Virus record (IMG/VR): IMGVR_UViG_3300043172_000501 | Span: 1 to 64,000 of that record | From: a virus | Strand: one strand, 5' to 3' | DNA length: 64,000 nucleotides | Part shown: positions 1-64,000 of the stretch, in pieces | Position numbering within the stretch: the stretch's first letter is position 1 | Layout of the letters: the number at the start of each line of letters is the position of its first letter | The notes under the pieces: generated by a model | Told to the model about the DNA's origin: nothing | Database searches by the model: none | The model's input: only the letters and a program-made list of their open reading frames with translations | Translations under genes and position numbers: made by a program

Positions 1-2
1 GT

Positions 3-1220
3 GCTTTTAAGTATTTGCAGAACTTTGTTGAAGCTAGTGAAAAAATAAATGATTTGTCAGCATGGGAACAAAGAAACTCAGTTGTATCAGATCCTAATGA
101 TTTTGTAGCTGATAGTTCAACAAGTTTTCATGATGCAAATCAAGAATTTACCGTAAACGATGGTACACAAAGTCAAAAAATAATATGGGATGTAACAGAT
201 GGTAATGCACCCTTTTATGTGTTTCAAGTTATCAGTGCTACTGAAGGGGCTTTGACTTGTTGGTTTAACGTTTCAACAGGCGCTTTTACAAACGTCAATC
301 CTCTTTTTAATGTACAAGCAAATAGAACAGGGTCAACTTGGACAATAGACATTGATGTAACACCAACTGATAATGTTATGACTGTAAATATATTCCCTGC
401 TGATGCTTCAGGTAGTTCAAGTTTTACAGGTGGCGATGGTGTAATTGTAAGTTTTACAATGAACTCACTACAAGTACATGAGGGTGTACTTTCTAAAAAT
501 CTACCATACATTAAAACAACAGATACCCCTCAAACAGGTAAACAAATCTATGAGATAATTGAGCCAATACCTGTTGATGCAACTAAAATACACGGCTATG
601 TTGTACCAGTACCGCCGACAACCGGCTTGCCCGTTTCATTATCAATGATTGAATCAATGAACCATGTTGTTCAATCAGGCGCACTTGACACTGCACCGTG
701 GTCACATTTTCGTGATGTATGGGACGATGCAATTACTGAAATCTCACCTTTTACCGGTGAAGTTTATAGAGGTTTAGCAAAAGTAAATGGTCAAACTGCA
801 TATTTAAGTATGACACAAACAAATGTTGCTATTCCAGCAAGTAGCCCTGAGTATTGGACAATAGCTGTAAAAATAGCTCCAACAGCAACACATAAATACC
901 TCAAGTTTGAAATCAGTGGTTCATCTCCAATTGTTGTGAATATCGAAACAGGCGTAGTCACTTTGAATGCTAGTGGTCGTGAAGTTAATTACGATTTTGA
1001 GAATGAAATTGTAACAATCATCAACCCAAGTAGTGGTGGCAACCCAACTATGATCATCTATCTTGCTAGTGATGCAAGTGGTGATCATCTTGGATTAGGC
1101 ACAGGTGTCAATGATATGTTAATCGGCGGTGTGCAAGCTTCCACTGTTGCGAACCAGCCTTATGTAGAAACTACGACAGTAGCTATTACCGACGGTGCTG
1201 CTGTTATGGTTTGGGCTTAA
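3..1220 (+). CDS. 5'-truncated virion structural protein (tail fibre/spike-like, two repeated beta-rich domains)
   Basis: The frame is open to the window edge upstream of 15. Two similar domain ends (LQVHEG..LPYIKTT and VQAST..QPYVETT); T/S/V/G-rich; lies before the baseplate genes. Confidence 0.55.
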   Translation, partial: AFKYLQNFVEASEKINDLSAWEQRNSVVSDPNDFVADSSTSFHDANQEFTVNDGTQSQKIIWDVTDGNAPFYVFQVISATEGALTCWFNVSTGAFTNVNPLFNVQANRTGSTWTIDIDVTPTDNVMTVNIFPADASGSSSFTGGDGVIVSFTMNSLQVHEGVLSKNLPYIKTTDTPQTGKQIYEIIEPIPVDATKIHGYVVPVPPTTGLPVSLSMIESMNHVVQSGALDTAPWSHFRDVWDDAITEISPFTGEVYRGLAKVNGQTAYLSMTQTNVAIPASSPEYWTIAVKIAPTATHKYLKFEISGSSPIVVNIETGVVTLNASGREVNYDFENEIVTIINPSSGGNPTMIIYLASDASGDHLGLGTGVNDMLIGGVQASTVANQPYVETTTVAITDGAAVMVWA

Positions 1221-1299
1221 AACAATTTAAAGATTTAAAAATGAGTATTACATTTCATCTTAGCGTTCGTTAGTTATTTAATAGTAAAAGGAAAACAGA

Positions 1300-3456
1300 A
1301 TGTCGACCACAATAAAACAGATGTTATCAAGCTTGACGATTGACCTAGCAACACTATCCGAATACACAGGTGGAAGATACGCAGTAATACAACGTGACCC
1401 ACAGCCCAACGAAACAGACATAGATAAAGATACGCACATTAAAATGATGCTCGTAGATCTTGAAGGCGCACAATCGTCCAGTTCTTCAGGATTTGGACAC
1501 GGGCCCTTTGGTCACTTCCCTTTCGGTCACGCTGCTGCAATGACCTTCGGCATTTTTGATTTTGATGTTTATGTAGACGGAGATCGTATTCTATCATGGA
1601 ACAAAACTACTGAAACAGCGACATGGTATCTCGGTTATACAGGGACAGTTACACCGTCATTACCAACTACGCCTTATGCTTTTTACATTGTAGACGCAAT
1701 ACCGCCGTCAGAATTTTCTAGCGAACAAATAGTAGAAGTACGAGCAGTTGTAACACCATCGGCCCCCGCATTAGATGTTACATATCAATTTGAAGTTGAA
1801 GATCTAACACCGCCGAATATAATTTCAGCTGATTCTATTGACTCTTTTACAATACGTATGACTTTTGATGATAACATGTCAGTAGAAGGGTTAAGCTCCG
1901 CATTAAACATTTCGTCCTATTCAATAGAGCGACTGAATATCGATCCAATGCCTGGTGTAAATTTAATAATAGAAAATATCACCGCCGTAGAAGGATCTTC
2001 TGATACACAGTTCGATATTGTAGTAGACTGGGAACAAACACCTGGTTGTCAATATAGTATCAGCGTTACACAAGATGTTACAGATTCATCAAGCAATCCG
2101 ATGATACCAGATGCATCGATATTATTTAACGGATTCAGCCCTATCATTCCAGCAGGTCGCCGATTTAGTCATTGGCGTCAGATGGTTCCTCTGAAAAATA
2201 GACTTGAAGACTCCACACAAGATGCAGAACGTTTTTCTAATTGTATTCAAGAAATATTAAATTTGATGTTACACGAAATTGACCGTTTTACCGATCAGTT
2301 TGACCCCGACTTATGTAGTGATGAACAAATAGATGTTATGCTTTTAGACATGGGCAATCCCTTTGACTGGGCAGAGTTAGAACTTACTGCTGCACAACGA
2401 AGAAAACTGTTAAGATTTTTACTAGATATTTATTTAAGCAAAGGAACAGCGACAGGGATAGAACAGACAGTTTTATTTTTATTAGGCGAAGTTATTCAGA
2501 TAGTAGATTATTTATCAGAAGGTTGGGTTTTAGGTGTTGACGCTTTAGGCGAAGGAGATATTGCACAACTGCCAACTCTAGCTGTAGCACCCTATGATTT
2601 CACAGCTGTGGCACAACCTTGGAGCATGGGGATATCAATAGATAACGAATCAGTACAGACGATAACATTTGCACCAGGAGACTTCCTTGACCCTTCAGTA
2701 GCGACAGCCGAAGAAGTCACCGCAGTAATCACAAGTACTCTTATTGGGGCGAATACCTATATTGTGAATGACGGAGAACCAGCGATAATTACCAATAACG
2801 ATGTTGGTCCATATTCAATCGCATACGGAACTAATATTATAATTTCCGCACCTACTACTTCGTCATCACCAACTTCCTATACTTTTAAAGCTGGAGACTT
2901 CACAAATGAGAATATCGTAACAGCCAATGAATTAGTGGCATTACTTACAAGAAAGTTTCCTAATGTAACTATTGAAGCAAACCAATATAAAGGTGTCGTA
3001 CTTCGCACATTTGAAACAGGAACAATCGCCCACATAAGCTTATCTGGAACCGCAACATTATCATTAGGCTTTCAAGCTACAGAAATAGCAGTAGGCAAAG
3101 AAGGGGAAAGATTTTATATTTATTCAGAAACAGCAGGCACCAACGCCTCAATAGAATGCACAACAGCTGACGCCGGCATCGCTGATGAAATATTTAAGAT
3201 ATGGATGAACCCTATAGAAGCAACAGGTTCAACGATTCTTGCGCCAGATGACAGTTACACAAAATATTCTTTTGATATTGTCACCAGTGAAGTGTTAGAC
3301 TTAGAAACAGAATCGCTTGTACGCCAAATAGCAGAATACATGAAACCAGCGCACACGCATTTGATAAACATTAGAACAGCACCAGATCTACAGTTGCCAG
3401 ACAACTGGGAAATAGGTGTAGGCAAGTTAGACGAAAGCACTAGTTTAGCTCAATAG
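1300..3456 (+). CDS. baseplate wedge / phage tail protein I (P2 gpI-like) with N-terminal Ig-like domains
   Basis: Motifs DRFTDQFDPD..LLDMGNPF, YLSKGTATGIEQ and C-terminal YMKPAHT; precedes the tail fibre; AAGGA RBS. Confidence 0.75.
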   Translation: MSTTIKQMLSSLTIDLATLSEYTGGRYAVIQRDPQPNETDIDKDTHIKMMLVDLEGAQSSSSSGFGHGPFGHFPFGHAAAMTFGIFDFDVYVDGDRILSWNKTTETATWYLGYTGTVTPSLPTTPYAFYIVDAIPPSEFSSEQIVEVRAVVTPSAPALDVTYQFEVEDLTPPNIISADSIDSFTIRMTFDDNMSVEGLSSALNISSYSIERLNIDPMPGVNLIIENITAVEGSSDTQFDIVVDWEQTPGCQYSISVTQDVTDSSSNPMIPDASILFNGFSPIIPAGRRFSHWRQMVPLKNRLEDSTQDAERFSNCIQEILNLMLHEIDRFTDQFDPDLCSDEQIDVMLLDMGNPFDWAELELTAAQRRKLLRFLLDIYLSKGTATGIEQTVLFLLGEVIQIVDYLSEGWVLGVDALGEGDIAQLPTLAVAPYDFTAVAQPWSMGISIDNESVQTITFAPGDFLDPSVATAEEVTAVITSTLIGANTYIVNDGEPAIITNNDVGPYSIAYGTNIIISAPTTSSSPTSYTFKAGDFTNENIVTANELVALLTRKFPNVTIEANQYKGVVLRTFETGTIAHISLSGTATLSLGFQATEIAVGKEGERFYIYSETAGTNASIECTTADAGIADEIFKIWMNPIEATGSTILAPDDSYTKYSFDIVTSEVLDLETESLVRQIAEYMKPAHTHLINIRTAPDLQLPDNWEIGVGKLDESTSLAQ

Positions 3457-3465
3457 GAGAAAAAA

Positions 3466-6213
3466 ATGGATTTACGTGATTGGTATTTTAAACAAATTGT
3501 TTCACAAGGTGAGATGGACCAAGCCTTTGAATGGGCTGAAGACGCAGATCATGAAATGATGACAGATGTTGACTTGATAGGAATCCATTCCGGCGGAGAC
3601 ACTTCAGAAAAAAGTCCAACACCTGATTTGTCAGTTAATGTTTCCAGCATAAAAGGACATGATAGTGAAGGCAAAAGATTATCGATTGAAACACCAAGCT
3701 CAAATATACCGTTAGACGTTGACGAGTATGGCACTTCAACAGAAGTAACAACCCCTGCAGAAGAAAGATACATAAGTCTATTTGTAAGATATAAACGTGA
3801 TCCACAATCACCAGCCGTAGACGGAAACGGGTTAACAGTCTACACCATACAACAAGAAGACGCAGAATATTTTGTTCGCCAAGGAGCATCATCAGGTTCC
3901 GCAACACCACCCGCTTTACTTTCAGACGCACTCTTACTTTGTGATATTAAAAGAGTTTTTGGACAAACCACAATACAAGACGCAAACATTGAATTAACAC
4001 GTCGTCAAGACTGGATGCGTTTAACCGGTACCAGCATATCTGAGTTAAACGGCGGAACTCCCAAAGAAGTTATTGAAGAACTTTTTAGTTACGTAGACGC
4101 ACATCACGGCGGAGGTTCACTCTTTACATTTGCACAAAACTGGGCAGATACAGGAGTACCAATAGGACCAAGCCCACCCATCGCAACAGTTAAAGAAGCT
4201 CTTAATGGAATAGTGTACGACTTGACACAATGGGGGACAGGACGTGTCGGTTCACTTTTAATAGGAACACAAAACACAACCGGCACTTACATAAACTGGA
4301 CAAACGAAACTGTAAACGGCGCACTATTAGGTCTAGCCGGTGTAATGAATGGACACATCGGAGGAAGCGCACCACAACACCCCGATACATCTATAACTGC
4401 TGCTATAAAAAATGGAAGTCCTACTACATTACCAAACGGATCAGTATCATCTCAAATGCAAGCCATGCTAGATGCTGCAAATGATCACTTCAACGGTGCA
4501 TCGTCTAACCTACAACACAGTGTAAGTAAAATAAAAACTGTTGCATCCGATACCTGGCGTCAAATTTATATTGACGATTGGGACAACGGCGCAACTGACT
4601 GGTCAAACTACACAGGACAGATAACATCCGAAACTGGCGGACAAGCTTACGTGATTGACGCAACATCAGGAAACTATCTGATAGTAAAAGACATAACAAC
4701 TCTAGGAGATTTCGATAGTGAACGTATTTCTCAAGGAGCTACTTATGTAGTAGGGGATTCCGCTCTGTCAAATCTAGGTCCAAGTTTGAGTATCGATAAT
4801 ACTTGGGACAGTTCATCACTAGAAGAAATGATGTGGAAACTGACAGCTTTGATTTTCAGGTCAGTCCAAAGCAACAACGGAGACGAAAGCAAAACTTACA
4901 GTAATATAATTGCTACAAACAAAGGAATGAACAGAATAAGCAGGGCCGTAACTCTAGGCGCCGTATCAGGCGGGTCAGGTCGTCCAACTGAAACAATAGA
5001 AGAAGCTTTAGATTATACCCGTGGAGCCATTCCAACAGGCACTGGCGCAGCCGATTGGGGCTTACCCTGGACAAAAACTGCGAATGTAGGTGCAGGTGTT
5101 GTTACTAGTTGGTGTAAAGGATATTCCTTTAATAACGGGATCGAAACAGTTATGGCTGTCTCAGCCTCAGCACAGTTAATAAACTTTTACTATTTACAAC
5201 CAGATGATTCTTACTCCACGTCACAACAATTAGTTGATGTAAACGGAGCTGATTTAACATCACCAGAAGTTCCTTTTCAGATTGCATCTAATTCAGAACA
5301 TGTTTATGTTTTAACTGACCTAGACGGCACAGGGACCAACTGCAGACTATATTGTTATAAACTAAGAACCGTAAGGCACGACAATGACGGAGCCAAACCA
5401 GAATGCATCTGGCAAACTGATTTCTTAAATCATGATCCAGATATTAGTGACAACTATCAACGCTCTGCAATGAAATGTGACGCTATTGACAATACTGTTT
5501 TTATAGTTTTCGGCGGACAAAACGCTACAACAGGAAAATCAGTGGTCGGAGTAAACGCAACAACAGGGGCAATAAAAGGAAGTGGCAGAGGAACAATGCC
5601 ATCAACTGCAACACTATTCCCAACAGGCGCTTTAGCAGTTGCTGAAGGACGAGCCTACTTCGGATACAACGGAGACTCCAAGCAAACTATCGCATCATGC
5701 TATGATAATGTTTCTGCAGGCGCTGGACCACTAACAACACGTTTAGTCTCAGCCACAGCTACAGATGTATTGCTAGACTTAGAAATATGCGGAACGTTTT
5801 TATTATGTGGTTTATCTGTTGCTACTGCTCCACAGCCTGTTTATAACTTCGTAACAGATAACGCTGGCCCCTCTTCAGTTCCCACCACTAATGTGATATT
5901 CAACGGGAATATATCCGCAAACTCATGCAGAGTACATTATGACGGGCAACTCATATGGTATCAGTACAATGATGACAGGTCAGGAAATGATACAACCATA
6001 GTGAGATCCGTCCATCCGTCAGAACTCATAGAAGGAGTCACCCTCTCAATAACCGCTACAGGGTACATCCGTCCCAAGTACTACATGGAAGATCCATCAG
6101 CAGGAGCAAATACTGATCCAATAGGAATGATAATGTGGGGTGGAGCTTTATGGTCATTTCAATACAGTTCTACAGTAACACCACTATACGGAGCCGGCGC
6201 TTTATTAAGATAA
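3466..6213 (+). CDS. tail fibre / receptor-binding protein
   Basis: 915 aa, G/S/T-rich, directly after the gpI-like gene; HxxxxxxxH fibre-knot-like segments; beta-propeller-like C-terminus. Confidence 0.7.
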   Translation: MDLRDWYFKQIVSQGEMDQAFEWAEDADHEMMTDVDLIGIHSGGDTSEKSPTPDLSVNVSSIKGHDSEGKRLSIETPSSNIPLDVDEYGTSTEVTTPAEERYISLFVRYKRDPQSPAVDGNGLTVYTIQQEDAEYFVRQGASSGSATPPALLSDALLLCDIKRVFGQTTIQDANIELTRRQDWMRLTGTSISELNGGTPKEVIEELFSYVDAHHGGGSLFTFAQNWADTGVPIGPSPPIATVKEALNGIVYDLTQWGTGRVGSLLIGTQNTTGTYINWTNETVNGALLGLAGVMNGHIGGSAPQHPDTSITAAIKNGSPTTLPNGSVSSQMQAMLDAANDHFNGASSNLQHSVSKIKTVASDTWRQIYIDDWDNGATDWSNYTGQITSETGGQAYVIDATSGNYLIVKDITTLGDFDSERISQGATYVVGDSALSNLGPSLSIDNTWDSSSLEEMMWKLTALIFRSVQSNNGDESKTYSNIIATNKGMNRISRAVTLGAVSGGSGRPTETIEEALDYTRGAIPTGTGAADWGLPWTKTANVGAGVVTSWCKGYSFNNGIETVMAVSASAQLINFYYLQPDDSYSTSQQLVDVNGADLTSPEVPFQIASNSEHVYVLTDLDGTGTNCRLYCYKLRTVRHDNDGAKPECIWQTDFLNHDPDISDNYQRSAMKCDAIDNTVFIVFGGQNATTGKSVVGVNATTGAIKGSGRGTMPSTATLFPTGALAVAEGRAYFGYNGDSKQTIASCYDNVSAGAGPLTTRLVSATATDVLLDLEICGTFLLCGLSVATAPQPVYNFVTDNAGPSSVPTTNVIFNGNISANSCRVHYDGQLIWYQYNDDRSGNDTTIVRSVHPSELIEGVTLSITATGYIRPKYYMEDPSAGANTDPIGMIMWGGALWSFQYSSTVTPLYGAGALLR

Positions 6214-6284
6214 ACATTTGCACTAATTCGACAAAAACCTAACAATAAATGTTAGTTTGCGATTTATATTTACAGGAGAGTACA

Positions 6285-6836
6285 ATGCCAACGCTGAGTT
6301 CAGAAACACTAACTATATTGAGCAAGATTGATGACATGGGGAAAGAGACAAGAGCTAAAGTTGACACTATCGGAAAAGAAAATAGAACTCAAATGCAATT
6401 AGTAAGCACAGAACTACGAGGGGAACTTTCAAAAGTAACAGGAGAGATAGCCAACGTAAGAGATCGCCTCGGAAAACTTGAAGGCGCAAACAGAGGTCAG
6501 AATATTGAGCTGCGAGATTTAAAAATAGAACAGCTCAGGCTAGAAGACCGCCAAGAAGAAATAACAAAAACCATTGATAATAAAATTAGAGATCATGAGT
6601 CCAGGACACCCGAACCTGTTGCAAAAGAACGCAACAGTTATATTCCTAAAAAAATACCATTCACAATGCCAAGATGGGTTGTCGCAATACTGACTTCATT
6701 AGGAATAGCTGTAGGTGGTTCTAGTATCGCTATTCTAAAATCTTGCAATAATGAAATAATTACGAATGTAGAACCTGAACAAAAAGAAGTTTCTCCAAAA
6801 TCTAAAAAAGAAATTGATATTGTGATAAAAAACTGA
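6285..6836 (+). CDS. coiled-coil membrane protein (possible holin/antiholin)
   Basis: AGGAG RBS before ATG 6285; long coiled coil followed by one TM helix (WVVAILTSLGIAVGGSSIAIL). Confidence 0.45.
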   Translation: MPTLSSETLTILSKIDDMGKETRAKVDTIGKENRTQMQLVSTELRGELSKVTGEIANVRDRLGKLEGANRGQNIELRDLKIEQLRLEDRQEEITKTIDNKIRDHESRTPEPVAKERNSYIPKKIPFTMPRWVVAILTSLGIAVGGSSIAILKSCNNEIITNVEPEQKEVSPKSKKEIDIVIKN

Positions 6837-7214
6837 ACAACTATCCTTAATAATCCCTATAAAACCTGTAACAGACTCCTAGCATGACAACAAATAGCAC
6901 CTGAAACTTCATACAGCAGACAATAACCACCCGACATCGCCGTTTTTAGCACATTTTGATATACTTATCACCCAGCAACAATAAACACCCCTGAGTCCCG
7001 TTTAAATGACAATAAAGCAGTCAAGACAGAAAGATCAATGATTACAAGCGATTATAAGTGATAACTTTGTTACAATTCGCTTGACACTCCGTATTATATA
7101 ACATTCCACCTGTAATTTCCCCTTATGAGTAAAAAAGTTGAATTTAAAACACTAATAATTACATGGTGTTAGACCCTAAAACGGAATTATGTTGATTATT
7201 ATTATAAGTAAATA

Positions 7215-7248
7215 TTGATATAATAACATTTTACCATTATAATTAAGG
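7215..7248 (+). promoter_or_regulatory. sigma70-type promoter P1 with near-palindrome over the -10
   Basis: TTGATA(7215)-17 nt-TATAAT(7238); CCATTATAATTAAGG; similar to P2 and P3. Confidence 0.75.
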
Positions 7249-7288
7249 TACAGAGAGACACACTCTCTAAATAACTAGGAGACACAAT

Positions 7289-7774
7289 ATGAAAAACTCA
7301 ACTATAAAAAATGAAACTTCAGAAAATTATAATAGTTATAAGCCAGAAAGCAAAAGTTCAACAATTGACAACGAAGAAAGAATTAGTTGCTCAAGAGATG
7401 GTAAAAACTTAATTAAATCGCACCTAACTTATGAACAGAAAGAACAGATGAAAAATCAAGAACTTTTCGGAGTTTTATTTTTAAATAATAAAAATAAGAT
7501 CATAGACTCAAGAGTTATTTTCATCGGAACAGTTAACGAAGCAGTGGTTTCTCCCCGTGATATTTTTAGACCAGCTCTTGAAGTTGGAGCAGTAAGAATT
7601 ATAGCATGGCACAACCATCCAAGTGGAGACACCACACCATCACAAGAAGATATCGCACTTGGAAAAAGACTTTTTGACTGCGGAGAAATGTTAGGAGTAC
7701 AACAACTTGATAATCTAATAATTAGTAGTGATTTTAAAAATTATGTTTCAATGAGAGACTTAGGATATATTTAA
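7289..7774 (+). CDS. radC: RadC-like JAB/MPN domain protein
   Basis: GTVNEAVVSPRDIF and HNHPSGDTTPSQED JAB motif. Confidence 0.92.
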   Translation: MKNSTIKNETSENYNSYKPESKSSTIDNEERISCSRDGKNLIKSHLTYEQKEQMKNQELFGVLFLNNKNKIIDSRVIFIGTVNEAVVSPRDIFRPALEVGAVRIIAWHNHPSGDTTPSQEDIALGKRLFDCGEMLGVQQLDNLIISSDFKNYVSMRDLGYI

Positions 7775-7787
7775 TTTTAACCAGACT

Positions 7788-7873
7788 CAGAATCGTTGAG
7801 GCTAACTACTAAATCAGAAAAGTTTAGTGGAAAGCCTGAGCGATTTTGCTCAAATAGACCGCCCGGTGCGGTC
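7788..7873 (+). other. intergenic RNA stem-loops
   Basis: CAGAATCGTT/AGCGATTTTG, AGGCT/AGCCT and CTACTAAAT/GTTTAGTGG form a long stem; then GACCGC-CCGGT-GCGGTC. Confidence 0.55.
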
Positions 7874-7890
7874 AGAAAAGAGAAGTCAAA

Positions 7891-8571
7891 ATGACAACTA
7901 ACAACAACAAGAAAAACAACAAAAAAACAACTACTCCAAAAAGACCAACTACTGCAGAAATCAAAGAAAAAACAGAAGCAGAAGCAATTGCAAAAATCGT
8001 AGCAGATGCCAAAAAGAAAAAAGAAGGTAAAAGTTTTGACCTAGTAGTTAAACACGGAAACATCTCAGATGGAGCAGGCGGAGAAATCGCCATTTCTATT
8101 GAATTGTTTTCAATCAAGAAAGAAGTTTTGAAAGTCATCGCTGACAGAATGAAAAAGTGTGAACTGACTAATGTAGAAATTTACAACCCCGTAGACATTA
8201 AAAAGCCAGAACATCAACGTGAAGTAATAACTTTAACAACTGAACATATCGCAGATTATAATCATAATTTCAGATCCAAAAAAGACGGAACTATCTGGCT
8301 TAAAGAATTAAGAACAATCTTAAGAGAAGCAAGAGAAGACAAACAAGGCGGTTCCCAACGCCAAAGAATGAACCAGAAGTTAGATAGAGTTCTAAAATCA
8401 ATCGAAAGCGCAATTGCAGGATACAAAAAACTTTCTACCAAAGATACTGAAGACGAAACATTGAAAGAGTTAGTTTCAAGACTATCCGCAACAAAAGCAG
8501 TCATTCTATCTCTATGTGAAACAGAAACTGCAACATTAGTTGCCTCTACAGAAAAGACTGGAGAAAAGTAA
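7891..8571 (+). CDS. hypothetical protein
   Basis: 226-aa ORF with genome-typical codon usage. Confidence 0.7.
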   Translation: MTTNNNKKNNKKTTTPKRPTTAEIKEKTEAEAIAKIVADAKKKKEGKSFDLVVKHGNISDGAGGEIAISIELFSIKKEVLKVIADRMKKCELTNVEIYNPVDIKKPEHQREVITLTTEHIADYNHNFRSKKDGTIWLKELRTILREAREDKQGGSQRQRMNQKLDRVLKSIESAIAGYKKLSTKDTEDETLKELVSRLSATKAVILSLCETETATLVASTEKTGEK

Positions 8572-8648
8572 AAAATAAAAAGTAAAAAAAGCAAAAACAA
8601 AAACGTGGGCGTCTTTCACGGGACGCCCCTAGTTGTAAGAGGGAAATA

Positions 8649-9347
8649 ATGACAGACGAAGACAAAAAACAAATGATTGAAGAGTCAAATGAAAAACAAG
8701 CAAGATTTCGTGAGCAATCAATCCAAGCTCAACAAACCAGAGCTAAAGCGTTAGCGACTGAAGAAATTGGCGGAATCGTAACTCCAGCAAACTCCATTGA
8801 AACAAAAACAATAAAAGTAGACATTGAAGGCGTTGAAACTGAAATAGAAGTTCACGACGCAGTTTTCGGTGAAGAGCATAAACGCTTTGTTGGGAAAGGC
8901 GGTCTGAACGAAGCAAAGATGTGGATCTACAATAACCGTTCAGAACACATCAAAGTTCACGCTGGCGACCATACCAGAAAAAAAGCAAGAGCTAGAATTT
9001 TCGCAGAGATTAAAAGAATCACTGACATTAAAGAAAAGTTCAAAGGCTATTTACCAGAAGTAATGTTAATGGATCTAGATCCAGCTCTTCGAGGACTAAG
9101 CGTAGTTTACTGCAATATCGACGCAGACGGGAAACTCAAAGAAGTACCAGAATTTAGCTACATGAAAAATGATGGAGTACAAGCCCTTGAAGTAGTAATA
9201 GAAATATTCGCAACACAGAAGAGAGATGCTGTAAAAGCAAGAGAAGTAAAAAAAGCTGAAGAACACAAGCAAGTTGAAGCTGATCATTTAGCACGAGTCA
9301 AAGCTACTAGACTAAAAGATCAAAAAGCAAAATTACAAAAGAAATAA
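8649..9347 (+). CDS. hypothetical protein
   Basis: 232-aa ORF; GAGGG RBS. Confidence 0.7.
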   Translation: MTDEDKKQMIEESNEKQARFREQSIQAQQTRAKALATEEIGGIVTPANSIETKTIKVDIEGVETEIEVHDAVFGEEHKRFVGKGGLNEAKMWIYNNRSEHIKVHAGDHTRKKARARIFAEIKRITDIKEKFKGYLPEVMLMDLDPALRGLSVVYCNIDADGKLKEVPEFSYMKNDGVQALEVVIEIFATQKRDAVKAREVKKAEEHKQVEADHLARVKATRLKDQKAKLQKK

Positions 9348-9352
9348 CAAAC

Positions 9353-9420
9353 GGCGAAAGCCACCGTACTAGTCGAGTGCGGTACAGGATTATCAATAGT
9401 ATAGAACTCTTGATGCTCCT
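9353..9420 (+). ncRNA. three-hairpin structured RNA element (copy 1)
   Basis: GGC-GAAA-GCC; ACCGTACT/AGTGCGGT; AGGATTATCAA../..TTGATGCTCCT. Confidence 0.4.
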
Positions 9421-9454
9421 CTACTGAAATCGACAACAACACAAAAGGAATGAC

Positions 9455-9691
9455 ATGGATAATAATAACGAAATAGTCAAAGAAGAAAGTGACACAGATT
9501 TCTGTCCTCATTGCAAAGCAGACTTCATATATACAGCAGATAATACAAGAGCAAAATTTTATTCATTCAATGAAGTTAATATGGAAAGAACACATATAGT
9601 AATTATCCATTTCTGTGCAGAATGTGAATCATGTTGGGTTCGCAAAACTGAACCATGCGAGAAGAAAGGAAACACCAGTGATATTAGTTGA
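9455..9691 (+). CDS. small zinc-ribbon protein
   Basis: CPHC...CAEC; AAGGA RBS. Confidence 0.55.
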   Translation: MDNNNEIVKEESDTDFCPHCKADFIYTADNTRAKFYSFNEVNMERTHIVIIHFCAECESCWVRKTEPCEKKGNTSDIS

Positions 9692-9851
9692 ACAGTTTCA
9701 AGTAGCCGTCCACGTTCCTCCAGAGTTACAAGAACATAAAAGTGTAGACGAAATAATCGAGGCATTTGATTTTTATGATGACGATGATGCCCGTATAAAT
9801 TTTGAACTGAGCATGAGTGCTCATAACAAGAACAGAGGAGAAAATAAATAA
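9678..9851 (+). CDS. small hypothetical protein
   Basis: AAGGA RBS then GTG at 9678; coupled to the next gene by TAATG. Confidence 0.4.
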   Translation: MILVEQFQVAVHVPPELQEHKSVDEIIEAFDFYDDDDARINFELSMSAHNKNRGENK

Positions 9852-10789
9852 TGCAACCATTATCAAACACAAAAATCATCAGTGAAGACTTGACACAATC
9901 AAAAGGGCAACACATTGGAGACATTATCGGATGGACTCAAGAAGGCAAAAAGAACAGGCGTATCATAGAAGACGCGCTTGTTAAATTTGGACTATCTGAA
10001 GATGTTGATTTGCCCAAAGTAACTTCCGTATCAGCATATCGTAGAACAATTCCAAAAGCTGTTAAAGGCGGAAAGTTAGATGAGCGAAAATATGAAGCAG
10101 TTTTATTAGAAGACAATGAAACTAAAATTGTCCACGCAATAGTCAGGAAAGATATTGTAACCGGCACCAGTGGCACACTCTCTCTTAAAGATGCCGAGTT
10201 TGAAACTGAAACAAAATTCGCATTTGATAAAGAAGGCTACAAAGATGGTTTAGCTGCAGAACATCTTTTTAAGTTAGAGCATGACACTCATCCTATATCA
10301 GTTAAAGCCCAAGAAATTTATGACAGCATGTGTGTAGTCTACACAGTAGAAGACATCAGAGCAGGATTTCAAAGAGCGTTTAGAAAATGGGGAGGCTGTA
10401 GTCTTCTTAGCAAAGGTGGCTTCTGGTGGATACCACCAACCAAGTCAGACAAAGTTAGAGACTGGGTAGCTTTCATGCAAAGTATCGGTTCTGAAATTGT
10501 TATACTTCCACAATTTGAAACAGAAGAAACTATGGTGTCATTACAGAACAGCACACAGTCATCTCTTGAAGGACAGCTTGAAAAATTATTTTCACAACTA
10601 GAAACATTTAGTGGAAAAGATACAACAAGATTGTCCACACTAGAAAAAAGAGTTGAAGCTTTTGACGACCTTCGTGACAAAGCAGAACTGTATGAAAGAC
10701 TTCTTGGTCATAATCTTGACGAAATAAAAACCAAACTAGAAGGTGCAAGTGTAGCTCTAGTTCAATCAATCAAAGAAATGACTTCGTAG
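9851..10789 (+). CDS. DUF3150/DUF6744-like protein, partner of MoxR-VWA
   Basis: IGDIIGW N-terminus, KGGFWWIP motif, C-terminal helical hairpin with AELYERLL; directly upstream of the AAA and VWA genes. Confidence 0.6.
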   Translation: MQPLSNTKIISEDLTQSKGQHIGDIIGWTQEGKKNRRIIEDALVKFGLSEDVDLPKVTSVSAYRRTIPKAVKGGKLDERKYEAVLLEDNETKIVHAIVRKDIVTGTSGTLSLKDAEFETETKFAFDKEGYKDGLAAEHLFKLEHDTHPISVKAQEIYDSMCVVYTVEDIRAGFQRAFRKWGGCSLLSKGGFWWIPPTKSDKVRDWVAFMQSIGSEIVILPQFETEETMVSLQNSTQSSLEGQLEKLFSQLETFSGKDTTRLSTLEKRVEAFDDLRDKAELYERLLGHNLDEIKTKLEGASVALVQSIKEMTS

Positions 10790-10860
10790 CATTCGTGCGA
10801 GCGGGGTAGAAATACCCCACAGCTAGGGAGAGTCCCTGGTGCTTATCAATATCGATAAGT
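10789..10860 (+). ncRNA. multi-hairpin structured RNA element (copy 2)
   Basis: GCA-TTCG-TGC; GGGGTA-GAAA-TACCCC; CTAGGGA/TCCCTGG; GCTTATC/GATAAGT. Confidence 0.45.
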
Positions 10861-10902
10861 AGGCGCTGCTTAAATTAGTAGTACAACGAGGAGAAAAAAC
10901 AA

Positions 10903-12108
10903 ATGGCGACTGAAGAGAAGAAAAATAATAAAAAAGTAAAAAACTTTCAAAACGCTCAACTAAGATTGTCGAAAATCGAAGAGCAATTAAATGACGCATT
11001 TCTAGAACGTAGCGAACTTATAAAAAATATGATGATCGCAATTGTTGCTGGAGAACATATTTTCGTAGGTGGACCTCCCGGAACAGGTAAAACATTATTA
11101 GCTCAAGTATTCGCAAACGCCTGTGCAGGCGGTTCATTCTATGAGTTCCTTATGAACAAGTTTGCAGTACCAGAACAGATCTTTGGACCTATAAAATTCA
11201 GCTCATTAAAAAAAGATGAATTTGAAAGAAATTTCGTTGGATACGCTCCTGAAGCGAGAGTGTGGTTTTTAGATGAAATTTGGAAAGCTAGTATCGCAAT
11301 TCTTAACACTCTATTAAAAGTGACTCAAGATCGTGAAATGAGAAATGGTTCCAAGATGGTCAAACTACCACTAGACATGGTTATCGCTGCGAGCAATGAA
11401 TACCCACAAGACGAAAGTTTAAACGCCCTATATGATAGGTTCTTAATTAGATTCTGGGTAGATTATCTCGCAGACGCCGACAACGTAAAGGAACTTTGGT
11501 CTAACGGAGGAGTGATTAAACCTGTTACCGCTAAACTAGAAGATGGCGACTTAGAACTACTCCGTGAACAACTTGGAAAAGTGCAATTCTCCAAAGGTAA
11601 CATTCAAACATTATCAGAAATTAAAAGCGCAGTTGAAGCTGAAAGTTTTGTTGCTTCAGACAGAACATGGATGAAATGTATGAAACTAGTTAGAGCTTCC
11701 GCAGTTGCCAGTGGACGATCTAAAATTATCGGATCTGATTTTAGTATCTTATCAAATGTACTTTGGAAAGAACACAAAGACCGTCCTAAATTACATGAGA
11801 TAGTTGGAAATGCCGCAGACCCTTACGGTAGCAGAGCTGAAGCTATCATTGACGGAATTAAATTAGCACTTGCCGAGACGCCTGACATTTCCACACTAAG
11901 AAACGGTACAATAAGCAAGATAGACTTTATCAACAAACTAGGACCAGTAAACGGAATGCTTGCATCACAAAGTACAGCCATCCAAGAGTTAGAAGACGAC
12001 GCACAAGACAATCCTGCAGTCCAAAGCGCATCAAAGAAATTAGAAGAAGCTTTCACAGCTGTTGATACCGCCATGAAAGAAGCTAGTAGATTCAGGGAGC
12101 GTCGATAA
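10903..12108 (+). CDS. MoxR/RavA-family AAA+ ATPase
   Basis: Walker A GPPGTGKT, Walker B FLDEIWKA, ASNEYP, ALYDRFLIR, SDRTW. Confidence 0.92.
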   Translation: MATEEKKNNKKVKNFQNAQLRLSKIEEQLNDAFLERSELIKNMMIAIVAGEHIFVGGPPGTGKTLLAQVFANACAGGSFYEFLMNKFAVPEQIFGPIKFSSLKKDEFERNFVGYAPEARVWFLDEIWKASIAILNTLLKVTQDREMRNGSKMVKLPLDMVIAASNEYPQDESLNALYDRFLIRFWVDYLADADNVKELWSNGGVIKPVTAKLEDGDLELLREQLGKVQFSKGNIQTLSEIKSAVEAESFVASDRTWMKCMKLVRASAVASGRSKIIGSDFSILSNVLWKEHKDRPKLHEIVGNAADPYGSRAEAIIDGIKLALAETPDISTLRNGTISKIDFINKLGPVNGMLASQSTAIQELEDDAQDNPAVQSASKKLEEAFTAVDTAMKEASRFRERR

Positions 12109-13574
12109 TGTCAAAGAATCTAATTTATAAACCTAGTGCATTCCACAGGCATCAGTGGAAGTACTATAAAAAAGTCGAACCAGACGCAAGGACCGCAGAG
12201 CGTATTGGTGAAGACAGGTATGAAAAATTTCCTGATTTTTCCGAGGAAATATTCCACAGTATGTATGCAGATAAGCCGAACAGAGTAGAAGAACCAGCAC
12301 CAGGTACTGAAATATTCCAGAAGCTTGACCAGGAAATTAACAAGATACCAGAAGTTGCCGATCTCGCTAAACGATGCAAAGGCGATGAGAGATGGTCCGG
12401 CATAGCGACAACAGCAATCATTGATGAGTTAATGAAAAGTGTACCAGCTCCAGATGGTCAAGTGAAAGATCCTTCCAAAGATGAGCAAGTGATTCAGTAC
12501 CTGGAAAGATTATTAGATAATATGGCAGAAGGCGACAAAGACGCAGAACACATGAAAGAGACTTTAGAGAACGCCAAGAATAGTCGTGATGAAAAAATAG
12601 AAAACAATATAGATGCTGCGAACTCTATAGATGAATCAGATATTCGTAACGCTTTAAGAAAAGCTGCGAAAGGCGCAACAGACAATATCGAAGCTGAACA
12701 AAACATGATCGATTCTTTTTCTGCAGGTGAAGGCACAAGCTCTAATAGATTACAAAGAAAAGCAATCGCAAGAAAACTAAGAAAAGTAATCAGCGGAAAC
12801 AAACGAATGCAAAAAATAGCAGAACTTGCAGGAAGACTTCGCAGAGTTGCTTTAGAACAACAAAGACAAAAACCACGAAAAGGGACAGACGAAGTAACAG
12901 GCATAGAACTAGGGGACAATCTTAGCAGACTGATACCTTCAGAAGCTATCTTCATGGAAGATGATTTAGAAGTAATCTTCGCCAGGAAATACAATGAGAG
13001 AGCTTTACTGAATACAGAGCTAAACAAAAATCCACCCAAAGAACAAGGGCCGATTATCATGCTTTTGGATAGTAGTGGCTCAATGTCCTACAACAACGCA
13101 GACGCCTGGGCTGCTGCAGTATGCCTAGCATTTTTAGAAATTGCAAAAAAACAAAAGAGAGCTTTTTCAATAGTTCATTTTGGTGGTGACGTGAGAAGAA
13201 CTGATAAGTGGAAAGCCAAAGGAGAATGGGGAATTGATTCTATCTTAGAAGCTGTATCATTCTTCGCATGTGACGGCGGTACAAACTTCATGCAACCTAT
13301 AAACGAAGGCATCAGGTTCATTCGTGAAGAAGGTGACTTTAAAAAAGCAGATCTTATTATGGTAACTGACGGAGAAGCAAATGTCTCTCCCGGCTGGGAA
13401 ATAGACTACAACAAAGCAAAAGAAGATTTAGAGTTTAGTACTTATTCAATATTAGTAGGTAGCTCCGCTGAAGGAGCAAAGAAAACATGCGAGAAATTTT
13501 CAGACGAAGTTGTCTTCTTAGCAGACGCAATAAAAGAAGAGAAAAATATGTTTGAATTTTTCAAGAAAGTTTAA
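12108..13574 (+). CDS. VWA-domain protein (ViaA/CoxE-like)
   Basis: GPIIMLLDSSGSM MIDAS motif, GGTNF, MVTDGE; coupled to the AAA gene. Confidence 0.9.
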   Translation: MSKNLIYKPSAFHRHQWKYYKKVEPDARTAERIGEDRYEKFPDFSEEIFHSMYADKPNRVEEPAPGTEIFQKLDQEINKIPEVADLAKRCKGDERWSGIATTAIIDELMKSVPAPDGQVKDPSKDEQVIQYLERLLDNMAEGDKDAEHMKETLENAKNSRDEKIENNIDAANSIDESDIRNALRKAAKGATDNIEAEQNMIDSFSAGEGTSSNRLQRKAIARKLRKVISGNKRMQKIAELAGRLRRVALEQQRQKPRKGTDEVTGIELGDNLSRLIPSEAIFMEDDLEVIFARKYNERALLNTELNKNPPKEQGPIIMLLDSSGSMSYNNADAWAAAVCLAFLEIAKKQKRAFSIVHFGGDVRRTDKWKAKGEWGIDSILEAVSFFACDGGTNFMQPINEGIRFIREEGDFKKADLIMVTDGEANVSPGWEIDYNKAKEDLEFSTYSILVGSSAEGAKKTCEKFSDEVVFLADAIKEEKNMFEFFKKV

Positions 13575-13583
13575 AGAGAAATC

Positions 13584-14081
13584 ATGCCAAGAACAAAACT
13601 AAAACCATGTCATTGTGGGAATGACGAATTAGTAGAACGCCCTTTCATAGACAGGGAAAAACCTAATATCATGGTTATCTGCTCACACTGCGACAGTCAC
13701 ATGACCATAACCAGTTGGATGAACAGAAGAGAAGTAACCAGCGAATCAAAAACAGAATCAGCTAAAGTTGATGTTATAGTGGATACAGTTTACAAACTGA
13801 CAAAAGATACCTGGAATAAAAGAGTCACATTAAAAGATAGTGTCGAACAGATGAGAAGCTACATCGCTGACTTTATAGGCGCAGGTAAATCTGGAATCCA
13901 CATAACAGAAAAACAATTTTTAAAAATGATCCTAAATCTAGGAGGCATAATGGTTCTTCTTTCAAAAGAATTAGTAGAACTCCAAAAGACAAATAAACCA
14001 GAAGACACAGACGAAACAGTTTATATAGCTATGCCCAAATCAGAATTCGGAGCCAGCGCAAAAAAAGAAGACTGGAACTAA
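13584..14081 (+). CDS. Lar-like (restriction alleviation) zinc-finger protein
   Basis: LKPCHCG...VICSHC...WMNRR pattern. Confidence 0.55.
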   Translation: MPRTKLKPCHCGNDELVERPFIDREKPNIMVICSHCDSHMTITSWMNRREVTSESKTESAKVDVIVDTVYKLTKDTWNKRVTLKDSVEQMRSYIADFIGAGKSGIHITEKQFLKMILNLGGIMVLLSKELVELQKTNKPEDTDETVYIAMPKSEFGASAKKEDWN

Positions 14082-14083
14082 TC

Positions 14084-14365
14084 ATGAAACAAAGAGAAAT
14101 CACAACAACAGCAAAAAAACAAGTAGCAAACCAGATCCTTGTCTTATGCGAAGACATTTTCCGTCAAGATGAAAATTTCATTAAAAGATTATCTAAGATA
14201 GAACAGAGTGAAGTTGCTAAAGAAACCTACATCCAGATAGCTCGCGTATTTAATTTTCTCGGATTTGACACACCAACAGAAGTATCCACTGGAGAAAAAT
14301 CATGGGACGAAACCTGTAAAACGATAAGAGCAAGAGAAAATAATAATAGTAAAGATAAAAAATAA
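14084..14365 (+). CDS. hypothetical protein
   Basis: 93-aa ORF within the operon. Confidence 0.6.
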   Translation: MKQREITTTAKKQVANQILVLCEDIFRQDENFIKRLSKIEQSEVAKETYIQIARVFNFLGFDTPTEVSTGEKSWDETCKTIRARENNNSKDKK

Positions 14366-14480
14366 AACTTGTCATTTAGGACTGGCTAGTATAGTTTTTC
14401 TTTTAATGCTACAGTAAATCTGATATAACTAAAGGTGACTGTACAACTCAATTATTATTTTAGAAATAAAGGGAATTAAC

Positions 14481-14750
14481 ATGGAACGCAAAACAGTAAA
14501 ATCTTTTAATCACTTTCGGGCTAGAGTCGAGATAGAAGCACACAGAAACAACTGGACATTAGCTGAAGTAGGGCAACGTGTGAAGAGATCACCACAAGCT
14601 CTACAAGACATTTTAAAACGAGGAAATCCTACATTAGAGACATTGAAACAGTTTGCAGAAGCTCTTAATATCTCAGCAGAAGAAATGATGTCAGAAGTTG
14701 ACCCCTTAGAGTATGGGAAAATGATGATACCAAAATTAGTAAAAATATAA
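14481..14750 (+). CDS. XRE/Cro-family HTH transcriptional regulator
   Basis: WTLAEVGQRVKRSPQALQDILKRGNPTLETLKQFAEALNI. Confidence 0.88.
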   Translation: MERKTVKSFNHFRARVEIEAHRNNWTLAEVGQRVKRSPQALQDILKRGNPTLETLKQFAEALNISAEEMMSEVDPLEYGKMMIPKLVKI

Positions 14751-14759
14751 AAAGCAACC

Positions 14760-14841
14760 GCTCCTGCTGATGCAAGAGATGTTCACCGTGGCAAGGTTCT
14801 CCTCCCGGGTCATAGTGGGCGTTTCTTTCATCAGTACGAGC
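14760..14841 (+). ncRNA. long G-U-rich RNA hairpin
   Basis: GCTC/GAGC, TGCTGATG/CATCAGTA, AAGAGATGTTCAC/GTGGGCGTTTCTT, TGGC/GTCA; most deviations from perfect complementarity are G-U wobbles on the + strand. Confidence 0.55.
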
Positions 14842-14865
14842 ATTAGGTAAAGTTAGAGGCAACGC

Positions 14866-16116
14866 ATGAAATCAGAAGAAGAAATAAAGTTAGAATTTGA
14901 ATGGCTACAACGAAGGAAATTCGGAATAGGTTCAAGTACCTCTCCAGTTCTAGTTTTAGGCAAAGTGTTCACTTCGACACCGCTGTCAGTTTATATTGAT
15001 AAGAAAACACCAGCAGTACCAAACACTGAAGACAACCCAGAATTTAGGCGTGGTCATAAATACGAACCAGTCGCCATTGAGTTATATCAAGAGAAAAACC
15101 CACAAGTTAAAACTTTCATGCCGATAACACAGCAAGAACGTTATTATGACTATCAAGTTTTTCATCCAACACTGAAACACTTTTATGCAGACTTTGATGG
15201 TTTTGAAATTGATGAAAACGGAGACTTGTGGATATTAGAAGTTAAGAGTCCCAGACAGATGATTGTTGACAGAATAAAAGCAGAAGGTGTTAAAGATTAT
15301 TATCAAGTCCAATGTCACCACCTACTCGGTGTAGCTTCTGTGGCTCGTGACCTCCTACCAGCACCAATAAATAAATGCAAAGGCAAATTGAAAGGTGCAA
15401 AAATAATAATCTATGAATGTGAAAATATTGATATCCTAACACACGAAGTGGAATACGATCAAGAGATGATTGATTTAATTTTCGACAAAGGAACCGCATT
15501 CTGGACAGAAAATGTTGAAAAGAATAATCCGCCACAACTTCAGTCACAAGTTCCTTCTGCTGTCATCTCCAACAAAGGCGGAACTTATGAACACGTAAAA
15601 GGTAAAGCATGGGAAGAAGCTTCCGGGATGTTATTACTTGCTGCGGAAATGAAAAAACTTGCAGAAAAAAGACACGCAGCTGCAAAAAAACAATTATCTG
15701 AAGCAATGAAAGCTGCCAAGATGACTAAGGTTATTTTACCAAATGGAACCAAGCTAAACCTCGGGATACAAGCCGGTAGAAAATCTTTTGACAAAGAAGC
15801 TCTAAAAGCAGCACACCCAAATATTGATTTAGATCAATTTAATAAGTATGGAAAATCATTTGAAGCTTTCAGAGTTTACGGAAAGACATCCGTTCCTAGT
15901 GAAGAAACCCTAGACGGAGCGATCGGAACACTCAGCGACCAGCTAGAAGCTTTTCCTAAAAGGAATTTAGATTCTGAAATCGCCATGGAAGTTTTTGAAG
16001 AACTACAAAACAAAACAGAACTGTATCAACGATTGTTACAGAGCGAGCTTGAAAGATTAGACACAGCTCTTGATATTGCCGGAATTGCTGCAATAAAGAA
16101 AGCAACAAATAGCTAA
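14866..16116 (+). CDS. YqaJ/lambda-exonuclease-family recombination nuclease with extra C-terminal helical domain
   Basis: WLQRRKFGIGSS, RGHKYEP, ADFDG, LEVKS, YYQVQCHH; adjacent to RecT. Confidence 0.9.
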   Translation: MKSEEEIKLEFEWLQRRKFGIGSSTSPVLVLGKVFTSTPLSVYIDKKTPAVPNTEDNPEFRRGHKYEPVAIELYQEKNPQVKTFMPITQQERYYDYQVFHPTLKHFYADFDGFEIDENGDLWILEVKSPRQMIVDRIKAEGVKDYYQVQCHHLLGVASVARDLLPAPINKCKGKLKGAKIIIYECENIDILTHEVEYDQEMIDLIFDKGTAFWTENVEKNNPPQLQSQVPSAVISNKGGTYEHVKGKAWEEASGMLLLAAEMKKLAEKRHAAAKKQLSEAMKAAKMTKVILPNGTKLNLGIQAGRKSFDKEALKAAHPNIDLDQFNKYGKSFEAFRVYGKTSVPSEETLDGAIGTLSDQLEAFPKRNLDSEIAMEVFEELQNKTELYQRLLQSELERLDTALDIAGIAAIKKATNS

Positions 16117-16979
16117 TGTCGAAGAAGAAAATAAAAAACAAAAAACTTGATGCCGTTCCAAAAGATGAGATGCTGACTAGTTTTGATATGGCTCCAGTTT
16201 GTTCATCTGAGGTTAAACTAGACAGTATAGATGCTTGGCTTACAACACTGACAAAACCAAATGATAAATTTGATGATTACGTAAACCTTATGAGTTCTCA
16301 AGTTTACATTAACTCACCACCACCACGTGTTCACCCGATGCCTATTGTAATAAAGAAGTTAGACGGATTACCAATAGAAATAACTTTACAAGCATCAGAA
16401 ATTGAAAACTTTAGCCATATACGCAAACAAAACAAAGCGACTATTTATGACGCACGCACTCAATCCATAACTATTGATGGACCACTAGATGAAGAAGCTC
16501 TGAAGTATTCACCATTACTTGATATGCTTAAAAATTTCTTACCAACAACCCAAAAAGAAACACTTTATGCAGTCACTCTAAAATCCACAAACAGAGACAA
16601 AGACGGAACAGTCACTTCGTCCTTCTTCACTACTAACGGGAGACAAATAAAGACAGCGCATGAAACATTTATAAGGTTACTTCCTTCAAAAGAAGAAGCA
16701 GAAGAGATACGTAAAAATAATTACTGTGACGTAATCGAAATCAAACCACATAGTGATGACATTGACGGGCAACTAGCTAAACTGCAAGATCGAGTTGTCC
16801 AGTTTGAAACAAATATAAAAACAATGTCCAAAGAAGAGGCAACTGGTGAATACGCAAACATCAAGCCTGTAGCAGAATTGTATTCTAGGATGTTAAAAGA
16901 AGAGGTTGCAAAAATTGATTCTATTTTAGAATCAGCAGAAACAGAGTTGTGTAAACAACTCAGAAGAGAGTCGAAATGA
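16116..16979 (+). CDS. hypothetical protein whose C-terminal domain resembles the YqaJ C-terminus
   Basis: DIDGQLAKL..F..AELYSRML aligns with the ends of 14866..16116 and 9851..10789. Confidence 0.7.
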   Translation: MSKKKIKNKKLDAVPKDEMLTSFDMAPVCSSEVKLDSIDAWLTTLTKPNDKFDDYVNLMSSQVYINSPPPRVHPMPIVIKKLDGLPIEITLQASEIENFSHIRKQNKATIYDARTQSITIDGPLDEEALKYSPLLDMLKNFLPTTQKETLYAVTLKSTNRDKDGTVTSSFFTTNGRQIKTAHETFIRLLPSKEEAEEIRKNNYCDVIEIKPHSDDIDGQLAKLQDRVVQFETNIKTMSKEEATGEYANIKPVAELYSRMLKEEVAKIDSILESAETELCKQLRRESK

Positions 16980-18031
16980 CAAATCAAAAACCAGAGTTAA
17001 GCAATTACGACCAAATTAAAAAATGGCTAGAAGCGATATCAATGCGAGAGATTTTCCAACAGTCTCTGCCCAAATCAGTTCCAGTTGATAATTGGATTAA
17101 CACAGCTCTAAGTACAATAAGAACCAGTGAAGAGATTCAAAACGCAGAACCATTGTCAACACTAGGGGCATTGATGACTATTGCCAGTCTCGGTTTACGA
17201 TTAGAAGGGCCATTAGGTCAAGCTTATCTCACAACTAGGAATGTTAAAAAGAAGAACAAACAATCAGGTCAATGGGAATGGTCACACAAAGAAACTCAAA
17301 TGCAAGTGGGTTATCGTGGTCTATTAGCCATCGCATGGCGTGACCCTGAAGTTCAAGACATCGAGGCCATTATTGTTCGCAAGAATGATGAGTTTGATTT
17401 TCAGAGAGGAAGTAATTCCTATTTAACACACAAGTGGGAGTTTGGAGTAGAACGAGGACCAATAGTAGCGGTGTATTCTGGTCTTCGTTTCAAAAACGGT
17501 TACTACTCTTTTGAGCCTTATGACATTGAAAGTATAATGGATCTTCGTTCCGACATTCTTAAACAGAACGGCATATCTATAGAACAACTCGAAAAAGGTG
17601 GAGTAGTTTACCATAAGAAGAAATGGGGAGACTCCGGCACCAGGCAAATGAGTGAAGATGAAGCAAGTAAAGTTCCATGGATTGGTCATCTAGATCCAAT
17701 GATTAAAAAAACAGTTATTAGACGTTCTGCAAACTATTGGAAACTTGGAAACGATTTCGAGACAGCAGCTAATCTTGTAGCTATAGACGAAGCAGGGCTA
17801 TCTCAAAATTTAGCAAGAGCTGCGAGTGATGTTATGCCTCAAGAAATCAATCCTAACAACCAAAATAAGCCAATGAATGTCAGATCAAGAAAGAAGAATA
17901 GCGACATCAAAGCAAGACTCGTAGCAGAAGCTGACGCTTCAAGAAGTGCAGCTGATTCAAAATCATCTAAAGAAGTTGATAAAAAAGAAACTAGCATGCC
18001 AGAAACTAAAAAGGCAAAATCAAATGAGTAG
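16976..18031 (+). CDS. recT: RecT-family ssDNA annealing protein
   Basis: ASLGL..LGQAYL, QMQVGYRGLL.IAWR, V..NDEF, PW..H.DPMIKKTVIRR. Confidence 0.92.
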   Translation: MTNQKPELSNYDQIKKWLEAISMREIFQQSLPKSVPVDNWINTALSTIRTSEEIQNAEPLSTLGALMTIASLGLRLEGPLGQAYLTTRNVKKKNKQSGQWEWSHKETQMQVGYRGLLAIAWRDPEVQDIEAIIVRKNDEFDFQRGSNSYLTHKWEFGVERGPIVAVYSGLRFKNGYYSFEPYDIESIMDLRSDILKQNGISIEQLEKGGVVYHKKKWGDSGTRQMSEDEASKVPWIGHLDPMIKKTVIRRSANYWKLGNDFETAANLVAIDEAGLSQNLARAASDVMPQEINPNNQNKPMNVRSRKKNSDIKARLVAEADASRSAADSKSSKEVDKKETSMPETKKAKSNE

Positions 18032-19271
18032 CGACAGGATAGGAAGTTTTCAATCTTACTCAAAAATAAGTCAAGCCATGCAAGACTCAGTTGAGTTCAG
18101 AAGCCTCACTAGGCACGAAAAACTAATCTGGTACCATATCCTATGCGCCAAGACAGTTTGCACAGGGATAGTCAACCAGGGCGTTTTTGATGTTGCTCTA
18201 TATAACGGTTACGTTGACGTTGATGAGCCAGATAAAATAAAAGAAGGAATGGAGTTTATAAAACACATATTTGAGAAGCTTGAACGCTATAACTGGATTA
18301 AATATGATAATGTAGCAAAACTTATTTTATTACCAAAACGACTAAAACATGACTTGCCACCTAATTATAATGTGATGATTTCTCGACTTAAAGCACTACG
18401 ACAGACTCCAAAAAGTCATCTAAGGGAACAGTGGATATTACATATGCATACGTATCTGTTAGAAGCTTACAGCAGTAATGATGCCAGGTATAGAGTTGTC
18501 GACATTCTGATAAACATGATAGAAGAGTCAGACTCTGAGTCCTCTGAAGCCCTTGTAAACACTAACGACGACACCCAGTCTGAAACCATTAAGGAAACGG
18601 TTCACACTGAAAAGATAAACGGTTTAAACAATATCCTTGAACAGTTACCCAAACGGTTCGGGGATAGCAGAGAGCAGAGAGCAGAGAGCAGAGAGCAGAA
18701 AGCAGAGAGCAGAGAGCAGAGAGAAAAGACGGAACTAGTGCAGAAGACTAAGAAGTCTTCCACACCTACACGTACCAAGAAAAAGAGGATTATTAAAACA
18801 AAAACACCACTTGAAGATGTATCCCCTCGATGGCTTGAGATGTGGGAAGCAATGATGACTGCGAAGTTTCACGTACCAGGTGACGGACTACAAACTATTT
18901 GGGAAAACGTAAGTGATCCGATTGAACTATGTTCTCGTTTATCAGGGCCAGGATACCCAAGTGTAGAGATAGCTTTGATTCATAGACTTGCTAATTGGAC
19001 GATAGATAATAAACAACGTTCTAAAAGGCATTTAGGGAGATTCTTGCTTAATAGATTTTCTGCAGAACAAGATAAACCAAAACGTCCAGGTCAAAATAAT
19101 CAAACACAACCCCAGTCACAAATAAGACATGGAGAATTAAAAGCAGATACTAAAAAAACAAAAGATTACAAGCCATCAAAAGAAGAAGTAGAACTTGGCA
19201 AGTTAGAATTAAAAGGTGAATTAAAACCACCACAGAAAAAAAGGTTACAGGAGATAAGAGATGGACGCTAG
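18024..19271 (+). CDS. replication initiator protein (O/DnaD-like)
   Basis: Lies between RecT and DnaB; N-terminal wHTH-like region; central low-complexity linker with DNA repeats; likely start ATG 18024. Confidence 0.7.
   Translation: MSSDRIGSFQSYSKISQAMQDSVEFRSLTRHEKLIWYHILCAKTVCTGIVNQGVFDVALYNGYVDVDEPDKIKEGMEFIKHIFEKLERYNWIKYDNVAKLILLPKRLKHDLPPNYNVMISRLKALRQTPKSHLREQWILHMHTYLLEAYSSNDARYRVVDILINMIEESDSESSEALVNTNDDTQSETIKETVHTEKINGLNNILEQLPKRFGDSREQRAESREQKAESREQREKTELVQKTKKSSTPTRTKKKRIIKTKTPLEDVSPRWLEMWEAMMTAKFHVPGDGLQTIWENVSDPIELCSRLSGPGYPSVEIALIHRLANWTIDNKQRSKRHLGRFLLNRFSAEQDKPKRPGQNNQTQPQSQIRHGELKADTKKTKDYKPSKEEVELGKLELKGELKPPQKKRLQEIRDGR
18584..18658. repeat. iteron-like AACNGTT repeats (candidate origin within the initiator gene)
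   Basis: AACCATT 18584, AACGGTT 18596, AACGGTT 18618, AACAGTT 18640, AACGGTT 18652. Confidence 0.55.
18666..18721 (+). repeat. tandem heptamer (AGCAGAG)x8
   Basis: Eight units; the fifth is AGCAGAA. Confidence 0.95.
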
Positions 19272-20700
19272 AATACCCCCTTACAATCTTGAAGCAGAAA
19301 ACGCTATTTTAGGAATTGTTCTTCTGGATAATAGGTCATTACTAGCGATAAAAGGAGAATCAGTTACAGCGGACACTTTCTATGTAGAAGCAAACCGCAG
19401 AATTTTCCAAGCGATGATTGACCTTGATTTAAAAGGTGAACCTATTGATCATTTGACCCTCAGTAATAAATTAGAAGAAAAAGGGGATTTGCAAAACGTT
19501 GGAGGAACCATAGGACTTGGCAAACTCACGAATAATGTAGCAACAGTTAAGAATGTCGCACATTACGCTACCATTGTTAAAAATGCTTCTGCTCGTAGAA
19601 ATATGATTTATACAGCTCAACAAGTTGTAGCTGAAGGATTCGCCAATGACCAAGATACACAAGAGTTTTTATCAAAGTCCAGAAGTGAAGTTACACAAGC
19701 TGCAAACTCACTGATAAATAAATCAGCAGGCCCCAAACTGATAGATGACGACCTCGTAGAAATTTATGAAGAAATAGCAGAGAAGAAAACGCCAGAAGGT
19801 TTAATTAAAACAGGGCTAGGAACTATTGATAATGTGACTGGGGGATTATGGCCTGGCTTGATGTATGTAATTGCAGGAAGACCCGGCATGGGGAAATCCG
19901 CTTTTATTCTTAATATAGGTAACAACGTCGCAATGAGAGGACAGAAAGTATTATACATTACCCTAGAAGATGTCCGAAAATTAGTTGTTTATAGAATGCT
20001 CGCTAGGTACGCAGACATTGATCTTGATAGACTAATGTTGAGGAATGTCAATTCACAAGAAGAGTACACCCGTATTCTTGAAGCCATGAATAAGATGGGG
20101 AATAAAAAACCTTTCTGGGTTGAAGATGCCTCAGCATTAACATCCGAGCAGATTGCCCAGATAGCTGCGAACCATAAAGAGATACACGGACTTGATTTAC
20201 TCATCATTGACCATTTAGGAGAAATCGGTGATAAAGGAGAATCTAAAACAGTAATAACAACAGATGCCGCAAGAAACTTTAGAGACATCGGAAAAGATCT
20301 ACATATACCAGTAATATTAGCCAGTCAGTTAAATAGACAAGTAGAACAGAGGAATGATAAAAGACCGATGTTATCTGACCTTCGCCAATCAGGAGAGATT
20401 GAAGCTTGTGCAAGAGCTGTGTGGTTATTATACCGTGACGGATATTATTTAGGAGAAGCAGGAAACGAACGCAGAGACATGGAAGTAATAATCGCAAAGA
20501 GTAATCATGGGCGGTTAGGAATGGTCAAACATTACGCAAGATTAAAAAATATGTACATCAGAGGATGGGATACACACACTGATGGCTTATGGCCTAATGA
20601 TGAAGATAAAAGTGAAGTGCCAGAATCGAGAAAAGCAAATAAGGGTGAATATTTTAACAGTGGCAAACAGTCACATTGGCAAGATAAAGATAACTACTAG
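19261..20700 (+). CDS. dnaB: replicative DNA helicase
   Basis: PPYNLEAE, AGRPGMGKS, LLIIDHL, SQLNRQVEQR.DKRPMLSDLRQSGEIE. Confidence 0.96.
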   Translation: MDARIPPYNLEAENAILGIVLLDNRSLLAIKGESVTADTFYVEANRRIFQAMIDLDLKGEPIDHLTLSNKLEEKGDLQNVGGTIGLGKLTNNVATVKNVAHYATIVKNASARRNMIYTAQQVVAEGFANDQDTQEFLSKSRSEVTQAANSLINKSAGPKLIDDDLVEIYEEIAEKKTPEGLIKTGLGTIDNVTGGLWPGLMYVIAGRPGMGKSAFILNIGNNVAMRGQKVLYITLEDVRKLVVYRMLARYADIDLDRLMLRNVNSQEEYTRILEAMNKMGNKKPFWVEDASALTSEQIAQIAANHKEIHGLDLLIIDHLGEIGDKGESKTVITTDAARNFRDIGKDLHIPVILASQLNRQVEQRNDKRPMLSDLRQSGEIEACARAVWLLYRDGYYLGEAGNERRDMEVIIAKSNHGRLGMVKHYARLKNMYIRGWDTHTDGLWPNDEDKSEVPESRKANKGEYFNSGKQSHWQDKDNY

Positions 20701-20709
20701 GAGGTAGTA

Positions 20710-21801
20710 ATGAATCAACCAAACTTAGATAAAAAAACCGGCATCCAGACAGACGACGCAAACGTGATTGTATGTCAATGTGGCAGTGTATCTTTTGAAG
20801 TAAAAAAGAGAACAGCGACCGCAGTGTCTTTAACTTGTAGAAAGTGCGAAGCAGATATATCAGTGAAAGGATCTGTAGCTCAGGTTAGAATTAGAAGTAA
20901 TGATATCGCATACGCAATTACAGAAAAAGTAGTTCGTCCAGATCCTGATTATAAAAAAAGTAAAAAGACACCGACAGAAACGTCTAGCCCAGCGACACCT
21001 ACTCTCGCAGACCAAGGATACAGAACTTTAAGGTTTAAGATTAGCAAAGACCAAGATGAGATTGTCCAAAGAGCGATGGAAGTTATGCGTGTAATGCATT
21101 GTCAAGACGAACAGTTTAAAAGCAAACAGTGGCAAGGCTCTTCTTTAGAACTTATTTGTGCAGAATTTTTATCCGGTGCAGATTCTAGGGCATTATCGGT
21201 TGTAACCGCAATGGAAGAAGAAGTTGAAAAAGCTAAAGCTCAACAACTCATAAAAGACAAAACCGTTACACTGACTAAACGAAAAATTAGAAAAGTCAGA
21301 ACAGACACAAGAGAGAGAATGTATAAAGAGTTAGGGCTAGACGAAGAAGTCGAAGCCTATGAGCCACCTGAACTAACCAAAGACGAAAAGAAGTCAGATG
21401 AGTCCTATAAAAAGGCTAAAAAAGATCAAGAAGAAAAAGAAGACGAAGACATTCGCCTCATAGACGATGATCGCCTTTATGATTCTGTGGGTGGATGTTT
21501 AATCGAACACGGCGAAGGAATAAAAGAGCAAACAGGAAAACGTCCAGTTATGTTAATAGGAAGACCTAATGACAAAACACGTTTAGAGCAAAAATTTGAA
21601 AAACATGGCGGAACAATGTATTTACTAACAGGAGATGAGAGAACCAAAAGTAAAATCGGTGACACTCCGTTCATGTACGTATGGTTAGAAAAAGGGTTAG
21701 AAATGCCAGAAATAACAATCGCTTATGATGAATCATTCGTTGAAACACCATTAGGCGACCCACAATTAACAGTCGAGATAATAAGAGGTAAAGTAGCATG
21801 A
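20710..21801 (+). CDS. hypothetical protein with N-terminal zinc ribbon
   Basis: CQCG...CRKC; GGAGG RBS. Confidence 0.7.
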   Translation: MNQPNLDKKTGIQTDDANVIVCQCGSVSFEVKKRTATAVSLTCRKCEADISVKGSVAQVRIRSNDIAYAITEKVVRPDPDYKKSKKTPTETSSPATPTLADQGYRTLRFKISKDQDEIVQRAMEVMRVMHCQDEQFKSKQWQGSSLELICAEFLSGADSRALSVVTAMEEEVEKAKAQQLIKDKTVTLTKRKIRKVRTDTRERMYKELGLDEEVEAYEPPELTKDEKKSDESYKKAKKDQEEKEDEDIRLIDDDRLYDSVGGCLIEHGEGIKEQTGKRPVMLIGRPNDKTRLEQKFEKHGGTMYLLTGDERTKSKIGDTPFMYVWLEKGLEMPEITIAYDESFVETPLGDPQLTVEIIRGKVA

Positions 21802-22202
21802 ATCAAAAAAACACAGAAACAGAAATCAAAGAAGTAGACCCAAACGCAAATAAAAAACCAAAGAGAGGTGGAATAGACTTCCTAAAAGTCATGCTCACTC
21901 AAGTAAAACCAGAACTTGATAAGTTAGAAAATTTAGGAGATGAAGCTATTTCAAAAGATGATTCAGCAAAAGTCGTTTCATACATCAGCACTATCGCCCA
22001 GATAAAGATGCAAGCAGTTGTTTCCGCATCACAAGCTGAAGCACAAGCCATGACAGCCTTAAGACGTATGATAGTCGAAGGGCAGATTGACACAAACAGA
22101 AAAGCTACAAGCTTTGAAAAACCTAATGCTAGTGAAGACGACGCAACAAAGATCAATGATAAACTTAAAGATCTAGCAGATAAAAGCAAAGCACCTCAAT
22201 AA
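21798..22202 (+). CDS. hypothetical protein
   Basis: Coupled ORF (ATGA overlap). Confidence 0.65.
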   Translation: MNQKNTETEIKEVDPNANKKPKRGGIDFLKVMLTQVKPELDKLENLGDEAISKDDSAKVVSYISTIAQIKMQAVVSASQAEAQAMTALRRMIVEGQIDTNRKATSFEKPNASEDDATKINDKLKDLADKSKAPQ

Positions 22203-22265
22203 CGTCAGATTAAAAATAAGAAATTAAACTAAAAACATGTTACAGTTCTACAACGGAGGCAATAG

Positions 22266-23000
22266 ATGGCTAAAAGAAATATCTTAGTGTTTTATTCTAA
22301 TACAAACACTCATGGAAAAAAAGACGCGACTGGTGCGTTTATACCAGAAGCAAAAGCATTTGTTAAGACACACAGTGTACCTGTAGATAATATATTTCCA
22401 ATGAATTTGAATAAAGTGCCAACGAAAGAGCGACGATTAAAAGTTATCAGAGCATTGAATAACTATAAAGGACCAAAGCTCAACGCAATAGCATTCTTCG
22501 GACATGGTTGGCCCAGTGGAATTCAGTTTGGATTTAGAAAACATCAAATATCACTATTAGTGACTAACTTTAAAAATATCTGCAAACCTAGTGTCAATAT
22601 TTTACTGTACGCCTGTTTAGCTGCAGAGAATAAAGTAAAAGATTCTAACATAAAAAACGTAGGACCAGGTACTGATGGCGGATTCGCAGATTTGCTTCGT
22701 GACGAGATGGTACGACAAGGGATGAATCGTGGATGGGTTGATGCTCACAAGACAGCCGGACACACTACTTGGAATCCATTCGTCGTAAGATTCTACTGCA
22801 AGAACGTAGATGATCCTAAAGTAGGGGCTGTAGGAGGCTCTTGGTTAGTACAACCACGCTCACAGTTTTGGAAACTTTGGATAATAGAACTGAGAAATAA
22901 AAAAAGAGGTATGAGGTATTTATTTCCATTCATGGAAGAGTTAGAGCTAAAAGCAAAACTCGCAGGGAAAAAAATAATACACTACGATTTCACCAAGTAA
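22266..23000 (+). CDS. DUF4347/caspase-fold-like putative Cys peptidase
   Basis: AFFGHGW and ILLYAC, a His-Gly/Cys dyad each following a hydrophobic strand. Confidence 0.45.
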   Translation: MAKRNILVFYSNTNTHGKKDATGAFIPEAKAFVKTHSVPVDNIFPMNLNKVPTKERRLKVIRALNNYKGPKLNAIAFFGHGWPSGIQFGFRKHQISLLVTNFKNICKPSVNILLYACLAAENKVKDSNIKNVGPGTDGGFADLLRDEMVRQGMNRGWVDAHKTAGHTTWNPFVVRFYCKNVDDPKVGAVGGSWLVQPRSQFWKLWIIELRNKKRGMRYLFPFMEELELKAKLAGKKIIHYDFTK

Positions 23001-23017
23001 TTTTTAAAAGGATAACT

Positions 23018-23827
23018 ATGATAAAAAGACCACTACTAATATTAGCTTGTTGTGTATTAGCAACAGTTGCAACTTACATTATAAAATCATGCTCTGGCAC
23101 TCCGGTCGAAGCAAAAGAATTTAAAAACGTTGAAGTTCCCGTTGTTGACAAGTTTGAGTTACAATCGAATCCACATGGTATTGATTTTGAATCAATATGC
23201 AAAGATGTAATGAGTCACAGGCTATCAGAAGCTGACATTCCGGAGGCAGAAATCTCCCGTGAAGAAATGATTAGTGACATAACGACCATTTGGGAAATCT
23301 TTTTCAAAGATAACGGAACAGGCCCAGGTGACATTCGTAGAAAGTATTTTGAACAGAACGCCGGCTTCCTCGCTGATGCAATTCTAATGTATCAAAACGA
23401 ACCAACAGACATCGGTGGGAAATTACCTATCCATTATAGTACACACTATTTATTAGCCACGGCTATCACATTAGAAAGTTCAGTAGATAAAGAAGTTAGC
23501 GAAGGTGACTTAGGGGAAATAGGAATGCTACAAGTTCACGGCAAAGCTCTTGCCGGCTATGACCCAGAAGTAGTAAAGAGAAACACACGTCTAGGCATTC
23601 TACTCGGAGTAAGATGGTTAGCAGCACATGTTCCTAAATGCTATCCAGAAGGTTACGATGAATGGAATAGTCACATGTGGCTAGGTCCGATGTCTTTATA
23701 TGCTGCAGGAGACAAAGGTTATAGAAAAGACGGCAAATGCAAAAAAATAGACGCTGCAAGAAAAAGAGTTGATCTCTTTAGAATGTACAGACCTCGTGCA
23801 TTATACCTACAAGAAAGTGAAGAGTAA
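23018..23827 (+). CDS. lytic transglycosylase / lysozyme-like protein with N-terminal signal anchor (candidate endolysin)
   Basis: TAITLESS (catalytic Glu), GDLGEIGMLQVH, SLY motif; hydrophobic N-terminus. Confidence 0.7.
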   Translation: MIKRPLLILACCVLATVATYIIKSCSGTPVEAKEFKNVEVPVVDKFELQSNPHGIDFESICKDVMSHRLSEADIPEAEISREEMISDITTIWEIFFKDNGTGPGDIRRKYFEQNAGFLADAILMYQNEPTDIGGKLPIHYSTHYLLATAITLESSVDKEVSEGDLGEIGMLQVHGKALAGYDPEVVKRNTRLGILLGVRWLAAHVPKCYPEGYDEWNSHMWLGPMSLYAAGDKGYRKDGKCKKIDAARKRVDLFRMYRPRALYLQESEE

Positions 23828-24156
23828 TGGATTTACTTGAAACAGTTTGTGGCTTATTAAAATACGCAGATCCTGAACTTGATACTTACGGGAGACTAAT
23901 AAAGTATAAGGACCAGATTGAACGTAATGTTATGATCGGCCCCAAAGCAAGAGGTTACATCAATAACTTAGTCCAGATAAAAAATGATAATGTAGAATGT
24001 AGATTATTAAAAGAGAACGGGATATGCATTTTTAGAAAAAAGAAATGTGACTATCTACAAACTGAAGAAAATAAAATAAAGCGATTTAATCAATGCTCTG
24101 ATTATCAAGAAGTAAAAGGTCGCACAACCAGACCGTTAGGTCCAACTGGAGGATAA
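23827..24156 (+). CDS. hypothetical Cys-containing protein
   Basis: Coupled ORF. Confidence 0.55.
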   Translation: MDLLETVCGLLKYADPELDTYGRLIKYKDQIERNVMIGPKARGYINNLVQIKNDNVECRLLKENGICIFRKKKCDYLQTEENKIKRFNQCSDYQEVKGRTTRPLGPTGG

Positions 24157-24519
24157 ATGACAATGGAACACAGGCATGAAAAAGCAAAAGCAATGATTAT
24201 GCGTAGGGCCAGTAAGATGAATGAGAGAACCACAGGAGCTGGCACCTCTAAAGAGTTATCTGTAGACTTAGAAGTCACAGTGGCTGAACTGCATCGCAAC
24301 AAACGATGGAGACGCCAATTACGCAAGAAGCTTGAAAAGACCGGGATAAAAGTAGAAGCTATAAATATTCTAGTTAATCCAGAAGACGGACATCATGTGG
24401 TAGTGGTTATTTCTCCAAAGGTAGATGAGTTTCAAAAAAGAAAACCAGTCACCAGAGGCAGTAAAGAAATAAACGGACCCAAAAAAGCCCGTACGATCAA
24501 AACCGTTCTGAGGACATAG
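24157..24519 (+). CDS. hypothetical basic protein
   Basis: GGAGG RBS. Confidence 0.6.
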   Translation: MTMEHRHEKAKAMIMRRASKMNERTTGAGTSKELSVDLEVTVAELHRNKRWRRQLRKKLEKTGIKVEAINILVNPEDGHHVVVVISPKVDEFQKRKPVTRGSKEINGPKKARTIKTVLRT

Positions 24520-24523
24520 TCCT

Positions 24524-24925
24524 ATGAAAGGTTATGAACGTATATTAGGCAGTATAGATTGTCCGTACAATTTCAATCTAAAGTTGAAAGGCGGGGAAAC
24601 TTATGAAGGCAAACCGCCATACCCAAAGTTAAAGGTAATAAATTCTGAACAAACATTTGTCAGAGAAATAAAATGGCAACGGATATTAGTCAGAGCGTCA
24701 AACCATGAGTCAGAACATACTGAAGATGTCCAGATAATGAGATTAGTTGCGATACTTGAAGATAACACAGAGATGGAATTGAGTAGAGTGGCAGTGCAAG
24801 CAGAAATGCTAGAAAATAAAACTGCTGATTTATCCAAATGCGAATCTTGTGGAAAAAATATTCCTGTTGGGGCAGCAACGTTATATGAAGGGAAAGCTTA
24901 TCACACTGGGCGATGTATCAGATGA
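24524..24925 (+). CDS. hypothetical protein with C-terminal zinc finger
   Basis: CESC...H..C. Confidence 0.6.
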   Translation: MKGYERILGSIDCPYNFNLKLKGGETYEGKPPYPKLKVINSEQTFVREIKWQRILVRASNHESEHTEDVQIMRLVAILEDNTEMELSRVAVQAEMLENKTADLSKCESCGKNIPVGAATLYEGKAYHTGRCIR

Positions 24926-25046
24926 TACCACTAGGAGTCTCAGTTTTAATTCTAATCTGCATACTCATAATACGAATGTCAGTTAGAGTTCTGCCAGAAG
25001 AAAAAGAAAAAGATTATTATTTTGATAAAAATATAAAGAGGTAAAG

Positions 25047-25523
25047 ATGTCATTAAAAGCAGATATGATTAAGGCGATTCAAGAGGTCGCCGACGCAAAT
25101 CCAGATCCAAACTATAAAGTAGGATTCGGAACACCAGGTGGATATGTTAAAACTTCACTAGGAGAAACAGAGGCCACAGGTCAGGCTTGGAAAGAGCCAG
25201 GAACATGGCCCATCGCTATAGAAGGAATAGCTGGAGCCACAGAAAAGGCATCAGCACCAAAATTAGCAGAAGTTGATGATAACTATATTTTAAATATTGA
25301 AGCTAATGTTATTTTAGTACAACAATCAGGAACACCTCCCGCAATAGTCATAACAGCTCCTACAGCATCAGAAGGTTTAATTGGGGAATACATCATCAAA
25401 GGCAAATCAAATCTAAACGCAACCGTATTCGGAACCATAGACGGGTCAGTTAAATCAATACCACTAACACCATGGCTTTGCGTGAGATTATTTTGTACAG
25501 GAAGTGAGTGGTTACAATGTTAA
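25047..25523 (+). CDS. hypothetical, possibly virion-associated protein
   Basis: GAGGT RBS; C-terminal beta-rich domain ending in CTGSEW. Confidence 0.6.
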   Translation: MSLKADMIKAIQEVADANPDPNYKVGFGTPGGYVKTSLGETEATGQAWKEPGTWPIAIEGIAGATEKASAPKLAEVDDNYILNIEANVILVQQSGTPPAIVITAPTASEGLIGEYIIKGKSNLNATVFGTIDGSVKSIPLTPWLCVRLFCTGSEWLQC

Positions 25524-26128
25524 GGCAAAGAGTAGAAGTATTTCGTTCAAAAGAATTTATGGCTTTCTGTCATCGTGAGATGAATGACGCCTTATGTTGT
25601 GCGTGTCAAGAACAGTACTGGGAAGAGCTGCATCACTTCGGTGGGCAAGGGGCAATGAGCAGAAAACCGTCTGACTTAGAAGTGGCAAGGATGTGCAAGA
25701 AGTGCCACATGAAAAACGACTTCAAAAGATTATCACTAATTAAACAAAACAAACTTGATTTATTATTAACTTTTCAAGATGACGCAATGGAATTACACGA
25801 AGCCTGGTTTCGCCACCTAGAAGGTAATTCAAAAATGCCAACAAGATGCAGAGGTTGCGAACACTGTAAAAATAACTGCTGCAAAGCAAAACTCAAACAT
25901 GAAGAGCCAGATGCTGATTGTGCACTAGATGATATGTGGGAATTGATAGGACAGACTGAAACTGCAAAGATGCCAGAAGCATTAGTGCAATGGTCGAATA
26001 AACGCAGTGCTAATGTTATTAAGATTCTAGCAGAACCAATGCAAGAGATTCTTGAGTCAGACTCTCTTGAGAGTATAAAATTTATCGCAAACCAAGCCTT
26101 GAAAGCTTCAGGGCTAGACAACGAGTAA
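25517..26128 (+). CDS. DUF968/HNH-like zinc-finger nuclease-fold protein
   Basis: CCAC..ELHH.G..G.MSRKPSD..ARMCKKCH. Confidence 0.6.
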   Translation: MLRQRVEVFRSKEFMAFCHREMNDALCCACQEQYWEELHHFGGQGAMSRKPSDLEVARMCKKCHMKNDFKRLSLIKQNKLDLLLTFQDDAMELHEAWFRHLEGNSKMPTRCRGCEHCKNNCCKAKLKHEEPDADCALDDMWELIGQTETAKMPEALVQWSNKRSANVIKILAEPMQEILESDSLESIKFIANQALKASGLDNE

Positions 26129-26141
26129 AGAGGAGATAACT

Positions 26142-26468
26142 ATGACAGAAGAAGAAAAAGTTAAAAAAATACACAAAGTTAAACAATTTGAAAAACACGT
26201 TTTCAATAGCAAGAAATCGGTTCTCGTTTTTATTGTAGAGATAATGCTATTCGTTCTAGCGTTGATGGCTCTACGCTGGCAACCAGAACTAGGCTGGCCC
26301 TTAGCAGCATTCATGGTTTCAGTTGTATTCGCAATGGGATTTATTCTATTGACTTACATAGGGAAACAGTCCTTGCTTGACGCATGGACGAGGGGGATAG
26401 CACTAGGCGGGAAAGCTCCAGGTATCATGAAAACAATTTCAGACAAATTAGGCATCGGAGACGAGTAA
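26142..26468 (+). CDS. putative holin (2 TM)
   Basis: Two hydrophobic helices with charged termini; precedes a spanin-like pair. Confidence 0.5.
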   Translation: MTEEEKVKKIHKVKQFEKHVFNSKKSVLVFIVEIMLFVLALMALRWQPELGWPLAAFMVSVVFAMGFILLTYIGKQSLLDAWTRGIALGGKAPGIMKTISDKLGIGDE

Positions 26469-26469
26469 T

Positions 26470-26898
26470 ATGATTACGATATTTACTCTTTTAGCAAAGA
26501 TAAAAAATAAAATAAGTTCAGGAGATTTCTGGATACAAGTCGCAACCATTATTGTAATAGGACTGTTTCTATTAGCAATAGTGGGATTAACATTAAGAGG
26601 ATGTCAAGGAGATTCTGAAGATGATCGTTTTGAGCAAATTCAATCCCTACATAAAGAGCATCTTAAGATGGTCAATAATCAGATAGTAGAAATAGAAAGA
26701 CGACAGGCTATCCGTGATAAACAGTTTGACTTATTAAGAGATGCCTATTTAAAGCTGGATGAAGAAATTCACCAGTCAGTTGAAGAACGAGAGGAGACGT
26801 ACCATGAATTGGAAAACGCTTTATCTATTGATGATGTTGACCGCATTCTCAAATCAGGCATATCCGGCAGATCTGGAAGGCCCAATAAACGCCAATGA
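26470..26898 (+). CDS. spanin-like membrane/lipoprotein with coiled coil
   Basis: N-terminal TM ending LTLRGC, then a coiled coil. Confidence 0.45.
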   Translation: MITIFTLLAKIKNKISSGDFWIQVATIIVIGLFLLAIVGLTLRGCQGDSEDDRFEQIQSLHKEHLKMVNNQIVEIERRQAIRDKQFDLLRDAYLKLDEEIHQSVEEREETYHELENALSIDDVDRILKSGISGRSGRPNKRQ

Positions 26899-27346
26899 AA
26901 TAAGACCAGAACTGCGAGAGATACCAGAAGGAATAGTATTAAGAAGTAAAACGCCGAGAGGGTATCAAGTAGTGTTTAAACCTAAAGAAGAGTATAAATG
27001 TTTTACTACTTTAGAATGGAACAGCATGGGCTTTGTAATCACTGATTACAGATGGTTTTTTAATTACTCTTTAAAGTTAGAAGCCAAATTAGAAGTTAGA
27101 CAGAAACAGATCACTAATAGGCAAGAACAGATTGTAGATTTCAAAAAACAAATAACTTTACTGACAGACAGTCAAAAGTTTCTACAGCAAATGTTAAACG
27201 CAGAACATAAAATGTTAGTGCAAGAAAAAGAAAAACAAGCAAAAAATAACCGCAGAACAAAATTCACAAACGGACTACACTGGGGAGTACACGGACTACA
27301 ACTCGTAATCAATAGCGTATTGACAATCATCCTAGCAACAAAGTGA
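26804..27346 (+). CDS. spanin-like partner: signal peptide, coiled coil, C-terminal hydrophobic anchor
   Basis: GAGGAG RBS and ATG 26804 inside the upstream gene (95-nt overlap). Confidence 0.45.
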   Translation: MNWKTLYLLMMLTAFSNQAYPADLEGPINANEIRPELREIPEGIVLRSKTPRGYQVVFKPKEEYKCFTTLEWNSMGFVITDYRWFFNYSLKLEAKLEVRQKQITNRQEQIVDFKKQITLLTDSQKFLQQMLNAEHKMLVQEKEKQAKNNRRTKFTNGLHWGVHGLQLVINSVLTIILATK

Positions 27347-27801
27347 GAAACGACATGAACCAAGTATGTAGAGAGATAGACAGCGTCCTAAGCCAAGAAA
27401 GTATTAAAACTATCACAAATAAAATAGGGGTAGGTACCAGCGAGATATTCTTGAAAATAGGATGGCATAAAAGCAAAGCAGTATTTATTGATATAACACT
27501 AGCAGACGGAGCAACAAAAAAGCACGACAGTAATGAAACACTAAAAGAAGGTGAAGTTTTTTCAAGCCAGGTGAAATTCGCAAGGGCATCAATAGAAGTT
27601 ATTTGTCGGCAAGCATCACTACTTCTACAAAACAACGTTAGCACTTTAGAACAGATAGCAACAGTGTGGGCAGGAACCTCCATATATCACGGTGGAATGA
27701 GTCCTCAACTTGAATGTGTATGTTCTAGTCCCTTAGACGCTGCATCAAGAATGATAAAAAATAGTCTTACAGAATGGGAAGAAAGATTTAAAATTGGATG
27801 A
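27343..27801 (+). CDS. stand-alone TSCPD-like domain (class II RNR C-terminal / NrdJb-like)
   Basis: TITNKI..G..EIFL, ICRQASLLLQ..V.LEQI, CSSPLDAASRMI. Confidence 0.6.
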   Translation: MRNDMNQVCREIDSVLSQESIKTITNKIGVGTSEIFLKIGWHKSKAVFIDITLADGATKKHDSNETLKEGEVFSSQVKFARASIEVICRQASLLLQNNVSTLEQIATVWAGTSIYHGGMSPQLECVCSSPLDAASRMIKNSLTEWEERFKIG

Positions 27802-28015
27802 GGATAAAATTGAAGAAGTAATTGATGAATGTTTAACAACATTAGAAGAACACCCCGAAAGGTTTACGAAATTTGAAATAGATTTTTTAGAAAGTGTTGA
27901 AGATAAAAACGAGACAGGACACTTGACAGAAGTGGCAGTCGGAAGAGGCGTAAGTCAACTTGATAAGTTATTAGAAATTCACCAGGAGAGAGTTACTGAA
28001 TGGAATACGAAATAG
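27794..28015 (+). CDS. hypothetical protein
   Basis: FE.DFLESV...LT...QLDKL.EI pattern seen in small phage proteins. Confidence 0.55.
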   Translation: MDEDKIEEVIDECLTTLEEHPERFTKFEIDFLESVEDKNETGHLTEVAVGRGVSQLDKLLEIHQERVTEWNTK

Positions 28016-28470
28016 AACCAGAACAGATAGTGCCAGCTTTATCAAACACAGTGGCAGGATTACCGACTGATGCAATTCTCGTATGTGAAGGCGTAAGAAT
28101 AGCCAAGAGAGTAAAAGGTAAAACAATAGACGTGGCTTGTGATCATCCAGTACACGGATGCCATCCAAAAAATAAAGATATGTACGATAAATTAAATGAA
28201 AAATATTTTAAAATACTCGCACCTTATTTAGTAACAGATGAAAAGAAATGCCCTAAATGTAAAGGCGAGAAGTGGCTGTTCATCCAGTCAGATGAAGCTC
28301 GAAAATTGATAACAATGGTCAAAGCGTTCAATATGTTTAAAGGGGTTATAATTAAATCGCAACAAAAGTTGAACATAGACGAAGTACGTGGTACAGTTAC
28401 ACCGTTCCTGAATGGAACCTCTGCCAGTTCTCCTGGGGGCGCCCAGGAGGACACTTTAAAAGCAGAATAA
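28000..28470 (+). CDS. hypothetical protein
   Basis: CPKCKG zinc knuckle; GGAG RBS. Confidence 0.6.
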   Translation: MEYEIEPEQIVPALSNTVAGLPTDAILVCEGVRIAKRVKGKTIDVACDHPVHGCHPKNKDMYDKLNEKYFKILAPYLVTDEKKCPKCKGEKWLFIQSDEARKLITMVKAFNMFKGVIIKSQQKLNIDEVRGTVTPFLNGTSASSPGGAQEDTLKAE

Positions 28471-28516
28471 TTCCATCAGGTAGAAAACAAACAGGTAAAG
28501 ACAGAGGGAGTAATCA

Positions 28517-28825
28517 ATGGAACAAAATCAAACAAAAATTGAAGTGTATTGTAATGTCGAGAATAAAATCGTAGGACACATCGACACGAGCCAGATGTCT
28601 GGGAAACAAGTTTTAGACAGAAATACAATTATGATGAGCTTCACGCCAATCAGTGAAGCCTACCAACTATCAGCCATAAAAGATAATGAGTATCTTAAGT
28701 GTGGTAACTGTTACGGCACTATGGCGTTACGAGGGAAAGTTAGAACCGACGAAAGTAAAGAGAGTTTTGAGACATCTGGAATAGCTATCATTATTGGCAG
28801 AACAAAATTAGAGGTACCAAGATGA
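28517..28825 (+). CDS. hypothetical zinc-ribbon protein
   Basis: GGGAG RBS; CGNC; coupled to queD. Confidence 0.6.
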   Translation: MEQNQTKIEVYCNVENKIVGHIDTSQMSGKQVLDRNTIMMSFTPISEAYQLSAIKDNEYLKCGNCYGTMALRGKVRTDESKESFETSGIAIIIGRTKLEVPR

Positions 28826-29310
28826 TAAGCATAAAAAAAGAATTTAAATTTGAAGCTGCTCACCGTCTACCATTACACGGAGGAGCATGTGCTAATATCC
28901 ACGGACATAGTTATAAATTAGTAGTCGAAGTATCAGGAGAACCAGAAAAAGTAGGCCCAGCAACTGATATGGTTACAGACTTCGGAACACTAACCAACGT
29001 TGTGCATGATATAATAAACGAAGGGATGATTCAAGGCAGACAAACCGTACCACTTGACCACTCCATAATGCTATGGAAAGATGATCCTTTGCTGGAAGTT
29101 TTAAAAACAGCGATAGAAAAAAAAGATATACCAGGGCAAAGATTAGCTATATTCACAAATCAACCAACAGCAGAGTATATGGCAGAAATGTTAGCTAACT
29201 TCATTCAGTCAGGACTAGAAGAGGCAACACCTCAAGATATTAAAGTGACAAGAGTTGAAGTATGGGAAACGGCTAAATCATACGCCATCTGGGAATCAGA
29301 TTATGAGTAA
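28822..29310 (+). CDS. queD: 6-carboxy-5,6,7,8-tetrahydropterin synthase
   Basis: FEAAHRL..H.G.CANIHGHSY, DFG, LDH, PTAE, VWET. Confidence 0.95.
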   Translation: MISIKKEFKFEAAHRLPLHGGACANIHGHSYKLVVEVSGEPEKVGPATDMVTDFGTLTNVVHDIINEGMIQGRQTVPLDHSIMLWKDDPLLEVLKTAIEKKDIPGQRLAIFTNQPTAEYMAEMLANFIQSGLEEATPQDIKVTRVEVWETAKSYAIWESDYE

Positions 29311-29986
29311 CTATAAATTAACAGAGATGTTTTATTCTTTGCAAGGTGAAGGTCATAACATCGGACATGCTGCACTCTTTATTCGTTTTTCTGGCTGTAC
29401 ACTAAACTGTACGTTCTGTGATACTGATTTTACACAAAAGTTTGAACTATCATTAGAAGAAATAAAAGCTGAAATAAAAGCGATGCAATTGCCGAATGAA
29501 ACTTTGGTTATTCTGACAGGTGGCGAACCCCTATTACAAGTAGACATGCCATTAGTTAGAATGATTGAAAATTTAGGTTTACTACCATGTATAGAAACAA
29601 GCGGAGATGAAAAGGCCGTGGCTAAAGCGACATCAAAAGGTATCGAAGTAGAAACAGTATTACACACTTTACATGATGTAACTATTTCACCAAAAAATTC
29701 CTATGTTAGTAATTTCGTATTAGCACTATCATCTGCTATTAAAATACTGGTCCCGTTTCCCGGTGATATTACTGAAGATGACGTCCGGCACTATGCTGAA
29801 GAACTTGGAGAAGACAGAAACGGTTCATTTCCCGAGTTTATTCTTCAACCTATCACCACAAAAGATCTAAAAATTGACCCAAGAGCAAGTGCACTTGCAA
29901 TGAGATTTCAGCACAAATGGGTTAGTCAAACCAATAAAGACTGGCGTGTAATTCCACAGTGCCACGTCCCAATGCAACTGAGGTAA
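29303..29986 (+). CDS. queE: 7-carboxy-7-deazaguanine synthase (radical SAM)
   Basis: [42 protein letters not shown]. Confidence 0.95.
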
Positions 29987-29988
29987 TT

Positions 29989-30561
29989 ATGTCTATCGAT
30001 GAGAAAACAGCACTGCAGTCCGTCAAAAATATATTAGAATATTTAGGAGAGAATGTTGACCGTGAAGGCCTAGTCGATACTCCCCAAAGAGTCCTACGCT
30101 CCTGGGAAAAACTTTATGGCGGATACAAAATAAAACCAGAAGATGTTGCCAAAGCAACTTTTAAAGGTGACGGCTATGATCAAATGATAGTACTAAAACA
30201 TATCGAGTTCTACAGTACTTGCGAACACCACATGATACCGTTCACTGGAAAGATTTCGATAGGATATCTTCCTAATAAAGCTGGAAAAGTCTTAGGGATA
30301 TCCAAACTTGCGAGAATAGTAGAAATCTACGCTCGTAGATTACAAATACAAGAACGGATGACAGAACAAATAGCAGGAGCTGTTGAAAAACTAATAAAAG
30401 CAAATGGCGTGGGCGTTATTGTTGAAGCACAACACATGTGCATGACAGCCAGGGGAGTTGAAAAACAAAACTCAGTAATGGTCACTTCCTCAATGCGTGG
30501 GTCTTTTCGTGAGTCACAGACTAAAGCAGAGTTCTTATCAATTATCAAGGAGCGAGATTAA
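29989..30561 (+). CDS. folE: GTP cyclohydrolase I
   Basis: [47 protein letters not shown]. Confidence 0.97.
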
Positions 30562-30953
30562 TGTTTAATTTAGAAGTTATAGCAACATGTCGAGTTCAAG
30601 GAATACACTGCTGGGCATCACAACCCGGGGACGCACCTCGCAATTATCTTTCTTATCCGCATCGTCATGAGTTTCACATTGAAGTCAGAGTAAAAGTATC
30701 ACATGAAGATCGTGATATTGAAATACTACAACTAAAACAAGATGTAATCTCATCAATAGCAGAAGACTATCCAGTCGCAAATGAGAAAGCAGTTCCAATA
30801 CCAGCTCACATGGCAAGAGTAACTGACTTTAAAGACTCAAGCTGTGAAATGATTGCCAGTAAACTAATAGAGACGCTAGGCACTTTTCATTATGATGTTA
30901 AATCGGTAAAAGTTTTAGAAGACGGAGAGAATGGGGCAGTGCTATCAGTATGA
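30561..30953 (+). CDS. dpdL: atypical QueD-like T-fold protein, DpdL-like CDG decarboxylase
   Basis: LxxxHRHxF (LSYPHRHEF) in place of the QueD CxxxHGH motif; DRDIE, SCEMIA, EDGENGA; sits in a queC-less cluster. Confidence 0.7.
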   Translation: MFNLEVIATCRVQGIHCWASQPGDAPRNYLSYPHRHEFHIEVRVKVSHEDRDIEILQLKQDVISSIAEDYPVANEKAVPIPAHMARVTDFKDSSCEMIASKLIETLGTFHYDVKSVKVLEDGENGAVLSV

Positions 30954-31825
30954 AAATACCTCAAATCTACCAAGTAGAAGTCACCAACGCCTGTAACGCA
31001 AAATGCGAAAGATGCCCAAGAATACGAGCTGTAAAGAATCGTGGAGGCATCCAAAATCTAAACATAGAAAATTTAAAAGATTGGATTGTAGACGGAGTCT
31101 TTGATAATACATCTTTTGTCGAATTACAGATGTCAGGAGAACCATTACTCTATAAAAACATCGGAGAAGTAATAAGACTACTAAAAAACAAAGCTGGAGT
31201 TAAAGTTGGATTCTCTACAAACGGACAATTCTTAAAAGAAAAAGCTATTGATTTGATAGGACTATCATGGCTAACAGTCAGCGTTGATGCTACCACGTCA
31301 GAAGAACAAGCAAGATTGCGCCCAGGAACAAACCTCGCAAAAATAGTAGAAGGTATCCAAGAAGTTGTCAGACTTAAAAAAATGGGATACGGCCCAGAGC
31401 ATCTAAATATTTTTACAGTGGCAGGTACAGATGAAACCCACCAACAAGTAAAAAACCGTGAAATAAAAATACGCCGAATGTTCCAGCACGGAATTGATTC
31501 TATAACCAGCATCAAAGATACATATGATAATGACAAAGCCAAGAAAGGCTGTGATGACATGTGTACAACTCCTTGGGAATCAGTTTCTATTCAAGCCGAC
31601 GGAACAGTTGTGAGCTGCTGTTACGTTTGGGATAGAAATGAGCCTAATGTTTATGGGAATTTAAATGATAATTCACTTAAAAAGATTTGGGCCAATGAAA
31701 AGGTCAAAACCTTAAGAGAGTCAATAAGGGATAAAAAATATATTGGTAGATGTCAGTGTTGCTACACAAGATCACCTCACCAACTACATGTAGAGATGTT
31801 ATCAAAATTACAAAAGGGGAAGTAA
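30950..31825 (+). CDS. radical SAM enzyme with SPASM/twitch domain
   Basis: CNAKCERC, SGEPLL, STNG, CTTPW..ADGTVVSCC, GNL, CQCC. Confidence 0.9.
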   Translation: MKIPQIYQVEVTNACNAKCERCPRIRAVKNRGGIQNLNIENLKDWIVDGVFDNTSFVELQMSGEPLLYKNIGEVIRLLKNKAGVKVGFSTNGQFLKEKAIDLIGLSWLTVSVDATTSEEQARLRPGTNLAKIVEGIQEVVRLKKMGYGPEHLNIFTVAGTDETHQQVKNREIKIRRMFQHGIDSITSIKDTYDNDKAKKGCDDMCTTPWESVSIQADGTVVSCCYVWDRNEPNVYGNLNDNSLKKIWANEKVKTLRESIRDKKYIGRCQCCYTRSPHQLHVEMLSKLQKGK

Positions 31826-32416
31826 ATGAAAATTATCAGTTTTACCGGAAACGGTTCGACAGGCAAAACGACCTGTATGACAAGGGCAATATCACATCTA
31901 AAAGAAAATAAAATTAGAGTTGGATACGTCTTTGATATAGTACGTGGAACACTGATGGATAAATCTTTACTAGATAGTCCAACAGGACGACTCTACGCTT
32001 TATGGAGACATCTAGAGCAAGAATATAATCACAGGCTCAGAAGTGACGTCGACGTGCTTTTACTAGATAGAAGTGCAGTCGATTGGTATTGTTATTATCA
32101 GATGGAGTTAGCATCAATTAACAAGTACTACCGAGAGTTTCCAAATCCGATAAGGCAAATGACATTAGACATTGCAGATTCGTATCATTCATTCATATGG
32201 TTCAACACTGAAGGATTTGATTACGTGAGAGATGGCTTTCGACCCAACAGTAAAAAACTTAGAAATACAGTTGATGATCATTACAAACATATACATCAGA
32301 CATTATTACAGAGAGGTAAAACGCCTATTCATAGCATCCAAGGTGATTCTGTGAAAGATAGGATAGAGCAAACTTTACAGTACATGGACAATGTAATTGA
32401 AGAGATAAGAAAATGA
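31826..32416 (+). CDS. P-loop nucleotide kinase-like protein (AAA_28/NadR/dNMP-kinase-like)
   Basis: FTGNGSTGKTT, LLDRSAVD, DGFR. Confidence 0.8.
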   Translation: MKIISFTGNGSTGKTTCMTRAISHLKENKIRVGYVFDIVRGTLMDKSLLDSPTGRLYALWRHLEQEYNHRLRSDVDVLLLDRSAVDWYCYYQMELASINKYYREFPNPIRQMTLDIADSYHSFIWFNTEGFDYVRDGFRPNSKKLRNTVDDHYKHIHQTLLQRGKTPIHSIQGDSVKDRIEQTLQYMDNVIEEIRK

Positions 32417-33477
32417 TTCATCTATTTCCTATTGAGCCGATAGAAGAACGTTATAGTCAAGACTGGTACAGATGGTTCCCTCGCAAGCTTGAAGAACACG
32501 GACTATCTGTTACGATATACGACGGAGACAGAATAAAAGATTTTTCAAATACAGAAGCATTAAAGACAGGAGAGTTTTTAGACGCCTTTGATACTCATCA
32601 CTACAAGGCTACACAACTCTCAATATTCATGCGACAACTCCAAGCCGGAAGGATAAAAGACAATGATACAGTTTTAATGTTAGATGGCTGGAATCCATCA
32701 GTCACAGCACTTGCCTACGCTAGGGCTGTAAGTGGAATAAACTTTAAAATAGTTTTAGCTCTACATGCAGGAACATGGGACATTCACGATCATCTATCAA
32801 GATGTGGAATGAGAAACTGGGCACAATATAATGAACTAGGTTGGCTACTCGCTTGTGACTCAGTAATAGTTGCCACAGAATTTCATCGTGATTTAATAAT
32901 GGATACAGTTGAACTCGTAGCAAGAACCTGGAGCCAGCAAAAAACAGTAAGAAATAAGATCCATGTGACAGGATTCCCATTAGAATTGGGAGAATTAAAC
33001 GGCTATCAAGTCCCATGGGATAAAAAAAAGAATCAGGTTGTTTTTCCGCATAGAATAGCACCAGAAAAAGCACCAGAAATATTTGAAGAAGTAAAAGCAA
33101 TATATGAAAAGATGTATCCAGAGGACAAACTTAAATGGGTAAGAACTCAAGATGTATTAAAATCACTGACAGGACCAGTTAAACCACAGTTCTATAAAAC
33201 ATTAGCCGAGAGCAAAGTTGCGTTCTCTTCTGCTTTACAAGAAACATGGGGGATTGCCCAACTAGAAGCATGGTATCTCACGGCATCTCCAGTGGTACCT
33301 GATAGACTATCCTATAGAGAACTGTACCCAGCTGATACTAAATATGATGACTTAGAAACAGCAGCTAATATGATACATGAAATAACATACGGAAAAAGTC
33401 CTATCCCATTTGAACCAACCACAGACCCACGAAACGTATGGCCTGATATAATTAAAATATTAAAAGGTGATGCATGA
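32413..33477 (+). CDS. GT-B (GT4-like) glycosyltransferase
   Basis: VFPHRIAPEK, QETWGIAQLEA (Ex7E), PDRLSYRELY. Confidence 0.85.
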   Translation: MIHLFPIEPIEERYSQDWYRWFPRKLEEHGLSVTIYDGDRIKDFSNTEALKTGEFLDAFDTHHYKATQLSIFMRQLQAGRIKDNDTVLMLDGWNPSVTALAYARAVSGINFKIVLALHAGTWDIHDHLSRCGMRNWAQYNELGWLLACDSVIVATEFHRDLIMDTVELVARTWSQQKTVRNKIHVTGFPLELGELNGYQVPWDKKKNQVVFPHRIAPEKAPEIFEEVKAIYEKMYPEDKLKWVRTQDVLKSLTGPVKPQFYKTLAESKVAFSSALQETWGIAQLEAWYLTASPVVPDRLSYRELYPADTKYDDLETAANMIHEITYGKSPIPFEPTTDPRNVWPDIIKILKGDA

Positions 33478-34487
33478 AAATTTATTTTGCTGGAGTAGAA
33501 GACCTTGACGACAAGACGAGAGCAGTCAACGATGCTAAAGCAAAAAATGTTTTCGTATCGTATTACAACTTGACAGAATCATCAAACGCTGCTGCGCAAA
33601 AACAACTTTTATATGTCCATAAAAAATTAGGCATCAGGTCAATCATTGATTGTGGAGCGTTTACGTTTATGCACCTACATAAGAAAGTACAATCAGGCTC
33701 CGCCATCGCTGGAGATTCTTCTGAGGCTAAAAAGATTGCTGGGCAAGGAAGTAAAGTACTACAACTAGAAGCATATCTAAGAAACTACATTTCATGGCTT
33801 GAAAAAAACTGGTCACTGATTACATATTTTATTGAGTTAGATATGCAAAGAATGATCGGGATAGAGCAAGTAAGAGAATGGCGAAAAATATTCCAGAAAC
33901 GTGGATTAGGAAGAAAAATGTGGTTAGTGCACCACAGTGGAGACTCCTGGGAAGATTTCGTTCGTATAATTGATGAAAGCAAAGTTGAAAATGGCGGGTC
34001 AGGCATGTGCGCGATTGAAGGAAAGAATATGAGCAAACCAGAAGGTTTCGATTATTATCGATTTGCCAAATACGCTTATGACAACAGAGTAGCAATTCAC
34101 GCCTTCGCATCGACTAGAGCAGACTTCCTTTCGCAAATACCTGTTACGTCGTCAGACTCCACATCTTGGTTACAAGGAACACAATATGGAACAACGGTTG
34201 TGTTCGACCCTATACGTGGCGGAGTTATCAGCGGTTCGTATAATACAGCTAAGTCAGTTAGAGGGAAAAATAAGATTTCTATAATTTCAAACGCCTGGAC
34301 AAAGTTGATGGCACTTGATGTAACAAATGATGAGAGACTGACCGCAGTTGAAGGCAATTTAGTTGAAGCAATAAAAGCGTTCGTCAAGATGGAAGATCAT
34401 CTAACACAAATGTGGGAAGAAAAAGGTTTTTTCTGGCATGAAGTAGAACGTCAGAACGCAGAAAAGATAAGGAAGCTGTATGGCTAA
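33474..34487 (+). CDS. dpdA: DpdA-like TGT-fold DNA deazaguanine transglycosylase
   Basis: KIYFAG, VSYY, IIDCGAFT, IELD, LVHH, IHAFA, SSDSTSW; embedded in the folE/queD/queE cluster. Confidence 0.8.
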   Translation: MKIYFAGVEDLDDKTRAVNDAKAKNVFVSYYNLTESSNAAAQKQLLYVHKKLGIRSIIDCGAFTFMHLHKKVQSGSAIAGDSSEAKKIAGQGSKVLQLEAYLRNYISWLEKNWSLITYFIELDMQRMIGIEQVREWRKIFQKRGLGRKMWLVHHSGDSWEDFVRIIDESKVENGGSGMCAIEGKNMSKPEGFDYYRFAKYAYDNRVAIHAFASTRADFLSQIPVTSSDSTSWLQGTQYGTTVVFDPIRGGVISGSYNTAKSVRGKNKISIISNAWTKLMALDVTNDERLTAVEGNLVEAIKAFVKMEDHLTQMWEEKGFFWHEVERQNAEKIRKLYG

Positions 34488-35301
34488 AACACAAAAAAGA
34501 AAACAAGTTAGAAAGACGAAAAAAGTCGGTACTAAAGCTAAAAGAACTAAAGGCTTCGGCATGAAGCACAGAGGCGACCGCATCACTATTAAAACAGATG
34601 AACTTTCTGAAAATCCTTGGAACCCTAATGAACAAGATGATGATATGAAAAAGAGAACTGGAGCATCACTTCATAAGTTCGGCATCGTATCTGAAGTTCT
34701 AGTGCGAGAGATAGGCCCCGACAATAAAGAGAAAGAAGGACTAGCCGAAGAAAAAGGCTACCAAGTTATTGATGGTGAACACAGATGGAGAGAATGTGTA
34801 AAGTCTAAGATCCCCAGGATAGAAGTTAGAAACTTAGGAGTTATTTCTGACTACGAAGCCATGAAGATGACACCAACAATGAATGACTTAAGTGGAGATC
34901 CAGAGCCGATAGCTTTAGCCGAGTTGATGGCTGAACTAGATAAAGATGGCAAACGAGAAGACATGGAAGATGTTTTCCCTTACTCCGCAAAAGAAATCGA
35001 CGGAATGATCAAGTTGACTGACATCGACAAGTACTTCTTGAGCCCTTCCAGTAAACGTCTAAATGAAAAGACCAGATCACAAGACGGCGTCCCATTCAAA
35101 GCAGGAAACAGAAAAGCCAAATTACCAATTCCATTAGGCAGTCAATTTATTAAATTGTATGAAAACATTGCCGGTGAAGTTATGACCATGGACCCCGTGG
35201 CAGTAATAGATAGAATGGCACAACTATTATTAGGCGCCATGAAACAGGCGACAGCTGATGAAGCCCTTGAGTTGATTGAGGAGAATGAAGATGGCAACTA
35301 A
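34480..35301 (+). CDS. ParB/Srx N-terminal domain protein (copy 1)
   Basis: NPWNPN, YQVIDGEHRW, MNDLSGDP. Confidence 0.88.
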   Translation: MAKTQKRKQVRKTKKVGTKAKRTKGFGMKHRGDRITIKTDELSENPWNPNEQDDDMKKRTGASLHKFGIVSEVLVREIGPDNKEKEGLAEEKGYQVIDGEHRWRECVKSKIPRIEVRNLGVISDYEAMKMTPTMNDLSGDPEPIALAELMAELDKDGKREDMEDVFPYSAKEIDGMIKLTDIDKYFLSPSSKRLNEKTRSQDGVPFKAGNRKAKLPIPLGSQFIKLYENIAGEVMTMDPVAVIDRMAQLLLGAMKQATADEALELIEENEDGN

Positions 35302-36022
35302 ATTAAAAGAAGGATGGTTCGGAGCTAAATCGAGAGGCAAAAGAACATCCGCACCAATTCATGAGCTGAAGCCAAATCCTTGGAACCCTAATAAACAATC
35401 AGCTATGGTGGCATCACGTATGGGCGTGTCCATGAGTAAATTCGGAATAATCAAAGAACTTTTAGTACGACAGATCGGACCCAATAATAAAGAAGGTTTC
35501 GGGAAAGCAAAGATAGCTGCTTACCAAATTGTTGACGGTGAACATAGATGGAAAGAAATCCAGAGCGCAGGACTATCAACAGTCGAAATAAGGGATTTAG
35601 GCATTATGGCAGATTACGAAGCTAAAGAATTAACAGTAGTAATGAATGAGCTTAGTGGAGATCCTAATCCGATAAAACTGTCCTCGCTAATATCTGAACT
35701 AGAAAAAGCAGGACTACGTGAAGACTTTGAAGAGATTGCCCCTTATACCACTGAAGAAGTCGACACCTTACTAAAAATTCAAGATATAGAAGATTCTGAA
35801 CTTTTCGGAGGAGAAGATAAAAAATCAAAAAAAGATAATAAAAAAGATGAAGCTTATACTTTTCAAATCGGACCACACAGGGGAATACTTCCACAAGATG
35901 TTGCCGAGAAATTTGAAACAGTAATGACAAAAGTTGCTGAAAAGCTTGCCACTACTGACACTGTGGTGATTGTATCAGCAATTAGTAAGATACTTGAGAC
36001 TATGCAATCCGTTAAAAGATAA
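35291..36022 (+). CDS. ParB/Srx N-terminal domain protein (copy 2, paralogue)
   Basis: NPWNPN, YQIVDGEHRW, MNELSGDP; GAGGAG RBS before ATG 35291. Confidence 0.88.
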   Translation: MATKLKEGWFGAKSRGKRTSAPIHELKPNPWNPNKQSAMVASRMGVSMSKFGIIKELLVRQIGPNNKEGFGKAKIAAYQIVDGEHRWKEIQSAGLSTVEIRDLGIMADYEAKELTVVMNELSGDPNPIKLSSLISELEKAGLREDFEEIAPYTTEEVDTLLKIQDIEDSELFGGEDKKSKKDNKKDEAYTFQIGPHRGILPQDVAEKFETVMTKVAEKLATTDTVVIVSAISKILETMQSVKR

Positions 36023-36046
36023 CAAAATACTATCTCTCTACTCACA

Positions 36047-36100
36047 CCTGTCCAGCATCTTATTTCTTGAAATGAACCATATATACCTTTATAATAAAGG
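36047..36100 (+). promoter_or_regulatory. sigma70-type promoter P2 with palindromic operator-like site
   Basis: CCTGTCCAG-11 nt-TTGAAA(36067)-17 nt-TATAAT(36090); perfect inverted repeat CCTTTAT-A-ATAAAGG. Confidence 0.8.
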
Positions 36101-36144
36101 GACAGATAAGACACACTATCACTAGGGCTTAGAGGTTTGAATCT

Positions 36145-36876
36145 ATGACAAAGAAACAGTATTTAATAAATGAAGAAACTTTCCAAGAGTGGGAAATAAA
36201 CACAAGAAAACTCCGCACACTAATTAGTTGCATGTTAGTTGCAATTCCACAATTAAGAATAAAATTCAAAGATGAAGTTAAAATCTGGAAGATAACGCCT
36301 AGAATAAACAGGAAATCACACACCACGTTTCGCAATACAATTTATTATTCTAGTAGACAACGTGCCATAGAAAATCAAGATTTATTCTTTAAGGTTTTAT
36401 GTCATGAGTTCATACATCTACTGCAAAGAAAAGCGTTTGGGGGTTTCTTCCATTTCATTCGCTACACAGATCCTCAAGTAACATCAATGATAGTACCAGC
36501 TATATTTGGAACAGCGATGATAGTAGGAGGAGACACAGTAACTGGGTTACTATTTTACGGCTTAACATTATTTCTTATAGCGCCATGGCAATCCCAGTCA
36601 AGAGCAGAGATGGAGTGCGAAGCTTATACTATGAATCTAGCTATTGAACAGTGGAAGTATGGAGAAATAAGACAAAAGAAGAAAGACGAAGTAATTAAGA
36701 GTCTAACGAGCCCACTGTATTACTTTATGATATGGAATAAATCCACTGCAGAAAAATTAGTAGATAAAATGGTAGAATCAGTTCAAGACTGTCAAAAAAA
36801 TAAACCTGATTGTTTTAAAATATCAAAAGCTTTTAATATCGTATTCAATATTATAGAAGAAGAAAAAAATAAGTGA
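36145..36876 (+). CDS. membrane-associated HEXXH zinc metallopeptidase-like protein
   Basis: LCHEFIHLLQ ... EMECEAY with two TM helices in between. Confidence 0.65.
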   Translation: MTKKQYLINEETFQEWEINTRKLRTLISCMLVAIPQLRIKFKDEVKIWKITPRINRKSHTTFRNTIYYSSRQRAIENQDLFFKVLCHEFIHLLQRKAFGGFFHFIRYTDPQVTSMIVPAIFGTAMIVGGDTVTGLLFYGLTLFLIAPWQSQSRAEMECEAYTMNLAIEQWKYGEIRQKKKDEVIKSLTSPLYYFMIWNKSTAEKLVDKMVESVQDCQKNKPDCFKISKAFNIVFNIIEEEKNK

Positions 36877-36933
36877 ACAGCCAATGAAGGCTGACAACTA
36901 TATCTAGCCCAGAACTAGAAGAAGGAGATGCTA

Positions 36934-37452
36934 ATGTCATCTGAAGCGAAAGTAATCTTAATAGGAAACTTAGGAAAAGATCCTGAAATGAAAACAACAC
37001 AAAATGGAACTGCAAAATGCAATTTCAGTGTGGCAACAAGTCGCAAATGGAAATCTAAAGACGGAACACCACAAGAAAAAACCCTATGGCACAGAGTTAT
37101 CGTCTGGGGAAAACAGGCAGAAAATTGTGCGAAATATTTATCCAAAGGTAGCAAGGTCTATATTGATGGTGAGATGGACCAACTGAACTGGGAAGACAAG
37201 AAAACAGGCGAACAAAAGTCGATGCAAGAAATAATCGGACATCGTGTCGTTTTTCTCTCAACAAAAAGAGAGAGCCAAGGGCAAAACCAGAACAACAACC
37301 AGCAGAATAACCAACAGAATAACCAACAGAACAACCAGAAGCATAGCAAGAATCTCCCGCAAAATAATTCTGGCAACCAAGGCACCTACCAAGGAAACGA
37401 CGACCGAGGAGGCGGACAAGACTTTGGTAACGATGATGATATTCCGTTTTAA
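36934..37452 (+). CDS. ssb: single-stranded DNA-binding protein
   Basis: VILIGNLGKDPE, WHRVIVWGKQAE, Q/N-rich linker, DDDIPF tail. Confidence 0.97.
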   Translation: MSSEAKVILIGNLGKDPEMKTTQNGTAKCNFSVATSRKWKSKDGTPQEKTLWHRVIVWGKQAENCAKYLSKGSKVYIDGEMDQLNWEDKKTGEQKSMQEIIGHRVVFLSTKRESQGQNQNNNQQNNQQNNQQNNQKHSKNLPQNNSGNQGTYQGNDDRGGGQDFGNDDDIPF

Positions 37453-37555
37453 CCAGTAAACCTTTATTGATAAAACTTTTTAGTGACATAGACAGCCCGA
37501 AGTGTTACAGTTCTAAGATTAAAACGCACAAACAATCTAGCTATTTAGAGGAAAC

Positions 37556-37780
37556 ATGACCAATAGAATAATCAAAGTTAAAAGTGACCCTGCTCGCTTC
37601 AGAAGGACTAAGGTTTTCGTACACGAAATCATAAGCATATCAAAAGATGTGTCTACTTGTGCTGACGTAATAAGAAAATTCCCTAAATTAACAACCAGTG
37701 ATCTACGAGCTGCCTATGCCTACTATTTCTTCAATAAAGAAGAAGTAGACCAAAATATAAAAAAAGAAAGTGTAAAATAA
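37556..37780 (+). CDS. DUF433-like HTH protein
   Basis: TKVFVHEII...FPKLTTSDLRAAYAYY. Confidence 0.7.
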   Translation: MTNRIIKVKSDPARFRRTKVFVHEIISISKDVSTCADVIRKFPKLTTSDLRAAYAYYFFNKEEVDQNIKKESVK

Positions 37781-37783
37781 GCT

Positions 37784-38449
37784 ATGGACAAAACGTTCAA
37801 GTTAACAAACCCACTGCCAGAAGCTCAAGGCAAAGCTGAAAATGATCACTGGCCCACGCCACCACTTCTTGCAAAACAAGCATTATCTTTTGCAATAAAT
37901 CTTTTACCAAATCCCAGTGTGCCTATTTCCATATTAGAACCAGGTGCTGGCGACCGGGCTCCATTTCTAACTGCCGCAACTGATAGTTCAAGTTTACTAT
38001 TCACAGCGAGAGGAATAGAATATCGAGACGTTGAAGTTCCTGAACATTTAAACGGTAAAACTATTTGGCATAAGAACTGTGATTATTTAAAGTGGAGTAT
38101 TGATAATCAAAAACGCCCAGATCTAATAATCACAAATCCGCCGTTTAGCCTGGCACAAGAGTTCATTGAGCATTCTATTGATATGGTTAAGCCAGATGGA
38201 ATAGTCGTAATGTTATTACAAACAGGATTCGAAGGCTCAGTTAAGAGGCGAGAGTTTTGGGGACAGAACAAACCCTTTAAAAGATTACTAGTAAGACCTC
38301 GCCCTTCATTTGGTGGCGGTTCTGATAGTAGAGAATACGGAATATATTTCTGGGCAGGAAGAACGCTTGACACTTTCCTACATCAAACTGGTAGAAACCA
38401 TTGTGATATGGATTTCATTGATAACGATGGACCATGGAGTAAATTATGA
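37784..38449 (+). CDS. orphan DNA amino-methyltransferase (likely N6-adenine)
   Basis: DHWPTP, ILEPGAGD (motif I), IITNPPF (motif IV), RPSF. Confidence 0.88.
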   Translation: MDKTFKLTNPLPEAQGKAENDHWPTPPLLAKQALSFAINLLPNPSVPISILEPGAGDRAPFLTAATDSSSLLFTARGIEYRDVEVPEHLNGKTIWHKNCDYLKWSIDNQKRPDLIITNPPFSLAQEFIEHSIDMVKPDGIVVMLLQTGFEGSVKRREFWGQNKPFKRLLVRPRPSFGGGSDSREYGIYFWAGRTLDTFLHQTGRNHCDMDFIDNDGPWSKL

Positions 38450-38667
38450 CAAACCCAATATGTGTAAAATGTAGAAGACATATGGATTGCATCGAGAATA
38501 GTGCAATCGTAAGATGGAGAAAAGTCTGGAGTAAAAGAGTTGATTTGTATAAATGTTCTGAGTGTAAAGCTCAAATTGCCATACTTCCTATAAAAGGGAC
38601 AGGATTTGAAGATAGGGCAACACCACCAGCATCAGCAAATAAAGTAGTAGAAATGATAGAAGGCTGA
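38446..38667 (+). CDS. small zinc-ribbon protein
   Basis: CVKC...CSEC. Confidence 0.55.
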   Translation: MTNPICVKCRRHMDCIENSAIVRWRKVWSKRVDLYKCSECKAQIAILPIKGTGFEDRATPPASANKVVEMIEG

Positions 38668-38689
38668 ACACGCACAGTCAGGAGAATAC

Positions 38690-39214
38690 ATGGGGAAACG
38701 CAAAAACATCAAAGACCGACTGTTATCAAAAATAAAAATTGATAAGAAGACAGACTGCTGGATTTGGCAAGGAGCCCAAAAAGGCAGAGGTTACGGGGCA
38801 GTACATTACAATAAAAAACTCAGGCGAGCACATAGGGTTTCTTTTGAAGTATTCGTTGGGGAAATAAAAAAAGGGAAAATACTATTACACAGTTGTAACA
38901 ACCCTCTTTGCATTAACCCTAAACACTTGAGTCCAGGAACTCATCAAGAAAACACTAAGCAAATGATTGAAGAAGGTAGAGCTAATCCACCTAAAGGCGA
39001 GAAACATTACGCTGCAAAATTAAATAAGAAAGATGTAGCAGAAATAAAAAGTCTAATCGAAGAAACGAACCTCAGCAACGCAAAAATAGCAGAACGGTTC
39101 AATGTTGATCGGAGAAGTATTTGGGGAATACGATTAGGAAAAACTTGGAAACATATAAAATATATTCCAAAAAAAGGTCAATTAAATCTTTTCAAAATGG
39201 CAGGAGTAAACTGA
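38690..39214 (+). CDS. HNH homing endonuclease with C-terminal HTH
   Basis: CWIWQG, AHRVS, LHSCNNPLCINPKHL..GT..EN. Confidence 0.92.
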   Translation: MGKRKNIKDRLLSKIKIDKKTDCWIWQGAQKGRGYGAVHYNKKLRRAHRVSFEVFVGEIKKGKILLHSCNNPLCINPKHLSPGTHQENTKQMIEEGRANPPKGEKHYAAKLNKKDVAEIKSLIEETNLSNAKIAERFNVDRRSIWGIRLGKTWKHIKYIPKKGQLNLFKMAGVN

Positions 39215-39411
39215 TGTCACTATCACTAGGACAAGCTAAATGCACAAAAGAATTTCCAAGCGGATTAGCAATAAGTGTAACTACTGAAGAACATGGGGTA
39301 TTATCGATCCCTAATTCAGGAGTACATGACGATTCAGACGTTTGGAAATTAAGACAAGAAGGCGATTTGATTATCAAAGATTGGTTCGCAGAAAAAAAGG
39401 GGTTCCTATGA
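39214..39411 (+). CDS. hypothetical protein
   Basis: TGATG coupling; GGAG RBS. Confidence 0.5.
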   Translation: MSLSLGQAKCTKEFPSGLAISVTTEEHGVLSIPNSGVHDDSDVWKLRQEGDLIIKDWFAEKKGFL

Positions 39412-39806
39412 AACAAGAGGAAAAAAACCAATTAACGTTAGATGCTGCAAATGAGATGTCTAACAAGATGAAACCAGCAACAGCACCTGATGCCAGGTAT
39501 CATAGTATTCATGAAATGGCACAACATATGATTGAAGGAGATTATCCCAAGGTAACAAGGGCGATAATGAAAGGCTTGATGTGTCAAGTTCAAACAATAT
39601 CAGAAGCAGAAGGTAACAACTTAGATATCATCACTAACGAAAACGTCATAAATTATGACAAGTCGATTAACATACCCGAGTTTAATACACTTGAAGAAGA
39701 GTTAGCTGATAACATTATCCGCACGATGAACTACGCACAGAGCAAACACTTAAGATTGCCAGAAGTTCTTCTCGCTAAAATAGAATACAAACAAAAAAAC
39801 ATCTAA
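39408..39806 (+). CDS. MazG-like nucleotide pyrophosphohydrolase-fold protein
   Basis: LEEELADNIIRTMNYA...LLAKIEY. Confidence 0.55.
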   Translation: MKQEEKNQLTLDAANEMSNKMKPATAPDARYHSIHEMAQHMIEGDYPKVTRAIMKGLMCQVQTISEAEGNNLDIITNENVINYDKSINIPEFNTLEEELADNIIRTMNYAQSKHLRLPEVLLAKIEYKQKNI

Positions 39807-40374
39807 CAAAATAATGGGGATCATTGTGAGAAAGTACAAAGTAGAATTTGAAATGGTTGTTGACCCTAAAGCATCAGATAAAGATGTCAAAGAGTTCATA
39901 CATTACAGAATAGGAAGTCGTTTCCAGATGCATATGGATAACACTCTAGTAGGAAAAGAAATAGAACCGTACCCAGGGACAGTAAAGATAACACCAGTAC
40001 CAGATTACGCAGAACATAGAAATGGACCAGGTAAAGTAGGACCAGGTAGAGTTATTATTGAAAAGAAGGCAAATCATGGATGATATTTATAAAGTATGGG
40101 TTCAAGTTCAACGAATAAATGATGATAAAAAGATTTATGAGAATACAAGAATGCCGGACGAAGCAGGGGAGTTCACTAACATAGAAGAAGCAGAAGATTT
40201 TGCTGATTCAGTCCTTCAAGCATCTACCGTATTACACGCTGTTAAATCTAGAACAGAAGAGAGAATAATTGGCAAAATTGAAAAAGTAGGAGATGTAGTT
40301 CATACTTTTTTAAAAAAACATGTAGATAACGGAACACTGAGATCATTTGTAGAAGGCAAATGTGAAAAAGAAAA

Positions 40375-40980
40375 ATGCACATGTGCAAACAAAGAAACAA
40401 CACCAGCGTAATTGAAGGGATATTAAACACCTTCAAAGGTGCCAAGGTGATCAGTGTGACTATAGATAAAAAAAGAATAGAAAAAGGCATGAAACCAGAG
40501 TCACTAGCTAAAGCTATCAATAAAACAGGAGACAATTGTTACGTGACAGATAGCGGAAACATTCAAATGCTTGAGAAGGTCACTTGCCCCTACTGCGACA
40601 AGCCATCAAAAATGGCAAAAGGGGACGAAGTATACCCAGACCGTAAAGATTTGAGCGACCTGTGGTTCTGGTTATGCAAACCGTGTGAAGCATGGGTAGG
40701 TTGTCACAAACAGCGTGGCAGGAAAGCCCTTGGTAGGCTCGCTAACAAAGAGCTTAGAGAAGCCAAAAGAAGAGCCCACTTAGCATTTGATCCATTATGG
40801 GAAAAGAAAATCAAGAAGACTAGATGTTCTAAAAGTGTCGCAAGAAAAGCTGGATACAAATGGCTCGCTGGCGCATTACAAATTGACGTTAAAAAATGTC
40901 ACATAGGCGAGTTCAATATCAAACAGTGCGAAGCAGTAGTAAAAATATGCTGGAAGATTAGGAGTAGATGGAATGATTGA
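40375..40980 (+). CDS. DUF3268-family zinc-finger protein
   Basis: CPYC, YP.RKDL, CKPCEAWVGCH, LGRLANKELR, AH.AFDPLW, CHIGEF. Confidence 0.85.
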   Translation: MHMCKQRNNTSVIEGILNTFKGAKVISVTIDKKRIEKGMKPESLAKAINKTGDNCYVTDSGNIQMLEKVTCPYCDKPSKMAKGDEVYPDRKDLSDLWFWLCKPCEAWVGCHKQRGRKALGRLANKELREAKRRAHLAFDPLWEKKIKKTRCSKSVARKAGYKWLAGALQIDVKKCHIGEFNIKQCEAVVKICWKIRSRWND

Positions 40981-43854
40981 ATTTATTGTAGCTCTGCCAT
41001 TTGCAATATGGCTAATACTTTACATTATCGGAATATACCTCTTCGTTAAAGCAGATGGTCCAATGACAACAGCAGTCAAAAAAGATATTGAGAAAGCAAA
41101 AGCAAAAAATGAGGAATAGAATACTCCAGCAGAAGGCAGAGTTCATTGAATTAGCAATGTATGATTCTCTTACTGGGCAAGTCTGTAAGGTCCGAGCTTT
41201 AGGGATATTGATGTCAGAGTTCTGGGCAATAACTGAATCACCAAATAGAAAAGACAAAGGCAAATTTGGTTTAACCCATATACCGACAGGGTTAGAAGTG
41301 GCGAAGTCGACCACTCGTGATATTTTAGAACTATTCTGGAGAAGTTTACCTGATAAAGTAATAAATAACATCAACACAAAATGCCCTAAAGAAGTCAGAG
41401 ACTCAGAACTTAAAAAGTATTTAGACCAAATAGGGTTACTAAAAGCTAGAGATGAAGATGAAGGTCACGTTAAAGCAAGCGAAGAGTGGTACAGGAAAAA
41501 TATAGTTAACGAATAAACACAAAAAAAAGGCAGACCAATGAAATCAAAAGATTACATGAAAGTCCTAGAGAGTTTAGGATTTGAAACAACAGTGGCAATC
41601 ACTATTTGGCAAGTGGGCGATGTCCTCGGACAAGCTGAGAATGTCGGCATAAATTGTTCTAAAGAAGAAGCTGAAGAAATACTTAGAGAGATGTCCAGGA
41701 CATTTGACGCAACAATAGGAATGAACTGGGATGTTATAGATTCATTGCTCGATAATCTTGACAATGAGAGACGTAAACAATGAAGTACGCATTCAACTCG
41801 ACAGACAGGAAAGTCCTTGCTTTTAGTGATACCTATGAGCGTAAATGGTTTTGTGAGAAATTCACAGAGTTTGAACCGGTAAATAAATTCGATTTAGATT
41901 GTTATCATGGCTTCAAGCCAAAAGAATTAGAAGCATTGCCTCTTTACAGTAGTGAAGTATCAATAAAAGTTAACGAGTTGATGGCAGAAATTAAACTAAT
42001 AACAGGCAAAGAGGTTATATTAAGATGAAAGAGCTACTTTGGAGAATTGAATATGCCATTCGTGCCATCTGGACAATACGTTCATGGGGATGGAATTCTA
42101 TACCACGAGGATGGGAGATGGCAAACGCTCTAACATGGAAAGAGATCCGAGAAGGAGGAGATAATCCGAAAGATGCCCTACGAGAAGAGCTATCAGTATG
42201 GTAACCTTTAAACAACATAAAAAGACTACAAGATGGAGACAGTAAATGAATGAACCACAAAAAGAACAATCAAAAGTTTCGACAGGTAGTGCTTATTTCG
42301 TAAGTTATCAACGAGCAATTGACTATTACGAAACACAAGGCATAGAGATTAAAGAAGTCAGGTTAAAAATTGCTGCAGGAGAAATACATATCGGAGCTCC
42401 TAAATTAGAACCTGGGCAAGAGTCAGTATTAGACCTCAAAGGCCGTTATCTAATCCAGGATAGTAATGATTTCTAAATATACCAGGGAAGAATGTGTTCA
42501 TTGCGGAGAGCCAGGACCAGATTACGATGAGGAATTATGTCTTATGTGCTGGGAAAAATATACAGGGGAACAATTCTGCAGAACCGTCCTTAACTTCCAA
42601 CCAATGGAAGAGTTCTGGGTTTGGGATAAAAGAATCAAAGAAGAAGAAGCAGAAAATTTGCGGATTAAAGCCTTCAATCAAAATCAATTGCTCTTGCCAT
42701 ATATCAGAGGTAAAGGGTTAGAATTGTTAATAAATAAACATTTGTAGTCAGGTCTGACTGCAATCATATATCTGGCTGAGAAAGCGAAAGGATGTTACTA
42801 TGAATAGTAAAATTAGAACACCATGAGTTGGGGCGAGAGAAGCTGTATCCGGCTACACGACAAGGATAGAACGTGCAAAGTAGAAATGGGAAGATGCAAC
42901 GTTAATTGCCCTCTTTATATCTGGGATAAAAAAACCACACCAGATAGTTCTAAGTGGGCGCCAGAAGATAAAGTAAAAAACTTAAGAGCATTAAATGCTC
43001 CAACAACAAACCAGAAGAAACGCGCAAGAAGAAAGAGGAAGTCAAAATGAGCGATAAGACAATAAAAGAAACAACACTTTTAAAAGACTTAGAAGCCATG
43101 GGAGCAGAATCATTAAATCCTGAAAGCTACGGCGAATTAATAACGATAATAGAAGAGCTAAAGCAGGCTCGTCATCTTGACTTGAAAGTATATTTCAATG
43201 AATCAGAATACTTTATTGCTACCAGCGTTGAAGAAGCAACAGGTCTTTGTATTATATCATTCGGAAGTGATTATCACACTGAAGACAATTGCCCATTTAA
43301 AGCACTTCCTCCGGAACATAAAATGGGAATAATGGTTAAAGACGGAAAAGTTTCAGATGGCGGTACCAATACTGAAAAGACCTGTGCCGAATGGATTAAG
43401 TTCCATGGACCAGGTTACTTAGCATCAGTGGAGTTCTAGTGGAGCAACTAGAAAACATAGGACGAGGTAACGACTTTCCCCAAGAACTAATAGATCTCGG
43501 GAGAGATTTCATAGAAGACGGCAAATGGTCAGAATATTTTCAAAAGAGAAACGATTCAGCAATGTTTGATTATTACAACGACAGATACCACACAAAAAAA
43601 GCAGAATACAAAGAGAGAAGCCAAATGAGAACATTAACAAAAGAAGATTTTATCGCCGTTGACGAAGGACCTTGTTATGAAGACACTGAAATCTTTGTGA
43701 ATGAAATAACAGACCACGGGGAATGGCAAATAAAATCTGATTTTTCGGGCAATCTTTTTTATTCAATCAAGCAAGATGACTTTATCAGTGAGAAACCATT
43801 AGGAATACAAATCCTAAAACTAAAAGCTATACCTAAGCTAGGAGGAACTAAAAA

Positions 43855-44355
43855 ATGAAATCATTTATAAAATATTTATCAGAACTATCATGGGTAGGTT
43901 GGCTCAACATGATTTTAATTCAGTGGTTCTTTATACGAATAGCTTATCATATTGATGAAGAAGGTGGCAGAAAGTATGATTTCTTTATCATAGGGCTAGT
44001 AATTCCACTGACAGGCTGGTGGTCAGACTACATTAAACTAAGACTTCCTTGGGGAGAAGAGTCAAGATCAAAATCAGAAGCAATAAATCTAGTAATAAAA
44101 GAACGAGAACATCAAATAGAAAAAGGGTGGTCACGTGTTCATGACGAACAGCACCATTTTGGGGAACTTTCTGTTAGGTCTGCGGAATTGGCAGTTGAAT
44201 TCACAGACGAAAGAGTTAGCAGTAATTATCACAGTTCTGACGCATGGGGACTAGTAGCTAAACACAAAGATAACAGGGTTAAATCGCTGACAATAGCTGC
44301 AGCACTTTTAATTGCAGAGCTTGAAAGAGAATTGTCACGTGAGGATTCTAAATGA
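43855..44355 (+). CDS. phage protein with N-terminal TM segments and all-alpha NTP-pyrophosphohydrolase-like C-terminus
   Basis: EREHQIEKGWSRVHDEQH..GEL...AAALLIAELER. Confidence 0.5.
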   Translation: MKSFIKYLSELSWVGWLNMILIQWFFIRIAYHIDEEGGRKYDFFIIGLVIPLTGWWSDYIKLRLPWGEESRSKSEAINLVIKEREHQIEKGWSRVHDEQHHFGELSVRSAELAVEFTDERVSSNYHSSDAWGLVAKHKDNRVKSLTIAAALLIAELERELSREDSK

Positions 44356-44980
44356 TTACTTTATTACTGTCGATATTAACAGGAGTACTCGGTTACATTT
44401 CATCGGAGATAATAAAAAAGAAATTTCCCTGGGGGAATAAGTCGAAAGACATTAAGTATAAAGATGGGGATGTACTAATAGTCCAAGATAAAGACGACAA
44501 CCCCTATGTGTATTCAGGGTTTGCAAAAAAAGGTGTACTCTATACATTTTTTGACAATGAAAAGAAAGTAGTATTTAGTCGTGCCGAAGGGTTACAATAT
44601 GTAACAATTCTCCGCAATACAGGCTATAATGTTTTTGAGGAACACAAATGATAAGATTTAAGTTTGTAGCAATAGACCACAGGTTTAAGATAATTGACAG
44701 ATTTAGATTAGCGATGCTTGATTATCAAATGCGTAAAGTTACCCAGTACATAATTGAAACGTACTAGAAAGGTCAAAATGAATCATAAGGTTAGAGCTAA
44801 TCGTAAGCGGAAAAAGAAGCTAGGTGTAATGATAGATTCAAGGCAACTAGAAAAAACGATGCGCGATAATAACTTAATGATGACACTGAGCTTCGTAGCA
44901 AAGATGACAGGATTACCGAGAGAACTAGTATTTAGAATATATAAGCTTGGAAAAGAGATGGGTTTAATAGAAAGGTCACA

Positions 44981-45280
44981 ATGAGCGTTTTACACTTAAC
45001 ACTTAAAAAGAAGTGGTTTGATATGATTCTATCAGGCATCAAGTTTGAAGAGTACCGGGAGATAAAACCTTACTGGACAAAAAGACTCGAAGGAAAGAAG
45101 TTTGGATTTATCAAGTTCACCAACGGATACGGAGACAAACGCCCAGCTTTCTATATTAAATACAATGGGTACAAAAAGACCAGAGGATTGCCAGAGTGGG
45201 GAGCAGAACCAGGAAAGATTTATTACGTTATTTGTTTTGGAAGAATATTAAGAACAGAAAACATTACGGAGGTTAAATGA
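44981..45280 (+). CDS. ASCH/PUA-like domain protein
   Basis: LHLTLKKKWFDMILSGIK.EEYREIKPYW..RL, FTNGY. Confidence 0.85.
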   Translation: MSVLHLTLKKKWFDMILSGIKFEEYREIKPYWTKRLEGKKFGFIKFTNGYGDKRPAFYIKYNGYKKTRGLPEWGAEPGKIYYVICFGRILRTENITEVK

Positions 45281-47521
45281 CTAAAGAAGAATACGAAAAC
45301 CAATTAAAACAAAACGCTAAACAGCATGTATTAGCAGACCAGAAAGCTTTAAGGGATTATTTAAATTCTATTCATACTGTCTACGCACCAGGAACTATCC
45401 TTCAGGATACTAACATGGAAGTTTTCGGGAGAGTAATTAAGCATCAATACTCCATCGGTTTCTTTAGTCGAAGCCCAGTTATCATTTACAGATGTAGACA
45501 GTTAACCAAAAATCTAAAAAATCGGGTTAACTATGAAGAAGTGCATATCAGTACTGATGACCTTAAATTGATTGAAGAAGACGAGAGTACCAAAGAGGCA
45601 ACAAATGAAAACAGAATTTGACAGAATAACCGATACAGGGTTCGCAATGACTTTTCAGGGTTGCAGATATGTAATCCCTTTTAATGGTCAAGTTTTTACA
45701 AAAGACGGAGAAGTAACAGATAGAAGAACGCTTTCAACATTAAAAGAAGAGATAAAAAAGCAGGCTGAGTTAATCCTTGCTATAACTAATAATATCACAG
45801 AATAAAAAAGGGGACAAAATGACCGATGTAACAACCAAAACAAAAGAAACGAGAGAAGAAGTGAATCAAGTTTTCTATCTTCGCGAAGAGGCTAAACGTT
45901 TATCTCATCTAATTGCTGAACAATCCGAAACCATAAAAGATTTAAAGAGTGAGAAGTTCAAACGTTTTAATAATGAAGAATGCTGGATGTATCAAGATGA
46001 CGAGGATGATAAATTAGAAGAACTTGTTTGCCCAGTAGTAATTAGTGCCACTGATTTGATTGCACTAATCAACAAAGGTAAAGAAGTTGATAAAAAGTTA
46101 GAGAACCACAAACATATGACCGTAGGATTATGGACTACAGACAAGCCAGATATGATTCCTGCTGACATTAAAGAGAAATACTTTTGGGAAATTAAATAAT
46201 CAGGAAAGACCAGGTAAAGTATGGAAATTGATGAAGAAGAAGACAATATTGTCCGCCCCAAATTTGGCAAAATAGCTTTAGAGATAACTAAACGTCCAGT
46301 AGGGGCATGTCATCATTCAAGAATTACCGTAAACCCCGAACTAAGAAAAATTGAATGTTCTGAATGTTCTGAAATATTAGACCCTATCCATGTTATTTTA
46401 GAATACGCCAAGAAAGAACGCAGGTTCCAATTTAGAAGAGACGTAATGAGTAATCTTGAAAAGAGTATAAAAGCACTTAAAGAAGAAGAAAAAAAAGTTA
46501 AATCAAGACTAAGATACCAGAAGAACAAGAGGTAAAGTATGAGATTAGAATCAGAATTTGAAATCGGTGACGTGGTTAAAGCAAATCATCCGTTCCTTAA
46601 TGCCGATGAATACATGGTAACAGCCTTTCAGTACTCACATGAAAAGTGGGGTTTCCTAGGAACCAGCGCTAATACCTTCTATTACTCACTTTATCCTATC
46701 AGCGGAGATGGCGGAAGTGGAGGGACAGTGGAGAGTAATCTAAAATTCATTAGAAAAGGCACAGAAGAAGAACAAAGCTGGGTAAGTAGACTATAACCAG
46801 AACAGACGAGGTAAAGAATGACAAAGGTAAAGATAGAAATAGATGTCGAGTTTGAAATAGGAGAAACAGCCTTTTTCGCAAATGAGAATAATATAACAAT
46901 GGAAGAAGAAGTTATAGAAAAAGTCATAACGGACATTTGGGTTAAAAAGGATATAGGACTAGACTCAATCGAAGTAACATATTTCTTTGAACCATGTGAA
47001 AGTGCTTACGGAAATACTACACAGTCACATGCCTACAGGACGAGGGAATTAGCACAACAATCACTTGATGATGGAAGCGCATGGGGACAAGGAGCAGACG
47101 AGGTAACTGATGGCAACTAAAGAAATAAAAGAAAAATGGGCATATAGTGACGACGGGGAATTATTCAGCAATCAGTGTGACTCAAAAGAAGAAGCGATAG
47201 AAGAGTTAAAAGCTGAAGATTACGAACATGGTTATGTGGCGAGAGTTGTAGGAATAAGTCGTGAAGACCTAATTGATAATTCATTGGACATCAATTCACT
47301 ATTTGAAAACATGCAAGAACAGCTTTACGATATTGCAGGAGAAGCTGCCGAGTGTTTCGATTATTCCCCGTGTTGGAACAGAGAAAAAAGAACAGAAGCA
47401 GAAAACAAGCTACAAGCAGACCTGACAAAACTAATCTATGAATTTATGAAAGAACAAGAAATAGAACTAAACTGTTACAGGGTTGCAGACGTTGAACCAG
47501 TAGACATGGGTGAGGTAACTG

Positions 47522-48235
47522 ATGGTAACTAAAAAGAAATCAGTATCAAAAAAGAAGCCCAAGAAACGTGGCGCACCATCCAGACCAACAGGAAGAGCCC
47601 CAGCAAATAAGACAATTGCTCCTGCTACTGATAAGATATTCAAAGAGAAAGTTGCTAAAGAAAAGAAGAAGGAAGAAAATCGCAAGGCGAAAGGTTTAGG
47701 TCCTACAAAAGAGATCCCGGGCATGATCTCAATAGAGAAGTACAATGCGATGTATCAAGCATATACTGAACGGCAATCCATAAGCCATGTAGCGAAAGTG
47801 TGCTCAGTCAACGCGACTACAGCAAAGAAGTATGTTGAGAAAGGCGACCCCAAGAGAAACCTGCGACCGTTGAAAGACCGATACTCATCAGTGATAGTGA
47901 ATGCTCAACAAAAACAAGACTATACACTCGCAACATTAAGAGGAGAAGTTCTTGCAGCATCCCGTGTATTCCTCCACAGGGTCGCCATGAGAATCAAAAC
48001 ACTTGACCCTGATGACTTGAGCCCCGACGCAATCGGGAAGCATTTAAAGGACATTCAGGTGACAGCAGAGAGATGCTTAGGAGTATCTGATGCTACGATA
48101 ACCGTCAAACAAGAGAGTAGATATGCTGATTGGTCAGAGGAAGAATTACTTAATTTCTTTAAAACCGGCGTTACACCTGAACATGACAGGTCAGTGGCTC
48201 CTATCTCATCGGCTCAGATGTCATCGAAGGAGTAG
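47522..48235 (+). CDS. putative terminase small subunit / HTH DNA-binding protein
   Basis: Basic N-terminus, HTH (SISHVAKVCSVNATTAKKY), helical core, DWSEEEL tail. Confidence 0.5.
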   Translation: MVTKKKSVSKKKPKKRGAPSRPTGRAPANKTIAPATDKIFKEKVAKEKKKEENRKAKGLGPTKEIPGMISIEKYNAMYQAYTERQSISHVAKVCSVNATTAKKYVEKGDPKRNLRPLKDRYSSVIVNAQQKQDYTLATLRGEVLAASRVFLHRVAMRIKTLDPDDLSPDAIGKHLKDIQVTAERCLGVSDATITVKQESRYADWSEEELLNFFKTGVTPEHDRSVAPISSAQMSSKE

Positions 48236-48237
48236 AT

Positions 48238-48525
48238 ATGATTAAGATATATTGCGATGTAGAAAAAGGAAAAGGATTATCAATACTCAAGAAGCTTGAA
48301 GAAGCCAGTGCAGTAAAAACAACTAATGGTTACATGCCGACGAGCCTTACAGTGGCTTCATACATGACAAGTATTTGCTTTGAAGATAGGGCAGACGGTT
48401 TTGGTTCTAGAATGGGCTGGGCAGATCATGACAGTAAATATTTTAAACAGAATAAATATACGAAGGTTACACCAGAAGAGCTGGCTACCATTGCATCAAT
48501 TGCTTGTCCGGTCACTAAAACCTAA
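48238..48525 (+). CDS. hypothetical protein
   Basis: AAGGAG RBS. Confidence 0.55.
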   Translation: MIKIYCDVEKGKGLSILKKLEEASAVKTTNGYMPTSLTVASYMTSICFEDRADGFGSRMGWADHDSKYFKQNKYTKVTPEELATIASIACPVTKT

Positions 48526-48588
48526 CCGTTACCTAAACCGTTTACTTTTTAAAGGGTAATAAAAAAACAAACCGTTACCCTAACCGTT
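48524..48588. repeat. four AACCGTT repeats in two 12-bp-spaced pairs
   Basis: Positions 48524, 48536, 48570 and 48582, flanking an AT-rich spacer. Confidence 0.85.
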
Positions 48589-48609
48589 AAAACTAATTCC
48601 CTAATCAGT

Positions 48610-48663
48610 CCTGTCCAGAAACAAATTACTTGAATTAAACCCTACTAGCCTTTATAATAAAGG
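48610..48663 (+). promoter_or_regulatory. sigma70-type promoter P3 with palindromic operator-like site
   Basis: CCTGTCCAG-11 nt-TTGAAT(48630)-17 nt-TATAAT(48653); CCTTTATAATAAAGG. Confidence 0.8.
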
Positions 48664-48732
48664 TAGAGATTAGATACAGATTAGAACAGACCATTAACCA
48701 AAGGAGTACATTATGTACAGATTGACCACCTA

Positions 48733-48775
48733 AAGCGGTTTGGTAACTAGTGAGGGTTCAATTCCTTCACCGCTT
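48733..48775 (+). ncRNA. tRNA-like mini-helix (acceptor-like stem plus T-arm, no anticodon arm)
   Basis: AAGCGGT/ACCGCTT stem, TGGTAA D-loop-like segment, GAGGG-TTCAATT-CCTTC T-arm. Confidence 0.5.
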
Positions 48776-48830
48776 ATTGAGCAGATAATTAAACAGTTCA
48801 CCCGCCCGTGGGGAGAGTTAAGAAAGGCTA

Positions 48831-49205
48831 ATGATTATGGGGAGTAAGAAAATAGAGAAAACGAAATATTATCCATTCGATAACGAGAAGCACTTAGTCG
48901 ACTGTCGTTATATGGAAGTCAAAACTAATTCCGACGCACTAATGAAGACTATGGCTAAGTGGCATCCTCTTGCAAAAGACAGAGGCTATGGCTCATGTGG
49001 CTGTTGCAAACGATGGAAAAGGCCGATGATTAGCCAGTTAATTCGGTGTAACAAGTGCCCCATTGTGATAATTGAAAACGGTATCAGATCAACATGCCAC
49101 GACAGTGTACACCCATATCAAATATGGATTAGAATAGTAGAAAAAGAGAACGAATGCGAAGACAAGATATTTAACCTAGCTCTAACCGCCTGGGAGAAAT
49201 TATAA
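48831..49205 (+). CDS. Cys-rich hypothetical protein
   Basis: CGCC...CNKCPI...C. Confidence 0.55.
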   Translation: MIMGSKKIEKTKYYPFDNEKHLVDCRYMEVKTNSDALMKTMAKWHPLAKDRGYGSCGCCKRWKRPMISQLIRCNKCPIVIIENGIRSTCHDSVHPYQIWIRIVEKENECEDKIFNLALTAWEKL

Positions 49206-49369
49206 TGAGATCTGAAAAAAAACCAGTACCAAAAAGAACAAGGTTCCTAAGCTTGAAGATTCCAGACCGCAACCAGCCTGAGTTCTATGATGAGATGGTT
49301 AAACTATTTCTCGTTGTCGAGTTTACGATATTTGTCATAACGCTCATTTCACATTTATAAGGAAACACC

Positions 49370-49798
49370 ATGAGTATAGATAAAGAAGTACTAGCATCAA
49401 TTAAAAAAGACGGCTTTCATGTTAAGTGTGACAAAGAGAACAACACGCCAGAAGACCAGGCAGAAGGAAGAATAATTGCAGAAGTGATAATGCCTCTAAA
49501 ACCTAATGATAATTACGTCAAAGAGTTCTGGATACGATGGAAACATGATAACGACCCTGAGTATCTAGGACCAACAGCAGAGAATATTGAAAAAGCTTTT
49601 GAGATGTTCTGCCATTATGTAATACCTGCCAGTACCCATGGGATAATGGTCGCTTTGTCACGAGCGCCTCAAGAAGGACCACTTCTTACAATGGCAAAGA
49701 GGGCTATCAAAAAGATAATTTCTAAAAGACCTCTCGGGGCTGTTATCGGTGGCTCTGAATACGCGAGAGATCTAATCAAAAGATTTATAGGAGAATAA
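49370..49798 (+). CDS. hypothetical protein
   Basis: AAGGA RBS. Confidence 0.6.
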   Translation: MSIDKEVLASIKKDGFHVKCDKENNTPEDQAEGRIIAEVIMPLKPNDNYVKEFWIRWKHDNDPEYLGPTAENIEKAFEMFCHYVIPASTHGIMVALSRAPQEGPLLTMAKRAIKKIISKRPLGAVIGGSEYARDLIKRFIGE

Positions 49799-50170
49799 TC
49801 ATGGAACTATTTATCGGGTTAGTAGTGGGCTTATTCTGTGGCAGCATTCTCGTCAACATGTCGTGGAAGGCTACAATAAAATTCAACGCCGAGACTAACT
49901 GCGATTTATTAGTCGACGGGGAAAAATATAAAGTTAAGCTCAAGGAGAAGTACTGATTATGACTAAAAGAAACTTTGACATAAAAAAGATTCAGAAGAAA
50001 TCAGTCAAGACTGTCTGGAACCTAATGATAAGACAAATACAATATCAGCACAAAGGGATCTATATATATTACAGAGGTCATCTATTGCGTACAACAAAAA
50101 GAAGATCCCTTAGGATAATCTGTGAAGAAGAAAACTTAGTAACAGTAAAACAAATACTGGAGGCAATCAG

Positions 50171-51082
50171 ATGAAATACATTACACTCATCCTAATCATT
50201 TTAACTCTTGGCTGCTCTGGAGAGATGAGCCGAAGATATGTAGAGGTATCATATGGAACAGAACAGAGCGGAGACACAGGCACGAGCACTGGAGAAAATG
50301 AGATTAGAAGAGAGTGCGAAATCAATGGGCAGTGCGATACAAGAGGGCTTAGTTCCGATGGAGGACATAGTGGCCTGGATACTTCTACAGACACAGTCGC
50401 TGGTTCCAGTGACACAGGAACATCGTCAGAAATTGACAGCGGAACTTCAGGAATGGATAATGGCGGAAGCGACTCAGGCTGTTATGACGAAACTGGAGAA
50501 CTTCCATGTGGATATGATGACACCGGAGAAGATACCAGTATCATGGACAGTGAAACCGGAACAGAATCCGACACCGAAGCCGATACTGATTGGCAACATA
50601 CCGACACAGCAACCGAACATGTCGACACCGAAGCCAATGACACGGACACAAACCATGACACCGAGAATGATACGGAAAGCGAAACAGAAACAGGAAGCGA
50701 AGTCGCCGATGGAACTGACAGTGGATGGGGAACTGATTGGGACAGTGACACTTCCATGGGAGAAGACACAGAAGTAATAACTTTACTATGGGATGCTGAT
50801 GCTCATCTTCTTGTCACATGGACAGAAGGCTTAAACGCTTGCGCTCTCGTTGGCTGGCGATTACCCACTATTGAAGAGGCTCAATCTATTCTGATGTCAC
50901 CAACAGGTAATGGTTGCTGGTGGGATGAATCAATCTTTGGAGATTTGTGTTATGAAATCTGGACACGAAATCCTGCAATCCCTCCACCTTATAATCAGCA
51001 GACAGTAAACTTTGTCTCAGGTGAGAGTCGATACCATCCATACACAAAACAAAAATACGCACTCTGTGTGCTTTCAGTCTGA
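50171..51082 (+). CDS. lipoprotein with acidic D/T/S linker and C-terminal DUF1566/Lcl (C-type lectin fold) domain
   Basis: Lipobox LTLGC; TWTEG..AC...GWRLPTIEE, IWT, ALCV; GGAGG RBS. Confidence 0.8.
   Translation: MKYITLILIILTLGCSGEMSRRYVEVSYGTEQSGDTGTSTGENEIRRECEINGQCDTRGLSSDGGHSGLDTSTDTVAGSSDTGTSSEIDSGTSGMDNGGSDSGCYDETGELPCGYDDTGEDTSIMDSETGTESDTEADTDWQHTDTATEHVDTEANDTDTNHDTENDTESETETGSEVADGTDSGWGTDWDSDTSMGEDTEVITLLWDADAHLLVTWTEGLNACALVGWRLPTIEEAQSILMSPTGNGCWWDESIFGDLCYEIWTRNPAIPPPYNQQTVNFVSGESRYHPYTKQKYALCVLSV
50253..50777 (+). CDS. nested overprinted gene, paralogue of the 51319..51864 N-terminus
   Basis: GAGGT RBS; about 80 aa align with the 51319 ORF, with synonymous codon changes. 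Confidence 0.6.
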   Translation: MEQNRAETQARALEKMRLEESAKSMGSAIQEGLVPMEDIVAWILLQTQSLVPVTQEHRQKLTAELQEWIMAEATQAVMTKLENFHVDMMTPEKIPVSWTVKPEQNPTPKPILIGNIPTQQPNMSTPKPMTRTQTMTPRMIRKAKQKQEAKSPMELTVDGELIGTVTLPWEKTQK

Positions 51083-51094
51083 GGAATAATCAAA

Positions 51095-51313
51095 ATGAAA
51101 CGACAAGATATTTTAAAGAATATATGTTTCTGGGATATGCGAAACCCCGAATGTGCACAATTACACGGTTCTCAATTGCCCGATTCTAAATCTGAAGAAG
51201 AAGGTTGTCAATGTGGAAATTGTGCCGATGGCAAGACTAAACTCGCCCTCGCAATGCTAGATATGTCAGAAATGGTCTGCCGCACAAACTGTTTACTAAG
51301 AATGAGAGAATAG
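51095..51313 (+). CDS. small Cys-rich protein
   Basis: C..D.RNP...CQCGNC..GKTKLA. Confidence 0.6.
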   Translation: MKRQDILKNICFWDMRNPECAQLHGSQLPDSKSEEEGCQCGNCADGKTKLALAMLDMSEMVCRTNCLLRMRE

Positions 51314-51318
51314 ATACA

Positions 51319-51864
51319 ATGAGCGATACGCCAAACAAATGGGGACAACAATCAAAAGAGATTGAACGTCTAAAATTAGAAGAGAGTTCTAAGTCCGTGG
51401 CTGGAGCTATCACACAAGGGCTCGTCACATTAGAAGAGGTCGTGGCTCGTGTAGCAGAACTAGTATTAAAACCGATAGCTCATGAGGAAACATTATCAAT
51501 AATTACTAGAAGACTGACAGCGTGGACAGTGGAGCAGGCTACTCATAAATTATTAGAATCAGAAGTCTGGCCCCCACCAACCGATAGAGAAACTGATTAC
51601 GCAGCGCATGTCGAAGAGTTAGGTAACAGTGTGAGATCTAGCCTTGGTATAGATCCATCTTTATTAGGGCAATCATCAAACAGAGAAGAGTTTGAACCAG
51701 GAGAGCTAGTGTATTACCATCCGATAGCTGGTGAAAAAGAATATAAGAAACGCCCAGGAGTCATAATTAACTCAAGAGGTTCAGATATGTCTTATCGAGT
51801 AAGATTTAGAAATGAAAAAGAAAAAATAACCAATGACCTATTTTTGTCAAAGAGGTCATCATGA
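51319..51864 (+). CDS. hypothetical protein with C-terminal SH3/KOW-like domain
   Basis: FEPGELVYY...GVII...YRVRF. Confidence 0.65.
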   Translation: MSDTPNKWGQQSKEIERLKLEESSKSVAGAITQGLVTLEEVVARVAELVLKPIAHEETLSIITRRLTAWTVEQATHKLLESEVWPPPTDRETDYAAHVEELGNSVRSSLGIDPSLLGQSSNREEFEPGELVYYHPIAGEKEYKKRPGVIINSRGSDMSYRVRFRNEKEKITNDLFLSKRSS

Positions 51865-52523
51865 CAAGAGCAAAAGAACAAGCTAAGATGATTCAACAGA
51901 TAGAGCGAGAAGCCAGGCGAGAGGTAGAATACAAGAAAGGAGATCCTGTTCTCTATATGCCTGAACACGCAAGAGCTATGTACCTTGATGAAGATTGCAA
52001 GAAAGGGATTGTGTCTAGTGTTAATAAGAAGTGGGTATTCGTAAAATATGATTGTGCAGATTGCACGATGGTAACAGGCGACGAACCCTATACTGCACAG
52101 GCGACTGACAGAGCCGACTTAAGACTGATTAGAGATAAGACCTTAGCAGAACGATTAAAAGACCAACAGACTACCATATTGAAGCAGACAGTGGACATGA
52201 TGGAAGAAGGCATGTTCCTTGACGGGGAAGTGGTTTACTACAGAATAGAAAAAAGCTTTAGCAACAAACCATCTAACACCAACATGAGGGGTGTCATCAA
52301 CGGCAGTGGGCAAGGCGACTACTATCAAGTGCTGATGGATAGAGATAACAAGAACAGAACAGTCCATAAGAGTTATCTTAGCAGAAAGAATGAGACACCA
52401 GAAGAGATTGAAGCACAGAAGAGACGGAACAGTGAAGCGCTACACGTCAGAATGCGACAACGGGTGATAGATCATCCGTATTCAAAATTCATAAAGAAGA
52501 GAGAAAGTAAACCAATGTTTTAA
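51861..52523 (+). CDS. hypothetical protein with two SH3/KOW-like domains
   Basis: KKGDPVLY..GIVSSVN and DGEVVYY..GVING..YQV. Confidence 0.65.
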   Translation: MTRAKEQAKMIQQIEREARREVEYKKGDPVLYMPEHARAMYLDEDCKKGIVSSVNKKWVFVKYDCADCTMVTGDEPYTAQATDRADLRLIRDKTLAERLKDQQTTILKQTVDMMEEGMFLDGEVVYYRIEKSFSNKPSNTNMRGVINGSGQGDYYQVLMDRDNKNRTVHKSYLSRKNETPEEIEAQKRRNSEALHVRMRQRVIDHPYSKFIKKRESKPMF

Positions 52524-52536
52524 GAAAGGAAATGAT

Positions 52537-53046
52537 ATGAACAAGACAGCACCAAACCTAGACGGCGTAACACCATCAGCAATTATTGCAGGCCAAGCTA
52601 TTCAACAAATGTTAGCTGACAGCTCAGGCGGATGTACACCAGGTGAGATATTAAAGATGGCTGACACACCAGAACAAGAAATCAGATTAGGCTTTTTGGT
52701 TAGTGATGAGAACAAACCAGAAGGTTGGAAAAGAAAATTGTGCTTGCCTGATGGGGCACTCTTTGAAGATAAGAAAGGCAGGCGAGTTATTGTGTCCGTT
52801 ATGACATACAGTGATTGTCGACTATGGATACATGCGAGCATCAGCCATACCAAATCCAATAAACTACCACACTACAACGAGATAGCGATGCTGAAGAAGT
52901 ATTGGATAGGAGAAGATTACAAGGCTATCATGGTATTTCCTGAAAAGAAGTATCATGTCAATATCAATCAGAATGTCTTACATTTATTCTCATGCCTTAT
53001 GGAGAATCCACTACCAGAATTTTCCATGGGAACAGGTAGTATTTAA
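52537..53046 (+). CDS. conserved phage protein (H.S.S..LP...FP....VN...LHL family)
   Basis: WIHASISH, LPHY, VFPEKKYHVNINQNVLHL. Confidence 0.65.
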   Translation: MNKTAPNLDGVTPSAIIAGQAIQQMLADSSGGCTPGEILKMADTPEQEIRLGFLVSDENKPEGWKRKLCLPDGALFEDKKGRRVIVSVMTYSDCRLWIHASISHTKSNKLPHYNEIAMLKKYWIGEDYKAIMVFPEKKYHVNINQNVLHLFSCLMENPLPEFSMGTGSI

Positions 53047-53100
53047 TTTTAAAAAGAACTTGATTAGTAAAGTGGTACCATGTATAGTAAAGCCTGCTTT

Positions 53101-53163
53101 CCTAACCGTCGCTTATGGTACTGAACCCCCCACCGATAATAAGCGATGGTTAGGTTTTTTTTT
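53101..53163 (+). terminator. rho-independent terminator
   Basis: CCTAACCGTCGCTTAT/ATAAGCGATGGTTAGG stem followed by a T9 tract. Confidence 0.8.
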
Positions 53164-53185
53164 GAATAACAAAAGGACACACGCA

Positions 53186-53785
53186 ATGAGCAGTAGAAAA
53201 CACAAATCAACAAGAGACAAACGACGAGCCAAGAGTATCGCTAAGACAACAGCAGAGCGAAAGAACATGGCTAATCTATCACTAGACCAACGCCGAATAA
53301 TGGAGGTGAGAAATCAGAAGAGATCTTTAGCCAAGGAGATATTTGAGATAATCCAGGCGAGAGTCTTGAAGAAAGTATCAGCAGAACTTTACAGTGGATT
53401 AGTCGAATACGGGATGCTTGTGCCAGTAAGCCAAGATGCTGCAGAAACAATTAAGTCCATGGTAATGAAAACTATGAAACCATTGAACGACATCCCCGTG
53501 AAAGAACAGACGCCAACAATAATTAGTGAAGCAAGCTCTATACTACAAGAACTCCACACAGGTTTTATCGATGCTGGCTTATTGAAATTTGAACCGCCGA
53601 ACCTTATGCAGAGAGCACCTGACGCAAGAAAATATATGAATGGAGACATTGAAGCTGTGGACAAAGTGAACGATATGGACCACACTCTAATCACTCAATA
53701 TGTTAAAGAACAGATGAAACGAATGAAGAAGTCGGTACCAGGAATGCAAAAACTCTTAGTAGAACTGAAAGAAGAAGCTGCATGA
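53186..53785 (+). CDS. hypothetical protein
   Basis: AAGGA RBS and ATG 53186 downstream of the terminator. Confidence 0.65.
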   Translation: MSSRKHKSTRDKRRAKSIAKTTAERKNMANLSLDQRRIMEVRNQKRSLAKEIFEIIQARVLKKVSAELYSGLVEYGMLVPVSQDAAETIKSMVMKTMKPLNDIPVKEQTPTIISEASSILQELHTGFIDAGLLKFEPPNLMQRAPDARKYMNGDIEAVDKVNDMDHTLITQYVKEQMKRMKKSVPGMQKLLVELKEEAA

Positions 53786-54996
53786 AAAAGATGAAATGGA
53801 AAAGAGTTATTGTCCCCTTTGATTTCAACAGCGATTACGTAACAAAAGATGGCGACTCTACTTTTCAGATATTACGGAACAGAAAGACTAGTCGAGTCCA
53901 ACTATTCATATGGCGAGAGCACAGGGAAGAAGTATCGGAGAAACATAATTACTTGCCATCAGTGAAGTTCGCTAAAGCCTTTGCTGAGACTAGGCGAGAG
54001 AAATTAGAAAAAGTATCATGGCGAGGTAACGCCAGATTAGTCGACAACGAAAACATATGGTAAGGAGAAACCAATGAAAAAAGAAATCAAATTAGGGTTC
54101 AAAGTAAAAGATGAGATTACAGGATTCGAAGGGATTGTAATCGGAATAACTGACTGGATGTACAGTTGTAAAAGAATAGGAGTACGTGCCACTCTTTTAG
54201 TAGAAGGCAAACCTATAGAGGACCAGTGGTTTGATGTACAACAGATGATAATAACAGAAGAGACTAAGCCATTGATAAGTGAAGATAGTGACGCGACAAA
54301 ACCAGGCGGAAATAAAAACGGGCCAGGGAGATTAAATCATGGATAAACAAAAACAAAAGCCCATACGAGTGATGGGTATCTATCCAGAAATGAAATTAGT
54401 ACCAAAGAAGAAAGATAGTAATCTAATTGCTGTTGATGTTCAGATGGAAGGCAGATGTCTTATCACGAGTCCAGAAATCGAAGGACTAGGCGAAACTCCT
54501 GCAGAACAGTACTGTGAAGCAATGAATACTATCGCCCTTGCACTGGTTAACTTATCCGTGTTCAGCGGTAAGACTCTACTCAACACTGCTGCCGAATTAA
54601 CATCAAGACTGAGTCATATTGATACTTACGCCCAACAAGCTGAGACAGCACCAGAACCAGAAAATAAACCAACAGGACCAAGATTAGTTGCAGATGATAA
54701 AAGTTAAACTGATAGAGCGTGAGAGCAACTACAGCAACAATACATATTTCATACTGATAGTACCATGTTTCATCTGTGGAGCTGACGCTGAAGGACGAGT
54801 GGCAGCATCAAAGAGTGTTGAAGAGTTTAGTAAGAACGCTGCTTTAAAATGGAAAGACCAGATCGAGAAAGGGCAAGCAACATTGAAATGCCCAGAGTGT
54901 CATAGGCAACAGCTCAAAGATAATGAAACTAACGCCGACAGACGACGAGCAGAAGTCCTATCTCAAAACAAAATAGTGACAAACCGTACCGGATGA
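53782..54996 (+). other. four small hypothetical CDS (53782-54063, 54074-54346, 54339-54707, ~54694-54996)
   Basis: Coupled ORFs with SD sites; 54074 shows the common phage pattern LG.KVKD.ITGFEG..IG; the last has two CxxC motifs. Confidence 0.6.
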
Positions 54997-55039
54997 GTAT
55001 AATAAATCTTTAAGACTTCAATGCGTGTAGTCTTTTGTG

Positions 55040-55084
55040 CCTGATTCTTTAGTGTTTCCCCATGCTAAAGAATCAGGTTTTTTT
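55040..55084 (+). terminator. rho-independent terminator
   Basis: CCTGATTCTTTAG/CTAAAGAATCAGG stem followed by T7. Confidence 0.85.
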
Positions 55085-55095
55085 CGGAGAATATT

Positions 55096-55416
55096 ATGGC
55101 TAAGTTCCACAAATATAAACATTCTGAAACCCAACGAGGATATCTATTCCATTGCCCAGGCTGTAAAGATAGTTTCGGACACTTTGTATTAACAACAGGC
55201 AAAGGTCCTATCTGGGAAGTATCTAAAGTAGTAGACGACAAACCGACCGTTATGCCCAGTATAAGAGTGCGAAGCAGAAACGCTGAAGGTGAAACAATAT
55301 GCCATTCATTTATAAAAGATGGTAAGATTCAATTCTTAAATGATTGCACACATGAGCTTGCAGGGCAGACAGTAGAACTGCCTGACTTCAAAGGTAACGA
55401 TGGCGAAGTTTCATAA
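55096..55416 (+). CDS. DUF6527-like zinc-binding protein (copy 1)
   Basis: FHCPGC..H, PTV.PSI, CHSFIKDGKIQFLNDCTHELAGQTVELPD. Confidence 0.75.
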   Translation: MAKFHKYKHSETQRGYLFHCPGCKDSFGHFVLTTGKGPIWEVSKVVDDKPTVMPSIRVRSRNAEGETICHSFIKDGKIQFLNDCTHELAGQTVELPDFKGNDGEVS

Positions 55417-55702
55417 GTATACAGACATCTACAAAGACGAACACCATATGTTTCATTGCCCAGGCTGTCAGAGCGCTCATTCAATCAGAACAAGTGGAAC
55501 AGTACACCCACTGTGGAAAGTAACCGGCACTAAAGAAGACAAACCGACTGTTACGCCATCTATACATTGTAAATCAGAATCGAGAAAAGGAACCCAGTAT
55601 ATCTGTCATTCATTTGTAAGAGAAGGTAAGATCCAGTTTCTGAATGATTGTACACATGAACTCGCAGGGCAGACAGTAGAACTGCCTGACTTTGATGAAT
55701 AA
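55400..55702 (+). CDS. DUF6527-like zinc-binding protein (copy 2)
   Basis: Same motifs as copy 1; identical C-terminal stretch GKIQFLNDCTHELAGQTVELPDF. Confidence 0.75.
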   Translation: MAKFHKYTDIYKDEHHMFHCPGCQSAHSIRTSGTVHPLWKVTGTKEDKPTVTPSIHCKSESRKGTQYICHSFVREGKIQFLNDCTHELAGQTVELPDFDE

Positions 55703-55744
55703 CAAATGGCCTAATAATAGGCCCAACAACATAAGGAGAGAAGT

Positions 55745-56092
55745 ATGAAATTTCTAACAATTCTTTTGTTAGTATTAGTCTCTTTCTTGCTATTATCATT
55801 AACGGTAGTAGCACATGAAAGTGACAGCGCTAATGAAGGGAAAATTTCACAGGTGAGTCCAGATATTAACAGTATCCAGACTGCCGAACAGTACAAACAG
55901 ATTGTTGTACAGATTGCACCCGCAGCTGATGTCCCGCATAATCGTTTTATTATATGTGAGCAGGGCCAGCAAGCCGATAACCTTGATTTAAGACCATTAG
56001 GCAAACATGAATCACACTATACGGAACCGGTTGACTGGTCTGTGCTTCCGTGGAAAGGTTTAAGAGGAATTAGTTCGACTTACCACATTTGA
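55745..56092 (+). CDS. secreted hypothetical protein
   Basis: AAGGAG RBS; classical signal peptide. Confidence 0.55.
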   Translation: MKFLTILLLVLVSFLLLSLTVVAHESDSANEGKISQVSPDINSIQTAEQYKQIVVQIAPAADVPHNRFIICEQGQQADNLDLRPLGKHESHYTEPVDWSVLPWKGLRGISSTYHI

Positions 56093-56300
56093 CTTGTGCA
56101 ACAACTCAAGGCGAGAGTAGCAGAATCTTAGTTCCATACTAACCACTAGTATCAAGACAAAACAAACTACCTGAAATAATTATCGTAAATAGATTAACTG
56201 ATAAGTTGACAAGCGTACACTTTTACCTGTATCTTAATTCCCGAACTTGATCTATAAACCTGTACATGTTAAAGTGTACTTATAACTTGAAGGAACCAAC

Positions 56301-56768
56301 ATGGGGAATGCAGTGTTAGGAATAGACCCAGGGGCAACATCAGGATGGGCAATCGTAAGTATATCAGCCAATCCTAAATTGCTCCGACATGGAATATTTA
56401 AGTTTAAAGATGACGCAAGTACAGTCAGGGAATTAACACTGGCACTCGATGGCCTAGAAGATACGGTTATCAAAACGTTCATTGAAAACCAGTTCGTCTC
56501 TAAGAACATTCAGTCCACAATGAAGATTTGTAAGAAAGCTGGACGATGGGAAGAAGCTTCTATCTACCACGGGATTGATGTTGAGTATATTTACCCCGCT
56601 ACCTGGCAGAGTAAAGAACTGAATGGACACAAAAGAGCGACACTGAAGAAAGCGAGTATAGCGAAGTGCAAAGGGATATGGAACGTAAACCTCAAGGAAG
56701 ATACAGCCGACGCCTCATTGATAGGTCGATATGCTGCCTTGCGCCAGTTCTTTATACCCGGGCAATAG
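56301..56768 (+). CDS. ruvC: RuvC-like Holliday junction resolvase
   Basis: VLGIDPGATSGWA, FIENQF, P.TWQ, EDTADASLIG. Confidence 0.85.
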   Translation: MGNAVLGIDPGATSGWAIVSISANPKLLRHGIFKFKDDASTVRELTLALDGLEDTVIKTFIENQFVSKNIQSTMKICKKAGRWEEASIYHGIDVEYIYPATWQSKELNGHKRATLKKASIAKCKGIWNVNLKEDTADASLIGRYAALRQFFIPGQ

Positions 56769-56769
56769 T

Positions 56770-57225
56770 ATGGGCAGAGGGGTTCAATACTTTGGTCTTA
56801 CACTTCAGAAAATTTGTAGGTTAGCATTATGTCAAAAGAGCGAAACAGATCACAGCGAAAGAATAATAGAACGAGACGATGTGATCGATGTGTTAGAAAT
56901 AGAAGAGGCACAAGCCAGCAGATTTATAAGAGAGATGACACGCCGAGGTCTGATGGTATGTATCTACAAACCAAAACGCAGAGAAGGTCAAGGTCAGAAA
57001 AGCAAATACAAATTAACCAGGAAGTGGCAACGAATTGCCTACATCCTAGACAAAAACGGAATTTTACCCGGCACATGCCAAGCAGAATGTTGCGAAGAAA
57101 GAGCCGAACCAGTAAGATTCAGATTAAAATTCTTTTGCAAATACCATCTAATGAATATCGGATGCGCTTTTTGCCCGAGAGAACGAACAGACAAATGCGC
57201 CAGATGCGCTGAGAGGAAGAATTAG
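56770..57225 (+). CDS. winged-HTH protein with C-terminal Cys cluster
   Basis: DVIDVLEIEEAQASRFIREMTRRGLM..YKLT; multiple CxxC motifs. Confidence 0.55.
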   Translation: MGRGVQYFGLTLQKICRLALCQKSETDHSERIIERDDVIDVLEIEEAQASRFIREMTRRGLMVCIYKPKRREGQGQKSKYKLTRKWQRIAYILDKNGILPGTCQAECCEERAEPVRFRLKFFCKYHLMNIGCAFCPRERTDKCARCAERKN

Positions 57226-57235
57226 GAGGGACAAA

Positions 57236-57478
57236 ATGAAAGTAGATTGCCCAATTTGTAACAGTGAGATGACCGTAAGAGATACCAGCGATTCGCTGAA
57301 TAAAACAGTCTATCTAACAGCCAAATGTAATTGTTCAAAAACAATTGAAGCGGTAGGCAGAACTGCGCCAGAAGCTCTAAGTGATCTTATGAGACAAGCT
57401 CAGACGTCTAACTCCAGTCCTCTTAAAATGACCTATACGGGGCGTATTCAAAACGCCCACTACTCTTACCCGGGATAA
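57236..57478 (+). CDS. small zinc-ribbon protein
   Basis: CPIC...CNC; AGGAGG RBS. Confidence 0.6.
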   Translation: MKVDCPICNSEMTVRDTSDSLNKTVYLTAKCNCSKTIEAVGRTAPEALSDLMRQAQTSNSSPLKMTYTGRIQNAHYSYPG

Positions 57479-57488
57479 AAAGAAAACG

Positions 57489-59108
57489 ATGGCTACCACT
57501 AAAGAGATTGAAAAACTCGGTAAAGATAGAGTCCACACAAGATGGCATGCCACTAAAAAACATTTGATGACCCCCGACGACCTAGTAGGTCCTGACCAGG
57601 TAGAACCAGAAAAAAGAAAACGTGAACTACAGTTTAGAATGCAAGCTCTGCAAGAATTGCAACTAAGAAAAGCCCGGAGAAGTTTCCCAGCGTTTATGGA
57701 ATATTGTTTCGTCGACCCAGGGACAGGTAAAGCATTCGGGCAACAATGGTTCCATGATGAATGGTCAGACGCGATGGATACTGAAAATCGTTTGATTATT
57801 TGCGCCCCTCGTGACCATGGCAAAACCTCACAAATAATTGGACGAGTAATTTATGAATTAGGAAGAGATCCTAACTTGAGAATAAAGATTGCCTGTGCGT
57901 CTGATGGTAGAGCAAAAGAGAGACTGTTTGAGGTAAGTCAAAATATCCTATACAACGCAAGGGTAAAAGAAGTCTTTCCTCACATGGAGCCAGACCCCGA
58001 CGCTCAGTGGAATGTTCATAAGGTCCACGTTAGAAGAGATGCAAAACATCGTGACGCTTCAATCGAAGCTCTAGGAATTACTTCGACAGCAACCGGTGGT
58101 AGATGTGACCTACTGATAGCAGACGATGTAGTAGACAGAAGAAATGCTTTATCATTTCCTGCCCTACGAGAACAAATTAAAATGGCATGGTTAGCTGACT
58201 GGACAAACCTACTTGAGCCAGATTCTAAAGTTTGGGCAATCTGTACACTATGGCATAAAGATGATTTGAACCACATGTTGATGGACAACCCAGCCTACAC
58301 TACTCTGTTCTACGCCATCCCACCAGATTTCGGGAGCATGTGGACTGACAAATGGCCCGAGCATGAATTAAGAATGAGGCATAGGGAAATTGGTACCGTC
58401 GAGTTCAACAGGGGATTTCGTAATCAAGCAGTTGATACTGAGTCCCAGATGGTTCAAGAGTCATGGCTACATTACAAAGATTTGAATACCGACCCTGAGT
58501 TTAATGAACGGTTACCATTTATGGAATTTTTCACGAGCTATGATACAGCAGGCAGTCCGACCGGTTCAGCAAGTCAAGATTATTCATCAGCCTGTATCAT
58601 CGCAGTGGATATTGAACGCAAGAAAATATATGTGGTAGATGCTTGGCACCAAAGACTGACAATTAAAAAAATGGCATCGATAGTGAAGAAAGAAGCTGCA
58701 AAGTATTTTCCATTCAGGATACTGATTGAAAAGATTGGACAATCATCACTAGATGAATGGGTATTGAATGATTATCCAGAACTAACAGGCACAGTCGAAG
58801 TAACAAAACCGAGGGTCAATAAAGCCATACGACTATTAGCAGTTACGCCCTTGTTAGAAATGGGCAATGTTATATTTGATAAACATCTGGACCCTAATAA
58901 TTCACAATGGGAACCAGGCAGAGGATCTTTGATTCTTGAGCTAATGGACTTCCCTTTTTCAAAGCATGATGATATGGTTGATGCATTCTCGCAAGCATTA
59001 GATGGAGCCCGGAGATACTTTCTTGACGCTTGGGCATCTAAAGGCGAAAATGAAGTTGATATTTCTGTTGGTTTAGCAGAAGCAGATGACAGTCCATATT
59101 TATTTTAG
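57489..59108 (+). CDS. terL: terminase large subunit
   Basis: CAPRDHGKT, LLIADD, ICTLWHKDDL, SYDTA, DYS, FPFSKHDDMVDAFSQ. Confidence 0.95.
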   Translation: MATTKEIEKLGKDRVHTRWHATKKHLMTPDDLVGPDQVEPEKRKRELQFRMQALQELQLRKARRSFPAFMEYCFVDPGTGKAFGQQWFHDEWSDAMDTENRLIICAPRDHGKTSQIIGRVIYELGRDPNLRIKIACASDGRAKERLFEVSQNILYNARVKEVFPHMEPDPDAQWNVHKVHVRRDAKHRDASIEALGITSTATGGRCDLLIADDVVDRRNALSFPALREQIKMAWLADWTNLLEPDSKVWAICTLWHKDDLNHMLMDNPAYTTLFYAIPPDFGSMWTDKWPEHELRMRHREIGTVEFNRGFRNQAVDTESQMVQESWLHYKDLNTDPEFNERLPFMEFFTSYDTAGSPTGSASQDYSSACIIAVDIERKKIYVVDAWHQRLTIKKMASIVKKEAAKYFPFRILIEKIGQSSLDEWVLNDYPELTGTVEVTKPRVNKAIRLLAVTPLLEMGNVIFDKHLDPNNSQWEPGRGSLILELMDFPFSKHDDMVDAFSQALDGARRYFLDAWASKGENEVDISVGLAEADDSPYLF

Positions 59109-59115
59109 GAGAAAC

Positions 59116-59535
59116 ATGGAAGTTTATATCGCACTACAAGAGAACAATATCTACGCTTATGACAAAGAATGGATTAAAGTATTTCCTTTATTTCTACCTG
59201 TCCATTTATTCGGTGGAACCGAAATGATAATCGTCGATAAAGAATGCGAAGTAGTTGACAGCGGAATACTCGTTCGAATGCACAGTCCTTACTATCCACC
59301 AATGACTTGCCTTGTCACAACCAACACTTTAGCATCATTAGAAAAAAGAAAATCAACCGTAGAAAAAATAACCAGGGATAAATCTCAAGTGTGTACGCAC
59401 TCGATAGACGGGGCAGAACATAGGCGAAACACATGCCCATCCTGCTTTCAGTTTCTCTGGACTAAAAAAGCAAAACAGGCAAACATCAAACATGAATGTC
59501 TACAGGTAAAAGGAAAACCACTATGGATGAAATAA
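59116..59535 (+). CDS. hypothetical protein
   Basis: AGGAG RBS before ATG 59116. Confidence 0.55.
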   Translation: MEVYIALQENNIYAYDKEWIKVFPLFLPVHLFGGTEMIIVDKECEVVDSGILVRMHSPYYPPMTCLVTTNTLASLEKRKSTVEKITRDKSQVCTHSIDGAEHRRNTCPSCFQFLWTKKAKQANIKHECLQVKGKPLWMK

Positions 59536-59939
59536 AATCAAATGCACCACGCTTAAGACTGAAGGCAGATATTGACTTTACTAAAGCTAATCCTCTCTGC
59601 ATGAAATGTAGAGGGACTGGAATGTCAGGGCATAAAAAAATCGACAACCCAGAAAGTCCAAGCGAGAAGGTAGATATACCAATTATCTGTACTTGCTTGA
59701 CTAGATCAGGTGGCGTTAAAGAAGATGCTATGGATAGAATTATGAAAGAAGTTGATGAGCAACTTGACACAGGAATGTTTGCTGGACAACTAGCCAAAGA
59801 TATTCAGAACCTACCAGCCGACGCAAGAGTTAAAGCAATCAACTCATTGAATGAACAATTAAAAGATACAAAAAAAGAACCAAGAGTTTTAAAAGCAATA
59901 CAAGAAACTTTAGATATCTTGAAAAAGGAGAGTAACTAA
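59523..59939 (+). CDS. zinc-finger hypothetical protein
   Basis: CMKCRGTG...CTC. Confidence 0.6.
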   Translation: MDEIKSNAPRLRLKADIDFTKANPLCMKCRGTGMSGHKKIDNPESPSEKVDIPIICTCLTRSGGVKEDAMDRIMKEVDEQLDTGMFAGQLAKDIQNLPADARVKAINSLNEQLKDTKKEPRVLKAIQETLDILKKESN

Positions 59940-60253
59940 TGTCATCATTTCCAGAAAATAAAATTGTCGAATTACCACAAGAAGTATTAGGTACAGTAGA
60001 CACAGGCATAGTCCCTATTGACTTAAACCAAATGTCAGATAAAGGCTTTGAATATTTCAAAGGAACCGGCGCCGCATTTACCGCTACACTTCAAGGATCA
60101 GTTGCCGGCAAAGTTTGGACAGAGATCGATGATCTTACTTCTACAGCTCAAGGAGCAATTCCCGCACAATACAATTACGCCCGTGTTAATATCACAGTGG
60201 CTGATCTTCTAGGAACTGACACTACATTATATGTTTGTGGCAAGGTTCTATAA
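59939..60253 (+). CDS. hypothetical (possibly virion) protein
   Basis: Coupled by TAATG at both ends; beta-rich. Confidence 0.6.
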   Translation: MSSFPENKIVELPQEVLGTVDTGIVPIDLNQMSDKGFEYFKGTGAAFTATLQGSVAGKVWTEIDDLTSTAQGAIPAQYNYARVNITVADLLGTDTTLYVCGKVL

Positions 60254-62346
60254 TGCCCGCTAAAAAAAAGGCTACCAAAGAGGTAGAAATAAAGTTTGGT
60301 AAAGAGTCTATTCCCGACCAGGTTAATAAAGAATTACCCGTGGCAACAAGTGTAATGAAACTCATGGCAAAAGGACGAGCCCTAGCCGGTGACGAGGTTG
60401 AAGAATCCCAAGCCCTGGGTAGCCTAGCTCAAGCGAATGAGCAATGGGGAAAGCTCGGAGCAGTCGTTCCACCCTATGACCCTGAGTCATTATTGAATTA
60501 CATTGAACTTACTCCACACCTTCAGCCTTGCATTGAATCTATGTCACAAAATATTGACGGCTACGGATACCAACCAGTATTAGTTGAACCATGGATGGAC
60601 AATATAGAAACGACCGACGCAGAGAAAGCTATTGCAGAAGCTCTATTCATTGAAGATTGGGTATCATCAGAAGAAGAAGCTCTCACTGCAGAAACTGAAG
60701 TCGAAGAATTAAAATCAGAAATTGCCCAGTTAAAGAAGGCTAAGAAGCCACGGAAGTTATCTCAAGCTGTTGCAAGATTAAAAGAATTAGAAGATCAACT
60801 TGCTGAACCTAAGCCAGAACCACCTAGTCCTGTATCGCCAGAAGACTTAGAGGAGGACATGGACGATGAAGAGGAAAACGAGATTGATGCGGAATACAGG
60901 CAACGTGTGGCAGAAGAGCAAGAAAAACTTACGACACAAATCAAGCGAGAGAGATTCATGTTCGATGCCTGGTTTAAAAACTGTTGTTCAGAATCATCAT
61001 TCACTAAGCTGCGAAAAAATATGCGAGAAGACTACGAAGCACATGGATGGGGATGCATCGAGTTCAGACGTGACGGCTACGGAAGATTGAAAAGACTTAG
61101 TTATGTTCCAGCATACACAGTCCGTCCAATGCAATCAGAAGGCGAAGTGGTCGAAGTAGCAGAAGATGACGCCATCACACCACTATCAGAAAACAGAGAA
61201 GTAATAGTCAAACGACGCTTCAGGATTTTCGTTCAGATAGTTGGCAGTAAAAAAGTTTATTACAAATCACCTGGCGACCCTCGTGTCATCTCACGCACTA
61301 CCGGCAAATCTTATGACTCAGTGCAATCTCTAACACGATCTAAAGAGTCTAATAAGAACCCAGGAGAAGGTAAGAAGGCTGTACCAGCTAATGAATTACT
61401 CTGGATAGCACAACACGATCCAAAGACACCCTGTCCACCACCAAGATGGATTGGAAATCTCTTGGCAGTGCTAGGCGTTAGAGAAGCCGACGAAACTAAT
61501 TATTTCTATCTTGCAGATAACGCTATTCCTTCAGGGATTTTATTTGTCCATGGCGGAACAGTTCCCAAGGCTACTAAAGAACGATTAGAAAAAAGAATCA
61601 AGCATGAGATAGGCGGAGCTGAGAACTCAGGAAAGATACTGATAGTAGAAGCTAAACCGGGCGGGACATCTAATCCAAACGAAAAGACCATGCAACCGTC
61701 CTTAACTTTTCAATCATTGAGAGACACTGGAAACAGTGATGCACTCTTCACTGAATACGATAAAAGAAGTGCAGACCGTATAGGGGCATCATTCAGATTA
61801 CCACCAATGCTTAGAGGTTACACCCCGTCATCAATGAACAGAGCTACAGCCCTTGCGTCTCTTGGGTTTGCCGAGCAACAAGTATTTGAACCAGAACGAC
61901 AAGACTTTGATTGGCTTATGAATAAATATGTACTGCCAGAAATCAATATAAAACTTTGGAAATTTCAGTCCAATTCACCACCAACACGCTCCGCAGAAGA
62001 CATCGGAAAACTTGTTCAAGCAACAGCTCCTCAAGGCGGTTTAATACCAGCTGAAATAAGAGAACTACTTGCAGATGTTCTAAACAGACCACTCAAAACT
62101 ATCAATGAGCCGTGGACACAACAACCAATGCCATTGACATTATCTGGCGGAGGCGGGGCTGTCCCAGGGGCTGGTGGAGACGCAGACATAAATGAGAGGC
62201 TTCTAGCTATTGAAAATACAATTGCCCAAGTGGTCACTGAAGAACTAAGACAAGCTGGGCTTGACCTAGAAGTAACAACAGGATTTGTAGACTCAGGAGA
62301 TGCCGATTTCGGTAGTGACGGTGATGACAATGAAGAAAAAAGTTGA
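60253..62346 (+). CDS. portal protein (PBSX-like)
   Basis: PPYDPESL, NIDGYG, GWGCIEF.RD, PRWIG, N.IPSG, FRLPPMLRG, QVFEPE; follows the terminase. Confidence 0.9.
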   Translation: MPAKKKATKEVEIKFGKESIPDQVNKELPVATSVMKLMAKGRALAGDEVEESQALGSLAQANEQWGKLGAVVPPYDPESLLNYIELTPHLQPCIESMSQNIDGYGYQPVLVEPWMDNIETTDAEKAIAEALFIEDWVSSEEEALTAETEVEELKSEIAQLKKAKKPRKLSQAVARLKELEDQLAEPKPEPPSPVSPEDLEEDMDDEEENEIDAEYRQRVAEEQEKLTTQIKRERFMFDAWFKNCCSESSFTKLRKNMREDYEAHGWGCIEFRRDGYGRLKRLSYVPAYTVRPMQSEGEVVEVAEDDAITPLSENREVIVKRRFRIFVQIVGSKKVYYKSPGDPRVISRTTGKSYDSVQSLTRSKESNKNPGEGKKAVPANELLWIAQHDPKTPCPPPRWIGNLLAVLGVREADETNYFYLADNAIPSGILFVHGGTVPKATKERLEKRIKHEIGGAENSGKILIVEAKPGGTSNPNEKTMQPSLTFQSLRDTGNSDALFTEYDKRSADRIGASFRLPPMLRGYTPSSMNRATALASLGFAEQQVFEPERQDFDWLMNKYVLPEINIKLWKFQSNSPPTRSAEDIGKLVQATAPQGGLIPAEIRELLADVLNRPLKTINEPWTQQPMPLTLSGGGGAVPGAGGDADINERLLAIENTIAQVVTEELRQAGLDLEVTTGFVDSGDADFGSDGDDNEEKS

Positions 62347-62528
62347 ACAACCTAGACCACAATTAGGACAAACATGGATACTAAAGAGAGACGAGTGGAG
62401 TCCATTTGAAGAAGTCGTGGTTGATAAAGTTGGATTATTCGGAGATGTATTCGCCAAGAATAAAAACGGAACACAAGTATGCATGACACAAAACAATTTC
62501 ACCAACGAGTATCGTCCGAAAGGAAAAG

Positions 62529-62918
62529 ATGACTGATAAATGGTATGAAGGACCGTGGAAAGTAATACCCGAAACATCTATGACACAGAGGGCAAGACTT
62601 AAACCCGGCGAGATAATGAAACATAAATCAGGGACAGTCCTACTCAATTGTCCAGCGTGTAACTCATTACAATTCGCCAAAGCCTCAGTCATTAGTTCTG
62701 ACATCTTGCCATCATTAGACAGGGCGATTCAATGTGGATCTGGCTTTTGTAAACGATGTGGTGTATGGTTCAGAATAATAGATGGTAAAACTATTGAACA
62801 AGAAAAGCAAAACCCTAAAACTATACCACTACCAAAGATATTAGTTGACGCAGGCGTTACAAAACAAAAGAGTCTAGCTGAAGAGATACGCAAAATAAGA
62901 AAACAACGAGGAGAATAA
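62529..62918 (+). CDS. DUF6527-like zinc-binding protein (divergent)
   Basis: LKPGE..LLNCPAC...SL...IQC..CGVWFRIIDG. Confidence 0.5.
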   Translation: MTDKWYEGPWKVIPETSMTQRARLKPGEIMKHKSGTVLLNCPACNSLQFAKASVISSDILPSLDRAIQCGSGFCKRCGVWFRIIDGKTIEQEKQNPKTIPLPKILVDAGVTKQKSLAEEIRKIRKQRGE

Positions 62919-62919
62919 A

Positions 62920-64000
62920 TTGCTGCTACCATGTTCCGCTAAAGAAGATGGTTATGCTTCACTATTTCCACATGTAGATTTTGGAAATGATTTAGCATTA
63001 GCCTTATATCGAGTAGGGATAAGAGCCAGTCACTCACCCGTGGCAGTCTCAGGATACGGAATGATTATTGTTAACTCTCGTGAGTGTAAGATGCTCACAT
63101 CCTACTCAATAAATGGCGCACGAATAGAAGCAATCAAAACATCAGGAGGCAAACCGTTCGTTTTAACACGGGCGATTGCAAGAGGAAAAGTGACACTACA
63201 TGAGAGATTAGAAAGTGTACACTTCGTCTCATTATCAGTCCTTAATAAATTAGATGAGGTAAAACTGATTGCACCAAACGGCGTATTACTCGAAAAAGCA
63301 AAAGATATTTTTGATAAAAAAGACATCAGGACAATCTCAAATACACTCGCCGGCAGACTACGTGGAGTAGATAAGAAGTTCATAAAACCTCACATGGACA
63401 AACTACTTAAACAACTAGTTGACGAGCCCTGGGAGAATCTGAATAAAAAAGATAGAGCCAAGGTATTTAAAAAACTAAATACACGAATGAAAGCCCTTGC
63501 TACTGAAAAGCTTTTGCCTATGTGGGAAAAAGAATTAAAAACCACAGTAGAAGTCGTCGGCAATAAAACTAAAAAACAAGTAACAGATAAGTTTTTCCCA
63601 CGCATAGGCACATCTTTTGACAGGGACGAAAAGAAAGCTCTTCAACAAATCGGTACACAACAAGGATGGTTTTTACGAGGCGCACAAGGTGAAGTATCCC
63701 AACGCATCACTAACAAAGGGCGCAAGATAGTTGAAGATGGACTATCAATGGGACTAGGTAGAAAAGAAATCGGCAAAAGATTAAAAGATAATTTGCCAAC
63801 TATGTGGGATAAATATGGAGACAACTACGCCAATGTAGTCGCATCTAACGCTGTGGTACGTGCTAGGTCGTTCTCTCAGCTTTCTACCTATCAAGATGCC
63901 GGCATTGAACTGATGGAAGTTATCGCCATCCTAGACGAGCGAACAAGTGATGTTTGCAGATACATGGATGGTCAAGTAATCAGCGTGAATGAGAGTATGA
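62920..64000 (+). CDS. minor head / head morphogenesis protein (Mu gpF/SPP1 gp7-like), 3'-truncated
   Basis: Not in the ORF track: GAGGAG RBS, TTG at 62920, frame open to the window end; VVRARSFSQLSTYQDAGI...AILDERTSDVCRYMDG. Confidence 0.85.
   Translation, partial: MLLPCSAKEDGYASLFPHVDFGNDLALALYRVGIRASHSPVAVSGYGMIIVNSRECKMLTSYSINGARIEAIKTSGGKPFVLTRAIARGKVTLHERLESVHFVSLSVLNKLDEVKLIAPNGVLLEKAKDIFDKKDIRTISNTLAGRLRGVDKKFIKPHMDKLLKQLVDEPWENLNKKDRAKVFKKLNTRMKALATEKLLPMWEKELKTTVEVVGNKTKKQVTDKFFPRIGTSFDRDEKKALQQIGTQQGWFLRGAQGEVSQRITNKGRKIVEDGLSMGLGRKEIGKRLKDNLPTMWDKYGDNYANVVASNAVVRARSFSQLSTYQDAGIELMEVIAILDERTSDVCRYMDGQVISVNESM

Follow-up and report, generated by a model that had tools for sequence, protein, structure and literature searches.

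Does the +1 frame of a phage lipoprotein gene encode a second protein that is made and kept by selection, or does it only carry the trace of a domain that is used in another gene of the same genome? This question is raised by a locus in the window analyzed here, i.e., the first 64 kb of the 96,656-bp IMG/VR virus record IMGVR_UViG_3300043172_000501. The virus is uncultivated and its record presents direct terminal repeats. All long ORFs are carried by the + strand, and the locus lies within a run of small orphan genes, with a DUF7694 gene and SH3-like proteins among its neighbors. Downstream of it follow the large terminase gene (57489..59108, Terminase_6C), at about 6 kb, and the portal gene (60253..62346), at about 9 kb. 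A promoter-like site is found upstream of the locus, at 48630-48658.

As a working view, to which we give an even chance, the locus would be a same-strand nested gene pair, in which a conserved lipoprotein gene harbors a second protein in its +1 frame. Such dual coding is the leading reading of the sequence evidence presented below.

The lipoprotein gene and its relatives in other phages

The following features are involved, all on the + strand.

49959..50174, + strand: upstream ORF, whose stop overlaps the lipoprotein start (ATGA)
50159..50163, + strand: SD GGAGG of the lipoprotein gene, 7 nt upstream of ATG 50171
50171..51082, + strand: lipoprotein gene, 303 aa, with signal peptide and lipobox, acidic linker and Lcl_C domain
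50171..50215, + strand: signal peptide as read from the sequence, ending in the lipobox-like L-T-L-G-C (Cys15)
50216..50779, + strand: acidic linker, G/S/T/D/E/N making up 77-78% of residues, T content 15%
50243..50247, + strand: SD GAGGT of the nested ORF, 5 nt upstream of ATG 50253, in the lipoprotein codons E-V of EVSYG
50253..50777, + strand: nested ORF, 174 aa, +1 frame, wholly inside the lipoprotein gene
50262..50486, + strand: homologous block of the nested ORF, matching the N-domain of 51319..51864, four predicted helices
50487..50777, + strand: tail of the nested ORF, P/T/K/Q-rich, without homology, predicted disordered
50780..51070, + strand: Lcl_C (DUF1566-type) C-terminal domain of the lipoprotein, Pfam PF07603, residues 204-300
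51319..51864, + strand: free-standing paralogue, 181 aa, with a helical N-domain (residues 1 to ~80) and an SH3/Tudor-like C-domain
51861..52523, + strand: neighboring 220-aa gene, whose C-terminal region (residues ~119-177) resembles the paralogue C-domain

The N-terminus of the lipoprotein runs from MK through an 11-residue hydrophobic core to LTLGC, which, read by eye and not by a predictor, fits the permissive PROSITE-style lipobox pattern and not the strict L-[AS]-[GA]-C; related phage lipoproteins present MVAC and LAGC at this position. The match of the C-terminus to PF07603 (E 9.7e-7, 29.5 bits, profile positions 9-116 of 117) does not reach the Pfam gathering cut-off of 34.9. The same family is also given for this protein by the precomputed annotation and is likewise matched weakly by the phage homologues, and the C-terminus is likely to be a divergent Lcl_C member. 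The earlier note had described this frame as holding an intact lipobox and a lectin-fold domain, to which correspond the lipobox-like LTLGC and this below-cut-off Lcl_C match. Tandem repeats were looked for as an explanation of the linker and none were found.

None of the collections searched contains a close relative of the lipoprotein or of the nested block. Phages with 52-67% identical terminase exist, and three of them encode a homologous lipoprotein with signal peptide and lipobox, a long D/T/S/G acidic linker and an Lcl_C-like domain:

L005, 3457..4455: 332 aa, C-domain 40% identical (E 2e-8)
G002 (L104), 1498..2403, - strand: 301 aa, domain profile E 1.3e-19
G004, at the end of the record: partial copy

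In L005 the lipoprotein gene is directly upstream of a DUF7694 gene, and a DUF7694 gene is also found downstream in the present phage. The helical domain is absent, in any frame, from the five related phage records (three of them complete). Since the relatives share the linker architecture without the helical domain, the acidic linker is ancestral in this lipoprotein family and not derived from the absorption of a gene. The proposal that the lipoprotein had gained its linker by absorbing a gene out of frame is thus contradicted by three relatives of the same architecture.

The nested frame and its free-standing paralogue

Inspection of the coordinates and of the GAGGT motif upheld the initial observation of an ORF lying in the +1 frame within the lipoprotein gene and preceded by its own SD. 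Both frames are open and each has its own start signals, as expected of a same-strand overlapping pair. An SD of this class (GAGGT with a 5-nt spacer) precedes 46% of the gene starts of this phage vs 3.8% of 901 internal out-of-frame ATGs. Nothing unusual is seen in the RNA fold near the nested start (z -2.1), and a TAG in the nested frame (50241-50243) lies 9 nt upstream of the nested ATG. The nested ORF is absent from public protein collections and was never called by gene callers. Its ATG derives from the Tyr-Gly pair, and part of its SD from the Glu-Val pair, of the lipoprotein-frame motif EVSYGTEQ, which resembles QVNYGQDQ in G002 and GFSYE in L005, a likeness too short to be statistically secure. 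The lipoprotein frame alone may hence hold the nested start codon and some of its SD in place; if the likeness of the EVSYG motif is real, the nested start region would not have been imported with a foreign fragment.

The free-standing paralogue is located about 1 kb from the nested ORF. BLASTP aligns the two proteins with 25/76 identical residues (33%), 59% positives and an E-value of 6e-10, and their Smith-Waterman score of 109 exceeds that of all shuffles (35 +/- 6.5, maximum 74; z 11), the best of the unrelated windows, when the genome is scanned in six frames, reaching 48. The alignment on which the idea of a paralogue had been based is therefore significant. Two copies of the helical domain, and only two, are found by six-frame search of the whole 96,656-bp genome (E 3.5e-8). 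Homology spans nested residues 4-78, perhaps to about 90, and the remainder of the ORF is non-homologous, its tail being likely a read-through shadow of the acidic linker. Both copies begin shortly ahead of a shared LEES motif (17 and 19 residues), and similarity upstream of the two ATGs is not significant. Over its first 79 codons, the paralogue frame that is equivalent to the lipoprotein frame is interrupted by 5 stops. The C-domain of the paralogue shares 34% identity with a portion of the next gene, the N-terminal domain of which (residues 23-90) is present in 11 other viral contigs; the ESM Atlas model of the paralogue matches proteins with Tudor or integrase-type domains, though weakly (TM below 0.5).

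AlphaFold2 predicts four helices in nested residues 3-84 (pLDDT 64-77) and the same helix pattern in the paralogue (pLDDT 44-58), both predictions being made from a two-sequence alignment only and of modest confidence. Beyond this genome, relatives of the helical domain and of the paralogue were searched for extensively. Only the query itself was recovered from viral contigs and metagenome contigs, nothing beyond the query was returned by a word-indexed search of 5.8 billion proteins, and none was found in phage GenBank records, Pfam, PHROGs, NCBIfam or the ESM Atlas. Full HMMER over 1.8 billion representative proteins gave, besides the query, a single match, to a 2170-aa protein and spread over 10 stretches, which we ascribe to low complexity. 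A +1 ORF of G002 looks alike by eye, and BLASTP shows no similarity between it and the nested domain. Foldseek with the nested model against BFVD gave nothing below E 0.1. The search for homologues of the shared domain that the earlier note had suggested thus found none outside this genome, by sequence or by fold, and the helical domain is specific to this genome.

Two open frames and the readings they allow

All three stop codons of the nested frame need a T at the second position of a lipoprotein codon, i.e., a hydrophobic codon, and the linker contains about a dozen such codons. The nested ORF is long because the hydrophilic linker avoids T at this position; its length of 174 codons is not evidence of a gene but a by-product of T-poor acidic DNA. 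Indeed, the +1 frames of the homologous linkers are open over 77 (L005) and 153 (G002) codons, without similarity to the helical domain. The acidic T-poor linkers of this lipoprotein family yield long +1 ORFs for free, and ORF length must therefore not count as evidence of a gene there. When the lipoprotein is held fixed and its synonymous codons are resampled at genome usage, 3.3 nested-frame stops are expected and the probability of none is 0.014, ordinary genes having about 15 out-of-frame stops per 175 codons; when its synonymous codons are permuted with local usage kept, the absence of nested stops is not significant (P 0.20). Conversely, with the nested protein fixed and its synonymous codons random, 7.3 stops are expected in the lipoprotein frame (P of none 0.0004). 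That both frames are open is thus non-random under the genome codon-usage null.

Between the two copies of the helical domain, divergence at nested positions 1/2/3 amounts to 0.52/0.34/0.68, compared to 0.45/0.49/0.68 in a free-standing control pair of equal identity. Nested position 2, the best conserved class, is the wobble position of the lipoprotein, and its slow evolution is the opposite of what lipoprotein-only constraint predicts, namely the fastest class there. The substitutions sum to a BLOSUM total of 132, vs 101 +/- 10 with random bases at the same sites and 61 +/- 16 with random placement. The lipoprotein frame, in turn, departs from what the nested protein would dictate: in the first half of the overlap G/S/T/D/E/N make up 77% of residues vs 51% expected given the nested protein, and Lys/Arg 4% vs 17%. 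When the synonymous codons of the lipoprotein are permuted, the nested-frame codon score drops (z 2.4, P 0.0015), and this codon-context value is above those of all 91 control chunks from other genes (maximum 1.8). The two frames are tuned to each other.

The earlier note had taken the use of different synonymous codons at conserved residues as a sign of selection on the nested frame. Codons differ at 17 of the 25 identical residues, which shows purifying selection somewhere between the two copies, whereas its assignment to the nested copy does not follow, since that frame is in any case under constraint in the free-standing copy. More generally, these pairwise divergence signals include the paralogue's own purifying selection and, there being no outgroup, are not assignable to the nested copy. 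Reshaping of the lipoprotein frame could account for the excess of changes at nested positions 1 and 3. Nested conservation and linker-likeness are locally anticorrelated (odds ratio 0.24, P 0.049), which fits dual coding and a relic alike. The nested frame has off-frame-like synonymous usage, with values of -0.11 over its first half and -0.23 over its second, real genes scoring 0.13 +/- 0.07 and their +1 frames -0.13 +/- 0.09, and a frame-specific Markov model favors the lipoprotein frame, except at 50291-50380 and 50591-50680. Such off-frame-like usage is expected under either reading, because each synonymous site of the nested frame falls on the first position of a lipoprotein codon. Codon usage in the lipoprotein frame is genome-like; this was considered as a sign of age and discarded, being a by-product of the amino-acid sequence of the domain.

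Under dual coding, one mRNA would be read twice. Initiation at ATG 50171, with the SD GGAGG, would give the exported lipoprotein, and initiation at ATG 50253, with the SD GAGGT, a cytoplasmic protein with a four-helix N-domain, the unstructured tail of which would be a mere +1 shadow of the linker. The first 80 or so linker codons would double as the code of the helical domain, the disordered linker tolerating the demands of the nested frame, and the synonymous sites of the nested gene would be used to hold the linker polar and free of stops. On this view, which has the even chance given above, the nested frame would be translated to this day and would still be under selection. One may guess that the nested protein acts as an N-domain-only variant with or against the 181-aa paralogue.

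A serious competitor, quite possible though somewhat short of an even chance, holds that only the lipoprotein frame is used today and that the +1 frame is an untranslated shadow or relic, its similarity to the paralogue reflecting DNA ancestry through out-of-frame remodelling. Either a paralogue-like fragment would have entered the linker out of frame, or the N-domain of the paralogue would have been built from an out-of-frame copy of the linker, and the ORF would stay open since the hydrophilic linker excludes T where stops would begin. The lipoprotein frame indeed wins both the Markov and the codon-usage comparisons, with off-frame-like usage in the nested frame; homologous linkers devoid of the domain also have +1 ORFs of 77-153 codons, and the absence of stops loses its significance once local codon usage is kept. 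Moreover, a Tyr-Gly pair within a motif common to relatives accounts for the ATG, the tail is disordered and junk-like, and no gene caller ever called the ORF. As to the insertion itself, an alternative frame is open in about 1% of ordinary 80-codon segments (2/268), making a viable out-of-frame insertion rare but possible. A frame that is no longer used accounts poorly, however, for the conservation of nested position 2, the lipoprotein wobble position, above all others and for the conservative nature of the substitutions. The heavy tuning of the lipoprotein frame also implies that the two frames have long coexisted, and an SD, an ATG and a helical pattern free of selection would be expected to decay over that long, according to a rough rate argument made without an outgroup. 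Finally, the SD class is rare at internal ATGs, as given above.

Very improbable, in our view, is that the overlap results from two compensating assembly indels, or from a programmed frameshift fusing the signal peptide, the helical domain and Lcl_C. With the nested frame read in between, the chain from the signal peptide to Lcl_C would contain a plausible helical domain and, after it, a P/T-rich linker. An artefact fails, however, to explain an open and polar lipoprotein frame over 175 codons, which has the low probability given above (P 0.0004), and the lipoprotein and the paralogue are identical as proteins on 3 contigs from two sources, which disfavors an assembly frameshift. The in-frame TAG 9 nt upstream of the nested ATG and the lack of a slippery heptamer seen at either junction also count against this reading, as does the in-frame acidic linker of the relatives.

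Direction of transfer and known systems

Dual coding, our leading reading, leaves the direction in which the domain moved to be weighed. With an inward transfer, part of a gene resembling the paralogue would have been inserted into the linker in another frame; this needs an alternative frame that is open at entry, as is the case in the 2 of 268 segments mentioned above. For the outward route, the domain would have originated de novo in the linker's open +1 frame, where it would still be under dual-coding constraint, and would have been copied out and fused to an SH3/Tudor-like domain to form gene 51319..51864. This sub-case of dual coding seems rather unlikely to us. In its favor, the domain has no homologue among the 1.8 billion representative proteins, the viral and metagenome contigs and the five related phage records, and orphan status is, on the other hand, common among phage genes. 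The linker architecture is ancestral and the nested start lies in apparently ancestral lipoprotein codons, with starts 17 and 19 residues ahead of LEES in the two copies, but the motif common to relatives is short and statistically insecure and no significant likeness is found upstream of the two ATGs. The paralogue shares only the matured N-part. Its alternative frame is unusually linker-like (0.40-0.42 vs 0.32 +/- 0.05, given the domain composition), yet holds no linker signal beyond what its own composition predicts. Both routes imply a period during which both frames mattered.

The locus may thus be a snapshot of a domain moving, in either direction, between an overprinted and an ordinary state. 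If the outward origin were true, one genome would hold the same young domain with and without the constraint of overlap.

Among known systems, the embedded spanin genes Rz/Rz1 of lambda-like phages form part of the lysis cassette, the outer gene encoding a type II membrane i-spanin and the inner one a short proline-rich lipoprotein. The present pair resembles them as one gene is entirely contained in another of the same strand, in the +1 frame, each has its own start and SD, and one product is a lipoprotein. The roles are, however, reversed, the lipoprotein being here the outer gene and carrying an Lcl_C domain. In addition, the nested product shows no hydrophobic or transmembrane segment and no coiled-coil i-spanin features, and no lysis genes were seen among the neighbors adjoining it. 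The locus is accordingly not an Rz/Rz1-type spanin pair.

With Lcl_C/DUF1566 lipoproteins (PF07603) the outer gene shares a GWRLPT-type motif, and with its phage homologues a signal peptide and a low-complexity linker, although its Pfam score is below the gathering cut-off. We know of no Lcl_C/DUF1566 member with a second gene inside its linker. Overlapping genes are usually recognized by one frame having no relatives. Here, the overlap-free paralogue in the same genome provides an internal control for the effects of dual coding on protein and codons.

Out-of-frame remodelled genes have been described in the E. coli pangenome (Watson, Lopez and Bapteste, 2021, PMC8788219) and, as reported there, the regions drawn from alternative frames are short and disordered. 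The likeness resides in the DNA-level homology of a gene stretch that is read in a different frame. In that model the original frame need not stay intact with its own start, whereas in the present case it is intact, and in a phage.

Overprinted, or overlapping, viral genes have been reviewed (PMC8227390, PMC3494269). They share with this locus the presence of two frames on one DNA, a disordered product that eases the constraint, and an asymmetric codon usage. While overprinted frames normally lack homologues elsewhere, the nested frame is matched here by a free-standing paralogue of the same genome, and it is the ancestral frame that seems to encode the disordered partner.

Linker reading frames and a promoter-like site

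Acidic linkers of the (DT)n type are also present in the homologous lipoproteins of two related phages, at 1498-2403 on the minus strand of record L104 (also designated G002) and at 3457-4455 of record L005. Both linkers contain a +1-frame ORF, of 137 aa and ATG-started in G002 and of 84 aa and TTG-started in L005, composed of P/T/R or I/L/P repeats, and we took these ORFs for compositional by-products. Despite this reading, it is curious that a start-like site recurs at the equivalent linker position in L005, where AAGGGG lies 8 nt upstream of an ATG read in the +1 frame at the corresponding Ser-Tyr codons.

A promoter-like site was located within the overlap of the lipoprotein gene and its nested ORF:

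Window 50433-50461: TTGACA-17-GATAAT, 11/12 matches, 3' of the nested start

Across the entire region there are 19 such sites, compared to 11 ± 4 in shuffles.

The genes between lipoprotein and DUF7694

In L005, the lipoprotein gene lies immediately 5' of the DUF7694 gene, whereas in the present phage three genes separate them, namely a 72-aa ORF, the free-standing paralogue of the nested ORF and a 220-aa gene (window 51095-51864 and 51861-52523). Because of this difference in gene order, the block was either inserted in this phage or lost in L005.

The 220-aa gene (51861-52523) encodes a domain in its N-terminal ~65 residues, with a weak match to Phage_ProQ_C_like. This domain occurs in 10 other viral contigs with 44-63% identity (best segments of 62-97 aa), an eleventh presenting a short 21-aa match, and a stand-alone version exists in L005. 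The C-terminal region of the 220-aa gene is similar to the C-domain of the paralogue (51319..51864), with 18 of 53 positions identical. The last 92 nt of the DUF7694 gene (52537..53046) also lie within another ORF, whose true start is probably a later ATG.

L005:7980-8201: 73-aa protein, stand-alone version of the N-terminal domain
Window 52955-53785: 276-aa ORF, 92-nt overlap with the DUF7694 gene

A Cys-flanked linker segment

In L005, the lipoprotein linker includes a D/N/P-rich segment flanked by Cys at about residues 95-135. This segment resembles the MopE-type metal-binding motif, although a Pfam search yielded no match at E 0.01.
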